Source: Caldilineae bacterium (lineage in GTDB: Bacteria; Chloroflexota; Anaerolineae; Epilineales; Epilineaceae). Taken from it: a DNA stretch of 64,000 bases. The DNA is taken from the NCBI GenBank assembly GCA_020634625.1, contig JACKBJ010000019.1, forward strand, positions 1,001 to 65,000, written 5' to 3'. Positions 1-64,000 of the stretch are shown here, piece after piece (positions within the stretch are counted from its first letter, which is position 1; every line of letters begins with the position of its first letter). The notes beneath the pieces are model-generated. The model was not told the origin of the DNA. It ran no database searches and saw only the letters and a list, made by a program, of their open reading frames with translations. The translations under genes were made by a program, and so were the position numbers.

Positions 1-56
1 CGGGCTTGGCCTCCGCGAGTGGGGATCGGGCGGTCGTCGGGCCGGCGCTCGGGGTC

Positions 57-1193
57 TCAGGCCAGGGCCTGGTCCAAGTCGGCCATCAGGTCGTCGAGAT
101 CCTCGATCCCGACGGAGATGCGGACCAGGCCGGGCGGCACCGCCAGCGGGCTGCCCTGGACCGACATATGGGTCATGGCGCTGGGGAGCTCGATCAGGCT
201 CTCGACGCCGCCCAGGCTTTCGGCCAGGGTGAAGAGCTCGGTCCGGGCCACGACCCGGCGGGCGGCTTCCTCGCCGCCGGTCAGCGTGAAGGAGACCATG
301 CCGCCGAAGCCGCCGCGCATCTGACGGGCGGCCACGCGGTGGCCGGGATGGCTGTCCAGGCCGGGGTAGATCACCTGCTCCACCTGGGGCAGGTCCTCGA
401 GCCATTCGGCGATGGCCATGCCGCTGCTCGAGTGACGGGCCATGCGCAGGGCCAGGGTCTTTAAGCCGCGCAGGGCCAGCCAGCAGTCCATCGGGCCGGG
501 CACGGCGCCGGCCGCGTTCTGCAGGAAGGCCAGCTGCTCGCGCAGGCCCTCGTCGCGGCCGACCACGATGCCGCCGACGATGTCGCTGTGGCCGCCGATG
601 TACTTGGTGGCCGAGTGCATCACCAGATCGGCGCCCAGCGTCAGCGGCTGCTGCAGGAAGGGCGAGGCGAAGGTGTTGTCCACGACGGTGATGGCGCCGG
701 CGGCGCGCGCGCGCTCGGCCACGGCCGCGATGTCGACGATCTTGAGCATCGGGTTGGTCGGCGTCTCGACCCAGACCATCCGCGTCTCGGGCCGGATGGC
801 GGCGGCCACCCGATCGGGATCGCGCATGTCCACGAAGTCGAAGCCGATGCCGTAGCGCCGGGCGACCTTGTCGAAGAGCCGGTAGGTGCCGCCGTAGAGG
901 TCGTCGGCGGCCACCACGTGGTCGCCGGCCGCCAGCAGGTAGAGGATCGTGCCGATGGCGGCCATGCCGCTGGCGAAGGCCAGGCCCCAGGCGCCTTCCT
1001 CGACGGCCGCCATCGCGGCCTCGTAGGCCGTCCGGGTGGGGTTGCCCGTGCGCGAGTACTCGTAGCCCTGGTGCTGGCCGACCTCGGCCTGGGCATAGGT
1101 GCTGGTCTGATAGATGGGCACGATGACCGCGCCGGTGCTCGGATCGGGCGCCTGGCCGGCGTGGATGGCGCGGGTGCTGAAGCCGTGTGACAT
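57..1193 (-). CDS. Cys/Met-metabolism PLP-dependent enzyme (cystathionine gamma-synthase / gamma-lyase family)
   Basis: ORF 57..1469(-) trimmed to the ATG at 1193 (MSHGFSTRAIHAG...); the 92 upstream codons are Arg/Ala-rich read-through. Family hallmarks are TRAIHAG, YSRTGNPT and the PLP-lysine motif HSATKYIGGHSD. Length is 378 aa. Confidence 0.9.
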   Translation of the reverse strand: MSHGFSTRAIHAGQAPDPSTGAVIVPIYQTSTYAQAEVGQHQGYEYSRTGNPTRTAYEAAMAAVEEGAWGLAFASGMAAIGTILYLLAAGDHVVAADDLYGGTYRLFDKVARRYGIGFDFVDMRDPDRVAAAIRPETRMVWVETPTNPMLKIVDIAAVAERARAAGAITVVDNTFASPFLQQPLTLGADLVMHSATKYIGGHSDIVGGIVVGRDEGLREQLAFLQNAAGAVPGPMDCWLALRGLKTLALRMARHSSSGMAIAEWLEDLPQVEQVIYPGLDSHPGHRVAARQMRGGFGGMVSFTLTGGEEAARRVVARTELFTLAESLGGVESLIELPSAMTHMSVQGSPLAVPPGLVRISVGIEDLDDLMADLDQALA

Positions 1194-1356
1194 GGGAAGC
1201 TGCTCCGGGATGGCGGCGTCGGGATCGGCCCGGTCGGCCTTGGGCTCGGCCCTGGCATTATAGCGCCGCCCGAGGCCAGCCCGCGGCCGTCGGGTCCGGC
1301 CGGCCCGCCGGACCCATAGCGCCGCACCACGCCGGCCCGGCGCCGACCGGCTGGTC

Positions 1357-1385
1357 TTGTCGGCCCGAGGCATCTGGAGTATGCT
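1357..1385 (+). promoter_or_regulatory. Possible sigma70-type promoter for the phn transporter operon (TTGTCG-17-TATGCT)
   Basis: Hexamers read directly from the sequence about 115 nt upstream of the phnD-like start. Spacing is 17 nt. No experimental support. Confidence 0.3.
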
Positions 1386-1498
1386 GGCCCGGATGCCCCT
1401 CCGGCTGCCCGCGCCGGCCTTCGCGCCGGCACGCCGGGCTGCGCGGTGGGGCCGCGACCCGCACGTCATTCCCCGATGAGGAGGACCCCGTGAGACTG

Positions 1499-2545
1499 AT
1501 GCGATGGCTGTCCGTGATGCTGCTCGCCCTGTCGCTCGGCGCCAGCCTGGCGGCCTGCGGCGGCGAGCCCGAGGAGGCCGGCGACGGTGACGCGGCCGGC
1601 GAGATGAGCGACGAGGGCGCAGCCGATGCCGAGGCCGGCGACGACGCGGCCGGCGACGATGCGGCGGCGGAGGAGGCCGGCGCCGCCGAGGGCGACGCGA
1701 CCGCGGGCGAGGCGATGGCGCCCGGCGACCTGGGCACGTCCGAGAACCCGATCGTCATGAGCTTCGTGCCCTCGGGCGAGACCGAGGAGGTCATGACCGG
1801 CAGCGACGAGATCTCCAAGCTGCTCGAGGCCGAGACCGGCTTGTCGGTGAAGAGCAACGTGGCCACCAGCTACGCCGCCGTCATCGAGGCCATGGGCGCC
1901 GGCCAGGCCCAGGTCGGCTGGCTGAACACCTTCAGCTACATCCTGGCCAACCAGAAGTCCGGCGTCAAGCCGATCCTGGTGGTCGAGCGCTTCGGCTCGA
2001 CCGCCTACGCCAGCCTGATCATCACCCGCGCCGACAGCGGCATCGAGAGCCTGGCCGACCTGAAGGGCAGCAAGTTCTGCCGCCCCGACCCGCTCTCGAC
2101 CTCGGGCTGGATCATCCCCTCGGTCGATCTCGCGGCGGCCGGGCTCGACCCGGAGACCGACCTGGAGATCGTCGACTCGGGCAACCACGACGCCGTGGTC
2201 ACCGCGGTCTACAACGGCGACTGCGACGCTGGCGCCGTCTACGACGACGCGCGCACCGGCCTCGAGGAGGAGTTCCCCGACGTGATGGAGGTGGTGTCGG
2301 TCATCCACACCTCGGCCGACATTCCCAACGACAACGTTAGCGTGACCGCCGACCTGCCCGAAGCGCTGGCCGCCAGGCTCAGCGCCGGCCTGATGGCCAT
2401 CGGCGAGACCGAGGAAGGCGCGGCGGCTTTCGAGACCGCCTACGGCATCGAGAAGCTGGTGCCGGCCGACGACGCCTTCTACGACGACTTCCGCGCCACC
2501 CTGGACCAGGCCGGCGTGGACGTCGAGGACCTGGCCAAGGAATAG
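1499..2545 (+). CDS. phnD: Phosphonate/phosphite ABC transporter substrate-binding lipoprotein (PhnD family)
   Basis: Trimmed to the ATG at 1499. Lipoprotein signal MRWLSVMLLALSLGASLAACGG, then an acidic Ala/Asp/Glu linker. The PhnD-like core includes VGWLNTFSYILA and FCRPDPLSTSGWIIP. The gene lies directly upstream of phnC/phnE-like genes. Confidence 0.8.
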   Translation: MRWLSVMLLALSLGASLAACGGEPEEAGDGDAAGEMSDEGAADAEAGDDAAGDDAAAEEAGAAEGDATAGEAMAPGDLGTSENPIVMSFVPSGETEEVMTGSDEISKLLEAETGLSVKSNVATSYAAVIEAMGAGQAQVGWLNTFSYILANQKSGVKPILVVERFGSTAYASLIITRADSGIESLADLKGSKFCRPDPLSTSGWIIPSVDLAAAGLDPETDLEIVDSGNHDAVVTAVYNGDCDAGAVYDDARTGLEEEFPDVMEVVSVIHTSADIPNDNVSVTADLPEALAARLSAGLMAIGETEEGAAAFETAYGIEKLVPADDAFYDDFRATLDQAGVDVEDLAKE

Positions 2546-2675
2546 CGCCCAGGGGTCGCCCGAGCGATCGAAGCCGGCGCGGGGGCGCCGATCGAGCGTC
2601 CCCGCGCCGCTGCGCGTCGAGGCCCCGGACTGGCGTCGGCCCCCGGCGCCAGACCCGACGACAGGAGAGGACCCC

Positions 2676-3434
2676 GTGCTCGCCATCCGTCACCTGACCA
2701 AGGTCTATCCCAACGGCTTCAAGGCCCTGGACGACCTAAACCTCGAGGTCGAATCGGGCGAGTTCCTGGTCATCATCGGCCTCTCGGGCTCGGGCAAGAG
2801 CACCTTGCTGCGCTGCATCAACCGCCTGATCGAGCCGACTGAAGGCCAGGTGCTGCTCGACGGGGTGGACATCACGGCCGCCGCGCCGGCCGAGCTGCGC
2901 CGCATCCGGCGCGACATCGCGATGATCTTCCAGCAGTTCAACCTGGTCAAGCGCAGCTCGGTGTCGACCAACGTGCTCTGCGGCCGACTGGGCTACGCCC
3001 GCACGCTGCCCAGCCTGATCGGCCTCTGGCCGACCGCCGACAAGGCGCGCGCCGCCGCCAGCCTCGAGCTGGTCGGCCTGTCCGACAAGGCGCGCAGTCG
3101 TGCCGACGCCTTGTCGGGCGGCCAGCAGCAGCGGGTCGGCATCGCCCGGGCCCTGATGCAGGAGCCGAAGCTGCTCCTGGCCGACGAGCCGGTGGCCAGC
3201 CTGGACCCGGCCACCAGCCACGGCGTGCTGGACTACCTGCGCGACCTCAACCGCGAGCGGGGCATGACGGTGCTGTGCAGCCTGCACTTCCTGAGCCTGG
3301 CCCGCGAGTACGCCAGCCGGGTGATCGCGCTCAAGGACGGCCGGCTGATGTTCGACGGCCGGCCGGAGGCGATCGATGCGGCCCGCTTCCGCGAGATCTA
3401 CGGCGAGGACGCCGTCGAGGTGGAGATCCGCTAG
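2676..3434 (+). CDS. phnC: Phosphonate ABC transporter ATP-binding protein
   Basis: GTG start preceded by AGGAGAGG. Walker [13 protein letters not shown] signature LSGGQQQRV, Walker B LLLADEP. PhnC-like N-terminus [15 protein letters not shown]. Confidence 0.9.
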
Positions 3435-3435
3435 C

Positions 3436-5958
3436 ATGCCTCCGTCGATCGCCGCCTTCCTGCTTCCCGGCCTGGGTCATTGGCGGGCCGGACGTCGCGA
3501 GCAGGGCCTTTCGATCCTGGCCGCGACCGCCGGCATCGCCCTGGTCCTGGGCTGGTGGGCCGGTATCGGCGGCCGGCCCGCCTGGTGGCTGGCGCTGCTG
3601 CCCTTCTGGCTGGCCCAGGCCCTGGACGCTGCCGCGCTCGAGCGGGGCAGGGCCAGCGCGGTGGCGCGCCTGGTGCTGCTGGGCATGCTGCCGATCTACC
3701 TGGTCGGCTGGCAGGCCACCGAGATCGACCTGGCCGAGCCCTTTCGGCGCTGGAGCAAGGTCGAGCCCTTCTTTCGCGGCCTGTTCCGGCCCGACTTCAG
3801 CGACCCGGTGCGCGAGACCCGCTCGGCGCGGGTCGGGGTGCTGACGCCCTGCGACCCGGCGGCGCCCTCGGCGACGGCGCCCCTGTCGGACGCGGCGCCG
3901 TCGGTCTCGGTCGAGCCGGCCTGCGCGCCCTTGGGGGCGACGCTCAGGGTGCGTGGCGCCGGCTTCGCCGCCGAGGTCCCGCTCGCCCTGATCTGGCGCG
4001 GCCCCACCGGCGACGAGTCGGAGATCGCCCGCCTGAGCACCGATCCGGCGGGGCGCTTCGAGGCCCAGATCGTCGTGCCCGTCGAGTCGATCCCGGCCCG
4101 GGTTCGCGAGCGGCGGCCGGATCAGCCGCAGGACCAGGCGCTGCGGGCCGAGTCGGCCATCGACACCGGCCGACGTCGGCCGAGCGCCACGCTGAGCCTG
4201 ATTCTCGAGAACCTCGGCGTGACCATCGCGCTGGGCTACATGGCCACCCTGCTGGGCGCCCTGCTGGCCCTGCCGCTCGCGCTCCTGGGTGCGCGCAACC
4301 TGATGGGCCGCGGCCCGGCCGGGCGCGGGCTCTACTGGCTGGCTCGCGGCCTCTTGAACACCGTTCGCTCGATCGAGTCGCTGATCCTGGCGGTGGTCTT
4401 CGTGGTCTGGGTCGGGCAGGGGCCCTTCGCCGGCATGCTGGCCTTGACGGTCCACACCATCGCCGCCATCGGCAAGCTCTTCAGCGAGGCCATCGAGAGC
4501 ATCGACGAGGGCCCGGTCGAGGCCTTGCGGGCGACCGGCGCCGGCTGGCTGCAGGTGGCGCGCTACGCCGTGCTGCCGCAGGTGCTGCCACCCTTCACCG
4601 CCTTCACGGTCTACCGCTGGGACATCAACGTCCGCATGTCGACCATCCTGGGCTTCGTGGGCGGCGGCGGCATCGGCTTCCTGCTGCAGCAGTGGATCGC
4701 CAAGGGCCGCTGGAGCGAGGTCTCGACGGCGGTGCTGGTCATCGCTGTCCTGCTGGTGCTGCTCGACCAGCTCAGCGCCCGGCTGCGCGAGCGCATCATC
4801 GAGGGCAGGCCGATCCTGGCGCCCTGGCTGCGCCCGCTGGCCGCCCTGGGCTTGCTCCTGTTCAGCGCCTGGGCCTGGCGCGGCTCCCGGATCGATGTGG
4901 CTCGGATGCTGCGCGACGCGGACAAGATCGGGCCGATCATGAGCCAGCTGCTGCGGCCGGATCTGATCGAGGCCGAGGCGCGCACCGAGACCCTGCAGCT
5001 GCCCCTGGCCCGCTGCGCGCCGGGCCAGGACCCGGCGGTTGGCCGGTCGGCCGAGCAGGACGCGGTGCGCTTCGCCATCGATCGCGGTTGCGTCGATGCC
5101 GCGACGGGGCTGACCGCGCGCGTCAGCGGCCTGGCGCCGGGCACGGCCGTGCGCCTGCGCTGGCTGCTGCCCGAGGGCCGTCGCCTGCCGGCCGGCCAGC
5201 TCGCGGTCAGCGCCGCCGGCGAGGCCAGCGCCCGGCTCGAGATCCGGCCGATCCTGCGCCAGCAGCTGGCGGCGCCCGAGGCCCAGGCCCGGCTCGAGCT
5301 CGAGCTGGGCCTGCCGACGGGCCGCATCGGCCCCAGCCAGCCGCTGCGCCGGACGCTGGACACGATCCTCGAGTCGATCCTGATGGCGCTGATGGCCAGC
5401 AGCCTCGGCGCGATCCTGGCCATGCCGCTGGCCTTCCTCGGCGCGCGCAACCTCATGCCCCGCAGTCGACTCGGAACGGCGATCTACCAGGCCAGCCGGG
5501 CCTTCATGAACCTGGCGCGGTCGGTCGAGCCGCTGGTGTTGGCGGCCATCTTCGCCGTCTGGATGGGCATCGGATCGCCGGCCGGCGGCGTGCTGGCCCT
5601 CGGCTGGGTGACCATGGCCAACCTGGGCAAGCTGTTCAGCGAATCGGTCGAGGGCATCGACGCCGGGCCGATCGAGGCCCTGGCCGCCAGCGGCGCCAAC
5701 CGCGCGCAGCAAGTGCGCTACGCCGTCGTGCCGCAGATCGTGCCGCCCTTCCTGGCCTTCGGGATCTACCAGTGGGACATCAACGTGCGGCTCAGCGTCA
5801 TCGTCGGCTTCGTGGGCGGCGGCGGGATCGGCTTCGTGCTCTACGAGTGGATGAAGGTGACCCAATGGCGGGCCGCGGCGGTCGCCATCCTGGCCATCAT
5901 CGTGGTGGTGACCAGCATGGACGGCGTCAGCGCCCGCTTGCGTGAGCGCCTGGTCTGA
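3436..5958 (+). CDS. phnE: Fused double PhnE-type ABC permease (two permease cores, each preceded by an extracytoplasmic insert)
   Basis: The ATG at 3436 lies 1 nt after the phnC stop. There are two internally homologous halves, each with the PhnE-like motifs LG(K)LFSE(A/S)IE(S/G)ID.GP.EAL.A.GA and Y(R/Q)[19 protein letters not shown]. Length is 840 aa versus about 260-280 aa for a single PhnE. Confidence 0.85.
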
Positions 5959-6073
5959 GACCGGTCGGGGACCGGGCATTGACAGGCGGGCGCGCCGGAC
6001 GCAAGGTGTCCGATGGGATCGATGCCCTACCCTTCGCTGGCCGCAACGCCGCCAGCCCCAGCAGGAGCAGCCG

Positions 6074-7648
6074 ATGTCCAGCCCCCAGCCGGGCCTCCCG
6101 CCCGGCACCGAGACCATCGCCATCATCGACTACGGTGGCCAGACGGCGCAGCTGATCGCACGCCGGGTGCGCGAGCACGGCGTCTTCTGCGAGCTCCTGC
6201 CCTGGGACGCGCCGCGCGCGGTCTTCGAAGCCCTGGCGCCCAGGGGCTACATCCTCTCGGGCGGACCGGAGAGCGTCTATGCGCCCGACGCACCGAGCCT
6301 GCCGTCGATCGTGCTCGAGAGCGGCGTTCCGGTGCTCGGCATCTGCTACGGCATGCAGCTCCTGTCGCATGCCCTGGGCGGTCGGGTCGCGCCTTCGGCC
6401 CATCGCGAGTACGGTCTGGCCGAGCTGGAGCGCGACGCCGAGCTGCCGCTCTTCCGAGGCCTGCCCCAGGAGCTGACGGTCTGGATGAGCCACGCCGACC
6501 GGGTCGACATGGTGCCGGACGGCTTCCGGGCGCTGGGCCACACCCGCAACGCGCCGGCGGCGATCATGGGCGATCCGAAACGCGGGCTCTACGCGGTCCA
6601 GTTTCACCCGGAGGTGACGCACACGCCCTTTGGCTCGAAGCTGCTGGGCAACTTCGTGCTGGAGGTCTGCGGCTGCCGGGGCGACTGGACCCCGGCCCGC
6701 TTCATCGAGACGGCGGTCGACGCGATCCGGGAGCAGGTCGGCGACGGCAGCGTGCTGGTGGCGATCTCGGGAGGCGTCGACAGCTCGGTGACGGCGGCCC
6801 TGGTGCATCGGGCGATCGGCGATCGGATGCACGCCTTCTTCATCGACCATGGCCTGCTGCGCCAGGACGAGCCCGAGGACGTGGCCCGGCTCTTCGCCAG
6901 CCTGGGCATCTCGGTGACGATGGTCGATGCCGCCGACGGTTTCCTGGCGGCGCTGGCCGGCGTCGAGGATCCGGAGACCAAGCGCAAGATCATCGGCACC
7001 TGCTTCGTGCGCGAGTTCGAGCGCCAGGCGGCCAGCGTCGGCCAGCTCGACTTCCTGGCCCAGGGCACGCTCTACCCGGACGTGATCGAGTCGGCCACCT
7101 CGGCCAGCGGAAGCGCGCACAAGATCAAGACCCACCACAACGTGGGCGGTTTGCCGGAGGACATCGAGTTCGGCGTGATCGAGCCGCTGCGCTTCCTGTT
7201 CAAGGACGAGGTGCGCCGGGTCGGCCGCGAGCTGGGCCTGCCCGAGAAGGTCGTGATGCGCCAGCCCTTCCCCGGCCCCGGCCTGGCCGTGCGCATCCTG
7301 GGCGAGGTCTCGCGCGAGAAGCTGGCCACCCTGCGGCAGGCCGACGCCATCCTGCGCCAGGAGATCGAGGCCCGCGCCGGCGAGCTCGGCGACGAGCAAC
7401 CCTGGCAGTACTTCGCGGTGCTGACCCCGCTGCGCTCGGTGGGCGTGATGGGCGATCAGCGCACCTACGGCAACCTGGTCGGCATCCGCGCCGTCACCAG
7501 CCTCGACGGCATGACGGCCGACTGGGCCCGACTGCCGGCCGACCTGCTCACCCGGATCGCCACCCGCATCGTCAACGAGGTCGCCGGCGTGAACCGGGTG
7601 GTCTACGACATCAGCTCCAAGCCGCCCTCGACCATCGAGTGGGAGTAG
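6074..7648 (+). CDS. guaA: GMP synthase (glutamine-hydrolysing)
   Basis: Trimmed to the ATG at 6074. GATase motifs IIDYGGQ and GICYGMQ, ATP-pyrophosphatase P-loop SGGVDSS, characteristic C-terminus KPPSTIEWE. Confidence 0.95.
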
Positions 7649-7773
7649 GCGCGGCTGGCCGGGCGCCTGCAACGCGTGCATCCTCAGCTGCGTACACCCA
7701 GTCCGTCATCGTCGGCCCGGCCGCCTCGGCGCGAGGCGGGCAGCGAGCCGACCGAAGCCATAGGGGAGCCTCC

Positions 7774-8346
7774 ATGAACAGCCTTGTCGTCCTCGGCGTC
7801 CTCGCCCTGGTCCTGATCTGGGCCACCTTCGTCTACAACCGCCTGGTCGCCCTGCGCAACCGCGCCGAGGGCGCCTGGTCCGACATCGATGTCCAGCTCA
7901 AGCGGCGCCACGACCTGGTCGGCAACCTGGTCGAGACGGTCAAGGGCTACGCCAGCCACGAGCGCGAGACCTTCGAGGCCGTGGTCGAGGCCCGCAACCA
8001 GGCCGAGGGCGCCCGCCAGTCGGGCGACCTGGCCGCCGCCGGAGCGGCCGAGAGCCTGCTCGGCGGCCGGATCGGCGCGATCTTCGCCCTGGCCGAGGCC
8101 TACCCCGAGCTGAAGGCCAACGAGGGCTTTCGCGACCTCCAGAAGTCGCTGGGCGACCTGGAGACGGCCATCCAGGACGCACGCCGCTACTACAACGCGG
8201 TGGTGCGCGACCTGAACACGCGCATCCAGTCGATGCCCGACATGCTGGTGGCCCGCTTCGGCAGCTTCGCGCCGCTGGGCTTCTTCGAGCTCGAGGATGC
8301 CGCGGAGGCCGCCGTGCCGCAGGTGCGCTTCGGGGCGGAAGGCTGA
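7774..8346 (+). CDS. lemA: LemA family membrane protein
   Basis: C-terminal part of track ORF 6013..8346, starting at the ATG at 7774. N-terminal TM helix, then the LemA signature YNRLVALRN..E.AWSDIDVQLKRRHDL..NLVETVKGY..HE and ARRYYNA.V. Confidence 0.9.
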   Translation: MNSLVVLGVLALVLIWATFVYNRLVALRNRAEGAWSDIDVQLKRRHDLVGNLVETVKGYASHERETFEAVVEARNQAEGARQSGDLAAAGAAESLLGGRIGAIFALAEAYPELKANEGFRDLQKSLGDLETAIQDARRYYNAVVRDLNTRIQSMPDMLVARFGSFAPLGFFELEDAAEAAVPQVRFGAEG

Positions 8347-10130
8347 TGCAGCGTCGCGCGAGCGAGATCGCCCGAACCCAGCCGGCTCCGGCGCATGGCT
8401 CCTGGTGGGTCGCCTGGCTCGCCGCGCTGGTGCTGCTGCTCCTCGCGGCCGGGCCCGTCCGGGCCGACCTCGGCGGCTACCGCATCGATCGCTTCGACAC
8501 CGATCTCCGGGTCGAGGGCAACGCCGACCTGCAGGTCGAGGAGCGCATCGAGGTCCAGTTCTCCGAGCCGCGGCACGGCATCTACCGGGACATTCCGGTG
8601 CGCTACACCGATCCGCGCGGCTTCGCCTATGCCATCGACCTGCGCCTCCTCGGCGTCGAGGACGAGGCCGGCCACGCCCTGGACACCGAGACCAGCCGCC
8701 AGGGCCAGTACGTGCACATCCGCATCGGCGATCCGGACCGGCTGGTCGAGGGCCGGCAGGTCTACGTCATCCGCTACCGGGTCGGCGGCGCCGTGACCGG
8801 CATGTCGGATCATGACGAGCTCTACTGGAACGCCGTGGGCGACGAATGGCAGACCGAGATCCGTTCGGCCAGCGCCACGGTGCACCTGCCGGACACGATC
8901 GCGGCCGACGCGGTCACCACCGGCGCCTGGTCGGGCCACTTCGGCAGCCAGGACGAGGACGTGACCATCGACGCCGCCTCGCCCCAGGCCATCGGCTTCG
9001 CCAGCACCCGGGCCCTGGGCCCGACCGAGGGGCTGACGGTTCGCGTGGCCTGGCCCAAGGGCCACGTAGCCTTCCCCAGCGCCTTGGAGCGCTGGATCCG
9101 CCGCTTCTTCGACAACTGGATCCTGCTGACGCCCTTCCTGGCCCTGGCCTGGCTCTGGCGACGCTACCGCAGCGGCGGGCGCGACCCGATCGGGCCGGCC
9201 GCGGTCACGGTGCAGTACAGCCCGCCCGAGGGCGTCGGACCGGGCGAGGTCGGCACCCTGATCGACGAGAAGGTCGACCTGCCCGACATCACCGCCACGG
9301 TGGTCGACCTGGCGGTGCACGGCTTCCTCACGATCGGCGTCGAGGCTCAGAAGAAGCTGATCCGGACCAAGGAGGTCACCGTCTTCGAACGCGCCCATGC
9401 CGCCGACGTCGGCGGCTTGCTGCCGCACGAGCGACGGGTGCTGGACGGCATCTTCGAGGACGGCGAGCGCGTGACCAGCGAGGACCTGCGCGAGCGCTTC
9501 TACCGGCACATCCCCAAGATTCAGACCGACCTCTACCAGCGGCTGACCGACGAGGGCTATTTCTCGGCCAACCCGCAGTGGGTGCGCACGCGCTTCATCC
9601 TATCGGGCGTCTTCGGCGGCCTGCTGCTGTTCCTGGTCGGCCTGGCCTGGGCCTGGTGGCGCGGCATCCTGATGCCCTACGCGCTGTTTGCGCCGATCGC
9701 CGCCGGCCTGCTGACCGCCATCCTCTTCGCCGCCTTCGCCGGCGCGATGCCGAGCCGGACCGAGAAGGGCGTGGCGCTGCAGGCCTGGGCGCGCGGCTTT
9801 CAAGAGTTCGTCGACCGGGTGGAGTCCGATCGCCTGGAGCGCGCCGAAGCGCGCAACGCCTTCGAGTCGCTGCTGCCCTACGCGATGGCCCTGGGCGTGG
9901 CGGCCACCTGGGCCCGCAAGTTCGAGGGCATCTACGACGAGGCCGGGCCCGCCTGGTACGTCGGTCCCCACATGGGCGGCGGCTTCTCGACCCGCGGCTT
10001 CGAGAGCAGCTTGAGCTCGGCGATGGCCGCCACGGCCAAGACCATGGCCGAGTCGCCCCGTTCGAGCAGCTCGGGGGGCGGCGGCTTCTCGGGCGGCGGC
10101 ATGGGCGGTGGGGGCGGCGGCTCCTGGTAG
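8346..10130 (+). CDS. DUF2207-domain membrane protein with Gly-rich C-terminal tail
   Basis: The start overlaps the lemA stop (TGATG). Signal/TM segment, extracytoplasmic domain with the DUF2207-like motif GIYRDIP.RY, three to four TM helices, then the tail SSSGGGGFSGGGMGGGGGGSW. LemA-DUF2207 is a common gene pair. Confidence 0.8.
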   Translation: MQRRASEIARTQPAPAHGSWWVAWLAALVLLLLAAGPVRADLGGYRIDRFDTDLRVEGNADLQVEERIEVQFSEPRHGIYRDIPVRYTDPRGFAYAIDLRLLGVEDEAGHALDTETSRQGQYVHIRIGDPDRLVEGRQVYVIRYRVGGAVTGMSDHDELYWNAVGDEWQTEIRSASATVHLPDTIAADAVTTGAWSGHFGSQDEDVTIDAASPQAIGFASTRALGPTEGLTVRVAWPKGHVAFPSALERWIRRFFDNWILLTPFLALAWLWRRYRSGGRDPIGPAAVTVQYSPPEGVGPGEVGTLIDEKVDLPDITATVVDLAVHGFLTIGVEAQKKLIRTKEVTVFERAHAADVGGLLPHERRVLDGIFEDGERVTSEDLRERFYRHIPKIQTDLYQRLTDEGYFSANPQWVRTRFILSGVFGGLLLFLVGLAWAWWRGILMPYALFAPIAAGLLTAILFAAFAGAMPSRTEKGVALQAWARGFQEFVDRVESDRLERAEARNAFESLLPYAMALGVAATWARKFEGIYDEAGPAWYVGPHMGGGFSTRGFESSLSSAMAATAKTMAESPRSSSSGGGGFSGGGMGGGGGGSW

Positions 10131-10207
10131 ACGGGGCCGGGCACGTCGCCGCCAGGGTGCCGGCGGCGACGTGCCAAGCGCCGTCGATCGTGGCATGATC
10201 TGAGGCG

Positions 10208-12427
10208 ATGAGCCGCCAGATGCAGGTCACCCGCGTCGGCCCGCCGGCCGCCATGCTGCTGCGCCGCCTCGAGGTGGGCGGCCGCAGCGGCAGCCTGGCG
10301 ATCCTGGTCGAGGTCTGGGGCCTGGCCGAGCCCCGCCAGCTGCAGGCGATCGAGCGCCGTCTGGCCGAGGGCATGGCCAACATCTTCGAACGTCGCGAGG
10401 GCGGCGTCACCGCTCGCCTGCGATTGGCCCTGCAAGCTGGCGACCGTTGGTTGCGCCGGGTCCAGGCAGCCGCCGGCCCGGACGAGGACCTGTCCGGGCT
10501 GGGCGCCGGCGCCAGTCTGCTGTGGTGTGCCGCGGGCGAGGCCATCCTGGCCCAGGCCGGCCCGGCGCTGGCCTTCGCCCGGCCGGTGGCGTCGGACGCC
10601 GCCGAGCTGTCGGCGGCCGAGCTGCCGGACGCCGTTCGCCACCCCGTGGCCAGCCCCTGGCTGCGGCGCGGCATCGAGCGGTTGAGCGTCGACCCGCTCT
10701 GGCCGCCGCTCGGCCTGGGCGACCCGGCGGACTTCGAGACCCATTGGGCGAGCTGGCCCTTCCCGCCCGGCGCGGCCGCCTTGCTGGCGCCGAGCCGCGC
10801 GGCCGAGGCGCTGCGCCGCGAGGCGGTGGCCGCCATCCTGGGCGAGGCGCCCGAGCTGGCCGCCCGTCGCTTCGACGAGCTCCTGCCGGCCGGCCTGCCG
10901 GCCTTGCTGATCCACCATCCGCGCCCGCCGGACGCCATGCCCGCGCCCCTGCCCGAGGACGACCTCGACCTGACCACCCGCTACGATGCGGTCGCCTGGG
11001 GCACGGCGGCGGAGGACCTGTCCGGGCTGGCCGGCGCGGCCATGGCCGCCCGGGACGCCGCCGATGTCGCCCGCGCCGAATCGGGCGGAGACCGGCTCGC
11101 CCCGTCCTTCGCTGCGCCGTGCCCGACGCCCGAGGCCCCGGCGAGCGTGCCATCGGGGCCACCGGAGGCCGGCTCGGCCCGCGCCGAGCTGTCGGCCCTG
11201 GCCAGCCGCCTGCTGCCCGCCCTGCGTCGGATCGGCGTGCGCACGGCCCGCGCCGGCGCCCGGGTGCTGGTCGCCACCGTGCCGCGGCGCGAGCGGGTCG
11301 GTGCCGACAGCTATGCCGTCGAGACGGCCCGGCTCACCGCGGCGGCCGTGCTGGTGCTGCCCCTCTTGGCCTTGCTGTTGACCTGGATGATGGTGCTGCG
11401 CGGCGCCGCGACCGGCGCCGGCGGCCTCGGCAGCGCCGACGACGCGGCCGCCGACCTGGGCGCGGCGACGACGGATCGGCTGCCCGATCCGGCCGCCGCC
11501 GATCCACCCGAGCTGGGCATCCGTCGCCTGGTCGGCCTGCAGCCGGCGGCCGACCTCGTCGGCGAGCCCGGCGACGGTCGACGGCTGGTGATCAGCGGCG
11601 ATGCCGCCTGGGTGCTCAACACCGCGCTCGATCGGGTCGATCGCATCGCGCTGGCGCCGGCCGAGGGCGGCAGCGGCCTGGCCGACGCTAGCCCGCGCGA
11701 GGCCCTGGCCAAGCGCCGCGCCGTCGGACCGGACGTCGTCGGCGCCCTGGACGACCTGTTCTGGCTGCCGCCGCCGCTCGACGGGCCCGACGCCGGCGCG
11801 CTGGGACGGGTGGTGGCCCTGGACGCCGCCGGCCGGCTCTGGGCCATGGACGAGGCCGGCGTCAGCGCCCTGCCCCGGCCCGCCCAGCCGGAATGGACCA
11901 CGGTGTCGCTGGGCGCCGGCTTCGACGGGCGGCTCTACGCCTTGGACCGATCGGTCGGGCAGATCTTCCGCTACACCGCCACGGGCGGCGCCTGGCCGGC
12001 CTTCACCGTCGCCGGCGAGCCCTGGCTGTCCGCCACCGCCGACCTGTCCGCGGCGCGCGACCTGAGCATCGACGGCTCGGTCTACGTGCTGCTGGCCGGC
12101 GGCGGCCTGCTGGCCTTCGAGGCCGGCCAGGCCCGCGAGCTCGGCGTCTCGGGCGTCCCCGGCGGTCTGGTCGAGCCGCTGTCCCTGCAGGCCGTTCCCG
12201 GCGCGGGCCTGCTGCTCCTGGCCGACCGCGGCGGTCGGCGCATCGTGGCCCTGGGCAAGGACGGCGCCTTTCGGGCGCAGCTGCTCAAGCTGCCGCAGCC
12301 GGCGGCCGACGACGACGGCGGCCTGGCCGACCTGCACGACCTCTGGTGGGACGAACGGAGCGCCCTGCTCTACGTCCTGGCCGGCAAGACGCTCTGGATC
12401 GGACCCTTCACCGGCCTGGGCGACTGA
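10208..12427 (+). CDS. Hypothetical bitopic membrane protein (cytoplasmic alpha/beta N-domain, one TM helix, C-terminal beta-propeller-like region)
   Basis: 739-aa ORF with ordinary codon bias and a TM helix AAAVLVLPLLALLLTWMMVL. The C-terminal part has repeated G.LYALD / GSVYVLL / LLLLADRGG.RIV strand-like motifs. No family was recognised with confidence. Confidence 0.6.
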   Translation: MSRQMQVTRVGPPAAMLLRRLEVGGRSGSLAILVEVWGLAEPRQLQAIERRLAEGMANIFERREGGVTARLRLALQAGDRWLRRVQAAAGPDEDLSGLGAGASLLWCAAGEAILAQAGPALAFARPVASDAAELSAAELPDAVRHPVASPWLRRGIERLSVDPLWPPLGLGDPADFETHWASWPFPPGAAALLAPSRAAEALRREAVAAILGEAPELAARRFDELLPAGLPALLIHHPRPPDAMPAPLPEDDLDLTTRYDAVAWGTAAEDLSGLAGAAMAARDAADVARAESGGDRLAPSFAAPCPTPEAPASVPSGPPEAGSARAELSALASRLLPALRRIGVRTARAGARVLVATVPRRERVGADSYAVETARLTAAAVLVLPLLALLLTWMMVLRGAATGAGGLGSADDAAADLGAATTDRLPDPAAADPPELGIRRLVGLQPAADLVGEPGDGRRLVISGDAAWVLNTALDRVDRIALAPAEGGSGLADASPREALAKRRAVGPDVVGALDDLFWLPPPLDGPDAGALGRVVALDAAGRLWAMDEAGVSALPRPAQPEWTTVSLGAGFDGRLYALDRSVGQIFRYTATGGAWPAFTVAGEPWLSATADLSAARDLSIDGSVYVLLAGGGLLAFEAGQARELGVSGVPGGLVEPLSLQAVPGAGLLLLADRGGRRIVALGKDGAFRAQLLKLPQPAADDDGGLADLHDLWWDERSALLYVLAGKTLWIGPFTGLGD

Positions 12428-12526
12428 GTTCGCCATGCGCCGGAACTCGGCGCACCTCCACGGATCGAAACCGGTTCGTGGCGCGGGCGAGTTTCATAGG
12501 AGCGCGCCCCGCGCCGCGAGCGCCGT

Positions 12527-13495
12527 CTACGCCTCGCGCAGGTCCAGCCCGAAGCTGATCCAGGCGGGCTGGCGCCGGAAGCCCAGCGCGGCGTTGATGC
12601 GCAGCATGTCGCGGTTGGTGCTGGCGTTCCAGGTCTTGACCAGCGGCACGTCCTGGGCGCGGCAGTAGGCGATCGCCTGGAGCTTCAGCGCCAGCGCGAT
12701 GCCGCGCCGGCGGTAGTCCCGCCGCACGCCGGTCAGCCCGGTGTACAGGAAGTCGGCGCTCTGGGAGCGGCTGAGCGTGCTGAGGCCGACGTAGCGCTCC
12801 CCGTCGACGGCGATGAAGTAGCCCGCGTCGATGCGGTTCGGATTGGCCTGGAGCTTGGCCAGCCACAGTGCGTAGTCGGGGTCGCTGGTCGCGTCGGGCG
12901 AGGGCACGTCGCGGCTGATCGCCGTGGCCAGGTCGAAGAGCTTGGGGAAGAAGTCCGGATCCTCGGCCGCCAGTTGGCCGTAGGTGAGCAGGCGAATGCC
13001 CGAGGCTTCGACGGCCTCGATCCGGCCCGCCCAGCGCTCGGGCTCGAAGTCCGCCGGCCGCAGGTGGTTCTCCCACTCGCGCATGATCTCGACGAAGCCG
13101 CGCTTCTCGACGAAGCGGAGGCCCTCTCCATGGTCCTCGCGCACGCTGGCCCAGAGGCGCAGCGGCTGCAGGCCGTCGACCTCGGCCAGGAGCCGATCGT
13201 AGAGCGCGCCGCCCAAGCCCTGCCCGCGCCGCGCCGGATCGACCGTGATGTCCAGGGCGAGCTTGCGCGGGTGGTACATGTGCTCGTCGTGGCCGACGCT
13301 GGCCACGCCGACCAGACGGCCGTCGAGCTGGGCGACGAAGCGGTGAAAGCGCAGCTTGGGATCGCGGTGGGCGTCCTGGTGCCGCCATTCGGCGACCGTC
13401 TCGGGGTACTCGGGGTAGGCGCGGTTGGTCAGCGCCACGGCGGCGGGGTAGTCCCGCGGGACGAACGCGCGGATGCGGAGGGCCACGGCCTGCTC
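12527..13495 (-). CDS. GNAT family N-acetyltransferase (two tandem GNAT folds)
   Basis: Trimmed to the GTG at 13495 (VALRIRAF...). Acetyl-CoA motifs RRGQGLGGALYDRL and RRRGIALALKLQAI sit in two halves. Length is 322 aa. Confidence 0.8.
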   Translation of the reverse strand, partial: EQAVALRIRAFVPRDYPAAVALTNRAYPEYPETVAEWRHQDAHRDPKLRFHRFVAQLDGRLVGVASVGHDEHMYHPRKLALDITVDPARRGQGLGGALYDRLLAEVDGLQPLRLWASVREDHGEGLRFVEKRGFVEIMREWENHLRPADFEPERWAGRIEAVEASGIRLLTYGQLAAEDPDFFPKLFDLATAISRDVPSPDATSDPDYALWLAKLQANPNRIDAGYFIAVDGERYVGLSTLSRSQSADFLYTGLTGVRRDYRRRGIALALKLQAIAYCRAQDVPLVKTWNASTNRDMLRINAALGFRRQPAWISFGLDLREA

Positions 13496-13715
13496 CCGGG
13501 ATGCTGCGACGCGCGAGCAGGGACGCGGCCTTGGGGCCGAACCGTCCACTGCCGGAGAAGGCCGCCAGCCTAGGCGATCTGGCCGCCGCCTGTCAAGCCT
13601 GGCTGTGATATCATGGCCCGGCATGCGCCATCGCGCTGGCGCCTGGGATGGGCGATGCTCCCGCCACCCGCCGGGAATCGCCTCGCCGGCGCGCAGAGTC
13701 ATCGGAGGAAGCACC

Positions 13716-16700
13716 ATGGCCCCGGCCACCCGTCCCCGTCTGCTCGTCGTCCTCGGCCTGGCCGGTCTGGTCGGACTGGCCGCGATGGCCGGCCCGAACC
13801 CGCCGGGCGCCGCCGCCCCCGCCGCGCCCGCCGCCGACCCCGACGCCAGCCTGGCCCTGGGCTGGAGCCAGACCCTGGGCGAGAGCGAGGTGCCCTGGTT
13901 CCGCAGCGCCGCCCAGCTCAACCAGCCGGCCGGGCTCGATGCCGAGGGCGACGCCGTCTGGATCGCCGAGGCGGCTGGCCGGCGCGCGCTGAAGTTCAGC
14001 TCGAGCGGCCGCCTGCTCGACGAGCTGGGCCGGGCCGGCCTGGGCCATGCCATCCACGACCACCCGGTGCGGCGCATCGCCGACATCGTCGCCTTCGGGG
14101 ACGAGGCCGAGCAGGGCGGCCCCGGCGCCCAGCCGACGCCCACCGCGACGCCCAAGGCGCAACCGCCGATCCGGCCCTTGGCGGATCCCGCGCCGGCCGT
14201 CCGAGCCCGCGCCGCGACGGCCGCCGGGCTCCAGGCCCCGGCCGGAACGGCCCAGGAGACGGGTCGCTCGATGATCTGGATCGTCGACGACCTGGCGCAC
14301 TATGCCCTGGGCATCGATCGGGACAGCGGCGCGCGCACCCTGCTGGGCGTGCCGGACGAAGCGGGCGCGGACGACGATCACTTCGACGCGCCGGGCGGCA
14401 TCGCCGTCTCGCCCGCCGCTGGCCGGGTCTACGTCAGCGACGGCGGCAACCACCGGGTGCAGGTCTTCGACCTCGACGGCCAGCTCCTGGGGACGATCGG
14501 CGCCGGCCCCGGCGGGGGCGACGACCAGCTCTACCAGCCGGCCCGCCTGGCCCTGGACGCCGAGGGCCTGCTCTACGTGGCCGACGCCGGCAACCATCGG
14601 GTCCAGGCCTTCGACGTCTCGGACCCGGCCCGCCCCTTCCTGGTGCGCTCCTACGGCAGCGGACCGGGGGCCGGCGACAGCGAGCTGAACACGCCGCTGG
14701 GCGTCGCGGTCGAGCCCTCCTTCGTCTACATCGCCGACGCGGCCAACTGCCGGGTGCAGGTCTGGCGCCGCCGAGAGGCCACCTTCTGGCGCTCGATCGG
14801 CGGCTGGTGCGCCGGCGGCCGGCCGGGCTACCCGACCGACGTGGCCCGGGACGCGCGCGGTTTCCTGTACGTCGCCGACGCCTGGGGCATGCAGGTGCAC
14901 CAGCTGAACCCGGATTGGAGCAGCCTGCGCAGCTTCGGCGCCGACGGCCTGCCCTACCTGACCGACGCCGAGCACTACAACGCGCCGGTCGGCGTGGCCT
15001 TCGGGCCCGCCGGCGAGCGTCTGGTGCTGGAGCGGGACGGCGGCCGGCTGATCAAGCGCGAGGTCGATGGCACGCTGGCCTGGACCTACGGCCGCATCGG
15101 CGTGACCGACAACCGGCTGGGCGACCTGGTCGCGCCGGGCGACCTGGTGGTCGACGACCGGGGACGCATCTTCCTGGCCGACAGCGGCAACCGGCGCATC
15201 GAGCGCCTGGCGCCGGATGGCACCCACGAGGCCTACATCGCCGGCGAGGGGCAGGGCGACGGCCAGGTCGACCGGCCGGCCGGCCTGGGCCTGACGCCGG
15301 ACGGCCGCCTGCTGGTGGCCGACACGGGCAACCATCGGCTGCAGATCCTGGACGCCGACGGGACCTTTCTGGCCAGCCTGGGCCGGACCGGCACGCCGGG
15401 CCTGGCCAGCGGCAGCTTCCGGGCGCCCGAGGACGCCGCCATGGACGGCCGCGGCTGGCTCTACGTGGCCGATACCGGCAACCAGCGCGTCGAGGTCTTC
15501 GACGATGCCTTGCGGCATGTCCGCAGCCTGGGCGAAGCCGGCGTGGCCGGCGACGACTTCGCGCACTTCGACCATCCGACGCGCCTGGCGCTGGACGAGG
15601 CCGACCGGCTCTACGTGGCCGACACCGGCAACCATCGGGTGCTGGTCTTCGACGCGGACGGCGGCTTCGTGACGGCCTTGGGCGGCAGCTATGGCAGCCA
15701 GTCCGGCGGCTTGCGCGAGCCCCACGGGCTGGCCGTCGCGCCGGACGGCACGCTGCTGGTGGCCGATACGGAGAACCACCGGGTGCAGGGCTTCAGCCGG
15801 GCCGACGAGCCCTGGACGGCGCGTGCGATCAACGGCTTCGGGCGGCGTGCCAACGGCGCCGTCAGCGCCCTGGCCGAGCTGGACGGCGCGCTGCTGGCCG
15901 GCACCTGGACCGAGGGCGAAGGGCTGTCGATTCAGCGCCGTGCGGCGCCGGACCAGCCCTGGGTCGAGCTGCTCGGCGCCGGCGACGGCGACCCGGACGC
16001 GGCGGGCGTCACGACCTTCCAGCACTTCGGCGGCCGGCTCTATGCCGGCATCCTCGACACGCACCTGGCGCGCGATCCGAGCAGCGGTGTCGTCACGCGC
16101 TCGAGCAAGGGCGGCGCCATCTGGCGCAGCGCCGATGGCCGGGCCTGGGAGGCGGTGGCCGAGCGGGGCCTGGGCGAGGCGCGCAACGTGGCCTTCACCA
16201 GCTTCGCCGAGTACGGGGGCCAGCTCTACGCCGGCAGCCGCAGCGGCGATCCGGATCAGGCGGCCGAGATCTGGCGCTCGGGCACGGGCGATGCCGGCAG
16301 CTGGGAGCGGGCCATGCAGGCCGGCTTCGACGGTGACCTGGCCAACCGCGCCATCGGCGCCATGGCGGCCTATACCGGCACGCTCTGGGCCGGCAGCTGC
16401 CACAGCGGCCAGCCCGAGCTCTGGCAGAGCAAGGACGGCAAGCGCTGGAGCCCGGCCGGCCCGGCCGGCGCGGCCGGCATCGGCAGCGGCGGCACCGGCT
16501 GCGTCACCGACCTCCTGCCCTACGGGGACCATTTCTACGCCGCCTTGGGCGCCGACACGCGGGTCGGCGTCGGCTACCGGGCCGGCGAGGTCTGGCGCTG
16601 CAAGCGTTGCGACAGCTCGGACTGGGAGCAGGTGGCGCCCGGCGGCATCGGCAACACCTATTCGGTCGGCCGGATTCAGCTGGCCGCCTTCGACGAGCCG

Positions 16701-19700
16701 CCCTTCCGCTACCTCTACGCCGTGGTCGGCAACCCGCGCAGCGGCCTGGAGGTCTGGCGCGCGCCGGACGGCCTGGCCTGGGAGCAGGTCTCGGTCGGCG
16801 GCTTCGGCGACAGCAACAACCGCGACCTCTTCGGCACGGCTTCGCTGGCGCTCTGGCACGGGCGCCTGCACCTGGGCGCCTGGAACCCGGCCACCGGCGG
16901 CGAGCTCTGGTCCACCGGCGGCAGTAGGCCGGGCAGCATCCCGACGCCGGCCGGCCCCAAGCCCACCGCCACGCCCCGGCCGCGGCCGCAGCCGCCCACC
17001 GGCCGCGCGGCCTACGTGCTGGTCGACCAGTGGCCGCCCGGCCGGGTCATCGCGCCCGACGTCATCGGCGCCATCCGCGAGATGGCGGTGACGGCCGACG
17101 GCACGGTCTTCCTGCTCGACCAGTCCAACAACCGCGTCATGCGCTTGAACCCGGACGGCACCTGGGGCCTGGCTTTCGGCAACATCGGCCGCGGCCCGGA
17201 TCGGATCGGCGAGGTCGGCGCCATCGCCGTCGACGACGGCGCCGGCCGGGTCTACGTGGCCGACATCGCCTCGGAACGGGTGCTGGTCTTCACCCTGGAC
17301 GGCGACTTCCTGGATGCCTGGCCCGAGATCTCGGCCCTGGGCATGGAGGCCCAGCCCGACGGCAGCCTGTGGATCGCCGATCGGCTGGCGGGGGCGGTGC
17401 GGCGCCTGGACGCTGCGGGCGTCGAGCTCGAGCGCTTCGGCAGCTTCGGCCAGCGCGAGGCCGACCAGTTCAGCGTGCTGACCGACCTGACGGTGGATCC
17501 GGCCGGCAACCTCTGGGTGCTGGACCTGGGCGTCATCGGCAACGTCGGCGGCAACCCGGTGCAGCGCGTTCGCGGCTTCCGGCCCGAGGCCGGCGGCTGG
17601 CGCCGCTTCCGAACGCTGGACATGACGGCCGCCAAGTGGCAGGGCTGCCTGGGCGCCGAGCTGCGCATCACCGCCCTCGGGCCCGAGCGGCTCCTGGCCG
17701 ACGGCTGCCTGATCGAGGGCAACGATCGTCTGGACGTCTTCCCGGGCGGTCACCGCTCGGCCGACCTCTACGGTGTGCGCGCCCGGACCGCCAACGCGGC
17801 CGCCGGGCACTTCGTGGCTCTGGCCACCTACGACACCGACCGCAACGACCCCGAGAACCCGACCTACCCGGCCCTGGTGCGCTACTTCGACGAGGGCTTC
17901 GACATCGTCCAGAGCTACAGCCTGGGCCGCACCCTGGACGCGGTCACGGCGGCTGCCGACGGCGCGGTCAGCGACGCGCTGCGCCTGAGCACGGCGCCCG
18001 ACGGCTCGCTGATGGTCACCGACCAGTTCGGCCTGCGCCAGCGCGGCACCGACGGCGCCGTGCTGGACGACCTGCCGCTCTCGCCCTATCCCAGCCGGAT
18101 CAACCCGATGCGCCTGACGGCCGAGCTCACCGTGGGCGAGGGCACCGGCAGCCGGGTGATGGGCGTGGGCACCTCGCGTGCCGGCCGCTTCGGCCGCCAG
18201 GTCGTGGTCTACGCCAGCACGGTCTACCGGCGCTATTGCGTCAACCGCCAGTGCTCGGTCAACCCCTACCTGGAGGTGATCTGGGACACGACCCTGCCCA
18301 GCGACACCGAAGGCGTGGTGGCGGTGGCGCACGAGGGCCAGCGCCGGCAGTTCGCGGTGCTGACGCGCTACAACGCGGCGCCGTCCACCCGCGGCATCGA
18401 GGACATCCGCTACCGCATGCTGGTCTACGGGCTCGACCGCTACGGGCGCAAGGAGCAGATCGAGCTGCAGGGCGAGGACCGCGACGCGATCTGGGCCGAC
18501 GTCGACGCCGGACCGACCGGCCGGATCTACGCCCTGGACACGCTCAACGACCGGGTCCAGGTCTGGGGCCCCGACCTGAGCGACCTGGGCATGGTGCCGA
18601 CGCCCAAGGATGCCTGGCGGGTGGCCGGCGGTCCGAACGACGAGATCTTCGTCCTGACCGTCTACGGCCACGTGGTGCGGATGGCCGCCGACGGCACGGT
18701 GCTCTCGCGCTTCGTCTCGCGGCCCCACCCGGGCGTGCCGCCGACCTCGCTGGTCGACCTGACGGTCGACCGGGACGGCTGGGTCTATACCGTCGACGCG
18801 CTGGCCGACCAGGTGACGGTCTTCGCGCCCGAGGGCACCGAGGACGCCGTGCTGCAGGGCGACGACTGCAGCCTGGGCGGCGACAAGTGGGCCGATCCGC
18901 GGGACGTCCTGCTGGGCGACGCGACGACGGTCTACCTGAGCCTCTTCGGCAGCTGCGGCTTCGTCGAGCGGCCGGCCGACATCGTGCTGGCGGTCAACAC
19001 GCTGGGGCGCAGCCTGGGCAACGACCCGGGCCGGCAGCTGGCCAACAACCTGCGCCGAGCTCGGCAGATCGCGGCCCTGACCGACCTGGACCGGCACCGC
19101 ATGGGGGTGGTCAGCTTCAGCCGCTCGGGCGACGTCGACCAGCCTCTGACCGGCACCAGCTACGCGCTGGTGCGGGCCCTGTGGAGCGTGCGCGCCGACC
19201 GCGGCACGCCGCCGCGCAACTACGCCGCCTTGCGCGCCGCGATGGACGTCTTCGAGGACAAGCCCGAGCGCATGCGGGTGATCGTGATCGTGACGCCCGG
19301 CGAGGACGACCAGGCCGGCCTGGACCTGGCCGAGCAGCTCAAGGCCGAGGGGGTGCGCATCCTGATCGTCAACGGGGCCAGCATCATCGCCTCGGGCGAC
19401 CTGTTCAACGACATCGACGTCGAGCCGCGGGCGATGGGCGCGGGCAAGGAGGTGCACCGCCGCATGCTGGTGCGCGACCGGCCCGAGGACATCGTCCAGA
19501 CCGGCGAGCTGGTCGACGAGCTGCCGGGCAACATGCGGTACGTCGCGGGCAGCGCCCAGCCGGCGGCCACCTGGGACCCGGCCGCGCGGACGCTGACCTG
19601 GGCCCTGTCCGCCCTGGACGGCGACCTGACGCACGGCTTCCGCTTCGACCTGATCCCGCAGCAGGAGGGCGAGTGGCCGACCAACGTCATGGCCCAGGCC

Positions 19701-20486
19701 CGGGTCACCGACGGCTGGGGCAAGCCGCGGCTGGTCGACTATCCGGTGCCGCGGGTGCGGGTCTACGGCGAGCTGCCGACGCCCACGCCGACCCGCACGC
19801 CCACCCCGACCCGGACGCCGACGCCGACGGTGACGCCGACGCCGACCGCGACCCTCGAGCCGCGGCCGATCTTCCTGCCGCTGCTGCTCCGGACCGAGTG
19901 CTCGGACGAGACGCGCAACGCCGACGTGGCGCTGATCATCGACACCTCGGGCAGCATGAGCGAGACGACCTCGCCGGCCGGGCCGACCAAGCTCGAGGCG
20001 GCCCGCGAGGCGGCCCGCAGCTTCCTGGGCCAGCTGGTGGCGGGGCGCGACCAGGCGGCGCTGATCCAGTTCAACAGCGAGGCCAGCGTGGTGGTGCCGC
20101 TCGGCAGCGACCCGCAGGCGGTGATCGCGGGCCTGGACGGGCTGACCCAGGCCAGCGGGACCAACATCGCCGGCGCGCTGGCGCTGGGGACGCAGGTGCT
20201 GGTCGGGCCCGAGCGGCGGGTGGACAACAACGCGGTGCTGATCCTCCTGACCGACGGCGAGCCGACGGTCGGGACGCCCGAGGAGCTGAGGGCGGCGGCG
20301 AACGCGGCCAAGGCGGCCGGGATCCTGGTCTTCACGATCGGTCTCGGCAGCCAGGTCGATCAGGCCTTGCTGAAGGCGGTGGCGGGCAAGGACGAATGGT
20401 TCTTCTACGCGCCGGACACCAGCGATCTGGCGGCCATCTACGCCCAGATCGCCTTCGCCCTGCCCTGCCGGCCGGGCTGGCCCTAG
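13716..20486 (+). CDS. Giant secreted NHL-repeat / beta-propeller / double vWA-domain protein (2256 aa)
   Basis: Trimmed to the ATG at 13716 with the signal-like MAPATRPRLLVVLGLAGLVGLAAMA. There are at least 16 NHL-type repeats (D.GNHRVQ.FD..G). A central propeller carries G(G/T).LYAG blades. A degenerate vWA is followed by the Pro/Thr linker TPTPTRTPTPTRTPTPTVTPTPT. A second vWA has an intact MIDAS (DTSGSMSE ... T.I..AL ... LLTDGE). Confidence 0.85.
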   Translation: MAPATRPRLLVVLGLAGLVGLAAMAGPNPPGAAAPAAPAADPDASLALGWSQTLGESEVPWFRSAAQLNQPAGLDAEGDAVWIAEAAGRRALKFSSSGRLLDELGRAGLGHAIHDHPVRRIADIVAFGDEAEQGGPGAQPTPTATPKAQPPIRPLADPAPAVRARAATAAGLQAPAGTAQETGRSMIWIVDDLAHYALGIDRDSGARTLLGVPDEAGADDDHFDAPGGIAVSPAAGRVYVSDGGNHRVQVFDLDGQLLGTIGAGPGGGDDQLYQPARLALDAEGLLYVADAGNHRVQAFDVSDPARPFLVRSYGSGPGAGDSELNTPLGVAVEPSFVYIADAANCRVQVWRRREATFWRSIGGWCAGGRPGYPTDVARDARGFLYVADAWGMQVHQLNPDWSSLRSFGADGLPYLTDAEHYNAPVGVAFGPAGERLVLERDGGRLIKREVDGTLAWTYGRIGVTDNRLGDLVAPGDLVVDDRGRIFLADSGNRRIERLAPDGTHEAYIAGEGQGDGQVDRPAGLGLTPDGRLLVADTGNHRLQILDADGTFLASLGRTGTPGLASGSFRAPEDAAMDGRGWLYVADTGNQRVEVFDDALRHVRSLGEAGVAGDDFAHFDHPTRLALDEADRLYVADTGNHRVLVFDADGGFVTALGGSYGSQSGGLREPHGLAVAPDGTLLVADTENHRVQGFSRADEPWTARAINGFGRRANGAVSALAELDGALLAGTWTEGEGLSIQRRAAPDQPWVELLGAGDGDPDAAGVTTFQHFGGRLYAGILDTHLARDPSSGVVTRSSKGGAIWRSADGRAWEAVAERGLGEARNVAFTSFAEYGGQLYAGSRSGDPDQAAEIWRSGTGDAGSWERAMQAGFDGDLANRAIGAMAAYTGTLWAGSCHSGQPELWQSKDGKRWSPAGPAGAAGIGSGGTGCVTDLLPYGDHFYAALGADTRVGVGYRAGEVWRCKRCDSSDWEQVAPGGIGNTYSVGRIQLAAFDEPPFRYLYAVVGNPRSGLEVWRAPDGLAWEQVSVGGFGDSNNRDLFGTASLALWHGRLHLGAWNPATGGELWSTGGSRPGSIPTPAGPKPTATPRPRPQPPTGRAAYVLVDQWPPGRVIAPDVIGAIREMAVTADGTVFLLDQSNNRVMRLNPDGTWGLAFGNIGRGPDRIGEVGAIAVDDGAGRVYVADIASERVLVFTLDGDFLDAWPEISALGMEAQPDGSLWIADRLAGAVRRLDAAGVELERFGSFGQREADQFSVLTDLTVDPAGNLWVLDLGVIGNVGGNPVQRVRGFRPEAGGWRRFRTLDMTAAKWQGCLGAELRITALGPERLLADGCLIEGNDRLDVFPGGHRSADLYGVRARTANAAAGHFVALATYDTDRNDPENPTYPALVRYFDEGFDIVQSYSLGRTLDAVTAAADGAVSDALRLSTAPDGSLMVTDQFGLRQRGTDGAVLDDLPLSPYPSRINPMRLTAELTVGEGTGSRVMGVGTSRAGRFGRQVVVYASTVYRRYCVNRQCSVNPYLEVIWDTTLPSDTEGVVAVAHEGQRRQFAVLTRYNAAPSTRGIEDIRYRMLVYGLDRYGRKEQIELQGEDRDAIWADVDAGPTGRIYALDTLNDRVQVWGPDLSDLGMVPTPKDAWRVAGGPNDEIFVLTVYGHVVRMAADGTVLSRFVSRPHPGVPPTSLVDLTVDRDGWVYTVDALADQVTVFAPEGTEDAVLQGDDCSLGGDKWADPRDVLLGDATTVYLSLFGSCGFVERPADIVLAVNTLGRSLGNDPGRQLANNLRRARQIAALTDLDRHRMGVVSFSRSGDVDQPLTGTSYALVRALWSVRADRGTPPRNYAALRAAMDVFEDKPERMRVIVIVTPGEDDQAGLDLAEQLKAEGVRILIVNGASIIASGDLFNDIDVEPRAMGAGKEVHRRMLVRDRPEDIVQTGELVDELPGNMRYVAGSAQPAATWDPAARTLTWALSALDGDLTHGFRFDLIPQQEGEWPTNVMAQARVTDGWGKPRLVDYPVPRVRVYGELPTPTPTRTPTPTRTPTPTVTPTPTATLEPRPIFLPLLLRTECSDETRNADVALIIDTSGSMSETTSPAGPTKLEAAREAARSFLGQLVAGRDQAALIQFNSEASVVVPLGSDPQAVIAGLDGLTQASGTNIAGALALGTQVLVGPERRVDNNAVLILLTDGEPTVGTPEELRAAANAAKAAGILVFTIGLGSQVDQALLKAVAGKDEWFFYAPDTSDLAAIYAQIAFALPCRPGWP

Positions 20487-20511
20487 GCCGCGCGCGGCGC
20501 CGTGCGAGCCG

Positions 20512-20547
20512 GCCGGGAGCGGGGGCGTCGCCACCCCCGCTCCCGGC
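20512..20547. terminator. Bidirectional GC-rich hairpin between convergent genes
   Basis: Perfect 14-bp stem GCCGGGAGCGGGGG / CCCCCGCTCCCGGC with an 8-nt loop. It lies between the stops at 20486(+) and 20612(-). Confidence 0.6.
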
Positions 20548-20611
20548 CCCGCGGCCGACGCGGATCGGGCTGCCGGTCCGCGTCGCCGCGCCCCTGCGGA
20601 TCGTCGCCCGG

Positions 20612-21790
20612 TCAGGGCATGGGGGCTGGGTGAATCCGGGTGGCCAGATCGGCCACGAGGGACGCGCGCAGCGCCTCGAGCGGTGCCTGTCGATCCGGTC
20701 GCTCCAGGCCGGCGGCGCCCGCGACGGCCAGCATCAGCTCGGGCGTGCCCAGGTAGCGCGTGCCTCTGCCCGCGCCCTCGCTGCGCAGGAGCCCGGCCGC
20801 CCGCAGGCGCCGCAAGTCACTCGCCGCGGTGGCCGGGCCAAGGTCGACCAGCCCGCGGTAGTATCGGTTGGTGATGTCGCGCCCGAAGAAGGCATCGAAC
20901 AGGGCGTTGGCTAGCCTGGGTGGACCGTCCAGATCCTCCGTGACCAGGTCTTCGAGCAGGGTCCAGATCGCGGCCTCCGTCGCGTGTCGGAGCGAGAGCG
21001 CTTCGATCTGGGTGACCTGAGCCTGAAGGTGTGCCAGGAGAAAGGGCGTCACGTCGGCCTCCGGATCCCAAGCGGGTCCCAGGCAGTCGAAGGCGCGGTA
21101 GTAGCGATCTTGGTGCGCGCCCCACCATTCCTCGAGGCTGGTGAACTCCGGCAGTCGGTAGCCACCGCGCAGCATGACCATCGAGGCCAGAATCCGCGCG
21201 ACGCGACCGTTGCCGTCGGAGAAGGGATGGATTCCGGCCAGGCGTATGTGCGCCAGCGCCGCCTGCAGGGCGACGGGAATCCCCATCGCCTCGGCTTGGT
21301 CCAGCCATTCGGTCAAGGCGTCGATCAGCGAGGGCACCGCTTCGGCCGCCGGTGGCAGGTAGACCAGCCCGCGGGTCGCAGATCCGACGAAGACCTGCCC
21401 GCGACGGAAGGACCCGGCCCCCGCCGCGAAGTCACCCCCCATGACCCGGTCGTGGATGGCGACCACCAGCTCGCTCTGCCAGGTGAAGCCGGCCGCGTCG
21501 GAGCGGCGCAGGACGAAGTCCATGGCGTCCCGATAGCCGACCACCAGCGCTGCATCACGCTCGGAGACGCCGCTTGGCCGGTCGTGGGCGAGGATGCGCC
21601 GCACGTCTTCGACCGTGACCGGGATGCCTTCCATCGACGTGGAGGCGGCGATCGCCTCCGTCTCGAGATCGCGGCGTAGCCGTCCCAGCCAGCGACGCGG
21701 CAAGACGCCCCGCGTATCCAGCGCGCTGCGCAGGGTTTCGATGCGGTCGAGGAGGCTAGCCAGCGCCTCGGTCAGCTGATATACGTACAT
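20612..21790 (-). CDS. Fic family protein (AMPylase-type) with N-terminal inhibitory motif and C-terminal winged-helix region
   Basis: Fic active-site motif HPFSDGNGRVAR. The N-terminal helix carries S-T-S-M-E-G, which fits the [ST]xxxE[GN] auto-inhibition motif. The C-terminal LRRLRAAGLLRSEGAGRGTRY is wHTH-like. Confidence 0.9.
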   Translation of the reverse strand: MYVYQLTEALASLLDRIETLRSALDTRGVLPRRWLGRLRRDLETEAIAASTSMEGIPVTVEDVRRILAHDRPSGVSERDAALVVGYRDAMDFVLRRSDAAGFTWQSELVVAIHDRVMGGDFAAGAGSFRRGQVFVGSATRGLVYLPPAAEAVPSLIDALTEWLDQAEAMGIPVALQAALAHIRLAGIHPFSDGNGRVARILASMVMLRGGYRLPEFTSLEEWWGAHQDRYYRAFDCLGPAWDPEADVTPFLLAHLQAQVTQIEALSLRHATEAAIWTLLEDLVTEDLDGPPRLANALFDAFFGRDITNRYYRGLVDLGPATAASDLRRLRAAGLLRSEGAGRGTRYLGTPELMLAVAGAAGLERPDRQAPLEALRASLVADLATRIHPAPMP

Positions 21791-21824
21791 GCGTAGGGTT
21801 TCCGATCTGGATGCTCATGCTGGC

Positions 21825-21840
21825 AATCGTCTAAACGATT
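21825..21840. promoter_or_regulatory. Palindrome AATCGT-CTAA-ACGATT in an AT-rich divergent promoter region
   Basis: Perfect 6-bp inverted repeat read from the sequence. It sits in the unusually AT-rich 83-bp spacer between the Fic start (21790) and the amidase remnant (21874). Confidence 0.35.
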
Positions 21841-21873
21841 ATATGATTAGATGAGCCCGGCGCCAAGACCAGG

Positions 21874-22293
21874 ATGGAGCGGATGATCCACATCGAGCCC
21901 GAGCGGGCCAGCCTGCACGGGCAGTTCTCGGCCGAGCTGCCGCCGGTGGCGGTCATCGACTCGGGCGACCGGGTTCGCTTCCGGACCCTGGACGTGGCTT
22001 GGGGGATGGGCCAGCACCCGCTGGAGGGCAGCTGGCGCCCCAAGTTCGAGCCCCGGCTGGCGGGGCGCCGGCTTCTGGGCCACGCTCGGCTTCGGCGAGG
22101 ACCTGCCCAGGGCCGCGGCCCAGGCGATCGAGGCATGCTCGACCGGGTGCAGCGCCGACACGGGCTGGCCCGTTCGGCGGCCCTGGCCCTGATCGGCGTC
22201 GCCGCCGACCTGCGGGTCAGCCAGATGGTCAACGGGCGGCTGGGGGTGCACCTGGTCCTGCCGGACGCGGCGATCGAGCCGGCGCCGGCATGA
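21874..22293 (+). pseudogene. Internally deleted remnant of an acetamidase/formamidase-family gene
   Basis: The 139-aa ORF keeps a family-like N-terminus (IHIEPERASLHGQFSAELPPVAVIDSGDRVRFRTLD) and C-terminus (ALALIGVAADLRVSQMVNGRLGVHLVLPD). The ~170-aa metal-binding core expected in ~300-aa members is missing, and the middle is Arg/Gly-rich junk. Confidence 0.5.
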
Positions 22294-22320
22294 ACACCAT
22301 CTGAACCCGACCCTGCTAGC

Positions 22321-23055
22321 ATGGCGCTTCGGGTTGGGAGCGCCCGCGCGACGGCATTGGGGGTGGACGTGACGACGGTGCTGCTGGTGGACGACAGCGC
22401 GAGCCTGCGGGCCCTGGTCGGCGACTATCTGGGCGCGGCCGGGATGCGCGTGGTCGGCGTCGAGAACGGCCGGGTCGCCCTCGAGGTGGCCCGGCGCGAA
22501 CGGCCGGACATCGTCCTGCTGGACCTGATGATGCCGCAGATGGACGGACTGGCCTTCCTCGAGGCCTTCCGGGCGGAGCACGACACGCCGGTCATCGTGC
22601 TCTCGGCGCGCCTGGAGGAGGCCGACAAGGTGCTCGGGCTGGAGCTGGGGGCGGACGACTACCTGACCAAGCCCTTCGGGATGCGCGAGCTGTCGGCGCG
22701 GATCCAGGCGCGCTTGCGCCGGGCCCGCTCGGCGCCGCCGCGAGACGCGGTGCTGCGGCTGGGCGAGGTCAGCCTCGATCGCGCCGCGCGGACGGTGCAC
22801 CGGGGCCGGCGCGAGCTGTCGCTCACGCCGACCGAGTTCGAGATCCTCGACGCGCTGATGTCGGAGGCCGGGCGAGTGCTCTCGCGCGCGCAGCTGCAGG
22901 AGCGTCTGCAGGGTCCGGCGGCGACCGGGTCGGAGCGCACGGTGGACGTGCACGTGCGCAACCTGCGGGCCAAGCTCGAGCCGGATCCGGCCCACCCGCG
23001 CTTCGTCGAGACCGTCTTCGGGCAGGGCTACCGCTTCCGGGTCGACCGCGGGTGA
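22321..23055 (+). CDS. OmpR/PhoB-family response regulator
   Basis: Receiver motifs LLVDD, DIVLLDLMMPQMDG and TKPF. Winged-helix output region LTPTEFEILDALM ... RTVDVHVRNLRAKLE ... GQGYRF. The start is uncertain (ATG 22321 or GTG 22363). Confidence 0.9.
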   Translation: MALRVGSARATALGVDVTTVLLVDDSASLRALVGDYLGAAGMRVVGVENGRVALEVARRERPDIVLLDLMMPQMDGLAFLEAFRAEHDTPVIVLSARLEEADKVLGLELGADDYLTKPFGMRELSARIQARLRRARSAPPRDAVLRLGEVSLDRAARTVHRGRRELSLTPTEFEILDALMSEAGRVLSRAQLQERLQGPAATGSERTVDVHVRNLRAKLEPDPAHPRFVETVFGQGYRFRVDRG

Positions 23056-24536
23056 GCGCGGGATCGCCGCGGCCGGCCGACCCGGCCGGCCCGCGCGAGA
23101 CCGAGGCGGGCGCCCAGCCGGGCGATGCGCCCCGGGTGCGGCGCCGGATGGCCTTCCGGCCTTCGCTCGGTGCTCGCCTGAGCCTGGCCTTCCTGCTGGC
23201 CAGCGTGGTCGGGGTCGGCCTGGCGGCACTCCTGGCGCATATGGTGACCGTGCGTGAGTTCGAGCGCTTCTTCATCGACCGGTCGCGCTCGGAGTTTCTG
23301 GCCGCGGTGACGGATCACTACCAGCAGCAGGGCGGCTGGGAGGGCGTCGGGCGTCGGATGGTGCCGCCGATCGGGCCGGGCGGTCAGCCGCGACCGCCTG
23401 GTTTCGCCCTGGTCGATGCGGAGGGCCGCGTGCTGCTGCCGGCGGCGCCCTACCGGCGGGGCCAGCGGCTCACGGCGGCCGAGCTGGCGCGCGGGCTGCC
23501 GGTCGAGGCCGCCGGGCGACGGGTCGGGACGGTCCTGGACGCGGCCCGTCGGCCGACCCTGAGCGACCGGGAGGTCCAGTACCTCCAGAGCACCGACCGG
23601 GCGCTGGCCCTGGCCGCGCTGGGCGCGGTGCTGGCGGCGTTGCTGCTGGGCCTGGCGATGGCCCGCGGCTTGAGCCGGCCGCTGCGCGACCTGACCGCCG
23701 CCGCGCGCCGGATGGCGCGCGGCGAGCTGCAGCAGACGGTGCCGGTGCGCTCGGACGACGAGCTGGGCGAGCTGAGCCGAGCCTTCAACCAGATGAGCCA
23801 GGCGCTGACGCGCGCCAACCAGGCCCGGCGCGACATGACCGCCGACATCGCGCACGACCTGCGCACGCCGCTGACGGTGATCAGCGGCTACCTCGAAGCG
23901 ATGCAGGAAGGGGTGCTGGAGCCGACGCCGGCGCGCCTGGCGGCGCTGCATGCCGAGGCCCAGCACCTGAAGCATCTGGTCGAGGACCTGCGGACGCTGT
24001 CGCTGGCGGACGCCGGCGACCTGGTGATCCGGCCCCAAGCCATCGAGGTCGGCCCGCTGCTGCGCCGGTTGGAGGCGGCCTACGGGCCCCAGGCCGAGCG
24101 GGCGGGCATCGCGCTCGGGATCGACCTGGAGCCCGATCTGCCGACGCTGCTGGCCGACCCGGAGCGCATGGTGCAGGTCTTGGCCAACCTGATCGCCAAC
24201 GCGCTGCAGCACAGCCCGGCCGGCGGGCGGATCACGCTCTCGGCCGGCGCGGAGGCCGAGGGCATCGTGCTATCGGTGACCGACACCGGCGTCGGCATGT
24301 CGGCCGAGGTGCTGGACCGGGTCTTCGATCGCTTCTACCGGGCCGATCCGGCGCGCGCCGGCGGTGGCGAGGCTTCGGGACTCGGCCTGGCCATCGCTCG
24401 CTCGCTGGTCGAGGCCCAAGGGGGGCGGATCGAGGCGCGTAGCGCAGGGCCTGGTCTTGGCAGCGCGTTCCGCATCCACCTCCCATGCCGGGATGGGACG
24501 GGCGAGCGGCAGCCTCGACATGCCGTTGGCCCGTAG
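23052..24536 (+). CDS. Sensor histidine kinase (2 TM, HAMP, HisKA, HATPase_c)
   Basis: H-box DIAHDLRTPLT, N-box LANLIANALQHSP, G1 DTGVGM, G2 GLGLAI. The GTG at 23052 overlaps the regulator stop (GTGA). An alternative start is the ATG at 23148. Confidence 0.9.
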   Translation: MSAGSPRPADPAGPRETEAGAQPGDAPRVRRRMAFRPSLGARLSLAFLLASVVGVGLAALLAHMVTVREFERFFIDRSRSEFLAAVTDHYQQQGGWEGVGRRMVPPIGPGGQPRPPGFALVDAEGRVLLPAAPYRRGQRLTAAELARGLPVEAAGRRVGTVLDAARRPTLSDREVQYLQSTDRALALAALGAVLAALLLGLAMARGLSRPLRDLTAAARRMARGELQQTVPVRSDDELGELSRAFNQMSQALTRANQARRDMTADIAHDLRTPLTVISGYLEAMQEGVLEPTPARLAALHAEAQHLKHLVEDLRTLSLADAGDLVIRPQAIEVGPLLRRLEAAYGPQAERAGIALGIDLEPDLPTLLADPERMVQVLANLIANALQHSPAGGRITLSAGAEAEGIVLSVTDTGVGMSAEVLDRVFDRFYRADPARAGGGEASGLGLAIARSLVEAQGGRIEARSAGPGLGSAFRIHLPCRDGTGERQPRHAVGP

Positions 24537-24574
24537 CTGACGTCAGCCGCCGTGAGGCGCCGGGCCCCCGCGGC

Positions 24575-25579
24575 TCAATCGCGCATGAAGTGGCAGGTGT
24601 AGCCGCCCGGGTTCTTGACCAGGTAGTCCTGGTGGTAGTCCTCGGCCGGCGTGAAGGGTCCGGCCGGCAGGATCTGGGTGACGATCGGGCGCTTCCAACG
24701 GCCGCTGGCCTCGACCCGCGCCGTGACCGCCTCGGCAACGCGGCGCTGTTCCTCGTCGGCGTAGAAGATGGCCGAACGGTACTGCGAGCCGATGTCGTTG
24801 CCCTGGCGGTTGACCGTGGTCGGGTCGTGCATGCGGTAGAACCAGTCCTCGAGCAGCGTGGCCAGGCTCAGCCGGCTGGGGTCGAAGGTCACCCGCACCG
24901 ACTCGGCGTGGCCGGTGCGGCCACCGCGCACCTCCGGATAGGTCGGATCGGGCGTGTCTCCGCCGGCGTAGCCGACCTCGGTGTCGAGCACGCCGGGGAT
25001 CTCGCGCAGCAGCGCCTCCATGCCCCAGAAGCAGCCGCCGGCGATGACGATGGTCTCGTCGGGGAGCGGCTCGGCGGGCGCGCCGCCCATGCCCACCCAG
25101 GGCAGCTCGGCGGCGCCGGCCTTGGCCAGCCGCTCGTAGAGTTCGCCGACGTGCTGCATCGTGTGGCGCAGGCTGTAGAGCTGCAGCTCGAGCTTGGTCA
25201 TCGGCAGCCAGTCGAAGCCGGAGGGGGCCTCCAGGTCCAGCGTGGGCGTCAGGCGGTCGACCTCATCGCGGCAGACGGTCAGGTACTCCCGGATTTCGGC
25301 CTGGGTATAGGCCTCGCTGGCCACGAACTCGCCCTCCGGCAGCCAGGGCGGCCGGTCGAAGTGCGGAGCCTGCTCGCGGTGCTTCGGCCATGGCCGGAAG
25401 TCGGCCTCGGTCGGCTGCAGGTAGAAGTGCAGGTAGAACAGCGCGTGGTAGGCCACCTGCCAGCTGCGGTTGCGGTCCTCGGGCCGATCCCAGACGGCAT
25501 CCGGACAGGCCTCGACGGCCGCGGCCAGCATGTCCAGCGCGGCCTGGTACTGCGAGCGGATGATGCCAAGCACGTCCAT
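24575..25579 (-). CDS. msrA: DinB-like domain fused to peptide-methionine (S)-S-oxide reductase
   Basis: Trimmed to the ATG at 25579. The C-terminal half carries MsrA motifs GGCFWG, GYAGG and HAE.V.V.FDP. The N-terminal ~165 aa form a DinB-superfamily-like helical bundle with conserved His (YHALFYLH, RHTMQHVGE). Confidence 0.85.
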   Translation of the reverse strand: MDVLGIIRSQYQAALDMLAAAVEACPDAVWDRPEDRNRSWQVAYHALFYLHFYLQPTEADFRPWPKHREQAPHFDRPPWLPEGEFVASEAYTQAEIREYLTVCRDEVDRLTPTLDLEAPSGFDWLPMTKLELQLYSLRHTMQHVGELYERLAKAGAAELPWVGMGGAPAEPLPDETIVIAGGCFWGMEALLREIPGVLDTEVGYAGGDTPDPTYPEVRGGRTGHAESVRVTFDPSRLSLATLLEDWFYRMHDPTTVNRQGNDIGSQYRSAIFYADEEQRRVAEAVTARVEASGRWKRPIVTQILPAGPFTPAEDYHQDYLVKNPGGYTCHFMRD

Positions 25580-25599
25580 GCGCGGAGGACCTCCATCGG

Positions 25600-25629
25600 T
25601 TGACGGGCGCATCGCCCGGACGGTAGACT
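25600..25629 (+). promoter_or_regulatory. Sigma70-type promoter TTGACG-18-TAGACT upstream of the KAS gene
   Basis: Hexamers read directly from the sequence. The RBS GGGAGG lies 5 nt before the ATG at 25666. The same TTGAC(C/G)...TAGACT pattern recurs at 54695. Confidence 0.45.
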
Positions 25630-25665
25630 CGACGCGAACCAGACCCAAGTATACCGGGAGGCCCC

Positions 25666-26922
25666 ATGGACCTGCAGAACGTCGTCATCACCGGCGTCGG
25701 GCCGGTCAGCGCCATCGGCAGCGGGCGCGAAGCCTTCTGGTCGGCGCTGCGCTCCGGCCAGCCCGGCTTCGGGCCGATCACGCTCTGCGACACCGAGGGC
25801 CTCGAGAGCACCATCGCCGCCGAGGTCAAGGGCTTCGACCTGACCACCTACCTGCCCGAGGCCCGCGCCAGCGTGCGGCGCATGCCGCGCATGGTGCAGC
25901 TGACCCTGGCCGCCGCCGCGCTGGCCCTCGAGGACTCGGGCCTCGACCTGGACGGCTGCGGTCGCGACCGGGTCGGCGTGCACGTCGGCACCTCGATCGC
26001 CAACATCGCCACCAGCTTCGAGATGCGCGACGCCCTGCTCGAGTACCATCGCATCTCGGCCCACAGCGCCTTCTTCGGCTTCAACCACAGCGCCGCCTGC
26101 CTGACCAGCGCCACCTTCGACCTGCGCGGGCCGCTGCACACCACCTCCTCGGGCTGCAACTCGGGCTTGGACGCCCTGGGCGACGCGGCGCAGGACATCC
26201 GCCTGGGCGAGGCCGAGGCCATGCTGGTCATCGGCTCGGATTGCGAGGTGGTCCAGGAGATCGTCATGGCCCTGGCCAGGAGCGGCTCGCTGGCCACGCG
26301 TTACAACGACCGGCCGGCCATCGCCTCGCGGCCCTTCGACACCGAGCGTGACGGCAACGTCATCGGCGAGGGGGCCGGCGCGCTGCTGCTCGAGAGCGAG
26401 TCGCACGCCCGCCAGCGCGGCGCGCGGGTCTACGCCCGACTGGCCGCCTACCGCAGCGCCGCGGCCGGCTCGCACCGCGAGTACAGCCACGACGACCCCG
26501 ACCTGGACGTGGCACCCTGCGTGCGGGCCATGGGCGGCGCCGTCGGCGCGGCCGGCTGGCGCCCGGAGCAGGTGGATCTGGTCAACGCCAACGGCAGCGC
26601 CTCCAAGCTCTACGACCGACTCGAGGCCCAGGCCCTGGGCGAGCTCTTCGGCGCGCGCCTGCCCGAGCTGCCGCTGCACTCGATCAAGTCGATGCTGGGC
26701 CAGCACGGCGCCGGATCCAGCGCGCTGCAGGCCATCTCGGCCTGCCTGGCCATCGCCGAGGGCGAGGTGCCGCCGACCATCAACCACGACGCGCTCGACC
26801 CGGCCTGCGGGCCCCTGCAGGTGGTCACCCGGCTGCGCGCGATGCCCATCGAGCGCTGCCTGGTGCACGCCATCGGCATGGGCGGTTTCTACTATTCGGC
26901 GGCGGCCTTCGAGCGCGGCTGA
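25666..26922 (+). CDS. Beta-ketoacyl-ACP synthase I/II-like condensing enzyme (non-canonical active-site residues)
   Basis: N-terminus VVITGVGPVSAIG, active-site Cys context TSSGCNSGLDA, and the KSM.G motif present as IKSMLGQHGAGSS. The expected NAHGTST block reads NANGSAS. Confidence 0.8.
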   Translation: MDLQNVVITGVGPVSAIGSGREAFWSALRSGQPGFGPITLCDTEGLESTIAAEVKGFDLTTYLPEARASVRRMPRMVQLTLAAAALALEDSGLDLDGCGRDRVGVHVGTSIANIATSFEMRDALLEYHRISAHSAFFGFNHSAACLTSATFDLRGPLHTTSSGCNSGLDALGDAAQDIRLGEAEAMLVIGSDCEVVQEIVMALARSGSLATRYNDRPAIASRPFDTERDGNVIGEGAGALLLESESHARQRGARVYARLAAYRSAAAGSHREYSHDDPDLDVAPCVRAMGGAVGAAGWRPEQVDLVNANGSASKLYDRLEAQALGELFGARLPELPLHSIKSMLGQHGAGSSALQAISACLAIAEGEVPPTINHDALDPACGPLQVVTRLRAMPIERCLVHAIGMGGFYYSAAAFERG

Positions 26923-27464
26923 TCGAGTGGCGTCGGGGCCTCGAGCGCGCCGAGCGCCGGGTCCGACGCGCCCGGCGCGCTGGCGGCCCGCCGCCGGTCG
27001 ACGCGGCGGACCAGGGGCAGCCAGGCCAGGTAGAGCAGCGGGGCCAGGAACAGGGCGACCGCGAGCCAGGCGCTGAAGGCGTGCAGCAGCGCCCAGCCCA
27101 GCTCGCCGGCCACCGCCAGCGGCCCGCGCTGGAAGACCGCCAGGATCTCGGTCCGGTCGAGGGGCAGCGGCGCGTGGCCCCAGAGTCGCTCGCCCAGCCG
27201 GATGAAGGGCAGGATCAAGAGCAGCTGCAGGGGCCAGACCATCCACAGACCGGCCTGCATCAGCGGCAGGTTGAGCCGCAGCCCCAGGGCGACCAGGGTG
27301 CTGGTGGTGACCGTGCTGCCGTAGACCGGGCTGATGCCGATGGTGTTGCCCAGGGCCAGGGTCAAGGCCACCTGCTCCGGCCGCAGGCTCTGGCGCAGGG
27401 CCTGGCCGAGCAGCTCGCGCAGGCGCCGGCCGGCCCTCCGGGGGTCGAGCTTCGATTCGCGCAT
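26892..27464 (-). CDS. DUF2062-like small membrane protein
   Basis: Trimmed to the ATG at 27464 (MRESKL...). Pattern RPEQVALTLALGNTIGISPVYG ... LRLNLPLMQAGLWMVWPL is typical of DUF2062. It has three to four hydrophobic helices. Its 3' end overlaps the KAS gene by 31 nt. Confidence 0.6.
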   Translation of the reverse strand: MRESKLDPRRAGRRLRELLGQALRQSLRPEQVALTLALGNTIGISPVYGSTVTTSTLVALGLRLNLPLMQAGLWMVWPLQLLLILPFIRLGERLWGHAPLPLDRTEILAVFQRGPLAVAGELGWALLHAFSAWLAVALFLAPLLYLAWLPLVRRVDRRRAASAPGASDPALGALEAPTPLDQPRSKAAAE

Positions 27465-27784
27465 GGCGGGTGACCATAGGCCCATTGGGCGCGGGGTCAA
27501 GCCCGGTCGATGCGGACGGAGCCGGCCGAGGCCCGCGCATGCACAGGATTGTGCAGCTTTTCGGTCCTCCGCGCGTGCGATCCGGGTGCGGAATCGGACC
27601 GATCGGTGCACCCTCAGCGTCGGTCTGGCCAAGACCCTCCGCCCGGCCAGGCCTGGGACTGGCCACCCAACCAGATCGGCTGCCGCCCGGCCGGCCGGCG
27701 CGCGCGATCGCGTCACCGGCGAGACTGATCGGAGCGAAGCGGTCGATGCCCCGACCTTCGTTCAATGTTGGAGGGGACGGAAGC

Positions 27785-28648
27785 ATGCACACCATCGTCG
27801 CCATCAAGCAGGTGCCGGACACCTCGAACGTCCGGATCAATCCCGAGACGGGCACCCTGATTCGCGAAGGGGTGCCGGCGATCATCAACCCCTACGACGT
27901 GCACGCCGTCGAGCTGGCGGTTCGGCTCAAGGAGCGCTTCGGCGGGCGGGTGACGGCGATCACCATGGGGCCGGCCGCCGCGGCCGAAGCCCTGGTCGAA
28001 TGCGTCGAGCAAGGCGTCGACCGGGGCATTCTGATCAGCGATCGGAAGTTCGCGGCGGCCGACACCCTGGCCACGTCCTATGTCCTGGGCAGCGCCATCG
28101 AGGCCTTGAACGCCGAGGACCCGGTGGATCTGCTGCTCTTCGGCCTGCAGGCCATCGACGGCGACACGGCCCAGGTGGGGCCCGGCGTGGCCACCCGGCT
28201 GGGCTTGCCCCTGATCAGCTACGCGCTGGGCCTGGAGTCCTTCGACCCGGTGGCGCGGCGGGCGGTCGTTCGGCGCAAGGCCGAGCGCGGCGTCGAGCGG
28301 CTCGAGACGCGGCTGCCGGCCCTCCTGACGGTCGAGAAGGAGGTGGCCGAGGTGGCCCGGGCGCCACTGCCCAACCTGATCCGCGCCGCTCGCTACCAGC
28401 CCGAGCTCTGGACGGCCGAGGCGCCGCTGCGCTTCGATCCGGACCATATCGGCATCAAGGGCTCGCCGACCATCGTCGGCCGGGCCTACACGCCCCCGCC
28501 CAAGACGCCGGGCGAACGGTTGCGGGTGGCCGAGCAGGGCCTGGCCGAGACCGTGAGCCAGGCCCTGGCGGCCATCCTGTCGGCCGGCGTGGTCGAGTCC
28601 CTCGGGCCGGTGCCGGTGACCCCGCAGCAGGAGGTGTCCCATGGCTGA
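27785..28648 (+). CDS. fixA: Electron transfer flavoprotein beta subunit (FixA/EtfB)
   Basis: Trimmed to the ATG at 27785. MHTIVAIKQVPDTSNVRINPETGTLIREGVPAIINPYD is the classic EtfB N-terminus. It is followed by etfA-, fixC- and fixX-like genes. Confidence 0.9.
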   Translation: MHTIVAIKQVPDTSNVRINPETGTLIREGVPAIINPYDVHAVELAVRLKERFGGRVTAITMGPAAAAEALVECVEQGVDRGILISDRKFAAADTLATSYVLGSAIEALNAEDPVDLLLFGLQAIDGDTAQVGPGVATRLGLPLISYALGLESFDPVARRAVVRRKAERGVERLETRLPALLTVEKEVAEVARAPLPNLIRAARYQPELWTAEAPLRFDPDHIGIKGSPTIVGRAYTPPPKTPGERLRVAEQGLAETVSQALAAILSAGVVESLGPVPVTPQQEVSHG

Positions 28649-29672
28649 GCCCGGCGCCGGGCCCAAGATCTGGGTCTTCGTCGAACAAGACGGCGGCAGG
28701 GCCCATCCGGTCAGCTGGGAGCTGCTCGGCGCGGCGACCGGCTTGGCCGAGCAGCTCGCGGGCGGCGTGGTCGAGGCGGTGCTGCTCGGTCACGCCGTCC
28801 AGGCCATCGTGCCGGAGGCCTTCGCGTACGGCGCCGACCGGGTCTACTGCAGCGACGACCCGCTCCTGGCGCACTATCGCAACCTGCCCTATGCCATCGG
28901 CGTCAGCCAGCTGGTCCAGGCACACCAGCCGGAGATCTTTCTGGTCGGCGCCACCCACCTCGGCCGCGACCTGGCCAGCTCCATCGCCACGCGGGTCCGC
29001 ACCGGCCTGACGGCCGACTGCACCGAGCTGAGCATCGACCCCCAGCTGAAGATCCTGGCCGCCACCCGGCCGACCTTTGGCGGCAACCTGATGGCCACCA
29101 TCCTCTGCCGCCAGCGGCGGCCCCAGATGGCCACCGTCCGGCCGCGCGTGCTGCCCCTGCCCGAGCGTCAGCCCGGGCGCGTGGGCGAGCTGGTCCGGGC
29201 CGAGCTGGGCCTGCGCGAGGCGGACATGCCGGTCAGGCTGCTGGGCTTCGAGCCGGCGGCCGGCGGCGCCGACATCGAATACGCCGACGTGATCGTGGCC
29301 GGCGGCCGGGGCGTCGGTGGGCCGGAGGGCTTCGCCCGGCTGGCCGAGCTGGCCGAGGCCCTCGGCGGCGTGGTCGGCGCCAGTCGGCCGGTGGTCGACG
29401 CGGGCTGGATCGGCTACGAGCACCAGGTGGGGCAGACCGGCAAGACCGTCCGGCCCAAGCTCTACCTGGCCGCCGGCATCTCCGGCGCGGTGCAGCACCG
29501 GGTCGGCATGAGCGGCGCCGATTTCATCCTGGCCATCAACCGCGATCCCGAGGCCCCGATCTTCCAGGTGGCCGACCTGGGCATCGTCGGCGACGTGGCC
29601 GAGGTGGTCCCCGAGCTTATCCGCCAGCTTCGCGCAAGGACGGCCGGCGCGCAAGGAGGCAGCCATGCCTGA
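28641..29672 (+). CDS. fixB: Electron transfer flavoprotein alpha subunit (FixB/EtfA)
   Basis: FAD-binding C-terminal motifs [12 protein letters not shown] and QVGQTGK.V.P.LY.A.GISGA.QH. The start overlaps fixA by 8 nt. Confidence 0.9.
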
Positions 29673-30987
29673 CCCGAATGCGCAGCGCTACGACGCGATC
29701 GTCGTCGGCGGCGGACCGGCCGGTGTCTCGGCCGCCATCACCATGGCTCGCGAGGGCCTCGAGGTCATCCTGATCGAGCGCGGCCGCTTCGCCGGCGCCA
29801 AGAACTTCTTCGGCGGCGTGATGTACACCCGCGCGCTGGCCGAGGTCCTGCCCGATTTCCAGGCGCGCAAGCCGCCCTGGGAGCGGCCGGTGACCGAGCA
29901 GGGCTATTGGATGCTGGCGCCGGGAAGCGTGGTGCGCTTCATGCATGCCAGCCAGGCCTATAGGCAGGATCCGGCAGACGCCTACACCGTCCTGCGCGCA
30001 CGCTTCGATCCCTGGTTCGCCCAGCAAGCCGTCGATCTCGGCGCGCTGGTGGTGCCCAAGACCACCGTCGTCGCGCTGATCGAGGACGCGGACGGTCGCG
30101 TGATCGGCGTGCGCACCGACCGCCCGGCGGGCGAGGTCTTCGCGCCGATCGTGATCCTGGCCGAGGGCGTCAACAACCTGCTGACGCAGCGGCATGGGCT
30201 GGCCAAAGCCGACCTGCCGCCGCGCTTCGTGGCCCTCTCGGTCAAGCAGTACATCGGCCTGCCGGCCAAGGAGGTCAGCGCCCGCTTCGGCCTGGCCGGC
30301 ACCCAGGAGGGTCTGGCCATCGACATCTTCGGCGACGCCACGCTGGGCCTGCCCGGCACGGCCTTCCTGTACACCGACAAGGCCGGCATCTCGATCGGCG
30401 TCGGCCTGCTGCTCGAGGAGTTCGTCAAGCACGGCCTGCCGCCCTACGCGGTCCTCGAGCGCTTCAAGCGCCATCCGATCGTCGCGCCCTATCTCGAAGG
30501 CGGTGAGGCGCTGGAGTACGGGGCGCACCTGATTCCCGAACAGGGTTACGACCGCATGCCCGAGCTGGTGGCCGACGGGGTGCTGGTGGCCGGCGACGCG
30601 GCCGGCATGGTCGACGCCCTGCACCGCGAGGGCACCAACCTGGCCATGCTGGCCGGCAAGCTGGCCGGCGAGACGGCCGTCATGGCCCACCGCGCCGGCG
30701 ACTTCTCGGCTCGCTCGCTGGGACACTACCGTCGGGCCCTGGAGCAGAGCTTCGTGCTCAAGGATCTCAAGCAGTACCGGCGCATGACCGACTTCCTGGA
30801 CCGCAGCCCGCACTTCATGGGGACCTACTCGGGCCTGGTCAACGACGCCGCCCTGCGCTACTTCACCGCCCACGACCGGCCCAAGCGCGAGATGGAGCGG
30901 GAGATCGTCGGCCTCCTGCGCGACCGGCGCGGCTTCTTCGGGGTAGCCCAGGACCTGTATCAGCTCGTCCGCGGCATGAGGGGGTAG
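29665..30987 (+). CDS. fixC: FAD-dependent electron-transfer-flavoprotein:quinone oxidoreductase (FixC)
   Basis: Dinucleotide-binding motif [15 protein letters not shown]. FixC-like length (440 aa) and position. The start overlaps fixB by 8 nt. Confidence 0.9.
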
Positions 30988-30991
30988 CGCG

Positions 30992-31327
30992 ATGAAGAAC
31001 GGACATGCCTGGACCCTCGACCCCGAGCAGCGCGCCAGCCTGCCGACGGTCAACGTGGACGACCTGCTGGTCGCCGTGAAGTACTACGTCGACGAGGCAC
31101 GGGCCCACGTTCGGATCCGCGATCAGGCCGTCTGCGCCGCCTGTGCCCAGCAGCCCTGCCTCGCGTTCTGCCCGGTACAGGTCTTCGCCCGGGACGCGCT
31201 GGGCGGGATCACCGTCGGCTACCAGGCCTGCCTCGAATGTGGCAGCTGCCGCATCGGCTGCCCCAACGCCAACGTCGACTGGCAGCTGCCTCGCGGCGGC
31301 TACGGCGTGGCCTACAAGTTCGGCTAG
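30992..31327 (+). CDS. fixX: Ferredoxin-like protein FixX
   Basis: Cys clusters C..C....C...CP and C..C..C...CP in a 111-aa protein directly after fixC. Confidence 0.85.
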   Translation: MKNGHAWTLDPEQRASLPTVNVDDLLVAVKYYVDEARAHVRIRDQAVCAACAQQPCLAFCPVQVFARDALGGITVGYQACLECGSCRIGCPNANVDWQLPRGGYGVAYKFG

Positions 31328-31340
31328 CGGGAGCACGATC

Positions 31341-31634
31341 ATGACCCTGCACGACGAGGAGATCCGCCAGATCGACCGGGCCGCCCTGGCGCTGAGCCAG
31401 GCCCTGGAGGCCTACGGCGCGGTGCTCGAGCCCTACCTGGACGACCATCTCGAGGTTCTGGCGGCCGAGCTGAAGCGCCTGCGCCGCGCTTTGCTGGGCC
31501 TCGAGATGGGCGTCCTGTACCAGGACTACGGCGCGCCGTCGGAGCTGCTGGAGCGCTTCACCCTGCGGCCGACGCTGCCGGTCGAGCAGGCGGCGGCCGC
31601 CGTTCACGAACGGTTGCACGGAGGCGGGGGCTGA
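31341..31634 (+). CDS. Small hypothetical protein (97 aa, helical)
   Basis: In-frame ATG 13 nt after the fixX stop. Codon bias resembles the neighbours and the gene ends just before a strong hairpin. No recognisable motif. Confidence 0.4.
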   Translation: MTLHDEEIRQIDRAALALSQALEAYGAVLEPYLDDHLEVLAAELKRLRRALLGLEMGVLYQDYGAPSELLERFTLRPTLPVEQAAAAVHERLHGGGG

Positions 31635-31635
31635 C

Positions 31636-31667
31636 CTGGCGCCGGGCGTCCGCGTGCCCGGCGCCAG
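31636..31667 (+). terminator. GC-rich hairpin terminating the fix operon
   Basis: Perfect 12-bp stem CTGGCGCCGGGC / GCCCGGCGCCAG with an 8-nt loop, immediately after the stop at 31634. Confidence 0.6.
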
Positions 31668-31676
31668 CCGACACGG

Positions 31677-31705
31677 CTGACCGATCGGCGAAGCTGGGCT
31701 AGAAT
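31677..31705 (+). promoter_or_regulatory. Sigma70-type promoter CTGACC-17-TAGAAT upstream of serB-like/serA
   Basis: Hexamers and 17-nt spacing read directly from the sequence, about 47 nt upstream of the ATG at 31753. Confidence 0.45.
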
Positions 31706-31752
31706 CGATCGGGCTGGTCCCGCGCGCCACGCCGCCCTCGGACTCTCGCCCC

Positions 31753-32604
31753 ATGCCCACCATGCCGCCGGCCTGGCCGGTCTCGAAGCTGGTCATCTTC
31801 GACTGCGACAGCACGCTCTCGACCATCGAGGGCATCGACGTCCTGGCGCGGATGGCCGGGCGCGAGCAGGACGTGGCCGTGATGACCAAGCGGGCCATGG
31901 AGGGCGACCTGCCGCTGGAGAGCGTCTACGGCGAGCGCCTGGTGCTGACCCGGCCCAGCCAGGCCCAGGTCCAGGCCATCGCGCAGCAGTACCGCGAGAC
32001 CGTCATCGCCGACGCGCGGGCGGTCATCGATGCCCTGCAGGCCCTGGGCTGCCTGGTCTTCATCGTCTCGGGCGGCCTGATCGAGCCGGTGCGCGACTTC
32101 GGGCGCTGGCTGGGCTTGCCGCGCGAGCACATCTTCGCCGTGTCGATGGCCTACGATCAGCTGGCCGGGCGCTGGTGGCGCTACTGGGACCGGCACGGCG
32201 AGGACCGTCCCGGCGCGGCCTACCTGGCCTTGGAGCCGGGGCCGCTGACGGCCAGCTACGGCAAGAACGCCGTCATCGCCGCCATCCGGCATCGCCATCC
32301 CGGCCGGGCGCTCATGGTGGGCGACGGGCTTTCGGACCTCGAGGCAGCCGGCGACGTGGAGCTCTTCGTTGGCTTCGGCGGCGTGGCCTATCGCCAGCGG
32401 GTGGCCGAGGCCTCGCCGGTCTACATCCGCTCGGCCCACCTCTCGCCGATCCTGCCGCTGGCCCTGGGTCGCGCCGGCAAGGCGCCGCGCTATGCCTCGC
32501 TCTGGACCGACGGCGTCGGTCGCGTCGCCGATGGCGAGGTCACCTTCGGCGACGCCGATCTGCGGCGCGACTTCCTGGCGGCGATGCGCCGCGCGGGGGC
32601 TTGA
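31753..32604 (+). CDS. HAD-IB family phosphoserine phosphatase-like hydrolase
   Basis: HAD motif I FDCDSTL, motif II SGGL, motif IV GDGLSDLEA. It lies directly upstream of serA. Confidence 0.75.
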   Translation: MPTMPPAWPVSKLVIFDCDSTLSTIEGIDVLARMAGREQDVAVMTKRAMEGDLPLESVYGERLVLTRPSQAQVQAIAQQYRETVIADARAVIDALQALGCLVFIVSGGLIEPVRDFGRWLGLPREHIFAVSMAYDQLAGRWWRYWDRHGEDRPGAAYLALEPGPLTASYGKNAVIAAIRHRHPGRALMVGDGLSDLEAAGDVELFVGFGGVAYRQRVAEASPVYIRSAHLSPILPLALGRAGKAPRYASLWTDGVGRVADGEVTFGDADLRRDFLAAMRRAGA

Positions 32605-32606
32605 AC

Positions 32607-34214
32607 GTGGGCGACGCGGGGTCGCTGCGTTGGCGCATCCTCATCGCCGACCACCTGCCCGAGGCTGGCTGGGAGGTTCTGCGCGCCGAGCCGGGCATCG
32701 AGGCGATCGGCCCGATCGCCGATCGGGCGACCCTGCTGGCCGCGCTGCCCGAGGCGGACGCGCTGATCCTCCGGGCGGCCACCCAAGTCGATGCCGAGCT
32801 CCTGGATGCCGCGCCGCGGTTGCGGGTGATTGGCCGGGCCGGCGCCAGCCTGGACGGCATCGACCTGGACGCCTGCACCGAGCGCGGCATCCTGGTGCAG
32901 AGCGTGCCCTACGCCAACGTGGACGCCGTGGCCGAGCTGACCTTCGGGCTGCTCCTGGCGGCGGCGCGCGGCATCCCGCAAGGCTACGCCGCCCTGCGCC
33001 GGGGTGAGTTCCCGCGGCACACGATGCTCGGCTTCCAGCTGCACGGCAAGCAGCTCGGCCTGATCGGCTTCGGTCGTCTGGGCCGGGCGGTGGCCGAGCG
33101 GGCGCGTGCCTTCGGGATGCCGGTGCTGGTCTACGATCCCTACGTCGACCTGTCCTTCGCCCAGGAACAGGGCGTCGAAGTGCTGGGCCTGGGCGAGCTG
33201 CTGAATCGCGCCGACGTGCTGAGCCTCAACACGGTGCTGACCGAGCAGACCCACCACATGATCGATGGCGAGGCCCTGGCGCGCATGAAGCCGGGCGCGA
33301 CGCTGGTCAACTGCACCCACGCCGGCCTGATCGACGAAGTGGCGCTGCTGGCGGCGCTGGACTCGGGCCGACTGGCCTGGGCGGCCCTGGACACCCTGCA
33401 GCAGGAGCCGCCCGCGCCGGATCATCCCTTGTTGGCCCATCCGCGCGTGGTCGCCCTGCCGCACCTCAACCAGAACACGGTCGAATCACAGGCCGACACC
33501 GGCCGCACCATCGCCCGCGACGTCCTGGACGCCCTGTCGGGACGCGACTATCGCGCCGCGGCCAACCTGCCCTTCGCGGCCGACGCGCCCTATCCGGAGG
33601 CCGCCCCCTACCTGCGCCTGGCCGAGAAGCTCGGCCGGCTCCAGGGCCAGCTGGCCGACGGGTGGATCGAGCGCCTCGAGGTCGAGGTGCTGGGCGAGCA
33701 GCCCAGCCGACATGTGCGGGCCATCGCGGCCTGCCTGCTGGCCGGCATGCTGCGGCCGGCCAGCGGACGGCGCGTCAACTGGATCTCCGCCCCGCCCCTG
33801 GCCCGGTCGCAGGGCATCCAGACCGCCCAAGCGCGCGACCTGGTGCAGCTGGGCGACTACCCGAACCTCCTGGCCTGCCGGCTGAGCTGGGAGGGCGGCT
33901 CGCGCACGGTGGCCGGCGCCCTCTTCGCCAACGGCGAGGCGCGCCTGGTGCAGTACGAGGGCTTTCGCATCGACGCCCATCCCGAGGGCCCGGTGCTGAT
34001 CATCGAGAACGACGACCGAGCCGGCGTCATCGGCCGCGTGGGCATGCTTCTCGGCGAGGCCGGCGTCAACATCGCCAGCTGGCGCTACGGGCGGCAGCGG
34101 ATCGGCGGCCGGGCCCTCTCCTTCATCAACCTCGACCAGGCCTTGCCCGAGGCCCTGCTGGGCCGCCTGCGCGCCTCGCCCGAGATCCATCGCGCGCGGC
34201 AGCTGCGGCTCTGA
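32607..34214 (+). CDS. serA: D-3-phosphoglycerate dehydrogenase with C-terminal ACT domain
   Basis: Track ORF 32175..34214 trimmed to the GTG at 32607. NAD motif GLIGFGRLGRAV, catalytic-region pattern R..G.D.ID and HLNQNT. ACT-like tail LIIENDDRAGVIGRVGMLLGEAGVNIA. Confidence 0.9.
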   Translation: MGDAGSLRWRILIADHLPEAGWEVLRAEPGIEAIGPIADRATLLAALPEADALILRAATQVDAELLDAAPRLRVIGRAGASLDGIDLDACTERGILVQSVPYANVDAVAELTFGLLLAAARGIPQGYAALRRGEFPRHTMLGFQLHGKQLGLIGFGRLGRAVAERARAFGMPVLVYDPYVDLSFAQEQGVEVLGLGELLNRADVLSLNTVLTEQTHHMIDGEALARMKPGATLVNCTHAGLIDEVALLAALDSGRLAWAALDTLQQEPPAPDHPLLAHPRVVALPHLNQNTVESQADTGRTIARDVLDALSGRDYRAAANLPFAADAPYPEAAPYLRLAEKLGRLQGQLADGWIERLEVEVLGEQPSRHVRAIAACLLAGMLRPASGRRVNWISAPPLARSQGIQTAQARDLVQLGDYPNLLACRLSWEGGSRTVAGALFANGEARLVQYEGFRIDAHPEGPVLIIENDDRAGVIGRVGMLLGEAGVNIASWRYGRQRIGGRALSFINLDQALPEALLGRLRASPEIHRARQLRL

Positions 34215-34294
34215 AGGCGGGGTCGACGAAGCCGGCGGCGACCCGACGGACTGCCGCCGGGCCGCCGCCCCATCGCGCCTCCGCGCCACCGACC

Positions 34295-35476
34295 TCAAGG
34301 GCGCGGCGCCTCGGCCAGGATCCCACGCAGCGCCAGGCGCCGGCCACCGCGCAGCACCGTCAGGACCAGGGCGTCGCCGACCGCGTGCTGGCCCAGCGCC
34401 CGGCTCAGCTCGGCCACCGAGCCGACCGGCTGCCCGTCGATGGCCACGATGATGTCGCCGCCAAAGGTCAGGCCGGCGCCCTCGGCGAAGGGAAGCGTGC
34501 CCCGACCGGCCACCAGGCCGGCCTGCTCGGCCGGCGAGCCGTCCGCCACCCGCTGCACCAGGACCCCCGCGTGCGCCGGCAAGGACAGCATCGTGGCCAG
34601 GCGCCGGGTGACGTTGACGCCGGATGCGCCCAGCCAGGGCCGGATCACGTAGCCGCGGTCGATCAGATCGGGAAGGACCCCCGCGACCACCGCCACCGGG
34701 ATGGCGAAGCCGATGCCCTGGAAGCCGCTGCCGGTCGAGTAGATGGCCGTCGTGACCCCGACCACCTCGCCCCAGGCGTTCAGCAGCGGGCCGCCGGAGC
34801 TGCCGGGGTTGATGGCGGCATCGGTCTGGATCACGCCGTCGATCACGGATCCCCAGACGTCGCGGTCTTCCAGGCTGCGACCCAGGGCGCTGACGTAGCC
34901 GGCGCTGAGGCTCTGGTCGAAGCCGAAGGGGCTGCCGATGGTCAGCACCCGGTCGCCGACGGCCAGCTGCCCGGGCGCGGCCAGCGGCAGGACCGGCAGG
35001 GGCGCTGTGGCCGGGACCCGCAGCAGGGCCAGATCGGTGGCCGCGTCTCGGCCGAGGATCTCGGCCTCGAGCTCGCTACCGTCCTGCAGCCGCACCGTCA
35101 CCCGGCTCGCGTCGGCCACGACGTGGTGGTTGGTCAGGATCAGGCCGTCCGGGCGCACGACGAAGCCGGAGCCGTTGCCGGCGCCGGAGCGGCCGCGCAG
35201 AACGCTGACGTTCACCACGGCCGGCGCGCTGCGCCGGAAGACCTCGGCGACCTCGAGCGGAGGCTCGCTCCAGGCCGGCGCGAAGGCCTCGCTCGGCGTG
35301 CCGCCGCTGTGCGGCGCAGCGACCCCGCGGCCGAGGCCGGGCAGGAGCAGCAGCATCGCGGTCAGGGTGGCCAGGCTCGAGGCCACGGCCACCAGGACGG
35401 TGCCGGCCAGGGAGCCGGCGGGAGCGGGAGGATGGACCCATGTGCGCCCGCGAGGGACGCCTGCTTCGTTCAACAT
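34295..35476 (-). CDS. HtrA/DegP-type S1C serine protease with PDZ domain
   Basis: N-terminal TM anchor. Triad contexts TNHHVV, DLALLRV and GSSGGPLL. C-terminal PDZ-like region GVLVQRVADGSPAEQAGL. Confidence 0.9.
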   Translation of the reverse strand: MLNEAGVPRGRTWVHPPAPAGSLAGTVLVAVASSLATLTAMLLLLPGLGRGVAAPHSGGTPSEAFAPAWSEPPLEVAEVFRRSAPAVVNVSVLRGRSGAGNGSGFVVRPDGLILTNHHVVADASRVTVRLQDGSELEAEILGRDAATDLALLRVPATAPLPVLPLAAPGQLAVGDRVLTIGSPFGFDQSLSAGYVSALGRSLEDRDVWGSVIDGVIQTDAAINPGSSGGPLLNAWGEVVGVTTAIYSTGSGFQGIGFAIPVAVVAGVLPDLIDRGYVIRPWLGASGVNVTRRLATMLSLPAHAGVLVQRVADGSPAEQAGLVAGRGTLPFAEGAGLTFGGDIIVAIDGQPVGSVAELSRALGQHAVGDALVLTVLRGGRRLALRGILAEAPRP

Positions 35477-35661
35477 CTGCTTTCCCCTTTCATCGCTCTG
35501 ACCATTTCAACGCTACGGGTTCAACACTTCGGCGGCTTCGAGGGCGCCACGCCCTCATGCAGCAAGATACCGGCCAGCGCGCCGGATGCGCGTGAGCTGG
35601 GTCACAGGTCGGTTGCGGGATCCTCCGCAGATCCGCGCTCGGGGGATCGCCCCCCAGGGGC

Positions 35662-36261
35662 TCAGCCGGCGGATGTCGCCGGATCGGGGCGCTGCGCCAC
35701 CCGCTCGAGCATCTCCGGCTCGAGCACGCCGATGTAGGGCAGGGTGCGCCAGCGGTCGTCGTAGTCGAGACCGTAGCCGATCACCCAGACGTCGGGAACG
35801 TCGAAGCCGACGTAGTCGACGTGGACGTCGATCTCGTGGCGCTCGCGCTTGCGCAGCAGGCTGCAGCTGCGCAGCGAGGCGGGGCCGCGGGCGGCCAACG
35901 TGCGCAACAGGTAGTCGAGGGTGTGGCCGGTGTCGACGATGTCCTCGACGATGAGCACGTGCTTGCCGGCCAGATCGGTCCGCAGGTCCATGATCAGCCG
36001 TACCGCGCCGGTCTGTTCGGTGCCCTGATAGCTCGACAGGGCGATGAAGTCGACGTGGTTGGCGATGGCCAGGCGGCGGCTGAGGTCGGCCAGGAAGATG
36101 AAGGCGCCGCGCAGGACGCCGACCAGGAGCAGCTCGTCGCAGCCGCGGTAGTCGTGGTCGATGCGCGCCGCCAGGGACGCGACGCGGGCGCGGATGGCGC
36201 CCTCGGCGATGAGCGCGGGCGGCTCCGGGAATCGTGCTGTCGGGGGCTTGTGCGAGGTCAT
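35662..36261 (-). CDS. hpt: Hypoxanthine phosphoribosyltransferase
   Basis: Track ORF 35662..37194 trimmed to the ATG at 36261. PRPP-binding motif VLIVEDIVDTGHTL and the characteristic GFD.PD.WVIGYGLDY. Confidence 0.9.
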   Translation of the reverse strand: MTSHKPPTARFPEPPALIAEGAIRARVASLAARIDHDYRGCDELLLVGVLRGAFIFLADLSRRLAIANHVDFIALSSYQGTEQTGAVRLIMDLRTDLAGKHVLIVEDIVDTGHTLDYLLRTLAARGPASLRSCSLLRKRERHEIDVHVDYVGFDVPDVWVIGYGLDYDDRWRTLPYIGVLEPEMLERVAQRPDPATSAG

Positions 36262-36361
36262 GCAGGGCTCCGCGGCGGGCTGATCGGAGCCATACCATAG
36301 CCCGGACCCGGGAGCCGGGGTAGCCGCGAATGGCGGCTCCCCGTCGCCGCGGTCGCGCGGC

Positions 36362-37432
36362 TCAGCCGTCGAGGGCGATGGCCAGCTCGGTCGGGCGGTG
36401 GTCGGAGCCCAGACCGGGCCCGACGCGGCGGTCGAGGACCCGAATCCCGCGGCCGTACAGGGCCTGGTCGATGGGGATGCCCAGGACCGGCAGCGCGGGG
36501 TAAGGCCAGCTGGCCTGGTAGCCCCGGCCGAGGGCCGAGTCCTGCAGGCCACCGACGCGCAGGAGCTCCGCGAAACGAGGCGAGAAGCGGGTGATGTTGA
36601 GGTCGCCCAGGACCAGGGCCGGTGCGGAGCGAGCGGCGGCCCAGCTCGCGGCGGCGGCCAGCTGCCGGTCGCGCAGGGCGGCCTCGCCGGCGCCCTTGGG
36701 CGGCATGGTGTGCAGGACCAGCAGGTCCAGCGGCCGCCCCTCCAAACGCAGCCGGGCCTCGATGCTCGGGAAGGAGCGCTCTGCCGGCGTGATCGCGCGG
36801 ATGACGCGGCTCGCCTCGACCTCCAGCCCGGCGCGGTCGCTGCGCAGCGCCAGCAGCATGCCGAAGTTGTCGGGCTGCGGGGCGGCCTCGACGATGGTGT
36901 AGCCGGGCAGGGCCTGGCGCAGGGCCTCGAGCCAGCGCGTGTCGACCTCGACCAGCGCGACGAGGTCGGGTGCCTGGGCCGCGAGATAGGCGCCGACCTC
37001 GGCCTTGCGCGGGTTGCGGGTGAGGGTGTTGAAGGCGACGAGGTCCAGGCGGGGTGCCCCGGGAGCTTCGACCTCCGGCGACCGGCCCGCCGTTCCGCCC
37101 GCCGCAAGCTCGGCGGGCGCGGCTGCCACCGCGGCCGGCGGCAGGTAGAGCGGGGCCAGCTGGACCAGGTTGGCGGCGGCGCCCAGGAGGGCAAGCAGGG
37201 CCAGGCGCGGCGATCGCAGGCCGGCCGCCAGCAGGGCGCAGCAGCCCAGGCCGAGGCCCAGCTGCAGCGGGAAGTGGCTCCAGAGCTCGAGCCACCAGGC
37301 CAGGCCGCCCAGGCGCCCGGCCAGGGTCAGGCCGAGCCCGGCGGCCAGGGCGAGGCGCAAGGGGCCCCGGAGGCGAGGGCTCACGGCCGGGGGCTCGACG
37401 GCGTCGAGGCCATCGTACACGCGGAACAGCAT
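36362..37432 (-). CDS. Endonuclease/exonuclease/phosphatase (EEP) family membrane protein
   Basis: Three N-terminal TM helices, then the EEP-like motifs DLVALVEVD, VLGDLN and the terminal GSDHRP. Confidence 0.7.
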   Translation of the reverse strand: MLFRVYDGLDAVEPPAVSPRLRGPLRLALAAGLGLTLAGRLGGLAWWLELWSHFPLQLGLGLGCCALLAAGLRSPRLALLALLGAAANLVQLAPLYLPPAAVAAAPAELAAGGTAGRSPEVEAPGAPRLDLVAFNTLTRNPRKAEVGAYLAAQAPDLVALVEVDTRWLEALRQALPGYTIVEAAPQPDNFGMLLALRSDRAGLEVEASRVIRAITPAERSFPSIEARLRLEGRPLDLLVLHTMPPKGAGEAALRDRQLAAAASWAAARSAPALVLGDLNITRFSPRFAELLRVGGLQDSALGRGYQASWPYPALPVLGIPIDQALYGRGIRVLDRRVGPGLGSDHRPTELAIALDG

Positions 37433-37511
37433 GGCTGCATCGCTCCGTTCAGGGTCGAGCCGAGGATCGGCTGCGGAGCGATGGACGCGTTCGGGTTACG
37501 GCGGGGCAGGC

Positions 37512-38618
37512 TCATTCCAGGCTCCGGAGCAGGTCCTTGTGGTAGGGCTTCAGATCCTGCCAGCGCCCGGAGCGGACCAGCGGCACCCAGTCGGGGTTGG
37601 CGATCAGGGCGCGGCCGACGGCCAGCAGGTCGACCTCGCCGCGCTCGACCAGCGCGATGGCCGGCCAGGGGTCGGTCACCAGGCTGGCCGCCTCGCCGTA
37701 GGACTCGTCCATGGCCAGGGTGACCGAGACCTTGCCGACGGCGATCACCGGCAGGCCCGAGAGCGCCTTGGACCAGGCGGCCAGACCGCGGGTCGGGTGC
37801 GCGTCGGGGAAGCCGGGGTCGAGGACGCTGCGGGTCGAGACGTGCAGGATGTCGGCGCCGGCCCGGCTCAGGGCGCCCAGGAAGGCGCCCAGCTCGCCCG
37901 GACTGCGCCATTTGGCCTCGCCGTAGTCGTCCATGCGCCACTGGCTGAAGCGAAAGATGATCGGGAAGTCCGGCCCGACGGCCTCGCGCACTGCCGCGAC
38001 GATCTCGAGCGGGAAGCGCATGCGGTTCTGGGCGCTGCCGCCGTAGGCGTCGTCGCGGCGGTTGGTTTGGGGGCTGAGGAAGCTGTCGAGCAGGTAGCCA
38101 TGGGCGCCGTGGATCTCGAGGGCATCGCAGCGGATGGCCCTGGCCTGCGCGGCGGCATGGCGGAAGGCCTCGGTGACCTGGGCGAAGTCCTCGGCGTCCA
38201 TGGCGCGGACGGCCGGCCGCGGCCGGCCGTCCCGCCCGGGTGGGGGTTGGTGGGCGGAGGGGCCGATGGGGTCGAGGGCTCGCCGGCCGGTGTGCCAGAG
38301 CTGCGGCGCGAAGGCGCCGCCGGCGGCATGCACGGCATCGACCACCCGGCGCCAGGCCGCGATCTGGTCCGGTGTCTCGAAGCGCGGCACGGTCAGCGTG
38401 TCGGGCGCGTGGCGGGCGTCGACGTGCGTGCCCTCGGAGAGGATCAGGCCGACTTCGGCTTCGGCGCGGCGGGCGTAGTAGCGGACGGTCTCGGGGGTGG
38501 CGATGCCGTCCTCGGCCGCGAAGCGGCGGGTCATGGGAGCCATGACGACGCGGTTGCGCAGCCGCAGGTCACCCAGCTGGACGGGCTGGAAGAGGCGGGC
38601 GAGCTGGGGGTCGGGCAT
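37512..38618 (-). CDS. Old-Yellow-Enzyme family NADH:flavin oxidoreductase
   Basis: Track ORF 37512..39557 trimmed to the ATG at 38618. OYE motifs LRNRVVMAPMTR, QLWH.GR and EIHGAHGYLLD.FLSP..N.R.D.YGGS..NR.RF. Confidence 0.9.
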   Translation of the reverse strand: MPDPQLARLFQPVQLGDLRLRNRVVMAPMTRRFAAEDGIATPETVRYYARRAEAEVGLILSEGTHVDARHAPDTLTVPRFETPDQIAAWRRVVDAVHAAGGAFAPQLWHTGRRALDPIGPSAHQPPPGRDGRPRPAVRAMDAEDFAQVTEAFRHAAAQARAIRCDALEIHGAHGYLLDSFLSPQTNRRDDAYGGSAQNRMRFPLEIVAAVREAVGPDFPIIFRFSQWRMDDYGEAKWRSPGELGAFLGALSRAGADILHVSTRSVLDPGFPDAHPTRGLAAWSKALSGLPVIAVGKVSVTLAMDESYGEAASLVTDPWPAIALVERGEVDLLAVGRALIANPDWVPLVRSGRWQDLKPYHKDLLRSLE

Positions 38619-38813
38619 GGCAGGCGCTCCTCGGGTGGGTCGGGCCTGATGATAGCGGCGCGCGGGGCGGGGCTCGAATGTCTGGCCGGCCGCGCCGCGC
38701 GATGCTTTGCATTTCCTTTGGACGGCGCAACCGATCGCGTCCTGGCGTGTTATCAGAGAAAACCAGGCTAGGATCCGGCATCGGGTTCTGGCCGTCACCG
38801 GGGGGGATGGCCG

Positions 38814-40799
38814 ATGCGGGCGGATCGCTGGGTCTGGCTGGTCGTGGCCGGGATGGGCGCGGGGCTGATCGCCTGTGGCGGCGCGGAGCCGCCCGCGCCG
38901 AGCGAGGAGGCCGCGCTTCCAGAGGGCGACGATGCCGCCTACCCGGCCGCGGATGCCTCGGATGCCGCCGGGGCGGGCGCCGAAGTCGGCGCGGCCGTGG
39001 ACGTCCTGGCCTTCGAGCCGGCGGCGGCCGGCGGCACGCTGATCCTGGGCGCCAACCAGGAGCCCGACACGCTCTACATCCACGACGCCGGCATGGCCGC
39101 CAGCGGCGACGTCTTCTCGGCCCTGGGCGAACGGCCCTACCTGACGGCCGACTTCGACTACCAGCCGATGACGCTCGAGGCCCTGCCCGACATCGGTCGC
39201 GGCGACGGCAGCGCCGAGTTGCTTACGGTCTCGGTCCAAGCTGGCGATCGGTACGTCGACCCCGAGTCGAAGGAGGTGGTGACGGCCACCGAGACGGTGG
39301 CCGACCTGCCCCAGATCGTGGCCCGCTTCCGCTTTCGCGAGGGCCTGACCTGGCAGGACGGCACGCCGGTGACGGCCGCCGACTCGGTCTTCTCGCGCGA
39401 GGTGGCCTGCGATCCGGACACGCCGACCAGCAAGTTCCTGTGCGAGCGCACGGTCAGCTACGAGGTCGTGGACGACCGTACGGCCCAATGGACCGGCCTG
39501 CCGGGCTACGCCGACCAGACCTACTTCGTCAACGTCTACCAGTTCCTGCCCCGCCACCAGCTGGGCTCGGATGGCGTGACGCGCATGGAGGACATGGCGG
39601 CGGCCGAGATCATGGCCGACGAGGCCTTCACCCGCTCACCGCTGAGCTTCGGCCCCTTCCAGATCGTCGAGTGGGTGGCCGGCGAGCGCATCACGCTCGA
39701 GCGCAACCCGCACTACTGGCGCGCCGCCGAGGGGCTGCCGTTCCTGGATGGCATCACCTTCCGCTACATCCCCGACACCAACGCCCAGCTGCTGGCGCTC
39801 GAGAGCGGTGACGTCGACGTGGCCACGCGCCTCGACTTCGGCTCCTCGGAGGCCATCGACGCCGCCGAGGCCGAAGGCAAGCTGGTGGCGCACTACGCCG
39901 AAGGCACCTACTGGGAGCGTCTCAGCCTGAACCTGGATCCGCTGGACGATCGGCCGCCGCTGCTGGCCTGCCTGGACGTTCGCAAGGCCATCGCCTACGG
40001 CATGGACCGCGAGACGATGACCGAGGTCATCATGAAGGGCAAGACCGGCGTGGCCGCCACGCCGGCCGACCGCCGCCACTGGGCCTATCCGCCCGAGGGC
40101 ACGCTGAGCCTGATCGGCTACGACCCGGCCACGGCGGCCAGGCTGCTGGACGACATCGGCTTCTCGGACGCCGACGGTGACGGCGTGCGCGAGGCGCAAG
40201 CCGAGATCACCTGCGAGCTGGTCGCCGACATCGAGGGCACCGTCAAGCAGCGCGTGATCCCGGCCGGCACGCCGCTGGAGCTGACCGTCAGCACCACCGA
40301 GGGCCGCGTGATGCGCCAACAGACGACGCTGCTCTTCCAACAGCAGATGGCCGACATCGGCATCAAGATCAACCTGGAGTACATGCCGGCCGGCGTCTTC
40401 TTCGACGGCGCGCCGGACGGCGCCATGTTCACCCGCCGCTTCGACATCGGCGAGTACTCCTCGAACTTCGGCGTCGGCGCCCCGGTCGGCTGGTACTGCA
40501 CCGAGATCCCGACGCCCGAGAACGGCTGGGCCGGCGGCAACGAAACCGGCTGGTGCGACCCGGCCTACGACCAGGCCGGCAAGACCGCCGAAAACCTGAT
40601 CGACCGCCAGGCCGCCCTGCCCTACTACCACGAGGCCCAGAAGCGCTTCACCGAGGGCCTGCCCACCATCGGCCTGTTCAACCGCGTCGACGTGCACGCG
40701 GCGGCGCCGAACGTGGTGAACTTCCGGCCGAATCCGACGATCGCGTGGGATACGTGGAATGTGGCGGCGTGGGGGTTTGCGCCATATTCCTCAGACTAA
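38814..40799 (+). CDS. ABC transporter substrate-binding lipoprotein, family 5 (peptide/nickel type)
   Basis: Lipoprotein signal LVVAGMGAGLIACGG. Family-5-like blocks include W.DG.P.TA.D..FS, LERNP.YW and the 660-aa length. No cognate permease or ATPase genes lie adjacent, so it is an orphan SBP. Confidence 0.8.
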   Translation: MRADRWVWLVVAGMGAGLIACGGAEPPAPSEEAALPEGDDAAYPAADASDAAGAGAEVGAAVDVLAFEPAAAGGTLILGANQEPDTLYIHDAGMAASGDVFSALGERPYLTADFDYQPMTLEALPDIGRGDGSAELLTVSVQAGDRYVDPESKEVVTATETVADLPQIVARFRFREGLTWQDGTPVTAADSVFSREVACDPDTPTSKFLCERTVSYEVVDDRTAQWTGLPGYADQTYFVNVYQFLPRHQLGSDGVTRMEDMAAAEIMADEAFTRSPLSFGPFQIVEWVAGERITLERNPHYWRAAEGLPFLDGITFRYIPDTNAQLLALESGDVDVATRLDFGSSEAIDAAEAEGKLVAHYAEGTYWERLSLNLDPLDDRPPLLACLDVRKAIAYGMDRETMTEVIMKGKTGVAATPADRRHWAYPPEGTLSLIGYDPATAARLLDDIGFSDADGDGVREAQAEITCELVADIEGTVKQRVIPAGTPLELTVSTTEGRVMRQQTTLLFQQQMADIGIKINLEYMPAGVFFDGAPDGAMFTRRFDIGEYSSNFGVGAPVGWYCTEIPTPENGWAGGNETGWCDPAYDQAGKTAENLIDRQAALPYYHEAQKRFTEGLPTIGLFNRVDVHAAAPNVVNFRPNPTIAWDTWNVAAWGFAPYSSD

Positions 40800-40870
40800 A
40801 TCGATGACGCCGACGTGCCTGACATAGGTTGGAAGATGTAGGTGATAGCAAAGGGAGGGAGAGCGTAGCA

Positions 40871-42010
40871 ATGCGAAGATCACTCGCGACGTCTAAGTAT
40901 GGCATGGCCTTGGTGCTGGCGACAATGCTGTGTTGGCAAGGCGTTGAAGTTGCACATGCTGGAATTGAAGTGCTTGTCAATGGAGACATTAAGTTCTATG
41001 TCAATCCGGGTGACAACTGCGAACAGTCAGACGCGAGTCATGTGACGGGGTTTAGTCTCAACGTCACAGCCAAGAAAGTAACTGATGCGGCGATTTCAAA
41101 GGCGTTTTCCACGCCCTGCATTACAGTGAATCAGCCCTGCTACTTCGGTGACATGAACTCGCCAGTGATATCCGGAGACTCCGTCACCTGGACCAAGAAC
41201 CCTGCTGGAATTCGAGTGTTCGGTGCAGGGACAGGCTACCACTACGGTTATGATTACTCGCTACCGACGAACACGCCTGACTCTGGTCCGGAGCCAGCGG
41301 AGACTCCTACTCCAGATATCACTCATAGTGTAGCGGGAGTATACTCGTTAGATGGCAGCGCCAAAAAACGAGCTTGTACGCCAGTCTCGCTAACAATTAC
41401 TCCCGGGCACACACTGCTCTCATGGCGCAACATGCTCGTTTCACGTGCCATTGCGGCACCGTTCTCTCAGGAACCTACGAGCGTGCTTGACACGACAGAG
41501 ATTGCCATTACTCCCATCGCATCGTCGAGTGCTGATAATGGCGATGGCATGGCAACAGACGACAACAGTAGTAGTGATGATCGCCCGCGATCGTTCTTTA
41601 TTCTCCGTCGAGTAACTGACCAGGACCTGACGCTCGACCAACTATCTAGAGCGAACACGGAATTTAATGATTGGAAGAACACCAGTATTACGCACGTCGT
41701 GGAAGGGCAGTACTTTCCAAACGACCATCCTCCTCACGTAATATCGATTCCCGTCAATACCCCGTATCACTTCGACGGAATGCGGTGGGCTCAATGGAAG
41801 TGGGAGGTGCTTGAGGTATTGATAGATGCGCCGAGGCTTGACAAAGCCACTTTTGCTTCCAACGAGCAGTGGTCATCTCGGATCTTCATCGCGACCGAGT
41901 CGGCAGGCAAGTCAAGTCAATTGCCTCTCTATCTCACTCTCGCAACGGCGAGTCTACTAGTGCTCGTTCTCGCCCGCATGCGCAACTGGATCGGCGCGAG
42001 CAGAGAGTAG
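40871..42010 (+). CDS. Orphan secreted protein with C-terminal hydrophobic anchor (low-G+C islet)
   Basis: The ATG at 40871 follows GGGAGGG (the track ORF begins at the TTG at 40829). Signal peptide MRRSLATSKYGMALVLATMLCWQGVEVAHA. C-terminal tail LPLYLTLATASLLVLVLARMRNW is a TM helix plus basic residues. No family was recognised. A/T-ending codons are unlike the flanking genes. Confidence 0.6.
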   Translation: MRRSLATSKYGMALVLATMLCWQGVEVAHAGIEVLVNGDIKFYVNPGDNCEQSDASHVTGFSLNVTAKKVTDAAISKAFSTPCITVNQPCYFGDMNSPVISGDSVTWTKNPAGIRVFGAGTGYHYGYDYSLPTNTPDSGPEPAETPTPDITHSVAGVYSLDGSAKKRACTPVSLTITPGHTLLSWRNMLVSRAIAAPFSQEPTSVLDTTEIAITPIASSSADNGDGMATDDNSSSDDRPRSFFILRRVTDQDLTLDQLSRANTEFNDWKNTSITHVVEGQYFPNDHPPHVISIPVNTPYHFDGMRWAQWKWEVLEVLIDAPRLDKATFASNEQWSSRIFIATESAGKSSQLPLYLTLATASLLVLVLARMRNWIGASRE

Positions 42011-42134
42011 CCCAACCGCTTGCGCGATGGAGAGCTCTCGGGTAGCGCGAAGTTGCAGTTGAAGCGGCAAGGGCAACTCGGCATTCGTATGCTTCAACAA
42101 GACGGAGTAGCCCCCCAGCGACGCATGCATCGCC

Positions 42135-45100
42135 TTAGTCGGGAACGGAGTGGCAGAGCCGAAGCCCGGCATCCGAAAACCTGGAACTGGCGTGCACGGT
42201 GTGACGCAAATATATGTGCTGACTCGTGTCGGGAAGTGCCCAAGTGCTTCCGCGCAGACACTGCTGCGTCGTGAAACTGGGGGCGTTTACATTCCGCAGA
42301 TGTGTTCGCTGTACCCACTGTCGAACATTGCCAAGCATATCGACTGCCCCTGCGGCTGAGTCACCTAAAGGGAAGACGCCGATGGGTGACGGTCTTCTCA
42401 AATGTGTCCAACTTCCGCCGATACTTCCTGCTGGCGGTGAGGCAGGGGCCGGATCAGCTAGGCTATTGAGGTGTCCAGCAACTTCCCACTCGATCTCAGT
42501 TGGCAGTCGATACGCCCTGCCGTCTTGAATCGAAAGCCATCTACAGTATGCTTGTGCCTCGAACCATGTTATCCCGACTACCGGCTGGAGTGGGTGATTG
42601 AATTCGTCGACGTTCCAGTACTCAGGGCTTCGGATCTTTTTGTCTGGGGCGTAACGTGCTAGTTCTTCCTCGAACTCAAGATCGTTCAATCGCATCCAGC
42701 GCTTCCACCTGCTGTATACTCGTTCTAGGGCAAGGCCTTCAGACCATTGCCGCTCGAGTAGGGTGGGATCAGCCTGAAACCGTTTGCGCCAAGTGCGTTC
42801 GCGCTCGCGGCCTCCTTCTCCGGTGCCATGACCGCTCCACCACTCTCGCGCTTCGGGCGTGTCCCACCACTGGGGATCTTCATAGCTGCCAGACTCCATG
42901 AAGCAAGCCCATTCGGCGCAGGTTACAGGAAACATGCCGATCTGAAAGCGTTCGAGGCGGACACTGAGATTCGGTTCAGGGCTCGTGATTTCAGAGTCAG
43001 ATGCAAGCACTTGATATCTGCCCGGAGGTATCTCGACCATCGGTGGCTTGATATACGATCCATGCCGACCGACTAGTTTGACTAGTCTCGGATCGCCGAG
43101 CAATCCGAGAGCATCGGCCGCTGCAATGCGGCAACGCAAGTCAGCTAGTGCGTCGCGGCTCCGATCTACAAGTGCGCACTGCAGTTCGGTGCGCAGTAGT
43201 TCAGATATGTGAGCTTCTGGATGTGCTGCACACAGACCGGCTAGCGAAAGATTGACGTGCATGATTCTTCGTACCAGCGACTCGGCATCGGGAGTCATGA
43301 CGGTCGCCATAATGGTTGTCTCTTCCCATCCTGTTGTGGGAAGCGAAGGTAGGGTTTCTGCAGGTGCTAGAGACGCCAACGTTTCTTCCAGACTTGGCTG
43401 TACTTCATCGGCACGCCAACTCGTCGCAACCTCAGCGGGTTCCGGTGTTATGGCAAACTGGCGCGCCGCAAAGAATTCTTGCAGCAACTGATGGTAGAAG
43501 TGCAATTCATCTGATCCGGCATCAAGTTCGAGTACTCCTAAAGACATCCCCGCATCGAGGACCCTTGGCGATTTGACTCGACCCACAATGGCAGTGGCTT
43601 CATCGTAGCCGATGCGTACTTGGGAGCCTGTAGCGGAGCCGTGGACGCGCTGCATCGAGAACGCGAGATGTGCGATTGTGCTCAGGAGACTCCCGGCCGA
43701 CGGTAACTCCCAGGGTGTCTTCCAGTGGGTTGCGGTCAGGATGCGTCGGCGATCGCGCTCGGGAACCAGATCCTCGTCTTCGAGCAGCGGGTTTTCAGTC
43801 TCGAGTTCTCGCTTGAGTGCATTTCTTACGAAGCCAGCGAAGAGACCAACGCTGCCTCGTGGAGCTGTTCCGGTCTCGATGATCTGTTCAACGAGTAGCT
43901 TGAGCATGTATGGCGTTCGAAGAGCGCCCAGACGAGAGCGGTCAGCAATGAGGTCGGACCACACTCGCGCGGCTATGTCGGCGCGAAGATGGCTGTCAAG
44001 GAATGCGCGCATGCGATGCTCATCCATCGCCTCGATCCGGGCTTGCGGCACTCTTAGAGTCTCGGACGATAGTGGCGCGCTGTAGTCCAGGCTGCGGCAC
44101 GAGATGACAATGGTGTTGCCCGGATGATGGAGGTGCAGTTGTTGTATGAAACTGCGCCAGGCGCGGACACGCTGATGATAGGTGTCTGGATAGTCGTGAG
44201 GCATTTCGTTTAGAGCATCTAGGAGCAGAAGCATGCGGCGCTGCGCAAACAAACGTTCTAGCGGCGGCAAATCTGGATGGCGCTCTGCCCATAGCGCGGT
44301 GAGCCAGGATCTCGGGTCAGGCGGATCGGCGCCAGGTCGAGTACTGCGGTAGCTGTTCAGCGGTACGAACAGCGTGATGGGCACCTCATCGCCGGCAAGC
44401 CCACGCGCGGCTGTATCCATCTCGAGTTGTCGCAGAAGAGTGCTCTTGCCGGAACCTGGAGCGCCTAGGACGACCAAAGCATTATCATCGATAGACTTCA
44501 GGAGTTCGCCGAGCGAGTCGAATTGTCTGTCGTCTTGCCGCCATCCGAGTTCCTCGCCGTGATCAATGAGCAGGCTCAGGCGAACGAACCGCAAGTCCAA
44601 CTGGTAACGTGGCTGCTGCCAGCGTTCGAGGCAATCGCGTCGATACGTTTCCAGCGGTAGCCGTTCGGGCTCGAGTGCTTGTAACTGGCGGGCGGCGACC
44701 GCCTCCCGACGATTGATCTCGTCCGTCAGTAGCACGCGTCCTTTGCCTCTACGGCGATCGAACGTGTTGCGACTTGTGCTAGCCGAATCGGCGACTTCGT
44801 CCGCAAGGCGACCCGCCGGTGAGAGGTCGTAGTGAAACAGTGCGCTCCACGATTCGCGTTCTGCGTTGCCAGCGGCGAAGTCTGCTCGAAGGCAGGCGTC
44901 GAGCGGTGCGTTCTGGTCGACGGTGGCATCGGCGCGCTCGATCCTCCGGCAATCGAGCAGATTGGCATAGACGATCGCCTGGATCAACTCCGCCAGCGCC
45001 TGGGCTCGCCCGATTCTGTTTCCCGACGCGCGCACGCGCAATGACACGCATGCCAGTGCGGTGAGTGGATCCTTGGCGTCAATCTGCCCAGTGCTCAGCG

Positions 45101-45149
45101 ACTTGAGTGTGCGTTTGACCTGCGCCGCATCGATCGGTTTGTTCGTCAC
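42135..45149 (-). CDS. NACHT-type STAND NTPase with HEAT-like linker and C-terminal FGE/SUMF1 (formylglycine-generating-enzyme-like) domain
   Basis: GTG start at 45149 preceded by GGAGG. Walker [15 protein letters not shown] (nt 44439..44465), Walker B LLLLDALNEMP. HEAT-like AAADALGLLGDPRL. C-terminal FGE hallmarks are FQIGMFPVTCAEW, GITWFEAQAYCRWL, YRLPTEIEWE, GNVRQWV and RGSTW. The first ~215 aa are unassigned. Confidence 0.85.
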   Translation of the reverse strand: MTNKPIDAAQVKRTLKSLSTGQIDAKDPLTALACVSLRVRASGNRIGRAQALAELIQAIVYANLLDCRRIERADATVDQNAPLDACLRADFAAGNAERESWSALFHYDLSPAGRLADEVADSASTSRNTFDRRRGKGRVLLTDEINRREAVAARQLQALEPERLPLETYRRDCLERWQQPRYQLDLRFVRLSLLIDHGEELGWRQDDRQFDSLGELLKSIDDNALVVLGAPGSGKSTLLRQLEMDTAARGLAGDEVPITLFVPLNSYRSTRPGADPPDPRSWLTALWAERHPDLPPLERLFAQRRMLLLLDALNEMPHDYPDTYHQRVRAWRSFIQQLHLHHPGNTIVISCRSLDYSAPLSSETLRVPQARIEAMDEHRMRAFLDSHLRADIAARVWSDLIADRSRLGALRTPYMLKLLVEQIIETGTAPRGSVGLFAGFVRNALKRELETENPLLEDEDLVPERDRRRILTATHWKTPWELPSAGSLLSTIAHLAFSMQRVHGSATGSQVRIGYDEATAIVGRVKSPRVLDAGMSLGVLELDAGSDELHFYHQLLQEFFAARQFAITPEPAEVATSWRADEVQPSLEETLASLAPAETLPSLPTTGWEETTIMATVMTPDAESLVRRIMHVNLSLAGLCAAHPEAHISELLRTELQCALVDRSRDALADLRCRIAAADALGLLGDPRLVKLVGRHGSYIKPPMVEIPPGRYQVLASDSEITSPEPNLSVRLERFQIGMFPVTCAEWACFMESGSYEDPQWWDTPEAREWWSGHGTGEGGRERERTWRKRFQADPTLLERQWSEGLALERVYSRWKRWMRLNDLEFEEELARYAPDKKIRSPEYWNVDEFNHPLQPVVGITWFEAQAYCRWLSIQDGRAYRLPTEIEWEVAGHLNSLADPAPASPPAGSIGGSWTHLRRPSPIGVFPLGDSAAGAVDMLGNVRQWVQRTHLRNVNAPSFTTQQCLRGSTWALPDTSQHIYLRHTVHASSRFSDAGLRLCHSVPD

Positions 45150-45211
45150 GACGTGCCTCCATTGGGGAGTGGCCGATCGGTTCTCACGATACTACGGTCG
45201 TCAAGTCGGTG

Positions 45212-45229
45212 GTGTGACGTGAGTCACAC
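45212..45229. promoter_or_regulatory. Palindrome GTGTGAC-GTGA-GTCACAC in the divergent NACHT/cyclase intergenic region
   Basis: Perfect 7-bp inverted repeat read from the sequence, flanked by direct copies of ACTACGG (45191, 45234). Confidence 0.4.
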
Positions 45230-45274
45230 ATCGACTACGGCGTGGCTCACGACGGGGTTGCGGTCATTTCGTGC

Positions 45275-45292
45275 TCAATCGTGCGATTGAGG
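45275..45292. promoter_or_regulatory. Palindrome CTCAATCG-TG-CGATTGAG in the same divergent intergenic region
   Basis: Perfect 8-bp inverted repeat read from the sequence, about 100 nt upstream of the cyclase ATG. Confidence 0.4.
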
Positions 45293-45395
45293 AAATCTTG
45301 GTGAAAGGCTGAGGAGAATCGCGAGGAGTCGGCGGCCCCCCGGCGTAGATTGTCACCAGATGGGAATGACATGACGCTGATGAAAGGAGCCAGCC

Positions 45396-46319
45396 ATGAA
45401 CGCCAAGACGTGGAACAAGCCGAACCAGCCCAACTGCCCGATCGAAACCGCCCGCCAGCTCGCCGCGCAGCCGGCGACGAGCCCGAAGCACCTGATGGAG
45501 GAGCTGACCTTCATGGTCACCGACATCCGCAATAGCACCGCTGACTGGGCGATCCGGCCCGCCGAGACGTATCGGGCGCTGGTGGCGCACGACCGGATCA
45601 TGGTCGCCGCGGTCGAGTCGCGCGGTGGGCGGGTCTTCAACATTGTCGGCGACGCGGTGTTGGCGGCCTTCGAGCGGTCGACGGATGCGCTGGCGGCGGC
45701 GCTAGCGGCGCAGCACGCACTGCGGGTGCGTGACCAGCGGGTGGCCGAGGGCGAGCTGCAGCTGGCCGATCGGGTCTGCATCGGCCTGCACACCGGGACG
45801 GTCTACCGGCTCGGCGACGACTACCGTGGCCTGGAGCTGTGTCGCGTCGCGCGGATCGTGCACGAGGGCAAGGGTGGCGAGATCCTGGCCTCGAGCCGAG
45901 TGGCTGCCCAGCTGCGCGAGCAGCTGCCGGAGGGATGTCGGCTGCGGGATCGTGGCTACGCCTACCTGCAGGGCATCCGGGGCGCAGAGCGGCTCTTCCG
46001 GGTGGAGGCCGATCCGCTGGTTGCCTACGCGGCACCGGCCGCGCCGCTGCCGGGGCCCTGGGGGTTGCGACTGCGCCGTCTGGCCATTCAGGGCCTGGCC
46101 CTGGCCAGCCTGCTGATGGTCGAGCCGGTCTCGGCGACGGGGCCGGACCACGATCCGGTCGACCCGCCGCCGCCGAGCGCCACCGCCTGCCCGATGGAGA
46201 CGCCGGAGCCCTGGCGCTTCGACCCGGTGCCCCCGCTGCAGGGAGAGCGGCGCTCGGAGCCGGACGGTGGGGTGGATGCGGAGCGGGTCGGGCCGATGTC
46301 GGGCACCCGCGACGGCTAG
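45396..46319 (+). CDS. Stand-alone class III nucleotidyl (adenylate/guanylate) cyclase-domain protein with Pro-rich tail and one hydrophobic segment
   Basis: RBS AAAGGAG before the ATG at 45396. Cyclase homology-domain motifs are TFMVTDIRNSTADW (metal Asp 1), FNIVGDAVLAAF (metal Asp 2), CIGLHTGTV and RVARIVHEGKGGEILAS. The tail holds LAIQGLALASLLMV and Pro-rich sequence. Confidence 0.8.
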   Translation: MNAKTWNKPNQPNCPIETARQLAAQPATSPKHLMEELTFMVTDIRNSTADWAIRPAETYRALVAHDRIMVAAVESRGGRVFNIVGDAVLAAFERSTDALAAALAAQHALRVRDQRVAEGELQLADRVCIGLHTGTVYRLGDDYRGLELCRVARIVHEGKGGEILASSRVAAQLREQLPEGCRLRDRGYAYLQGIRGAERLFRVEADPLVAYAAPAAPLPGPWGLRLRRLAIQGLALASLLMVEPVSATGPDHDPVDPPPPSATACPMETPEPWRFDPVPPLQGERRSEPDGGVDAERVGPMSGTRDG

Positions 46320-46393
46320 ACGCCGCGATGTGAAGGCCGTCGCGGGTGCTGGGCAAGGCCGAGGCGCAAAGCGGTCTGCCGGGCCCGCAACCG

Positions 46394-46531
46394 GAACGAA
46401 TGGCTTGAACGCGACAGCTGAACGTAGCGTTGAACCGAACGAATGACGGATTGATGAACGGTCTGCTGTACGGGACGATGAACGGGACGATGAACTTCGA
46501 GATGAACGTCGTGATGAACGGGTCGATGACG
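46394..46531. repeat. Array of TGAAC(G) motifs ending in seven 12-nt-periodic units (nnnnnGATGAAC)
   Basis: GATGAAC occurs at 46453, 46477, 46489, 46501 and 46513, with GATGAC at 46525. GGGACGATGAAC is perfectly duplicated at 46472..46495. Further TGAAC(G/C) copies are at 46394, 46406, 46419, 46431 and 46437. G+C is locally lower. Confidence 0.7.
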
Positions 46532-46618
46532 GAGCGGGGCGTTGAAGGGTCGACCTCCGACCCAGGGCCGGTCGGTGGACGACCGATCCGAACGAGGCGG
46601 TCGCAAGCTCCACGACGA

Positions 46619-46647
46619 GGGGCCCCGCGCTTCTGGCGCGGGGCCCC
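46619..46647. terminator. Bidirectional GC-rich hairpin
   Basis: Perfect 12-bp stem GGGGCCCCGCGC / GCGCGGGGCCCC with a 5-nt loop, 49 nt beyond the stop of the minus-strand protease gene (46696). Confidence 0.65.
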
Positions 46648-46695
46648 CGTCAGGTTCGATGATCTTCGTTTCTCGGCCGGCCTCGTCGGTTGGCG

Positions 46696-49600
46696 CTAGC
46701 GGTTCGTGCCGGCTCGGACGGTGACGCGCACAGGCGCCGCCTCCCCCGGTACCGGCACCAACGTCACGCCGACCGGCCCCCGCGCCTCGGCGGCCGCCCG
46801 ACTGCCGTAGCCGTGCGCGAAGCCCAGCGTGCGCGCCACCGGCCGGCCGCCCAGGTCGATCGTCTCGACCCGGCCGTCGCCCCAGTCGATGCGCGCCTCG
46901 GACAGGCGGATCGGCTCGGCCGCGTTGCCCAGGTCGATGCGCAGCTGCGTGCGGCCGGTCGCGTCGACGACGAGCTGGCCGGCCGCCGTCAGGTTCTTGG
47001 CCAGGAAGTTGAAGGCGTCGCCCAGCAGCTGCGTGCGGCTGGCGCTGCCCTCGCCGGCCTGGCCGACGCCCTCGAGGCCGAAGCCCCAGTACATGGCGTT
47101 CCAGGCCACCTCGGCCTCCGGGTGCTGCTTGCCGGCCACGTAGGTGCCGACCACGTTGAGCGTGTCGGTCAGGCCCATCGTGGTGCTGATGGTGACCGGA
47201 TAGCTCCACAGCGGCTTGGCGATCGAGGCCGGGCGCGACATCAGCATGCCGTCGACCACGTCGCTCAGGCCCGAGGTCGAGGCCGCCGGCGCCTGGTACT
47301 CGCCGAGAACGCCGCCGGAGTTGAACAGGTACTGGTTGCCGGCCGCGCCGTCCTTGGCCAGGCCGCCGGTCGAGATGTCCAGCGCGTAGTCGAAGGGCCC
47401 CTCGGCCTCCGGATGCCGCTCGAGCCGCACCGCCATCTCGGGCCGGTCCGGCGCCATCGGGTAAGGCAGCAGCAGCCGGTTCGACAGCGTCGCCGTGTAG
47501 CCCGGCGTGTAGCCGGCGAAGTAGCGCGCGATGCGCATCTCGCAGCCGCCGTTCTGGCTCGGCCCGAGCCAACGGTGCGGCCAGGTGTCGGGGTAGGCTG
47601 CCTTGGCCGCCGGCGTGTCGGGCAGCGGGGCCACGACGCCGTTGCTCAGGTAGCCCCACCAGCCCTGGGTGCCCTGGCCGGCGATCAGCAGGTTGCCGCC
47701 GCCCAGCAGGTAGTTCTGGTACTGGTACTGGCCGGCCAGCGCCTTCTGCAGGCTCACCTGGCTCTCGTTGGTGTTCAGGATCACCAGGTCGTGGCGGTAC
47801 ATCGCCTCGTAGGTCGGGTGCTGGCTCTGGGCGACGCCCTCGGCATGCTCGCCGTTCTCGCCCATGCCCCAGACCGCGTAGCGGAGGCCCAGCTCGTCGA
47901 GCGCGTCGGTGTAGTAGCGCGTGTAGTCCTCGGTCTCGCCGTAGGTCCAGTCGACGATCAGCACGTCGGCGCGGTCCTCGGGGATGTCGACGTAGGCGTA
48001 GTAGACCAGGCGCAGCGTGCGCAGGTCCTCGTCCTCCCCCGTGGGCGGATCGGCCTGGTCCGGGGCATCGGCGGCATCGCCGGATGCCAAGCCGGCCGCG
48101 CTGGGCGCCACGCCGAGCTCGGCGCCGTTGACCAGGGCCGGCAGGAAGATGCCCTCGGGGCCCGGCGCGCGCTGCGTGAGCCGGATGTCGCCCCAGTGCT
48201 CGTGCTCGCCGACGTCCATGGTGTCGATGCTGACGGTGAAGGAACCGACCTCGCCCGGCTCCAGGCGCAGACTATCGGGCTCGAAGGCGATGGCCGCGTC
48301 GCCGGCGCCGGGCGCCAGCGACAGGTCCCAGACGATCGTCTCCGGCGAATCGCTCTCGACCAGGATCTCGATCGTGTCCGAGTCGCCTGCCTGCAGCGCG
48401 CCGAAGCTGGCCTTGGGCGGGTACAGGAAGGCGCGCGGGTCGTGCGCATCGGCCAGGTTGACCCGGCCCGGGCCGCCCATGGTCGGGTCGGCCGGCTCGA
48501 GGTCGCCATCGACGATCGTCGGCAGGCTGGTGTTGATCAGCGCGCTGCGCAGCTGCTCGACCGTCCAACCGGGATGCATCGAGCGTAGCAGGCCGGCCGA
48601 GCCGGTGATGTGCGGCGCCGACATCGAGGTGCCGCTGTAGGCCGGCCAGGTGGCGATGGTCGGCGGGTTGGTCGCGTCCTGGGGGTTCTCGTCGCCCAGC
48701 ACGCTCGAGATGATGTTGGTGCCCGGCGCCGAGATGTCGGGCTTGAGGGTCCAGTCCAGGCCCGGGCCGCGGCTCGAGCTGCCGGCCAGGATGTCGCCGA
48801 TGCCCTTGTAGTCGCGGATCTGCTGGACGTTCAGCGTCACGTCCAGGCTCTCGCCCGCCTCCAGCAACGCCAGCAGCTCGGCGCCGCCGTTGGCGCCGAC
48901 GAACAGGCCGGGGATCGGGAAGTTGCCCGCCACGGTCACCCCGTCCGGGCGGTCCAGCAGCAACAGCACCATCGCCTTGGCGCCGCTGGCCGACATCGTC
49001 GACAGACGGCTGGCGTAGTTGCAGCCGCCGACCAGGCTCGCGCCGGGCGTGAAGTAGACACCGACCGCGATCTTGCCCGCGACGGCCGGGTTGGCCGAGC
49101 AGCCGCCGTTCGTGTCCAGCGCCAGCGTGCCGGTGACCGGCGCCGAGGGCGTGCCGATGGCCGAGCCCAACAGGCTGAGCACCGGATCCGGCAGGTCCGT
49201 CTGCTCGAAGGTGATCGGGATGCCCAGGCGGCCGATGGAGCTGGTGTTGCCGACCACCATCAGGTCCTCGCTGTACTTCCAACCACCCGAGAGCGAGGTG
49301 CGGCCGTTGCCACCGGCGTTGCCGGCCGAGCCGACCACCAGGATGCCCGCGTCGGCCGCGCCGCTCATGGCCACGCTGACCGGGTGGGTCTCGGGGCGAT
49401 CGGTCAGCCAGGTCACGGTGCCCAGCGAGAGGTTGACCGCGTCGATCTCCTCGACCGCCATCATCTCGAAGGCCGCGATCATCTCCGGCGTCTCGCCGAA
49501 GACCGGATAGGTGAACAGCCAGGCGTTGGGCGCGACGCCGCCCATCTCGACCTCGACGCCCGGCGCGATCGCGTAGCTGCCGTAGCGGCCCGAGATGGTG

Positions 49601-50475
49601 CCGGCGACGTGCGAGCCGTGGCTCGACACGTAGGTGCCGCTGGCCAGCAGGGCGACGTCCTGCTCGGTCAGCGTGTCGTCGGCGAAGACGCGATGGCCGA
49701 CCACCTTGTCGTTGACGATGGCCTCGGGATGCGGGCTGATCGCCAGCAGGTCGACCGTGCTGCCGTCGGGCTTGTAAAGCATCGCCGAGGGCAGACCCTC
49801 GGGCGGCTCGGGCATGCCCTCGTCGTTGAAGAAGGGATGCAGCGGCGCGTTGCCGGCCTCCAGGGTGGCCACCCGGGCGCCCAGGCCGGCCTCGGCCACG
49901 CCGCCCGAGGCCTCCCAGGCCTGCAGGGTGCCGATCAGCCGCTGGGTCGAGTCCATCTCCTCGACCAGCGCCTCGGCCGGGTAGACCAGGCGCACCCCAT
50001 CCAGGCGCATCGCCTGCGCCGCGCTGCGCGGCGTCATGCGCACGGCGAAGCCGTTGAGCACCGTGTCGTAGCGCCAGCCCACCGCGTCCAGCTCGGGCGC
50101 CAGGTAGCGCAGCTTGCCGATCAGGACCTCCTGCTGCCGGGCCAGGTAGGCCCGATAGGCCTTGGCGGCGCGGCTCTCGGTGTCGAGGTGAACCGTCGCC
50201 TGGCCGTCGATCAGCTTGCCGCCGGCGCTGTCGACCGAGGTCGGCGCCAGGCCGGCGATGCCGCCGCGGTAGCTGGCCAGGGGCGGCGCCTCCAACACGA
50301 CGATGTAGCGCTGCAGGGTCTGCTGGCCTTCGGCGGCCGCGTCGAGCGCCGCCACCAGGCGCTGCGTCGACGGGTCGCTGGCCGGCGCGCCGAAGACGGC
50401 CGTCGGGCCGCCCAGGGCCAGGCAGAGCAGGCCCAACAGGCCTGCGACGGGGCGGCGCCAGAAATGAGCTCGCAT
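46696..50475 (-). CDS. Large secreted S8 (subtilisin-like) peptidase with I9 propeptide, PA insert, unassigned C-terminal module and PKD-like end; paralog 1
   Basis: Trimmed to the ATG at 50475 with the signal MRAHFWRRPVAGLLGLLCLALGGPTAVFG. I9-like RYIVVLEAPPLASY. S8 motifs SSHGSHVAGTI, AVNLSLG and SGTSMSAPHITGSAGLL. C-terminal IDWGDG is a PKD hallmark. Confidence 0.9.
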   Translation of the reverse strand: MRAHFWRRPVAGLLGLLCLALGGPTAVFGAPASDPSTQRLVAALDAAAEGQQTLQRYIVVLEAPPLASYRGGIAGLAPTSVDSAGGKLIDGQATVHLDTESRAAKAYRAYLARQQEVLIGKLRYLAPELDAVGWRYDTVLNGFAVRMTPRSAAQAMRLDGVRLVYPAEALVEEMDSTQRLIGTLQAWEASGGVAEAGLGARVATLEAGNAPLHPFFNDEGMPEPPEGLPSAMLYKPDGSTVDLLAISPHPEAIVNDKVVGHRVFADDTLTEQDVALLASGTYVSSHGSHVAGTISGRYGSYAIAPGVEVEMGGVAPNAWLFTYPVFGETPEMIAAFEMMAVEEIDAVNLSLGTVTWLTDRPETHPVSVAMSGAADAGILVVGSAGNAGGNGRTSLSGGWKYSEDLMVVGNTSSIGRLGIPITFEQTDLPDPVLSLLGSAIGTPSAPVTGTLALDTNGGCSANPAVAGKIAVGVYFTPGASLVGGCNYASRLSTMSASGAKAMVLLLLDRPDGVTVAGNFPIPGLFVGANGGAELLALLEAGESLDVTLNVQQIRDYKGIGDILAGSSSRGPGLDWTLKPDISAPGTNIISSVLGDENPQDATNPPTIATWPAYSGTSMSAPHITGSAGLLRSMHPGWTVEQLRSALINTSLPTIVDGDLEPADPTMGGPGRVNLADAHDPRAFLYPPKASFGALQAGDSDTIEILVESDSPETIVWDLSLAPGAGDAAIAFEPDSLRLEPGEVGSFTVSIDTMDVGEHEHWGDIRLTQRAPGPEGIFLPALVNGAELGVAPSAAGLASGDAADAPDQADPPTGEDEDLRTLRLVYYAYVDIPEDRADVLIVDWTYGETEDYTRYYTDALDELGLRYAVWGMGENGEHAEGVAQSQHPTYEAMYRHDLVILNTNESQVSLQKALAGQYQYQNYLLGGGNLLIAGQGTQGWWGYLSNGVVAPLPDTPAAKAAYPDTWPHRWLGPSQNGGCEMRIARYFAGYTPGYTATLSNRLLLPYPMAPDRPEMAVRLERHPEAEGPFDYALDISTGGLAKDGAAGNQYLFNSGGVLGEYQAPAASTSGLSDVVDGMLMSRPASIAKPLWSYPVTISTTMGLTDTLNVVGTYVAGKQHPEAEVAWNAMYWGFGLEGVGQAGEGSASRTQLLGDAFNFLAKNLTAAGQLVVDATGRTQLRIDLGNAAEPIRLSEARIDWGDGRVETIDLGGRPVARTLGFAHGYGSRAAAEARGPVGVTLVPVPGEAAPVRVTVRAGTNR

Positions 50476-50583
50476 CGTGGATTCGGTCTCCCGGGTGGGC
50501 GTGCGGGGCACGCGCGGCTTGGCTGGGGCCTCGCCTCGACCGAGGCTCGGCCGGCACAGAATCGCGGCTCGTCGACTCGACGC

Positions 50584-50613
50584 GGGCCCCGCTCTCCTGC
50601 GAGAGCGGGGCCC
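50584..50613. terminator. GC-rich hairpin after protease paralog 2
   Basis: Perfect 13-bp stem GGGCCCCGCTCTC / GAGAGCGGGGCCC with a 4-nt loop, about 100 nt beyond the stop at 50712. It shares the GGGCCCCGC core with the 46619 hairpin. Confidence 0.6.
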
Positions 50614-50711
50614 AGTCGGCCGGCGTCGTCTTCGTATCGCGCTCGCGCCGAGCCCGTCCCGATCGTTGCGGCGTCGATGTGGTCGGGACGGGCTCGCGTC
50701 GCGCGCGGCGC

Positions 50712-54521
<3,810 letters not shown>

Positions 54522-54694
54522 AGGATCTTCCCCCGTGGGTCGATGCGGTCCCGCATCGGCTGGACGCCGGCGGGCGTGGCTCCTGATCGTCGTGCTAGCA
54601 TACCGCGACTCGCGCGCGCTGGGTAGTCGATGTCGCGCGGGACGGGCCGCCGCCCGTCCAGACGCCGATCGCCCCCGAAACGTGACCGGTCGCG

Positions 54695-54723
54695 TTGACC
54701 CTTCCGATGCCTGCGACTAGACT
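54695..54723 (+). promoter_or_regulatory. Sigma70-type promoter TTGACC-17-TAGACT upstream of mutA
   Basis: Near-consensus hexamers with 17-nt spacing, read directly from the sequence 49 nt upstream of the ATG at 54772. Confidence 0.5.
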
Positions 54724-54771
54724 GCGCCGCGGTGCCGCGGCAGAGCGCGGCCCGGCCGAGAGGACCCTACG

Positions 54772-56367
54772 ATGAGCGCCAGAGCGCAGCCGACGCCCCA
54801 TTTCTCGCCCGAGCTCGACCTCGAGGCGGCCTTCCCGGCTGCCAGCCGGGCCGACTGGCTGGCCCTGGTCGAGCGCGGCTTGAAGGGACAGGGCTTCGAC
54901 GCGACGCTGGTCATGCGCACCCTGGACGGCATCGCCGTCGCGCCGCTCTTCGCCGACGGCGACGCGCCGGCCGCGGCCGACTGCGAGGCCGCCCTGAGCG
55001 GCGATCGGCCGCGCCGCGGCTGGTTGATCGGCCAGACCTACGCGCATCCCGATCCGGCCGAGGCCCGGCGCCAGATCCTGGCCGATCTGGCGCGCGGGGT
55101 CGAGGGCATCGGGCTGCGCCTGGATCGCGCGACGCGCCTGGGCCTGCGGCCCGGCGACCCGGGCTGGGTCGAGCAGGCCGGCGTCGACGGCATCTTGCTC
55201 GGTGGCGAAGACGCGCTCGAGGCCCTGCTCGAGGGCGTGCAGCTCGAGATGGTGCAGCTGTCCTTCCAGGCCGGCGAGGCGGCCGAAGGGGTCTGGCTGG
55301 CCCTACAGCGCATCGCGGCGCGGCGCGGCCTGGACGCGAGCCAGCTCCGTGTCGCCCTCGACGACGACCCCCTGGGGCGCCTGGCCGAGGCGGGCCGGGC
55401 CCGGCGCGCGGACGATGGCGGGCTGGTCGCGCCGACTCCGGCGCTGCGCGACCTGCCGGCCGCTCGACGCTCGGCGCTGCGGTCCGTCGGCGTCTCGACC
55501 CTGGCCTATCACGCCGCCGGCGCCAGCCCGGTCCAGGAGCTGGCCTTCGCGATGGCCACCGCGGCCGCCTACCTGCGCCAGATGGCGGCCCAGGGTTGGG
55601 AGGCGGCCATGGCCTGCGAGCAGATCCGCTTCGGCTTCGCCGTCGATGCCGACTTCTTCGGCTCGGTGGCCAAGCTGCGGGCGGCGCGGCGGCTCTGGTG
55701 CCGGCTCCAGCGCGCCCTGGACGGCAACACCGAGCAGGCCGGCCCGATGCTGCTGGCGGCCAGCAGCTCGCCGCGCAGCCTGGCCGCGGTCGATCCCTGG
55801 GTCAACCCGATCCGGGCCACCCAGCAGGCGGTGGCGGCCATCGTCGGCGGCGCCGACCAGCTGTCGCTGCTGCCCTACGACGCCGCCCTCGGGCCCTCGG
55901 ACGAGCCGGCCCTGCGCCTGGCGGTCAATACCCAGAGCATCCTGATGCTGGAAGCCGGTCTGGACCGCCTGGCCGATCCGGCCGGCGGCAGCCACTACCT
56001 CGAATGGCTGACCGACCGCCTGGCCCGCGAGGCCTGGCGGCGCTTCCGCGAGATCGAGCAGGCCGGCGGAATGCTGGCGGCGCTGCGCGAGGGGCGGGTG
56101 CAGGCGGCGGTCGCCGAGATGGCCGCGGCCCGGCGGGCGGCGGTGGCCGAGGGGCGGCAGACCGTCGTCGGCGTCTCGAAGTACCCGCCGCCGGCCGATC
56201 AGCCGCCGGCCGGGCACCCGGCGCCGGATCTCGGGCCGCTGCGCGCCGCCGCCCTGGCGCGCCAGGCGGCGAGGGCCGAGACGGTCGGGCCGGCCGGGCC
56301 CGACCGAGCCTGGCTCGAAGTCGAGCCGCTGCGCCCGATGCGCGACGGGGAGCCCGAGCATGGCTGA
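54772..56367 (+). CDS. mutA: Methylmalonyl-CoA mutase small (beta) subunit
   Basis: MutA-like N-terminus (F..A.R.DW..LVE..LKG..F...L...T.DGI...PL). There is no B12-binding DxHxxG motif. The 3' end overlaps the large-subunit gene by 8 nt. Confidence 0.8.
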
Positions 56368-58597
56368 GCCGCGCGCCCCGCGATTCGGGGTTCCCGACTT
56401 CGGTCGGCTCGAGGACCTCGCGCTCGACTACGATGCGCCCGAGATCGCGCCGCCGGCGGCCCCCTTCCCGGGACCGGTGGCCGGCCTGCCGCCGGCCGGC
56501 GACCCGGAGCGCGCGCCCTGGCTCAGCCCCGAGGGCATTGCCGTGCCGCCGCGCATCGGCCCGGGCGCGCTCGAAGGCCTGCCGCGCCTGGAGGGTTGGC
56601 CCGGCATCCCGCCCTATCTGCGCGGCCCCTACCCGACGATGTACGCCCAGCGACCCTGGACCCTGCGGCAGTACGCCGGCTTCTCGACCGCCGAGGCGAG
56701 CAACGCCTTCTATCGGCGCGCCCTGGCGGCCGGCCAGCGCGGTCTCTCGGTGGCCTTCGACCTGGCCACGCATCGGGGCTACGACTCGGACAACCCGCGG
56801 GTGGTCGGCGACGTGGGCATGGCCGGCGTGGCCATCGACTCGATCCTGGACATGCGCGTCCTCTTCGACGGCATCCCGCTGGATCAGGTGAGCGTGTCGA
56901 TGACCATGAACGGCGCCGTGCTGCCGGTCCTGGCGCTGTACATCGTGGCGGCCGAGGAACAGGGCGTCCGGCCGGCCCAGCTGGCCGGGACCATCCAGAA
57001 CGACATCCTCAAGGAGTTCATGGTCCGCAACACCTACATCTACCCGCCGGCGGCCTCGATGCGCATCGTCGGCGACATCTTTCGCTACACGGCGACCGAG
57101 ATGCCGCGCTTCAACTCGATCTCGATCTCGGGCTACCACATCCACGAGGCCGGCGCCACGCTCGACCTCGAGCTGGGCTACACCCTGGCCGATGGCCTGG
57201 AGTACCTGCGCGCCGGCCTGCGGGCCGGGCTGGACATCGACGACTTCGCGCCGCGACTGTCCTTCTTCTTCGCCACGGGCATGCGCTTCTATCTCGAGAT
57301 CGCCAAGCTGCGCGCGGCGCGCCTGCTCTGGTCGCTGATCGTGCAGCGCTTCGGCGCTCGCGACCCCAAGAGCCTGGCTCTGCGCACCCACTGCCAGACC
57401 TCGGGCTGGAGCCTGACGGCTCAGGACCCCTTCAACAACATCGCGCGGACCACCCTCGAGGCCATGGCCGCCGTCTACGGCGGCACCCAGAGCCTGCACA
57501 CCAACGCCTTCGACGAGGCCCTGGCGCTGCCGACCGACTTCTCGGCCCGCGTGGCTCGCAACACCCAGCTCTACCTGCAGGCCGAGGCCGACACCTGTCG
57601 CGTGGTGGATCCCTGGGGCGGCAGCCGCAGCATCGAATGGCTGACCTGGCGGCTGGCCGAACGCGCCTGGGCGCATGTCGTCGAGGTCGAGAGCCTCGGC
57701 GGCATGGCCGCGGCCATCGAGTCCGGCCTGCCCAAGGCGCGCATCGAGGAAGCCGCCGCCCGCGCCCAGGCCCGCATCGACGCCGGCAGCCAGCCGATCG
57801 TGGGCGTCAACCGCTACCGCCTCGACGACGAGCCCGAGCTGGACCTGCTCCGGGTCGACAACGCGGCGGTGCGGGCGCAGCAGCTGGCGCGGCTCGAGCG
57901 CCTGCGCGCCGGACGGGACGAAGCGGCCCTGGCGCGGACCCTGCAAGCCTTGCGCGGCGCCGCCGAGACCGGCGCGGGCAACCTGCTGGCGCTCAGCGTG
58001 GACGCGGCCCGCGCCGGCGCCAGCGTCGGTGAGATCTCGGACGCGCTCGAGCGGGTCTTCGGTCGCCACCAGGCGCCCACCCGGCTCGTCGGCGGCGCCT
58101 ACACCGCGGAGGCGGGCGGCATGGACGACGCGATCGCGGCGGTGCAGGCGCTCTGCGCCGCCTTCGAGGCGGCCGAAGGCCGGCGGCCGCGCATCCTGGT
58201 GGCCAAGATGGGCCAGGATGGCCACGACCGCGGCCAGAAGGTCATCGCCACCGCCTTCGCCGACCTGGGCTTCGACGTCGACGTCGGCCCGCTCTTCCAG
58301 ACGCCCGAGGAGACGGCCCGCCAGGCGGTCGAGAACGACGTCCACGTCGTCGGCGTCTCCTCGCTGGCCGCCGGCCACCTGACCCTGGTGCCGGCCCTGC
58401 GCGCGGCGCTGGACGCCGCCGGCCGCGACGACATCCTGATCGTGCTCGGCGGGGTCGTCCCCGAGCGGGACCATGCCGCCCTGCGCGACGCCGGTGCGGC
58501 GGCCATCTTCGGCCCGGGCACGGTGATCCCGAACGCGGCCGGGGCGCTCCTGCGCCTGCTGTTCGAGCGGCTCGGGCTGCCGATTCCACCCGGCTGA
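56360..58597 (+). CDS. mutB: Methylmalonyl-CoA mutase large (alpha) subunit with C-terminal B12-binding domain
   Basis: Motifs [11 protein letters not shown]...[18 protein letters not shown] and [18 protein letters not shown]12 motif [23 protein letters not shown]. Confidence 0.95.
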
Positions 58598-58677
58598 GGC
58601 GAGCCGCGGGGCGCCGTTCCCGAACGGTCGCTACGGCCGGGGCGGTGCCTCGGGCAGCGGCGTCGGCGGGCGATCGC

Positions 58678-58725
58678 TTGACCTGATACGATACGGGTGA
58701 TACAACTATCACTCGTATCGTATCA
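58678..58725 (+). promoter_or_regulatory. TetR promoter (TTGACC-17-TACAAC) overlapped by a 19-bp inverted-repeat operator
   Basis: TGATACGATACGGGTGATA-CAAC-TATCACTCGTATCGTATCA spans 58684..58725, with 18 of 19 positions complementary. It is a strikingly AT-rich block in a GC-rich spacer, 36 nt upstream of the TetR ATG. Confidence 0.65.
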
Positions 58726-58760
58726 GATTCATCCTCGATCCCCGCAGACGGAGCGGTGGC

Positions 58761-59582
58761 ATGGCGAGCGACCCGAATGACCGAGCGAATGCCCGGCTGC
58801 TGGAGCTGGCAACGCAGCTGCTGGGCGAGCTCGGCGCCGACGGCTTGACGATGGACGCGCTGGCGGCGCGCGCCGGGCTGTCGCGGGCGACCCTGTACCG
58901 GCGGCTGGGCAGCCGCGCGCGGCTGCTCGAGCGCTTGAGGGCACGCGGCGACCTGGCCGCGGCGGACCCTGCGCGGCGCGACCTGCCGACACGGGTGCTG
59001 GAGGCGATGCAGCGGGTGCTCGCCCGCGATGGCTTCAGCGGTGCCACGGTCGAGCGGGTGGCCCAGGAGGCGGGCGTCGGTACGGCCACGGTCTACCGCC
59101 GTTTCGGGGATCGCGAGGGCCTCTTCGCGGCCTACGCGCGCCAGTTCAGCCCGCGGAGCGCGGCGCGCGGCCTGGCCGACTCGGGCGTCGACCTCGAGCC
59201 GGGCCTGCTGGGCCTGGCCCGCGAGTCGCTGGACTTCTTCCGTCGGCATCCCGAGCTGGTCCGTCTGCGCCTGTCTGGCGACCCCGAGGCGCTGCGGCTG
59301 CTGGGCGGTGACGCCGACGGCCAGGAGCGCATGCTGCCCACGCTCGCCCGCTACTTCGAGCCGGCCATCGCGGCCGGTCGGCTCGCGCCGGCCGATCCGC
59401 TCGTGTTGGCCACCGCCTTCGGCGGCCTGGTGACCGGCTTCGCGCTGATGAGCCAGGACCGCAGCGGGCCGGGCCTGTCCGACCTGGACGCGGCCGCCCG
59501 GACGCTGGTCGACATCTTTCTGCACGGGGCGCGATCGCGCCCCGACACCCGACCCCTGGACGATGGAGGAGACCGCACGTGA
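58761..59582 (+). CDS. TetR/AcrR-family transcriptional regulator with a duplicated N-terminal HTH segment
   Basis: There are two consecutive TetR_N-like segments: LLELATQLLGELGADGLTMDALAARAGLSRATLYRRLGSRARL and VLEAMQRVLARDGFSGATVERVAQEAGVGTATVYRRFGDREGL. Length is 273 aa versus about 200 aa typical. Confidence 0.8.
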   Translation: MASDPNDRANARLLELATQLLGELGADGLTMDALAARAGLSRATLYRRLGSRARLLERLRARGDLAAADPARRDLPTRVLEAMQRVLARDGFSGATVERVAQEAGVGTATVYRRFGDREGLFAAYARQFSPRSAARGLADSGVDLEPGLLGLARESLDFFRRHPELVRLRLSGDPEALRLLGGDADGQERMLPTLARYFEPAIAAGRLAPADPLVLATAFGGLVTGFALMSQDRSGPGLSDLDAAARTLVDIFLHGARSRPDTRPLDDGGDRT

Positions 59583-62314
59583 GCCCAGACCCTTCCGGCA
59601 ACGACCGCCTCGGAGACCGGCCGCTGGTGCTGCCCTTTGCCGCGCTCGGCGCGGCCGATCTGCCCCTGGTGGGCGGCAAGGGCGCCAACCTGGGCGAGAT
59701 GACCCGCGCCGGCCTGCCGGTGCCGCCCGGCTTCTGCGTCACGACCGAGGCCTTCCGCCGCTTCGTCGCCGGCGACCCGGAGCTCGAGCCGGCGGTCTAC
59801 GCGCGCCTGGCGGCGCTGGCGCCGGACGACGTGGCCGGCGTGCGCGAGGCGGGGCAGGCCATCCGCGCCCGGCTGCTGGCGCTGCCGGTGCCGGCCGAGG
59901 TGGAGCAGGCGCTGCTGGATGCCTGGCGGCGCCTGGGTCCGGACGCGGCCTACGCCCTGCGCTCCAGCGCCACCGCCGAGGATCTGCCGGGGGCCAGCTT
60001 CGCCGGCCAGCAGGACAGCTTCCTCAACCTCCGCGGCCGCGAGGCCCTGGTCGACGCCCTGCGCCGCGCCTGGGTCTCGCTCTTCACCGACCGCGCCATC
60101 CTCTACCGGGCCCAGAACGGCTTCGACCACCGCGAGGTCCGGCTCTCGGCGGTGGTCCAGCGCATGGTCCTCTCCGAGGTCTCGGGCATCCTCTTCACCG
60201 CCGATCCCTTGAGCGGCAACCGGCACGTGGCCTCGATCGACGCCGGCTTCGGCCTGGGCGAGGCCCTGGTCTCGGGCATCGTCTCGGCCGACAACTTCCG
60301 GGTGGACAAGCGCAGCGGGGCGATCCTCGAGCGGCGCGTCGCCGACAAGCGGCAGGCCATCCGGCCGCGGGCGGATGGCGGCACGGAGACGGTCCCGCTG
60401 GCCGCTGGCGACAGCCGGCGCGCCTCGCTGAGCGACGCGCAGGCGCGGGCGCTGACCGAGCTGGGCAGCCGCGTCGAAGCCCACTTCGGCCGGCCGCAGG
60501 ACATCGAATGGGTCATCGACGCCGCCGGCGACCTCTTCCTGGTCCAGTCGCGCCCGATCACCTCGCTCTTCCCCCTGCCCGAGCCCGGGCCGACCGACGG
60601 CGGCCTGCACGCCTACGCCAGCCTGGGCCACGCCCAGGTGATGACCGACGCCATGACGCCCATGGGCCGCTCGGTTTTCCCGATCATCCTGCCCTTCGGT
60701 AAGTCCGGCGATCCGGGGACGGTCGGCCGGCTGGTCTCGGAGGCCGGCGGCCGGCTCTACGCCGACTTCACCCCGGCCCTGCACTTCGCGCCCTCGCGCG
60801 CGCTCATCCTGCGCTTCCTGGGCGTGGCCGACCCGCTGATGGCCGGCGCCATGCGGGCCCTGGTGGCGCGCCCGGCCTTCCGGGAGGGGCCGGCCGCCCG
60901 GCCGCCGAAGGGCGCCCTGCGCGCCATGCTGCACTGGGTCGGACCCATCCTGCTGGGCCTGCAGCGACGGCTCTGGCTGGCCGACCCGGATACCGGGCTG
61001 GCCGAGGTCGCCGGCGCCTGCGAGGCCCTGGTCGAGGACAGCCGTGCGCGCATGGCCGCGGCGCCGCCCGGCGCGGCCCGCCTCGACGAGGCGCGCCAGG
61101 CGCTCGGCCGGGCCTTGCCAACCCTGTTGCGGGTGATGCCGCCGGTGATGGGCGCCGGCTACGCCGGGCGCGCCATCCTGGGCCGGCTGGCCGGGTCGCG
61201 CGCCCGGCCGGGCGATCTGGACGCCATCGTGCGCGGGCTGCAGGGCAACGTCACCACCGACATGGACCTGGCGGTAGGCGACCTGGCCGACCTGGCGCGT
61301 CTTCAGCCGGAGCTGGCGCGACGCCTCGCCGGCGAAGATCTGGCGACGGCCATCGCCGACATCGCGCGCATGCCCGAGGGCGCGGACTTCCTGGCCGCAT
61401 GGCATGGCTTTCTGGACCGCTACGGCCTGCGCGGTCCCTCGGAGATCGACATCGGCCGGCCGCGGTGGCATGAAGCGCCTGCGTCGCTGCTGAAGATGGT
61501 GGCGGGACACCTGCGCGCCGAGCCGGGCGCCCACCGGGCGCACCAGCGGCGCATGGCCGAGGCCGGCCAGGCGGCCGGCGAGCGCCTGGTCGAGGCGGCC
61601 GCGCATGGGCTGCTGGCGCCGCTGCGCGCGCGGCTGGCACGGCGCTGTCTGCGCCTGGTGCGCGGCGGCATGCCCGTGCGCGAGCACCCCAAGTTCGCCT
61701 TGATCCAGATCCTCGGCCTGACCAAGGACGCGATCCGGGAGGCAGCCGAGCCGCTGCTGTCGGCGGGCCGGCTGGACCGGGCGGACGACGTCTTCTGGCT
61801 GAGGCTGCCCGAGCTGATCGAGGGCCTCCGACGGCCGGGCCTTGACCTGCGCGCGATCGTCGCCCGGCGGAAGGCCGAGGAGGCCCGCTATGCCAGCCTG
61901 CGGCCGCCGCGGGTGATCACCTCCGAGGGCGAGATCCCCGAGGTGGCGCATGTCGCCGAGGACCTGCCGCCGGGCGCCCTGCCCGGCATCTCGGCGTCGG
62001 CCGGCGTCGTCGAGGGCCTGGCCCGGGTGGTGCTCGACCCGTCCGCGACGCTGCTCGCGCCGGGCGAGATCCTGGTGGCGCCCTTCACCGACCCGGGGTG
62101 GACGCCGCTCTTCATTCACGCCGCGGCCCTGGTCATGGAGGTCGGCGGCCTGATGACCCATGGCTCGGTGGTCGCCCGCGAGTACGGCATCCCGGCCGTG
62201 GTCGGCGTGCTCGAGGCGACGCGCCGCATCCAGACCGGGCAGCGGCTGCGGGTGGACGGCAACCGTGGCTTCGTCCAGATCCTGGCCGAGGCCGACGCGG
62301 AGGGCGGGACATGA
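59579..62314 (+). CDS. PEP-utilising enzyme of the rifampicin-phosphotransferase-like architecture (N-terminal PPDK_N ATP-grasp, C-terminal swivel His domain)
   Basis: The GTG at 59579 overlaps the TetR stop (GTGA). N-terminal VGGKGANLGEM...G.PVPPGFCVTTEAF and RSSATAEDLPGASFAGQQDSFLN. C-terminal swivel GGLMTHGSVVAREYGIPAVVGV. No C-terminal PEP/pyruvate TIM-barrel, so it is not a bona fide PpsA. Confidence 0.8.
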   Translation: MSPDPSGNDRLGDRPLVLPFAALGAADLPLVGGKGANLGEMTRAGLPVPPGFCVTTEAFRRFVAGDPELEPAVYARLAALAPDDVAGVREAGQAIRARLLALPVPAEVEQALLDAWRRLGPDAAYALRSSATAEDLPGASFAGQQDSFLNLRGREALVDALRRAWVSLFTDRAILYRAQNGFDHREVRLSAVVQRMVLSEVSGILFTADPLSGNRHVASIDAGFGLGEALVSGIVSADNFRVDKRSGAILERRVADKRQAIRPRADGGTETVPLAAGDSRRASLSDAQARALTELGSRVEAHFGRPQDIEWVIDAAGDLFLVQSRPITSLFPLPEPGPTDGGLHAYASLGHAQVMTDAMTPMGRSVFPIILPFGKSGDPGTVGRLVSEAGGRLYADFTPALHFAPSRALILRFLGVADPLMAGAMRALVARPAFREGPAARPPKGALRAMLHWVGPILLGLQRRLWLADPDTGLAEVAGACEALVEDSRARMAAAPPGAARLDEARQALGRALPTLLRVMPPVMGAGYAGRAILGRLAGSRARPGDLDAIVRGLQGNVTTDMDLAVGDLADLARLQPELARRLAGEDLATAIADIARMPEGADFLAAWHGFLDRYGLRGPSEIDIGRPRWHEAPASLLKMVAGHLRAEPGAHRAHQRRMAEAGQAAGERLVEAAAHGLLAPLRARLARRCLRLVRGGMPVREHPKFALIQILGLTKDAIREAAEPLLSAGRLDRADDVFWLRLPELIEGLRRPGLDLRAIVARRKAEEARYASLRPPRVITSEGEIPEVAHVAEDLPPGALPGISASAGVVEGLARVVLDPSATLLAPGEILVAPFTDPGWTPLFIHAAALVMEVGGLMTHGSVVAREYGIPAVVGVLEATRRIQTGQRLRVDGNRGFVQILAEADAEGGT

Positions 62315-62811
62315 AGGGCTCGCTGATCGCCTTGCTCGTCGTGGCGCTGGCCCTGGCGGCCCTGGCCCTGGCCCGGGGTGGGGGCACCTTCGGCGCCGGC
62401 CTGCGCGCCGGCGGCGTCCAGCTGGGGCGCATCCTGCCGGTCCTGCTGATCGCCTTCCTGATCACCGGCTTCATCGACGTGCTGCTGCCTCCGGGGCTGG
62501 TCGAGGCCTGGCTCTCGGACGCCTCGGGCTGGCGCGGCATCGGCATCGCCTGGCTGGCCGGCATCCTGACGCCGGGCGGCTCGATCATCGGCATGCCCCT
62601 GGCGGCCGGGCTCTTCCAGGCCGGCGTCGGCATCAGCGTGCTGGTCACCTACCTGACCTCGGTGGCCCTGCTGTCGGTCCTCCGCGTGCCGATCGAGCTG
62701 GGCTTCCTCGGGCCGCGCCTGACGGCCCTGCGGGTCCTGGCCTCGCTGTTTCTGCCGCCCGTCGCGGGCCTGCTGGCGCGCCTTGCGGCACCCTGGATCG
62801 TCGGGCGCTAG
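62311..62811 (+). CDS. Small polytopic membrane protein (permease-like, about 5 TM helices)
   Basis: The ATG at 62311 overlaps the upstream stop (ATGA). The 166-aa product is highly hydrophobic. Family not assigned. Confidence 0.55.
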   Translation: MKGSLIALLVVALALAALALARGGGTFGAGLRAGGVQLGRILPVLLIAFLITGFIDVLLPPGLVEAWLSDASGWRGIGIAWLAGILTPGGSIIGMPLAAGLFQAGVGISVLVTYLTSVALLSVLRVPIELGFLGPRLTALRVLASLFLPPVAGLLARLAAPWIVGR

Positions 62812-62933
62812 AGCCGCGGTCACCTTGAGCGGGGCAGGTCACGAGCGCGCCGAGTCCCCGCAAGCGCCCGTCCGAAGGCGGAAGTCGAGAGACCCGGGTG
62901 GAGTCGCTCGGCTCGGAGCGATCCCTGGCCGGG

Positions 62934-64000
62934 CTACTCGGAGGCCCGAGCGCAGTCGACCAGGGCCTCGCGGCAGGCCACGACGAGCAGCCCGGCCCCC
63001 AGCCGCACGGCGTCGTCGCCGGCGGCCTCGAGGCGCCGTCGCGCGTCGACGGCCTGGCCCCGCGCCAGGTCCAGCCGGCCCAACGCCAGCTGCACCTGCA
63101 GCCCGCGGATCGGGTCCTTCGCTTCTCGGGCATGGCGCGCCGCCCGAGCCAGCGCATCCGCGGCCCGATCCAGCTCGGCCGCCGCCAGCGCCAGCCAACC
63201 GAGCTCCAGCCAGGCGAAGGCCTTGCCCCAGGCATGCCCGATCGCATCCCAGAGCGGTCGAGCCCGGGCCAGGTGGGCTTCCGCCGCCGGCCCGTCCCCC
63301 CGCATTCGGGCCGCCTGTGCCATCGAGGTCGCCGTGCAGGCCTCCCAATAGCGGTAGCCGCCGGCAACGGCAGCCGCATGGCAGGTTTGCAGCCCCGCCT
63401 CGGCGCTGGCGATCTGGCCACCGGCCAGCTGGATGGTCGCCAGCCCCCATCGCATCACGACCGCCGACTCCTCGGCGCCGATGTCCAGCGACTGGACCAG
63501 CGCGTCGGTGACCAGGGCGGTCGCCCGATCGAGCTCGCCGGCGTGTAGCGCCAGCTCGGCCAGCGAGCCCAACACGTTGATCGCGCCCAGTCGGTCGTCC
63601 ATGGCCTCCGAGATCGTGTGCGCGGCGGCCAGGTGCGCCCGCGCGCCCGATTGGTTGCCGCGCCGGCTGAGCACGCTCGCGAGCGACTCGCGTAGGCGGC
63701 CCTCGAGGTGCCGCAGGTCCAGCGCCTGACAGCGTTCGAGCAGGGCCCCGGCCGCCGACTCGAAGCCGTCGAGGTCGTCGCGATAGTAGGCCAGGACTGC
63801 CAGCTGCCAGCGGTTCTCGGCTTGCAGCTCCACATGAGCCGCCTGCCTGCCGGCCTCCAGGCCGATCCGAAAGGCCTGCTCGGCTGCTTCGAGCCGGCCC
63901 TCGTTCAGCGCCAGGATGCCGACGACCCAATGGCCAAAGGCCAGGGCGGGCGCATCCGCGATCGGACCAGCCAGCGCCAGGGACTCGGCCGCCAGCCGCG
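62934..64000 (-). CDS. TPR-repeat protein, C-terminal part (gene continues beyond the window end)
   Basis: Ala/Leu-rich degenerate 34-40-aa helical repeats (A...L..A....G......A.A...LA...). The reading frame stays open upstream of the first ATG (63833) to position 64000. This resembles the C-terminal TPR arm of large STAND/LuxR-type regulators. Confidence 0.55.
   Translation of the reverse strand, partial: RLAAESLALAGPIADAPALAFGHWVVGILALNEGRLEAAEQAFRIGLEAGRQAAHVELQAENRWQLAVLAYYRDDLDGFESAAGALLERCQALDLRHLEGRLRESLASVLSRRGNQSGARAHLAAAHTISEAMDDRLGAINVLGSLAELALHAGELDRATALVTDALVQSLDIGAEESAVVMRWGLATIQLAGGQIASAEAGLQTCHAAAVAGGYRYWEACTATSMAQAARMRGDGPAAEAHLARARPLWDAIGHAWGKAFAWLELGWLALAAAELDRAADALARAARHAREAKDPIRGLQVQLALGRLDLARGQAVDARRRLEAAGDDAVRLGAGLLVVACREALVDCARASE

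Follow-up and report, generated by a model that had tools for sequence, protein, structure and literature searches.

Organization of the locus

The window, i.e., the whole 64-kb stretch of DNA analyzed, originates from a Caldilineae bacterium MAG and was shown to contain a gene on the reverse strand (42135..45149) encoding a 1004-aa protein with an HTH-like N-terminal module (N-module), a NACHT NTPase and a C-terminal FGE/SUMF1-fold (FGS) domain, called the sensor below. The reading frame proposed in the initial annotation was confirmed; its GTG start is preceded by a GGAGG Shine-Dalgarno sequence 9 nt upstream and agrees with the N-termini of aligned homologues. An exact-sequence look-up identified the product as MCB9177431.1, labeled “SUMF1/EgtB/PvdO family nonheme iron enzyme” at NCBI. 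The 634 homologues found showed a top identity of 43%, and the core of the protein was held in common with hundreds of proteins at 38–46% identity. Among five copies of the locus from independent metagenomes, identity was 99.93–100%, and a metagenomic variant (L009) contained a premature stop after residue 181 of the sensor, so that the gene is dispensable in some cells at least.

A stand-alone gene for a 307-aa class-III-cyclase-like protein (MCB9177432.1) is located divergently on the forward strand (45396..46319), and its product matched Pfam Guanylate_cyc with 24.6 bits (cut-off 21.9). The cyclase domain (residues ~37–214) is followed by a hydrophobic helix (229–247) and a Pro-rich tail, and the protein is probably membrane-associated. 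Within the sensor/cyclase intergenic region (45150..45395), a palindrome scan detected two perfect 18-bp palindromes, GTGTGACgtgaGTCACAC (45212–45229) and CTCAATCGtgCGATTGAG (45274–45291), each of which is single-copy in the window and neither of which is shared by the intergenic region at L001, the locus of the closest sensor homologue. These are candidate operators; no sigma-70 consensus promoter was found in 45150..45395. Downstream, a perfect 14-nt inverted repeat with a 19-nt loop (46303..46349) overlaps the cyclase stop codon and is possibly a terminator between the cyclase gene and a convergent subtilase gene.

On the other side of the sensor gene, an orphan gene on the forward strand (40871..42010, in an ORF from 40829) encodes 379 aa; by hydropathy, the product begins with a signal-like segment and has a hydrophobic anchor at its C-terminus. 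Searches of Pfam, NCBIfam, PADLOC and PDB gave no match for it. The orphan is absent from L001 and is not conserved beside homologues of the sensor, and it is therefore probably not a core component. GC3 was 0.56 for the orphan and 0.60 for the sensor gene, compared to 0.90 for the cyclase gene and 0.93–0.96 for host genes. The foreign low-G+C islet described earlier is thus real, but it extends from ~40.8 to 45.4 kb and covers only the orphan and sensor genes. The cyclase gene is host-like, and its joint acquisition with the sensor was not supported. The sensor and the orphan were imported together, recently, beside a compositionally resident cyclase gene, and the position of an imported sensor next to a resident cyclase suggests xenologous replacement of the sensor.

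NACHT core and FGE-fold C-terminus

As regards domain architecture and STAND/NLR logic, the initial annotation was found to be correct (Pfam NACHT, Pfam FGE-sulfatase and motifs). The protein shows a tripartite layout with an output part at residues 1–165, an NTPase with a helical/winged-helix arm at 166–690 and a sensor domain at 702–998 (all on the reverse strand), and it is a genuine bacterial NLR-like protein and a member of an already described family. The NACHT domain (43983..44477; residues 225–389) matched the Pfam model with 49.3 bits (E 6.5e-13; cut-off 26.7). Walker A (GAPGSGKST, residues 229–237, 44439–44465) is intact compared to GxxxxGK[ST], with K235 as the catalytic Lys, and Walker B (LLLLDALNE, residues 307–315, 44205–44231) has Asn where the NACHT signature D[GAS]hDE has Asp, a DALNE form that was invariant in the family alignment. 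Positions G229, P231, G232, G234, K235, S236, D311, N314, and E315 were likewise invariant. The post-NACHT helical/winged-helix arm and linker (residues 390–690, 43080..43982) is conserved across the family and includes RTPYML (residues 411–416, 43902–43919), which, like the two Walker motifs, had been named beforehand. As to the proposed HEAT-like linker, a single LGLLGDPR-type motif was present (43086–43130) and no Pfam HEAT match was obtained; the linker aligned with the segment preceding the FGE-like domain of ToxD (PDB 7spq).

The pre-NACHT helical segment (residues 166–215, 44505..44654), in which W177, L184, V189, and L191 are invariant in the family alignment, is the first part of the core common to members with any N-terminal module. 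All 120 homologues compared by BLAST aligned from approximately residue 166 of the query. Guanylate_cyc, TIR_2, Pkinase, Trypsin_2, PF19961, PF19974, and PF20690 domains were found as interchangeable N-termini on the same core. The suggestion of an undescribed system was not supported: NACHT-FGS proteins are a large published family in which the N-terminus is exchangeable (cyclase, TIR, kinase, protease), and cNMP cyclases as well as DNA-binding domains are among the N-terminal effectors and adaptors on record (Kaur et al., 2020, eLife, PMC7159879; Kibby et al., “Bacterial NLR-related proteins protect against phage,” 10.1101/2022.07.19.500537; Dore et al., 2024, PMC10907252; PMC13581612). A structural cluster with FGE-sulfatase sensors among bacterial NACHTs has also been reported (PMC13581612).

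The FGE/SUMF1-fold (FGS, C-type-lectin-like) domain (42156..43046; residues 702–998) matched Pfam FGE-sulfatase with 106.3 bits (E 2.6e-30; cut-off 23.3), and its PDB matches were EgtB (5e-15), ToxD (1e-10), PvdO, PorK, and OvoA-type enzymes. The catalytic Cu/Cys residues of true FGEs, about which the initial annotation had asked, are not retained. At the two columns that we take to be those of the Cu-binding pair C336/C341 of human SUMF1 (column assignment provisional), the target has Leu and Gln, and 40 of 40 aligned family members are non-Cys. Since both catalytic cysteines are absent, the FGS domain is predicted to serve for binding and to have no enzymatic activity. The charged helical insert of ~65 aa (residues ~773–840, 42630–42833) is present as described and is conserved across the family rather than being particular to this protein. 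Variability in the family alignment was highest in the C-terminal ~40 residues.

The N-terminal module and the cyclase-like partner

The boundary of the N-module (residues 1–165, 44655..45149) was set by the BLAST comparison with the 120 homologues. Of the ~215 aa previously left unrecognized, residues 166–215 therefore belong to the conserved core. The variable module itself is all-helical, as had been noted (AF2 model, pLDDT 91.4), and has no Pfam model. The module was unnamed in the published accounts that we found of bacterial NACHT-FGS proteins. A profile search retrieved 972 representative clusters at 50% identity (E ≤ 1e-3), in which the module was always N-terminal (residues 1–~170) in proteins of mostly ~900–1150 aa. 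It was attached to NB-ARC/AAA_16-TPR (37 of 48 sampled), nSTAND1(-WD40) and NACHT-FGS proteins, and is thus a recurrent N-terminal module of STAND NTPases of several classes.

Two subdomains were distinguished: a 4-helix N-subdomain (residues 1–77) without family match, and a sigma-70-region-4-like HTH subdomain (residues 78–165). The latter contains a predicted helix-turn-helix core, LADEVADSASTSRNTFDRRRGKGRVLL (residues 115–141, 44727..44807), with RTLxRRxxRG in the predicted recognition helix; the T/R/R/G columns of this motif are nearly invariant and form the most conserved part of the module. When the N-terminal region was modeled, its C-terminal half was confidently predicted as a helix-turn-helix (pLDDT 94.7), and residues 1–77 were unmatched. 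The Foldseek list for the HTH subdomain consisted mostly of sigma region 4, with all E-values above 0.6 (best at least 0.65), including SigR region 4 (5fgm; prob 0.92, TM(target) 0.64, E 0.73) and SigD (3vfz; rmsd 2.1 Å over 50 columns, E > 0.6). Profile matches in PDB all fell on HTH domains (TetR, E 0.0024; SigR region 4, 0.11; SigW region 4, 0.22; LacI HTH, 0.5), and sigma-region-4/ECF sigma and other HTH DNA-binding domains predominated in the PDB and viral Foldseek lists. Pfam Sigma70_r4_2 matched just 2 of 24 N-module members, with E 0.024, and hhalign placed the HTH half on region 4.2 of RpoE. No single sequence or fold match of the HTH half reached significance. The C-terminal half of the N-module thus looks like an HTH most similar to sigma-70 region 4, in agreement with the sigma-r4/LuxR-like HTH tentatively proposed around SASTSRNTFDRRRGKGRVLL, all matches being sub-significant. 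The HTH model together with these matches also makes the fallback of the initial annotation, a signaling regulator, the better supported reading. A sigma factor as such was rejected: no region 2 signal was detected in residues 1–77 by Pfam, PDB profiles or hhalign against RpoE.

P0001, which comes from a different metagenome and is the nearest homologue of the sensor (43% identity), also has a divergent cyclase partner at L001, a stand-alone protein undetected by Pfam and 54% identical to the window cyclase. The latter showed 36–43% identity (E to 7.6e-31) to cyclases fused N-terminally to NACHT-FGS homologues. Furthermore, P0175 and P0236 each combine the N-module with a member of this cyclase family in a single chain; in P0175 the N-module is located upstream of the cyclase domain, a layout that fits a regulatory or localizing accessory as well as a transcriptional output. 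Three independent lines, i.e., identity to fused effectors, the L001 pairing and the N-module–cyclase chains, therefore link the cyclase to the sensor, and the attention drawn earlier to the adjacent cyclase was justified. The pairing was seen in two loci only, the neighboring cyclase being absent at 13 other N-module NACHT-FGS loci.

Class III cyclases use two metal-binding Asp, a substrate Lys, and a transition-state Asn and Arg. Both metal Asp and the Arg are kept in the window and L001 cyclases, whereas the canonical Lys is replaced by Asn (FNIVGD) and the Asn by Cys (LCRVAR); the fused paralogues keep both (FKTxGD, LNRxAR). With the substrate Lys and the transition-state Asn lost, the stand-alone proteins may make no cyclic nucleotide. 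Assignment to Pycsar was rejected: the PycC model matched the cyclase with E 6e-5 at partial coverage, and no gene with a cNMP-binding effector domain adjoins it. An adaptor pair of the EAD type (Kaur et al., 2020) was also considered and rejected: the N-module HMM matched neither stand-alone cyclase, which argues against EAD-style homotypic pairing, and no Pfam EAD was found in the sensor.

Function of the locus and comparison with known systems

We give an about even chance to the reading that the sensor is a bacterial NLR-like STAND switch with an HTH output that controls transcription of the divergent cyclase-like gene. The evidence above supports three steps of this reading: the C-terminal non-catalytic FGE/C-type-lectin-fold domain is the predicted ligand-binding sensor, the NACHT module is an intact NTP-dependent oligomerization switch, and the N-terminal 165 residues are a recurrent STAND output module with a predicted sigma-70-region-4-like HTH as its second half. 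The trigger may come from an invader such as a phage, or it may be a ligand of endogenous or environmental origin. Its binding would release autoinhibition of the sensor, oligomerization through NACHT would cluster the HTH modules, and these would bind the divergent promoter region with its two 18-bp palindromes. The occurrence of a divergent cyclase beside the sensor in two distant genomes suggests that the bound sensor would then switch on the neighboring stand-alone, probably membrane-associated, cyclase-like gene. The locus would thus represent a split cyclase-NACHT-FGS with trans control of its effector, transcription being the simplest level, and would resemble STAND regulators of the MalT/AfsR type with an NLR sensor replacing the usual sensor domains. 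Points that weigh against this reading are the sub-significant HTH matches, the unmatched residues 1–77, the palindromes missing from L001, the cyclase pairing at two loci only, the altered active site of the stand-alone cyclases, the layout of P0175 and the premature stop in L009.

A rather unlikely alternative is an abortive-infection NLR (bNACHT/Avs-like), in which the FGS domain recognizes a phage protein and the oligomerized N-module damages or occludes DNA, or activates the cyclase-like protein by contact, with no transcription involved. The TIR, cyclase, kinase, and trypsin effectors on paralogues with the same core speak for it, as do the recently transferred DNA carrying the sensor, the joining of N-module and cyclase in P0175, the antiphage activity shown by experiment for bacterial NACHT proteins, and the homologue loci, where tandem arrays have toxin-antitoxin pairs and a TCAD7-CHAT ternary-system gene as neighbors. 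However, the PADLOC run proposed in the initial annotation gave nothing meaningful for the sensor (top match E 0.007, P-loop only), and the NCBIfam antiphage EruA model reached 32 bits against a cut-off of 1000. The missing N-module copy and the two missing catalytic residues of the cyclase, and the lack of a cNMP-binding effector nearby, also count against this explanation, as does the statement of Dore et al. (2024, PMC10907252) that no STAND with an FGS/CLec domain had been tested by experiment. In a physiological or developmental regulator of the MalT/AfsR/GutR type, the lectin-like FGS domain would respond to a small molecule or glycan of endogenous or environmental origin, local genes would be regulated through the HTH, and the protein would have no role in conflict. 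Such a regulator is consistent with the predominance of NB-ARC/AAA_16-TPR(MalT-like) proteins, a typical architecture of STAND transcription regulators, among N-module carriers, with BTAD (SARP-type regulator) genes as recurrent neighbors of homologues, with the interspersion of defence and non-defence STAND clades, and with the lack of a defence-model match. We nevertheless consider it unlikely: close relatives fuse the same NACHT-FGS core to TIR, trypsin, kinase, and cyclase; no conserved metabolic operon surrounds the homologues, whose neighbors were highly variable at the nine loci inspected; and paralogue arrays, horizontal transfer and a variable C-terminal FGS surface are hallmarks of conflict systems.

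Two further explanations concern the C-terminus. FGS/CLec domains on STAND NTPases are targets of diversity-generating retroelements (DGRs) in multicellular bacteria, and the variable C-terminal ~40 residues could point to an “adaptive” antigen receptor hypermutated by a reverse transcriptase. This is very improbable, as no template/variable repeat pair was present in 39.5–47.5 kb, no YxDD reverse-transcriptase ORF in the 64-kb window and no RT at the nine homologous loci inspected, and the near identity of the five metagenomic copies argues against hypervariability. An enzyme of the SUMF1/EgtB/PvdO family, generating formylglycine or acting as a sulfoxide synthase and bearing a regulatory NTPase, as the NCBI name, the Pfam FGE-sulfatase match and the EgtB and OvoA-type PDB matches would imply, is effectively refuted by the replaced cysteines and the absence, by model search, of the EgtB-type N-terminal DinB-like iron domain. 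Only positions 270–412 of the EgtB model matched the sensor (73 bits against a cut-off of 360), and the SenA and OvoA models matched the C-terminal FGE-like part only, far below cut-off.

Beyond transcriptional control of the cyclase-like gene by the sensor, the ~165-aa N-module might constitute a new transcriptional output class for prokaryotic NLR-like STANDs (NACHT-FGS, NB-ARC-TPR, nSTAND1-WD40), with the locus as a “split NLR” inducing a trans-encoded membrane-associated cyclase-like effector; to this broader proposal we assign a small chance. If true, bacteria would have their own form of transcription-coupled NLR signaling, leading from antigen-receptor recognition by FGS to induced transcription. 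In the most radical form of this proposal, the N-module would direct RNA polymerase in the manner of an ECF sigma, with NACHT oligomerization as the gate.

Compared to published bacterial NACHT-FGS proteins, whose outputs include cNMP cyclases and DNA-binding adaptors, the locus has the same tripartite output/NACHT/FGS layout, except that the effector-type cyclase is a separate divergent gene with an altered active site and that the N-module has no Pfam model. The cyclase-NACHT-FGS fusions P0036, P0028, and P0061, with sensor cores 42–45% identical and cyclases 36–43% identical to those of the window, carry the cyclase in the same chain and keep the FKTxGD Lys and LNRxAR Asn; in the window the separate cyclase has Asn and Cys at these positions as well as a hydrophobic helix toward its C-terminus, and in the sensor the HTH-like module takes the place of the fused cyclase. 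MalT, AfsR (SARP-NB-ARC-TPR) and GutR likewise combine a ligand-controlled STAND NTPase with a DNA-binding domain, and the N-module occurs most often on NB-ARC/AAA_16 proteins with MalT-like TPR. However, the HTH of MalT is of the LuxR type and C-terminal, and that of AfsR is an N-terminal OmpR-type wHTH with BTAD, whereas the sensor has a sigma-r4-like HTH after a 4-helix subdomain, a NACHT NTPase and an FGE-fold sensor; membership in these families was rejected. With sigma-70 region 4, the HTH half shares a region-4.2-like sequence pattern and its best fold matches, all sub-significant, and full-length ECF sigmas of similar size lead both Foldseek lists for the whole N-module, which shows no region 2 signal. 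Among animal NACHT proteins, CIITA and NLRC5 act in transcription as coactivators without a DNA-binding domain. They and the proposed sensor would both be NLR-type NACHT proteins with a transcriptional output, a likeness that implies no homology beyond the NACHT module.

The NACHT-FGS gene and its family

The ORF of 1004 codons at 42135–45149 (minus strand) starts with GTG, and this start was considered credible since a GGAGG motif is found 9 nt 5′ of it and since the N-termini of homologues line up with the protein from residue 1. Pfam detected a NACHT domain at residues 225–389 (49.3 bits, cut-off 26.7) and an FGE-sulfatase domain at residues 702–998 (106.3 bits, cut-off 23.3). The NACHT/FGE ORF reported in the initial annotation was borne out with corrected boundaries, and the motifs quoted there were all located: Walker A (GAPGSGKST, residues 229–237), Walker B (LLLLDALNE, residues 307–315) and RTPYML (residues 411–416). 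By exact-sequence look-up the protein, referred to here as the sensor, was shown to be NCBI MCB9177431.1 from a “Caldilineae bacterium” MAG, and its locus recurs in five independent metagenome assemblies with 99.93–100% identity. A counterpart of window 44067–45479 (L009; ENA ERZ27309260, contig k141_580626) contained a sensor copy in which one base change creates a stop after residue 181, called as ORFs of 181 and 176+ aa. This stop suggests that part of the natural population may carry an inactivated sensor.

A search of 5.8 billion proteins yielded 634 homologues of the sensor with a top identity of only 43%, and a scan of genome contigs with the same protein gave no close relative. Comparison of 120 homologues showed a common core that starts at about query residue 166 and spans the NACHT domain, the helical arm and the FGE domain, preceded in different members by a class III cyclase (PF00211), TIR_2, protein kinase, trypsin, PF19961, PF19974 or PF20690 module, or by none. 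As a core with interchangeable N-termini is the published NACHT-FGS architecture (FGS, FGE/SUMF1-fold C-terminal sensor domain), the sensor belongs to a known kind.

The N-terminal module

The N-terminal ~160 residues of the query were common to 32 of the 120 best homologues, and an alignment of 24 of these 32 showed the pattern DFxxGxxxxEAWSxLYxRYL...LAxxLGxxxRTLxRRxxRGxxLLAxALRxAE. When 1.84 billion cluster representatives were searched exhaustively with HMMER, this N-module gave 972 matches at E ≤ 1e-3 (605 of them at E ≤ 1e-10), all with the module at the extreme N-terminus of proteins of mostly ~900–1150 aa. A word-index search of 5.8 billion proteins with the N-module alignment recovered nothing beyond a fragment of the query (181 aa), and no Pfam model for the module was found. 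In 48 sampled proteins the module occurred together with TPR_12 (37/48), AAA_16 (36/48), NB-ARC (25/48), nSTAND1 (23/48), NACHT (19/48) and FGE-sulfatase (10/48), and an additional carrier was a 1768-aa nSTAND1-WD40 protein. Being always N-terminal and joined to mixed partner domains, the N-module thus attaches promiscuously to the N-terminus of several classes of STAND (NLR-like) NTPases.

NACHT-FGS paralogues with the same N-module were also found in tandem arrays of two or three in Chloroflexota MAGs (loci L014, 8589–15387; L015, 357–13246; L016, 1–13312), often adjoining toxin-antitoxin pairs (PIN/MazE or PIN/PhdYeFM), GNAT acetyltransferases, or secreted proteins that are very large and unannotated. 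Next to two related N-module NACHT-FGS genes, a BTAD-domain protein (264–276 aa) and a Laminin_G_3 protein (595–618 aa) recur (L002, 6962–7756 and 11203–12990; L004, 11279–14017); two further genes in L002, one encoding a TCAD7-CHAT protein and the other lipase-like, are characteristic of “ternary conflict systems.” NB-ARC-TPR and NACHT-FGS genes with the same N-module lie a few kb apart in two loci (L003, 1993–5073 and 7725–11261; L046, 536–3022 and 6277–8184).

AlphaFold2 predicted an all-helical module (pLDDT 91.4 for residues 1–170 and 94.7 for residues 78–165). With its second half, nearly every PDB profile match was to an HTH DNA-binding domain (TetR, E 0.0024; SigR region 4, 0.11; SigW region 4, 0.22; LacI headpiece, ~0.5). 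Foldseek mostly retrieved sigma region 4, among others SigR 5fgm (prob 0.92) and SigD 3vfz (rmsd 2.1 Å over 50 columns), but also TetR, DeoR and DnaA DNA-binding domains, and hhalign aligned the second half on region 4.2 of RpoE. None of the HTH match values was individually significant; their agreement, together with a T/R/R/G pattern that is conserved in what is predicted to be the recognition helix, argues for a sigma-r4-like HTH in the second half and for an output domain that is probably DNA-binding.

Residues 1–77 form a four-helix subdomain that matched nothing in Pfam or the PDB profiles. For the whole module, Foldseek found nothing at E < 0.19 in PDB and BFVD, and both lists were headed by full-length ECF sigma factors (TM ~0.28, E above 0.19). 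A sigma region 2 in residues 1–77 was not supported, as a region-2 signal was absent in Pfam, PDB profiles and hhalign; with the ECF matches this weak, the N-module was not called a sigma factor. No RpoE homologue was detectable in the 96 fetched loci or in the window. An EAD/Death-like adaptor paired with the neighboring gene was rejected as well, there being no Pfam EAD match and no copy of the module in the cyclase.

The divergent cyclase and the composition of the locus

The cyclase gene (45396–46319, plus strand), which is divergent from the sensor gene, gave only a marginal Pfam match (24.6 bits), and its product was 36–43% identical to the N-terminally fused cyclase modules of NACHT-FGS paralogues (E to 7.6e-31). 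At the locus of the closest sensor homologue, P0001 (43% identity; JGI metagenome 3300023199; locus L001), a gene for a 319-aa protein occupies the corresponding divergent position and has 54% identity to the window cyclase over 263 residues (E 2e-79), C-terminal hydrophobic helix included; a Pfam search did not detect this orthologue. Thirteen further loci that encode N-module NACHT-FGS proteins had no such neighbor, so the pairing is particular to this sub-clade. That the cyclase ORF is what remains of a truncated cyclase-NACHT-FGS gene was rejected, as tblastn showed no NACHT or FGS remnant 3′ of the cyclase and the 307-aa form, with its C-terminal helix, is kept in L001. The partner gene is a detached version of the effector that is fused in the paralogues. 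The N-module and a cyclase of the same family are also present in one polypeptide, N-terminal to NB-ARC-TPR, in P0175 and P0236.

The canonical motifs FKTxGD and LNRxAR are intact in the fused effector cyclases. The two stand-alone orthologues contain FN(I/M)xGD and LCRxxR, with the two metal-binding Asp kept and the substrate Lys and transition-state Asn lost, and may be of unusual specificity or pseudo-enzymes. The cyclase domains of P0175 (1151 aa) and P0236 (1105 aa), placed between N-module and NB-ARC/TPR, are also partly degenerate, P0175 having no substrate Lys and P0236 no first metal-binding region.

The 246-bp divergent intergenic region contains two perfect 18-bp palindromes (45212–45229 and 45274–45291), each occurring once in the window; by our own estimate the chance expectation is ~0.03 for the palindrome with 8-nt arms and 0.14 for that with 7-nt arms. 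No sigma-70 consensus promoter was found in this region, the palindromes are not shared by the L001 intergenic region, and a comparison of the two regions for common operator motifs gave nothing convincing. The cyclase stop codon falls within a perfect inverted repeat (46303–46349; 14-nt arms, 19-nt loop), a candidate bidirectional terminator. Just past the cyclase lies a large S8 subtilase gene (46696–50511, minus strand); another S8 peptidase divergently adjoins the homologue P0049 (L016, 5294–9757), and one was reported next to a NACHT-CLec DGR (diversity-generating retroelement) locus (Dore et al., 2024; PMC10907252). This recurrence may be coincidence.

GC3 was 0.93–0.96 in host genes, 0.90 in the cyclase, 0.60 in the whole sensor gene (0.70 in the N-module, 0.56 in the FGS domain) and 0.56 in the convergent orphan gene (40871–42010). 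In five other genomes NACHT-FGS genes matched their neighbors in GC3, so the anomaly is peculiar to this locus and indicates recent import of the sensor and orphan genes. As L001 keeps the sensor next to the cyclase, the most economical interpretation is that a foreign allele replaced a resident sensor beside the resident cyclase. With its compositionally foreign sensor and native partner cyclase, the locus looks like a case in which the effector stayed fixed and the sensor was exchanged through horizontal transfer.

The orphan gene (window 40829–42010) had no match in Pfam, NCBIfam, PADLOC or PDB. Its product carries a signal-like segment at the N-terminus and a hydrophobic anchor at the C-terminus; in one Logan assembly a 1-bp indel divides the gene into two (L010, 615–1753), and its 90%-identity cluster includes several fragments of 173–192 aa. 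Contigs of independent short-read assemblies (L010–L013) repeatedly end near the edges of the low-GC segment (window ~40257/40739 and ~46626/47359), which would be consistent with an islet that differs between strains in its presence or its coverage.

Interpretation and relation to known systems

When the family was aligned to human SUMF1 with MAFFT, the columns provisionally assigned to the FGE catalytic Cys pair held Leu and Gln in the sensor and were non-Cys in 40 of 40 aligned family members; the EgtB, SenA and OvoA models matched only the C-terminal FGE-like part, far under cut-off. The FGE domain is therefore best described as a predicted non-catalytic domain. The NCBI name “SUMF1/EgtB/PvdO family nonheme iron enzyme” ignores the NACHT NTPase and is misleading, because the catalytic residues of the name-giving domain are absent; that the protein acts as the enzyme so annotated is hardly credible. 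The ~65-aa charged insert pointed out initially in this domain is kept throughout the family, the most variable stretch of which is the last ~40 residues. Diversification of the sensor as a DGR target is very improbable and was rejected, since no template/variable repeat pair in 39.5–47.5 kb, no reverse-transcriptase-like ORF within the 64-kb window and no hypervariability among metagenomic copies of the locus were found.

The evidence shows a NACHT switch that is intact by its motifs, joined to the predicted non-catalytic FGE-fold domain, a conserved N-module that is always in the STAND output position and HTH-like in one half, and a conserved divergent cyclase-like partner. To a STAND sensor with DNA-binding output that is functionally tied to the cyclase we give about an even chance. 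Ligand binding on the FGS domain would lead to NTP-dependent oligomerization, clustering of the HTH modules on the divergent promoter and induction of the cyclase-like gene; activation of cyclase transcription by the sensor is rated lower than the overall picture. A direct, non-transcriptional abortive-infection action, or recruitment of the cyclase at the protein level, is rather unlikely, and a physiological regulator outside conflict is likewise considered unlikely. The undescribed defense system on a cyclase-containing islet that was proposed initially held only in part, as the family and its logic are published and the GC3 of the cyclase is close to that of host genes; the fallback proposed with it, an HTH signaling regulator, fares better.

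For the DNA-binding reading the locus is a compact, testable case of a putative DNA-binding sensor output beside a conserved detached effector. If the HTH reading is true, bacterial NLR-like sensors would signal by gene induction as well as by suicide enzymes, and a domain family that comprises about 1000 clusters and lacks a database model would gain a function.

Filamentous and multicellular bacteria are rich in STAND proteins bearing FGS domains, for which a role as antigen receptors has been proposed, with a demonstrated function for none in the literature consulted; the STAND-CLec proteins of Dore et al. (2024; PMC10907252) are likewise stated to lack experimental characterization. The sensor family matches the already described architecture of bacterial NACHT proteins with FGS “antigen-receptor-type” sensors, and its layout also agrees with that of the STAND-CLec proteins. 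While the NACHT-FGS family and its logic are already published, the predicted sigma-r4-like N-module unmodelled in databases, its spread across STAND classes, and the conserved split arrangement with a degenerate cyclase appear to be new.

Follow-up and report, generated by a model that had tools for sequence, protein, structure and literature searches.

What could account for a run of short direct repeats, spaced at a regular 12 nt, in the gap between two genes that converge on each other? The question is posed by a locus in an uncultured Chloroflexi bacterium, within a 64-kb stretch of DNA (the window) whose G+C content is 72%. A class III cyclase gene on the plus strand (45396-46319) and an S8 protease gene on the minus strand (46696-50511) converge here on a spacer of 376 bp, bounded by the cyclase stop codon at 46317-46319 and the protease stop codon at 46696-46698. 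The spacer has the limits reported in an earlier note on this DNA, which had also seen no promoter for the repeats to serve; indeed, both flanking genes end in the spacer, and neither a sigma-70-like promoter nor a U-tract terminator was detected in it, with a promoter consensus that may differ from that of Chloroflexi. The array has a NACHT-FGE protein, the cyclase and S8 proteases as its neighbours. A 100% identical fragment of the protease carries a name from a Chloroflexi metagenome-assembled genome, and remoter homologues come from Ardenticatenia. Two genes near the array, at 40871-42010 and 42135-45149, are low in G+C (0.53 and 0.58) and make free use of GAT and GAA.

The array consists of about 12 TGAAC-type units over 46399-46547, with one 13-nt step and degenerate units at its edges. 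Its centre is a block of seven in-phase 12-nt units on the plus strand (46448..46531), five of which carry the exact core GATGAAC; in one degenerate internal unit the core reads GCTGTAC, and in the final unit GATGACG; the adjacent units at 46472-46483 and 46484-46495 are identical. The degenerate 5' edge (46399..46447) comprises four units (CTTGAAC, GCTGAAC, GTTGAAC and GAATGAC) that include the 13-nt step and are separated by unrelated spacers, and the decayed unit of the 3' edge (46532..46547) has GTTGAAG at 46541-46547, 4 nt out of phase. The seven central units, including the degenerate one and the identical pair, thus read as the earlier note had given them, and the roughly eleven TGAAC-type copies that it counted are present, but it understated the extent of the series, which runs to about 12 units over 46399-46547.

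This arrangement exists and is non-random. GATGAAC occurs six times in 64 kb, and five of these copies lie in the array, at 46453, 46477, 46489, 46501 and 46513, that is, at steps of 24, 12, 12 and 12 nt. The pattern TGAAC-N7-TGAAC, with at most one mismatch, gave nine matches in the window, six of them in the array, against a shuffle expectation of 0.64, and none of 100 shuffles attained nine. Heptamer pairs on the reverse strand at 12-nt spacing numbered 10 in the window (7 of the 10 in the array) against 0.44 expected. Tandem Repeats Finder reported a period of 12 with five copies at 46470-46529, and the self-match of the array was 0.54 at lag 12 and 0.50 at lag 24, compared with about 0.26 at other lags. 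There is no second comparable array elsewhere in the 64-kb window.

The array is flanked by stem-loops. At the cyclase end, a perfect 14-bp stem with a 19-nt loop (46303..46349, plus strand; arms 46303-46316 and 46336-46349, 100% complementary) spans the stop codon, has a folding energy of -43.5 kcal/mol (z -6.0) and probably represents the 3' stem-loop of the cyclase itself. Directly after the array lies an inverted repeat, imperfect in that its 15-nt arms are 87% complementary (46548..46584), which folds into two small hairpins (-25.4 kcal/mol, z -2.2). Farther on, 49 nt downstream of the protease stop, stands a strong GC hairpin with a perfect 12-bp stem and a 5-nt loop (46619..46647), at -39 kcal/mol on the plus strand (z -5.9) and -38.3 kcal/mol on the minus strand, with a U tract on neither strand. 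This last hairpin was correctly described in the earlier note, whose inventory overlooked the two at 46303-46349 and 46548-46584; since these were found, the array can be placed between the stem-loops belonging to the two genes. GC-rich hairpins without a U tract immediately follow several other stop codons in the window, and orthologous proteases in relatives likewise have a GC hairpin downstream. Each of the convergent genes thus appears to have its own 3' stem-loop, with the array in the gap of about 270 bp between them.

The absence of the array from close relatives had been set beforehand as evidence against a function, and this absence was found in both nearest relatives, at 54% and 67% protein identity. 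For the cyclase, just one relative was found, at locus L131 (54% identity), and it keeps the NACHT-FGE/cyclase pair; the array is absent there, and the cyclase is followed by a hairpin and unrelated genes. The nearest relative of the protease, at L133, is 67% identical, several others, which lack the array as well, being about 53% identical; L133 keeps the mutase-protease-protease order, and it too lacks the array and has unrelated genes downstream of the protease. Gene order breaks exactly at the array in both. No periodic TGAAC chain was present in about 100 kb of related loci, alignment of the spacer with the post-cyclase region of L131 gave no real homology beyond GC-rich hairpin sequence, and tblastx and blastn of the spacer against the relatives' loci returned only low-complexity noise. 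The absence is nevertheless not decisive, because these relatives are too distant and are non-syntenic at this point. Ten assemblies are identical over the array, the sole mismatch being located at the end of a contig, in the hairpin loop. Because ten independent assemblies agree, the array is no assembly artefact; all of them represent one strain (100% identity over 0.9-1.5 kb), and their identity is uninformative about variability between strains.

The earlier note had proposed looking for further copies, and none turned up elsewhere in the 64 kb. Wider scans recovered similar spacing in quite different settings. BLAST of the spacer against plasmids and phages gave nothing relevant. A scan of genome contigs for four TGAAC at a 12-nt period yielded 120 matches, all unrelated tandem repeats, the pattern being too general, and a viral scan for three GATGAAC at that period yielded 119 matches, about 60% of which (72/119) were open in a D-E-x-x or Met-Asn frame, in low-G+C contigs. 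When unlike spacers were forced in a metagenome scan, the matches were mostly coding, including antisense F-I-x-x ORF stretches on human-gut contigs, and did not reveal any family of non-coding arrays. Elsewhere, therefore, 12-nt-spaced GATGAAC is common, usually as coding D-E-x-x repeats or antisense F-I-x-x. On two metagenome contigs, L311 and L371, the unit GGGACGATGAAC, identical to the commonest one in the present array, forms a near-perfect minisatellite in a small ORF, adjoining genes whose products, by appearance, are Sel1-type repeat proteins. We attribute this likeness to convergence, and in part to selection by the search pattern, not to homology. Descent from L311/L371 through the shared string ATGACSGAT was considered and rejected, the string being a one-base-deleted variant of the unit that occurs twice in the present array.

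Decay within the unit is uneven. Mismatches at the successive positions of the 12-nt unit number [1,2,4,5,4,0,1,0,0,1,1,1], and the heptamer core differs from the 5-nt spacer over the seven in-phase units (Fisher p = 1.5e-4) as well as over the five perfect units (p = 3.7e-6). Counted as independent changes, there are at least nine in the spacer and none in the core (p = 3.8e-4, or 4.5e-3 when corrected for the 12 possible registers); in all twelve units, where 58% of the changes would be expected in the core, it holds 11 of about 37 (p = 4e-4). The evenness predicted by neutral decay was thus not observed (p = 1.5e-4 to 4.5e-3 depending on the test), and the better conservation of the heptamer relative to the spacers argues against plain neutral decay. 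One of three causes may lie behind it: the heptamer may be the microhomology that drives slippage, with units of intact core being recopied; it may reflect a past coding history under selection in a D-E-R-x frame, the fourth codon of which falls on the positions that vary; or it may be under modest cis-acting constraint. Part of the asymmetry may also be chance following post hoc choices. The retention of the AT-rich GATGAAC in a genome of 72% G+C is a weak argument for constraint, because the adjacent genes at 40871-45149 are also low in G+C.

Coding on either strand is unlikely. The earlier note had suggested a small ORF, and mechanical ORF calling does give one of 81 aa (MNGLLYGTMNGTMNFEMNVVMNGSM...) at 46454..46699 on the plus strand, which runs through the hairpin and is unsupported as a gene. 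If translated, this open frame, from ATG 46454 to TAG 46699, would yield a peptide of M-N-G-x tetrapeptide repeats, which we regard as the least probable of the readings discussed here. Judged by native codon usage, the Met-Asn frame reaches 1.39 bits per codon inside the array, and on contigs cut off at the hairpin gene callers annotated it as a partial gene. Against this, its 54-codon tail scores -0.79 bits per codon and crosses the terminator hairpin, GGC is used in none of five glycine codons compared with an 80% share in the window (P = 3e-4), and the callers omitted the ORF on the complete contigs L121 and L125. Moreover, the antisense frame that shares its third positions also scores 1.03 bits per codon, and the codon signal of the Met-Asn frame is therefore a product of the repeat unit; the earlier note had been right that the unit itself forces G or C there. 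The G preceding ATG is kept in 11 of 12 units, though at third positions here G makes up 41% and C 54%. The Shine-Dalgarno sequence is weak, with just ACGGA upstream of ATG 46454, where about half of the window's genes have GGAG or GGAGG. The ORF had no Pfam match, a word-indexed search of 5.8 billion protein clusters found no homologue, and an exhaustive search of 1.84 billion representatives returned a single match, P0032, a spurious repetitive protein. With no homologue, a non-coding tail, a weak Shine-Dalgarno sequence and no call on complete contigs, the proposed gene did not hold up. A C-terminal extension of the protease, with the minus-strand TTC-ATC frame of the array in phase after the TAG, was also rejected: the relative's protease ends at the same place, the 54 codons that lie between score -0.81 bits per codon and include the hairpin, and there is no start codon.

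Alternatively, the array could be the relic of a broken acidic-repeat gene, GAT-GAA-CGG-NNN or (D-E-R-x)n, with a one-base frame slip after ATG 46443 and a TGA at 46542, in which case the contrast between core and spacer would be a remnant of past selection on the protein. The most variable unit positions, 3-5, make up exactly one codon in the D-E-R-x frame, a register that chance would also produce one time in three. In L311 and L371, the identical 12-mer forms a small ORF that has a good AGGAGG ribosome-binding site and encodes MTDERGDERDDERDD..., and GATGAAC arrays elsewhere are mostly open in the D-E-x-x frame; the likeness to these two contigs, however, was selected by the search pattern and is no evidence of common descent. 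In the adjacent low-G+C genes, the usage of GAT and GAA is 40-57%, and the D-E-R-x frame has a score comparable to theirs (0.22 vs 0.19 +/- 0.13), but on native usage it scores -1.0 bits per codon, lacks a start codon and has an in-frame stop just upstream. We consider such an origin very unlikely, if slightly less so than a translated Met-Asn peptide.

The three functions put forward earlier, namely OmpR/PhoB-type sites, a titrating small RNA and the Met-Asn ORF, gained positive support from no test. For the first of these, the comparison is with the PHO box of Streptomyces PhoP, in which direct repeat units of 11 nt with the core GTTCACC each bind one monomer (PMC2691820). On the reverse strand, the array offers GTTCATC five times, a 6/7 match to that core, which is the part of the proposal that stands. 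The period of 12 nt and the lack of a promoter to regulate do not agree with it: reverse-strand heptamer pairs in the window number 10 at 12-nt spacing and 0 at 11-nt spacing. Because two defining features of a PHO box fail, the 11-nt unit and the promoter position, the array is not to be filed as one. The window does contain a gene for an OmpR-family regulator at 22321-23055, which nothing ties to the array. An 11-spaced TGAAC pair upstream of a response-regulator gene, at 22291/22302, was considered as a candidate site and is at chance level.

A broader form of protein binding deserves to be weighed separately. The array might be a recognition platform of about 8-12 GATGAAC sites at a 12-nt period for a multimeric nucleic-acid-binding protein, an idea to which we give a low but not negligible probability; the platform would then be either a chromosomal iteron- or centromere-like DNA element or an RNA on which a ring- or filament-forming protein loads. 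Its motif and spacing match no described system. In the DNA version, which is a shade less probable than the platform in general, a sequence-specific protein would multimerise along 8-12 head-to-tail heptamer sites. The 12-bp offset would turn successive sites by about 51 degrees per step, seven sites making about one superhelical turn over 84 bp, and the element would work like the centromere or iteron arrays of plasmids and phages and would not resemble a promoter operator. In favour of it, the heptamer has been kept and the spacers are close to saturation, no other place in the window has such an array, little read-through transcription is expected between its two stem-loops, and TubR centromeres as a rule have their tandem direct repeats divided into blocks (PMC6009700). 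On the other hand, no partition, replication or small DNA-binding gene adjoins the array, it was not found in the relatives examined, the 64-kb window holds no second one, and the asymmetry between core and spacer has other possible causes.

On the plus strand, the repeats could belong to a small RNA or to a 3' extension of the cyclase mRNA that ends at the hairpins between 46548 and 46647, its repeated GAUGAAC titrating an RNA-binding protein or a complementary RNA. The order of elements suits such an RNA, since on the plus strand two stem-loop regions come after the repeated motif, and the heptamer is conserved relative to the spacers. The downstream stem-loops invoked in the earlier note are thus real, whereas other marks of a protein-titrating RNA were not found: Rfam gave nothing in the window at the gathering score and only chance-level hits at E up to 10, no promoter-like site was seen (by the sigma-70 consensus, from which that of Chloroflexi may differ), and the array is not conserved in relatives. 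Read-in from the cyclase is made less likely by the strong hairpin at its stop codon (-43.5 kcal/mol), upstream of the array. The plus-strand array is moderately structured (z -1.7), and GAUGAAC at a 12-nt period fits neither CsrA sites nor the 11 (G/U)AG repeats with 2-3-nt spacers bound by TRAP (PMC4027176). We regard this RNA as improbable.

The minus strand, in turn, has features of a Rho loading (RUT) site, for which RhoTermPredict expects C>G over 78 nt and a C every 11-13 nt (PMC6407284). At 46472..46549, the putative site has a C/G ratio of 2.83, ranking 1 of 42,616 78-nt windows on both strands, together with 7 C and 7 YC dinucleotides at regular spacing, and the minus-strand RNA of 46399-46547 has little structure (-23 kcal/mol over 149 nt, z -0.4). 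It is because of this top C/G ratio and the regular YC that the minus strand of the array looks like a Rho loading site. As for position, the array would, if polymerase reads through, be untranslated RNA 150-300 nt downstream of the protease stop, beyond the -38 kcal/mol stem-loop that has no U tract. Were Rho to terminate the protease transcript here, RNA polymerase would pass the U-tract-free hairpin 46647-46619, Rho would load on unstructured C-rich RNA with UC dinucleotides every 12 nt, transcription would stop before running antisense into the cyclase gene, and the 3' end would be trimmed back to the hairpin. Mapped 3' stem-loops upstream of the real stop site are known for Rho-dependent ends, and a stop codon succeeded by a U-tract-free stem-loop and then a C-rich zone, as here, is the layout described for them (PMC13613805). 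The same source finds RUT-like features to be pervasive in random sequence, and here 41% of windows satisfy the basic RUT criteria. Rho needs only YC and C>G, which leaves the exact 7-mer unexplained, and a C>G bubble is lacking at five other gene ends in the window; no rho gene lies within the 64 kb. A Rho site therefore seems doubtful to us, though a little less so than the plus-strand RNA.

Set against these, the reading that we tentatively prefer, at rather less than an even chance, is that the array is a lineage-specific, degenerate 12-bp minisatellite, born of duplication and with no dedicated function. A unit close to GGGACGATGAAC would have been duplicated in tandem to give rise to it, in the gap of about 270 bp between the 3' stem-loops of the convergent genes, where gene order differs from that in relatives. 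The constant period of 12, the identical units 46472-46483/46484-46495 and the degenerate edges are what such an origin would leave. Also consistent with it are the lack of any Rfam match, promoter-like site or homologue of the ORF, the absence of the array from L131, L133 and about 100 kb of related loci, its single copy in 64 kb, and the fact that 12-nt GATGAAC arrays elsewhere are ordinary tandem or coding repeats. Speaking against a minisatellite are the uneven decay across the unit, with its core kept, the weaker argument that an AT-rich core was maintained in a 72% G+C genome, and the lack of copy-number variation in ten assemblies of one strain. The lack of a dedicated function is what we infer from this balance. 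The best explanation of the data is that the array is neither a protein-coding gene nor a member of a described RNA family; it is an orphan, with one copy in 64 kb, in one lineage and without gene-like properties. Taken together, the functional readings at the level of nucleic acid are about as likely as the neutral one, and sequence alone cannot separate them.

What the array means differs accordingly. As a minisatellite only, it would have little import beyond a possible strain marker for the organism. If the heptamer reflects binding, it would open a way into a system of sequence-specific DNA or RNA binding in a phylum that has been little studied. Should the minus strand be a Rho loading site, nature would have supplied an example of unusual regularity, which could help to define Rho sites in high-G+C bacteria, where terminator hairpins lack U tracts. 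None of this significance can be claimed from the letters of the DNA by themselves.

Comparison with known systems places the array close to several of them and within none. Like the PHO box, it has many consecutive direct repeats in which a conserved 7-nt core is followed by variable bases, and it departs from the PHO box in its 12-nt unit, its position between gene ends and its Chloroflexi host. With CsrB/RsmZ and the TRAP leaders it shares a series of about 11 consecutive copies of a short motif, after which a stem-loop comes; unlike them, it has a 7-nt motif at a 12-nt period, with no GGA in loops and no spaced triplets, and it comes without promoter, family match or conservation. The minus strand resembles a RUT site in its C>G over at least 78 nt, its C or YC every 11-13 nt, its scarcity of structure and its place in what would be untranslated RNA past a stop codon, with a hairpin further downstream. 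RUT sites, however, are loosely defined and have no exact repeated heptamer, and here a strong stem-loop stands between the stop codon and the array.

The tubC/TubR centromere arrays are likewise built of blocks of short direct repeats in tandem, along which a protein could spread to form a superstructure, and have a period off the DNA helical repeat; they lie upstream of their own partition operon (PMC6009700), whereas the present array has no such genes near it and sits in a chromosomal context. The coding 12-nt repeats of L311, L371 and others share the identical 12-mer GGGACGATGAAC and are near-perfect within ORFs (D-E-x-x, antisense F-I-x-x), while the frame here is closed. From bacterial minisatellites and VNTRs the array differs in that its central spacers have diverged almost to saturation around an intact 7-nt core, and in showing no copy-number variation in the one strain sampled. 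It is like them in its head-to-tail units of constant length, its identical neighbouring units, its decayed edges, its restriction to one lineage and its intergenic position.

GC-rich hairpins were found directly after stop codons at four sites in the window (10130-10185, 20511-20548, 26936-26989 and 50638-50707), and none of the four is followed by a U tract. The 3' ends in this genome may rely on such stem-loops without U tracts, with Rho perhaps also used. The GGGGCCCCGCGC hairpin is the break point of six independent Logan assemblies of the same strain (L122-L124, L126, L127 and L129), whose contig ends fall near window positions 46620-46650. The only mismatch (46631) falls within the loop of this hairpin, where a contig ends. 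This is an effect of the palindrome on assembly rather than biology.

Arrays with a 12-nt period were also observed in other sequences. In the metagenome contigs L371 (97-190) and L311 (871-975), a small ORF (product MTDERGDERDDERDD...) begins with a near-perfect GGGACGATGAAC / AGGACGATGAAC minisatellite and ends in an AQRLAREW motif shared with the C-termini of neighbouring proteins that look like Sel1-type repeat proteins. Streptomyces sp. NPDC001868 carries a CCGATGAGCCAG / CGATGAAC array (L080, 2350-2480) with a candidate start codon directly downstream. Within the window, a 57-nt unit is repeated in tandem 2.4 times inside a coding sequence (1574-1706), with a 15-nt repeat nested in it, and an inverted repeat (CTGATACGATACGGGTGATA / TATCACTCGTATCGTATCAG; 20 bp, 95% complementary, 4-nt gap) at 58683-58726 lies upstream of a TetR-family gene (58761-59582) at a distance of 35 bp; it is likely the operator of this gene.

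Two tandem S8/PA-domain protease paralogues of about 1270 aa, 66% identical to each other, occupy 46696-54521 and adjoin methylmalonyl-CoA mutase genes, a layout also present in the nearest relative (L133, 4150-11903). The stretch at 40871-45149 is low in G+C against 72% for the genome, and from its composition it looks foreign or recently acquired. It includes a gene for a 379-aa protein (G+C 0.53, third-position G+C 0.56) with a hydrophobic N-terminus and no Pfam match, as well as the NACHT-FGE-sulfatase gene (0.58 and 0.60, respectively). The latter and the class III cyclase gene form a divergent pair (42135-46319), which is retained in the only cyclase relative (L131, 2549-6960). Pycsar cyclase models match the class III cyclase weakly (E 6e-5). 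The two genes may together make up a module for signalling or defence.
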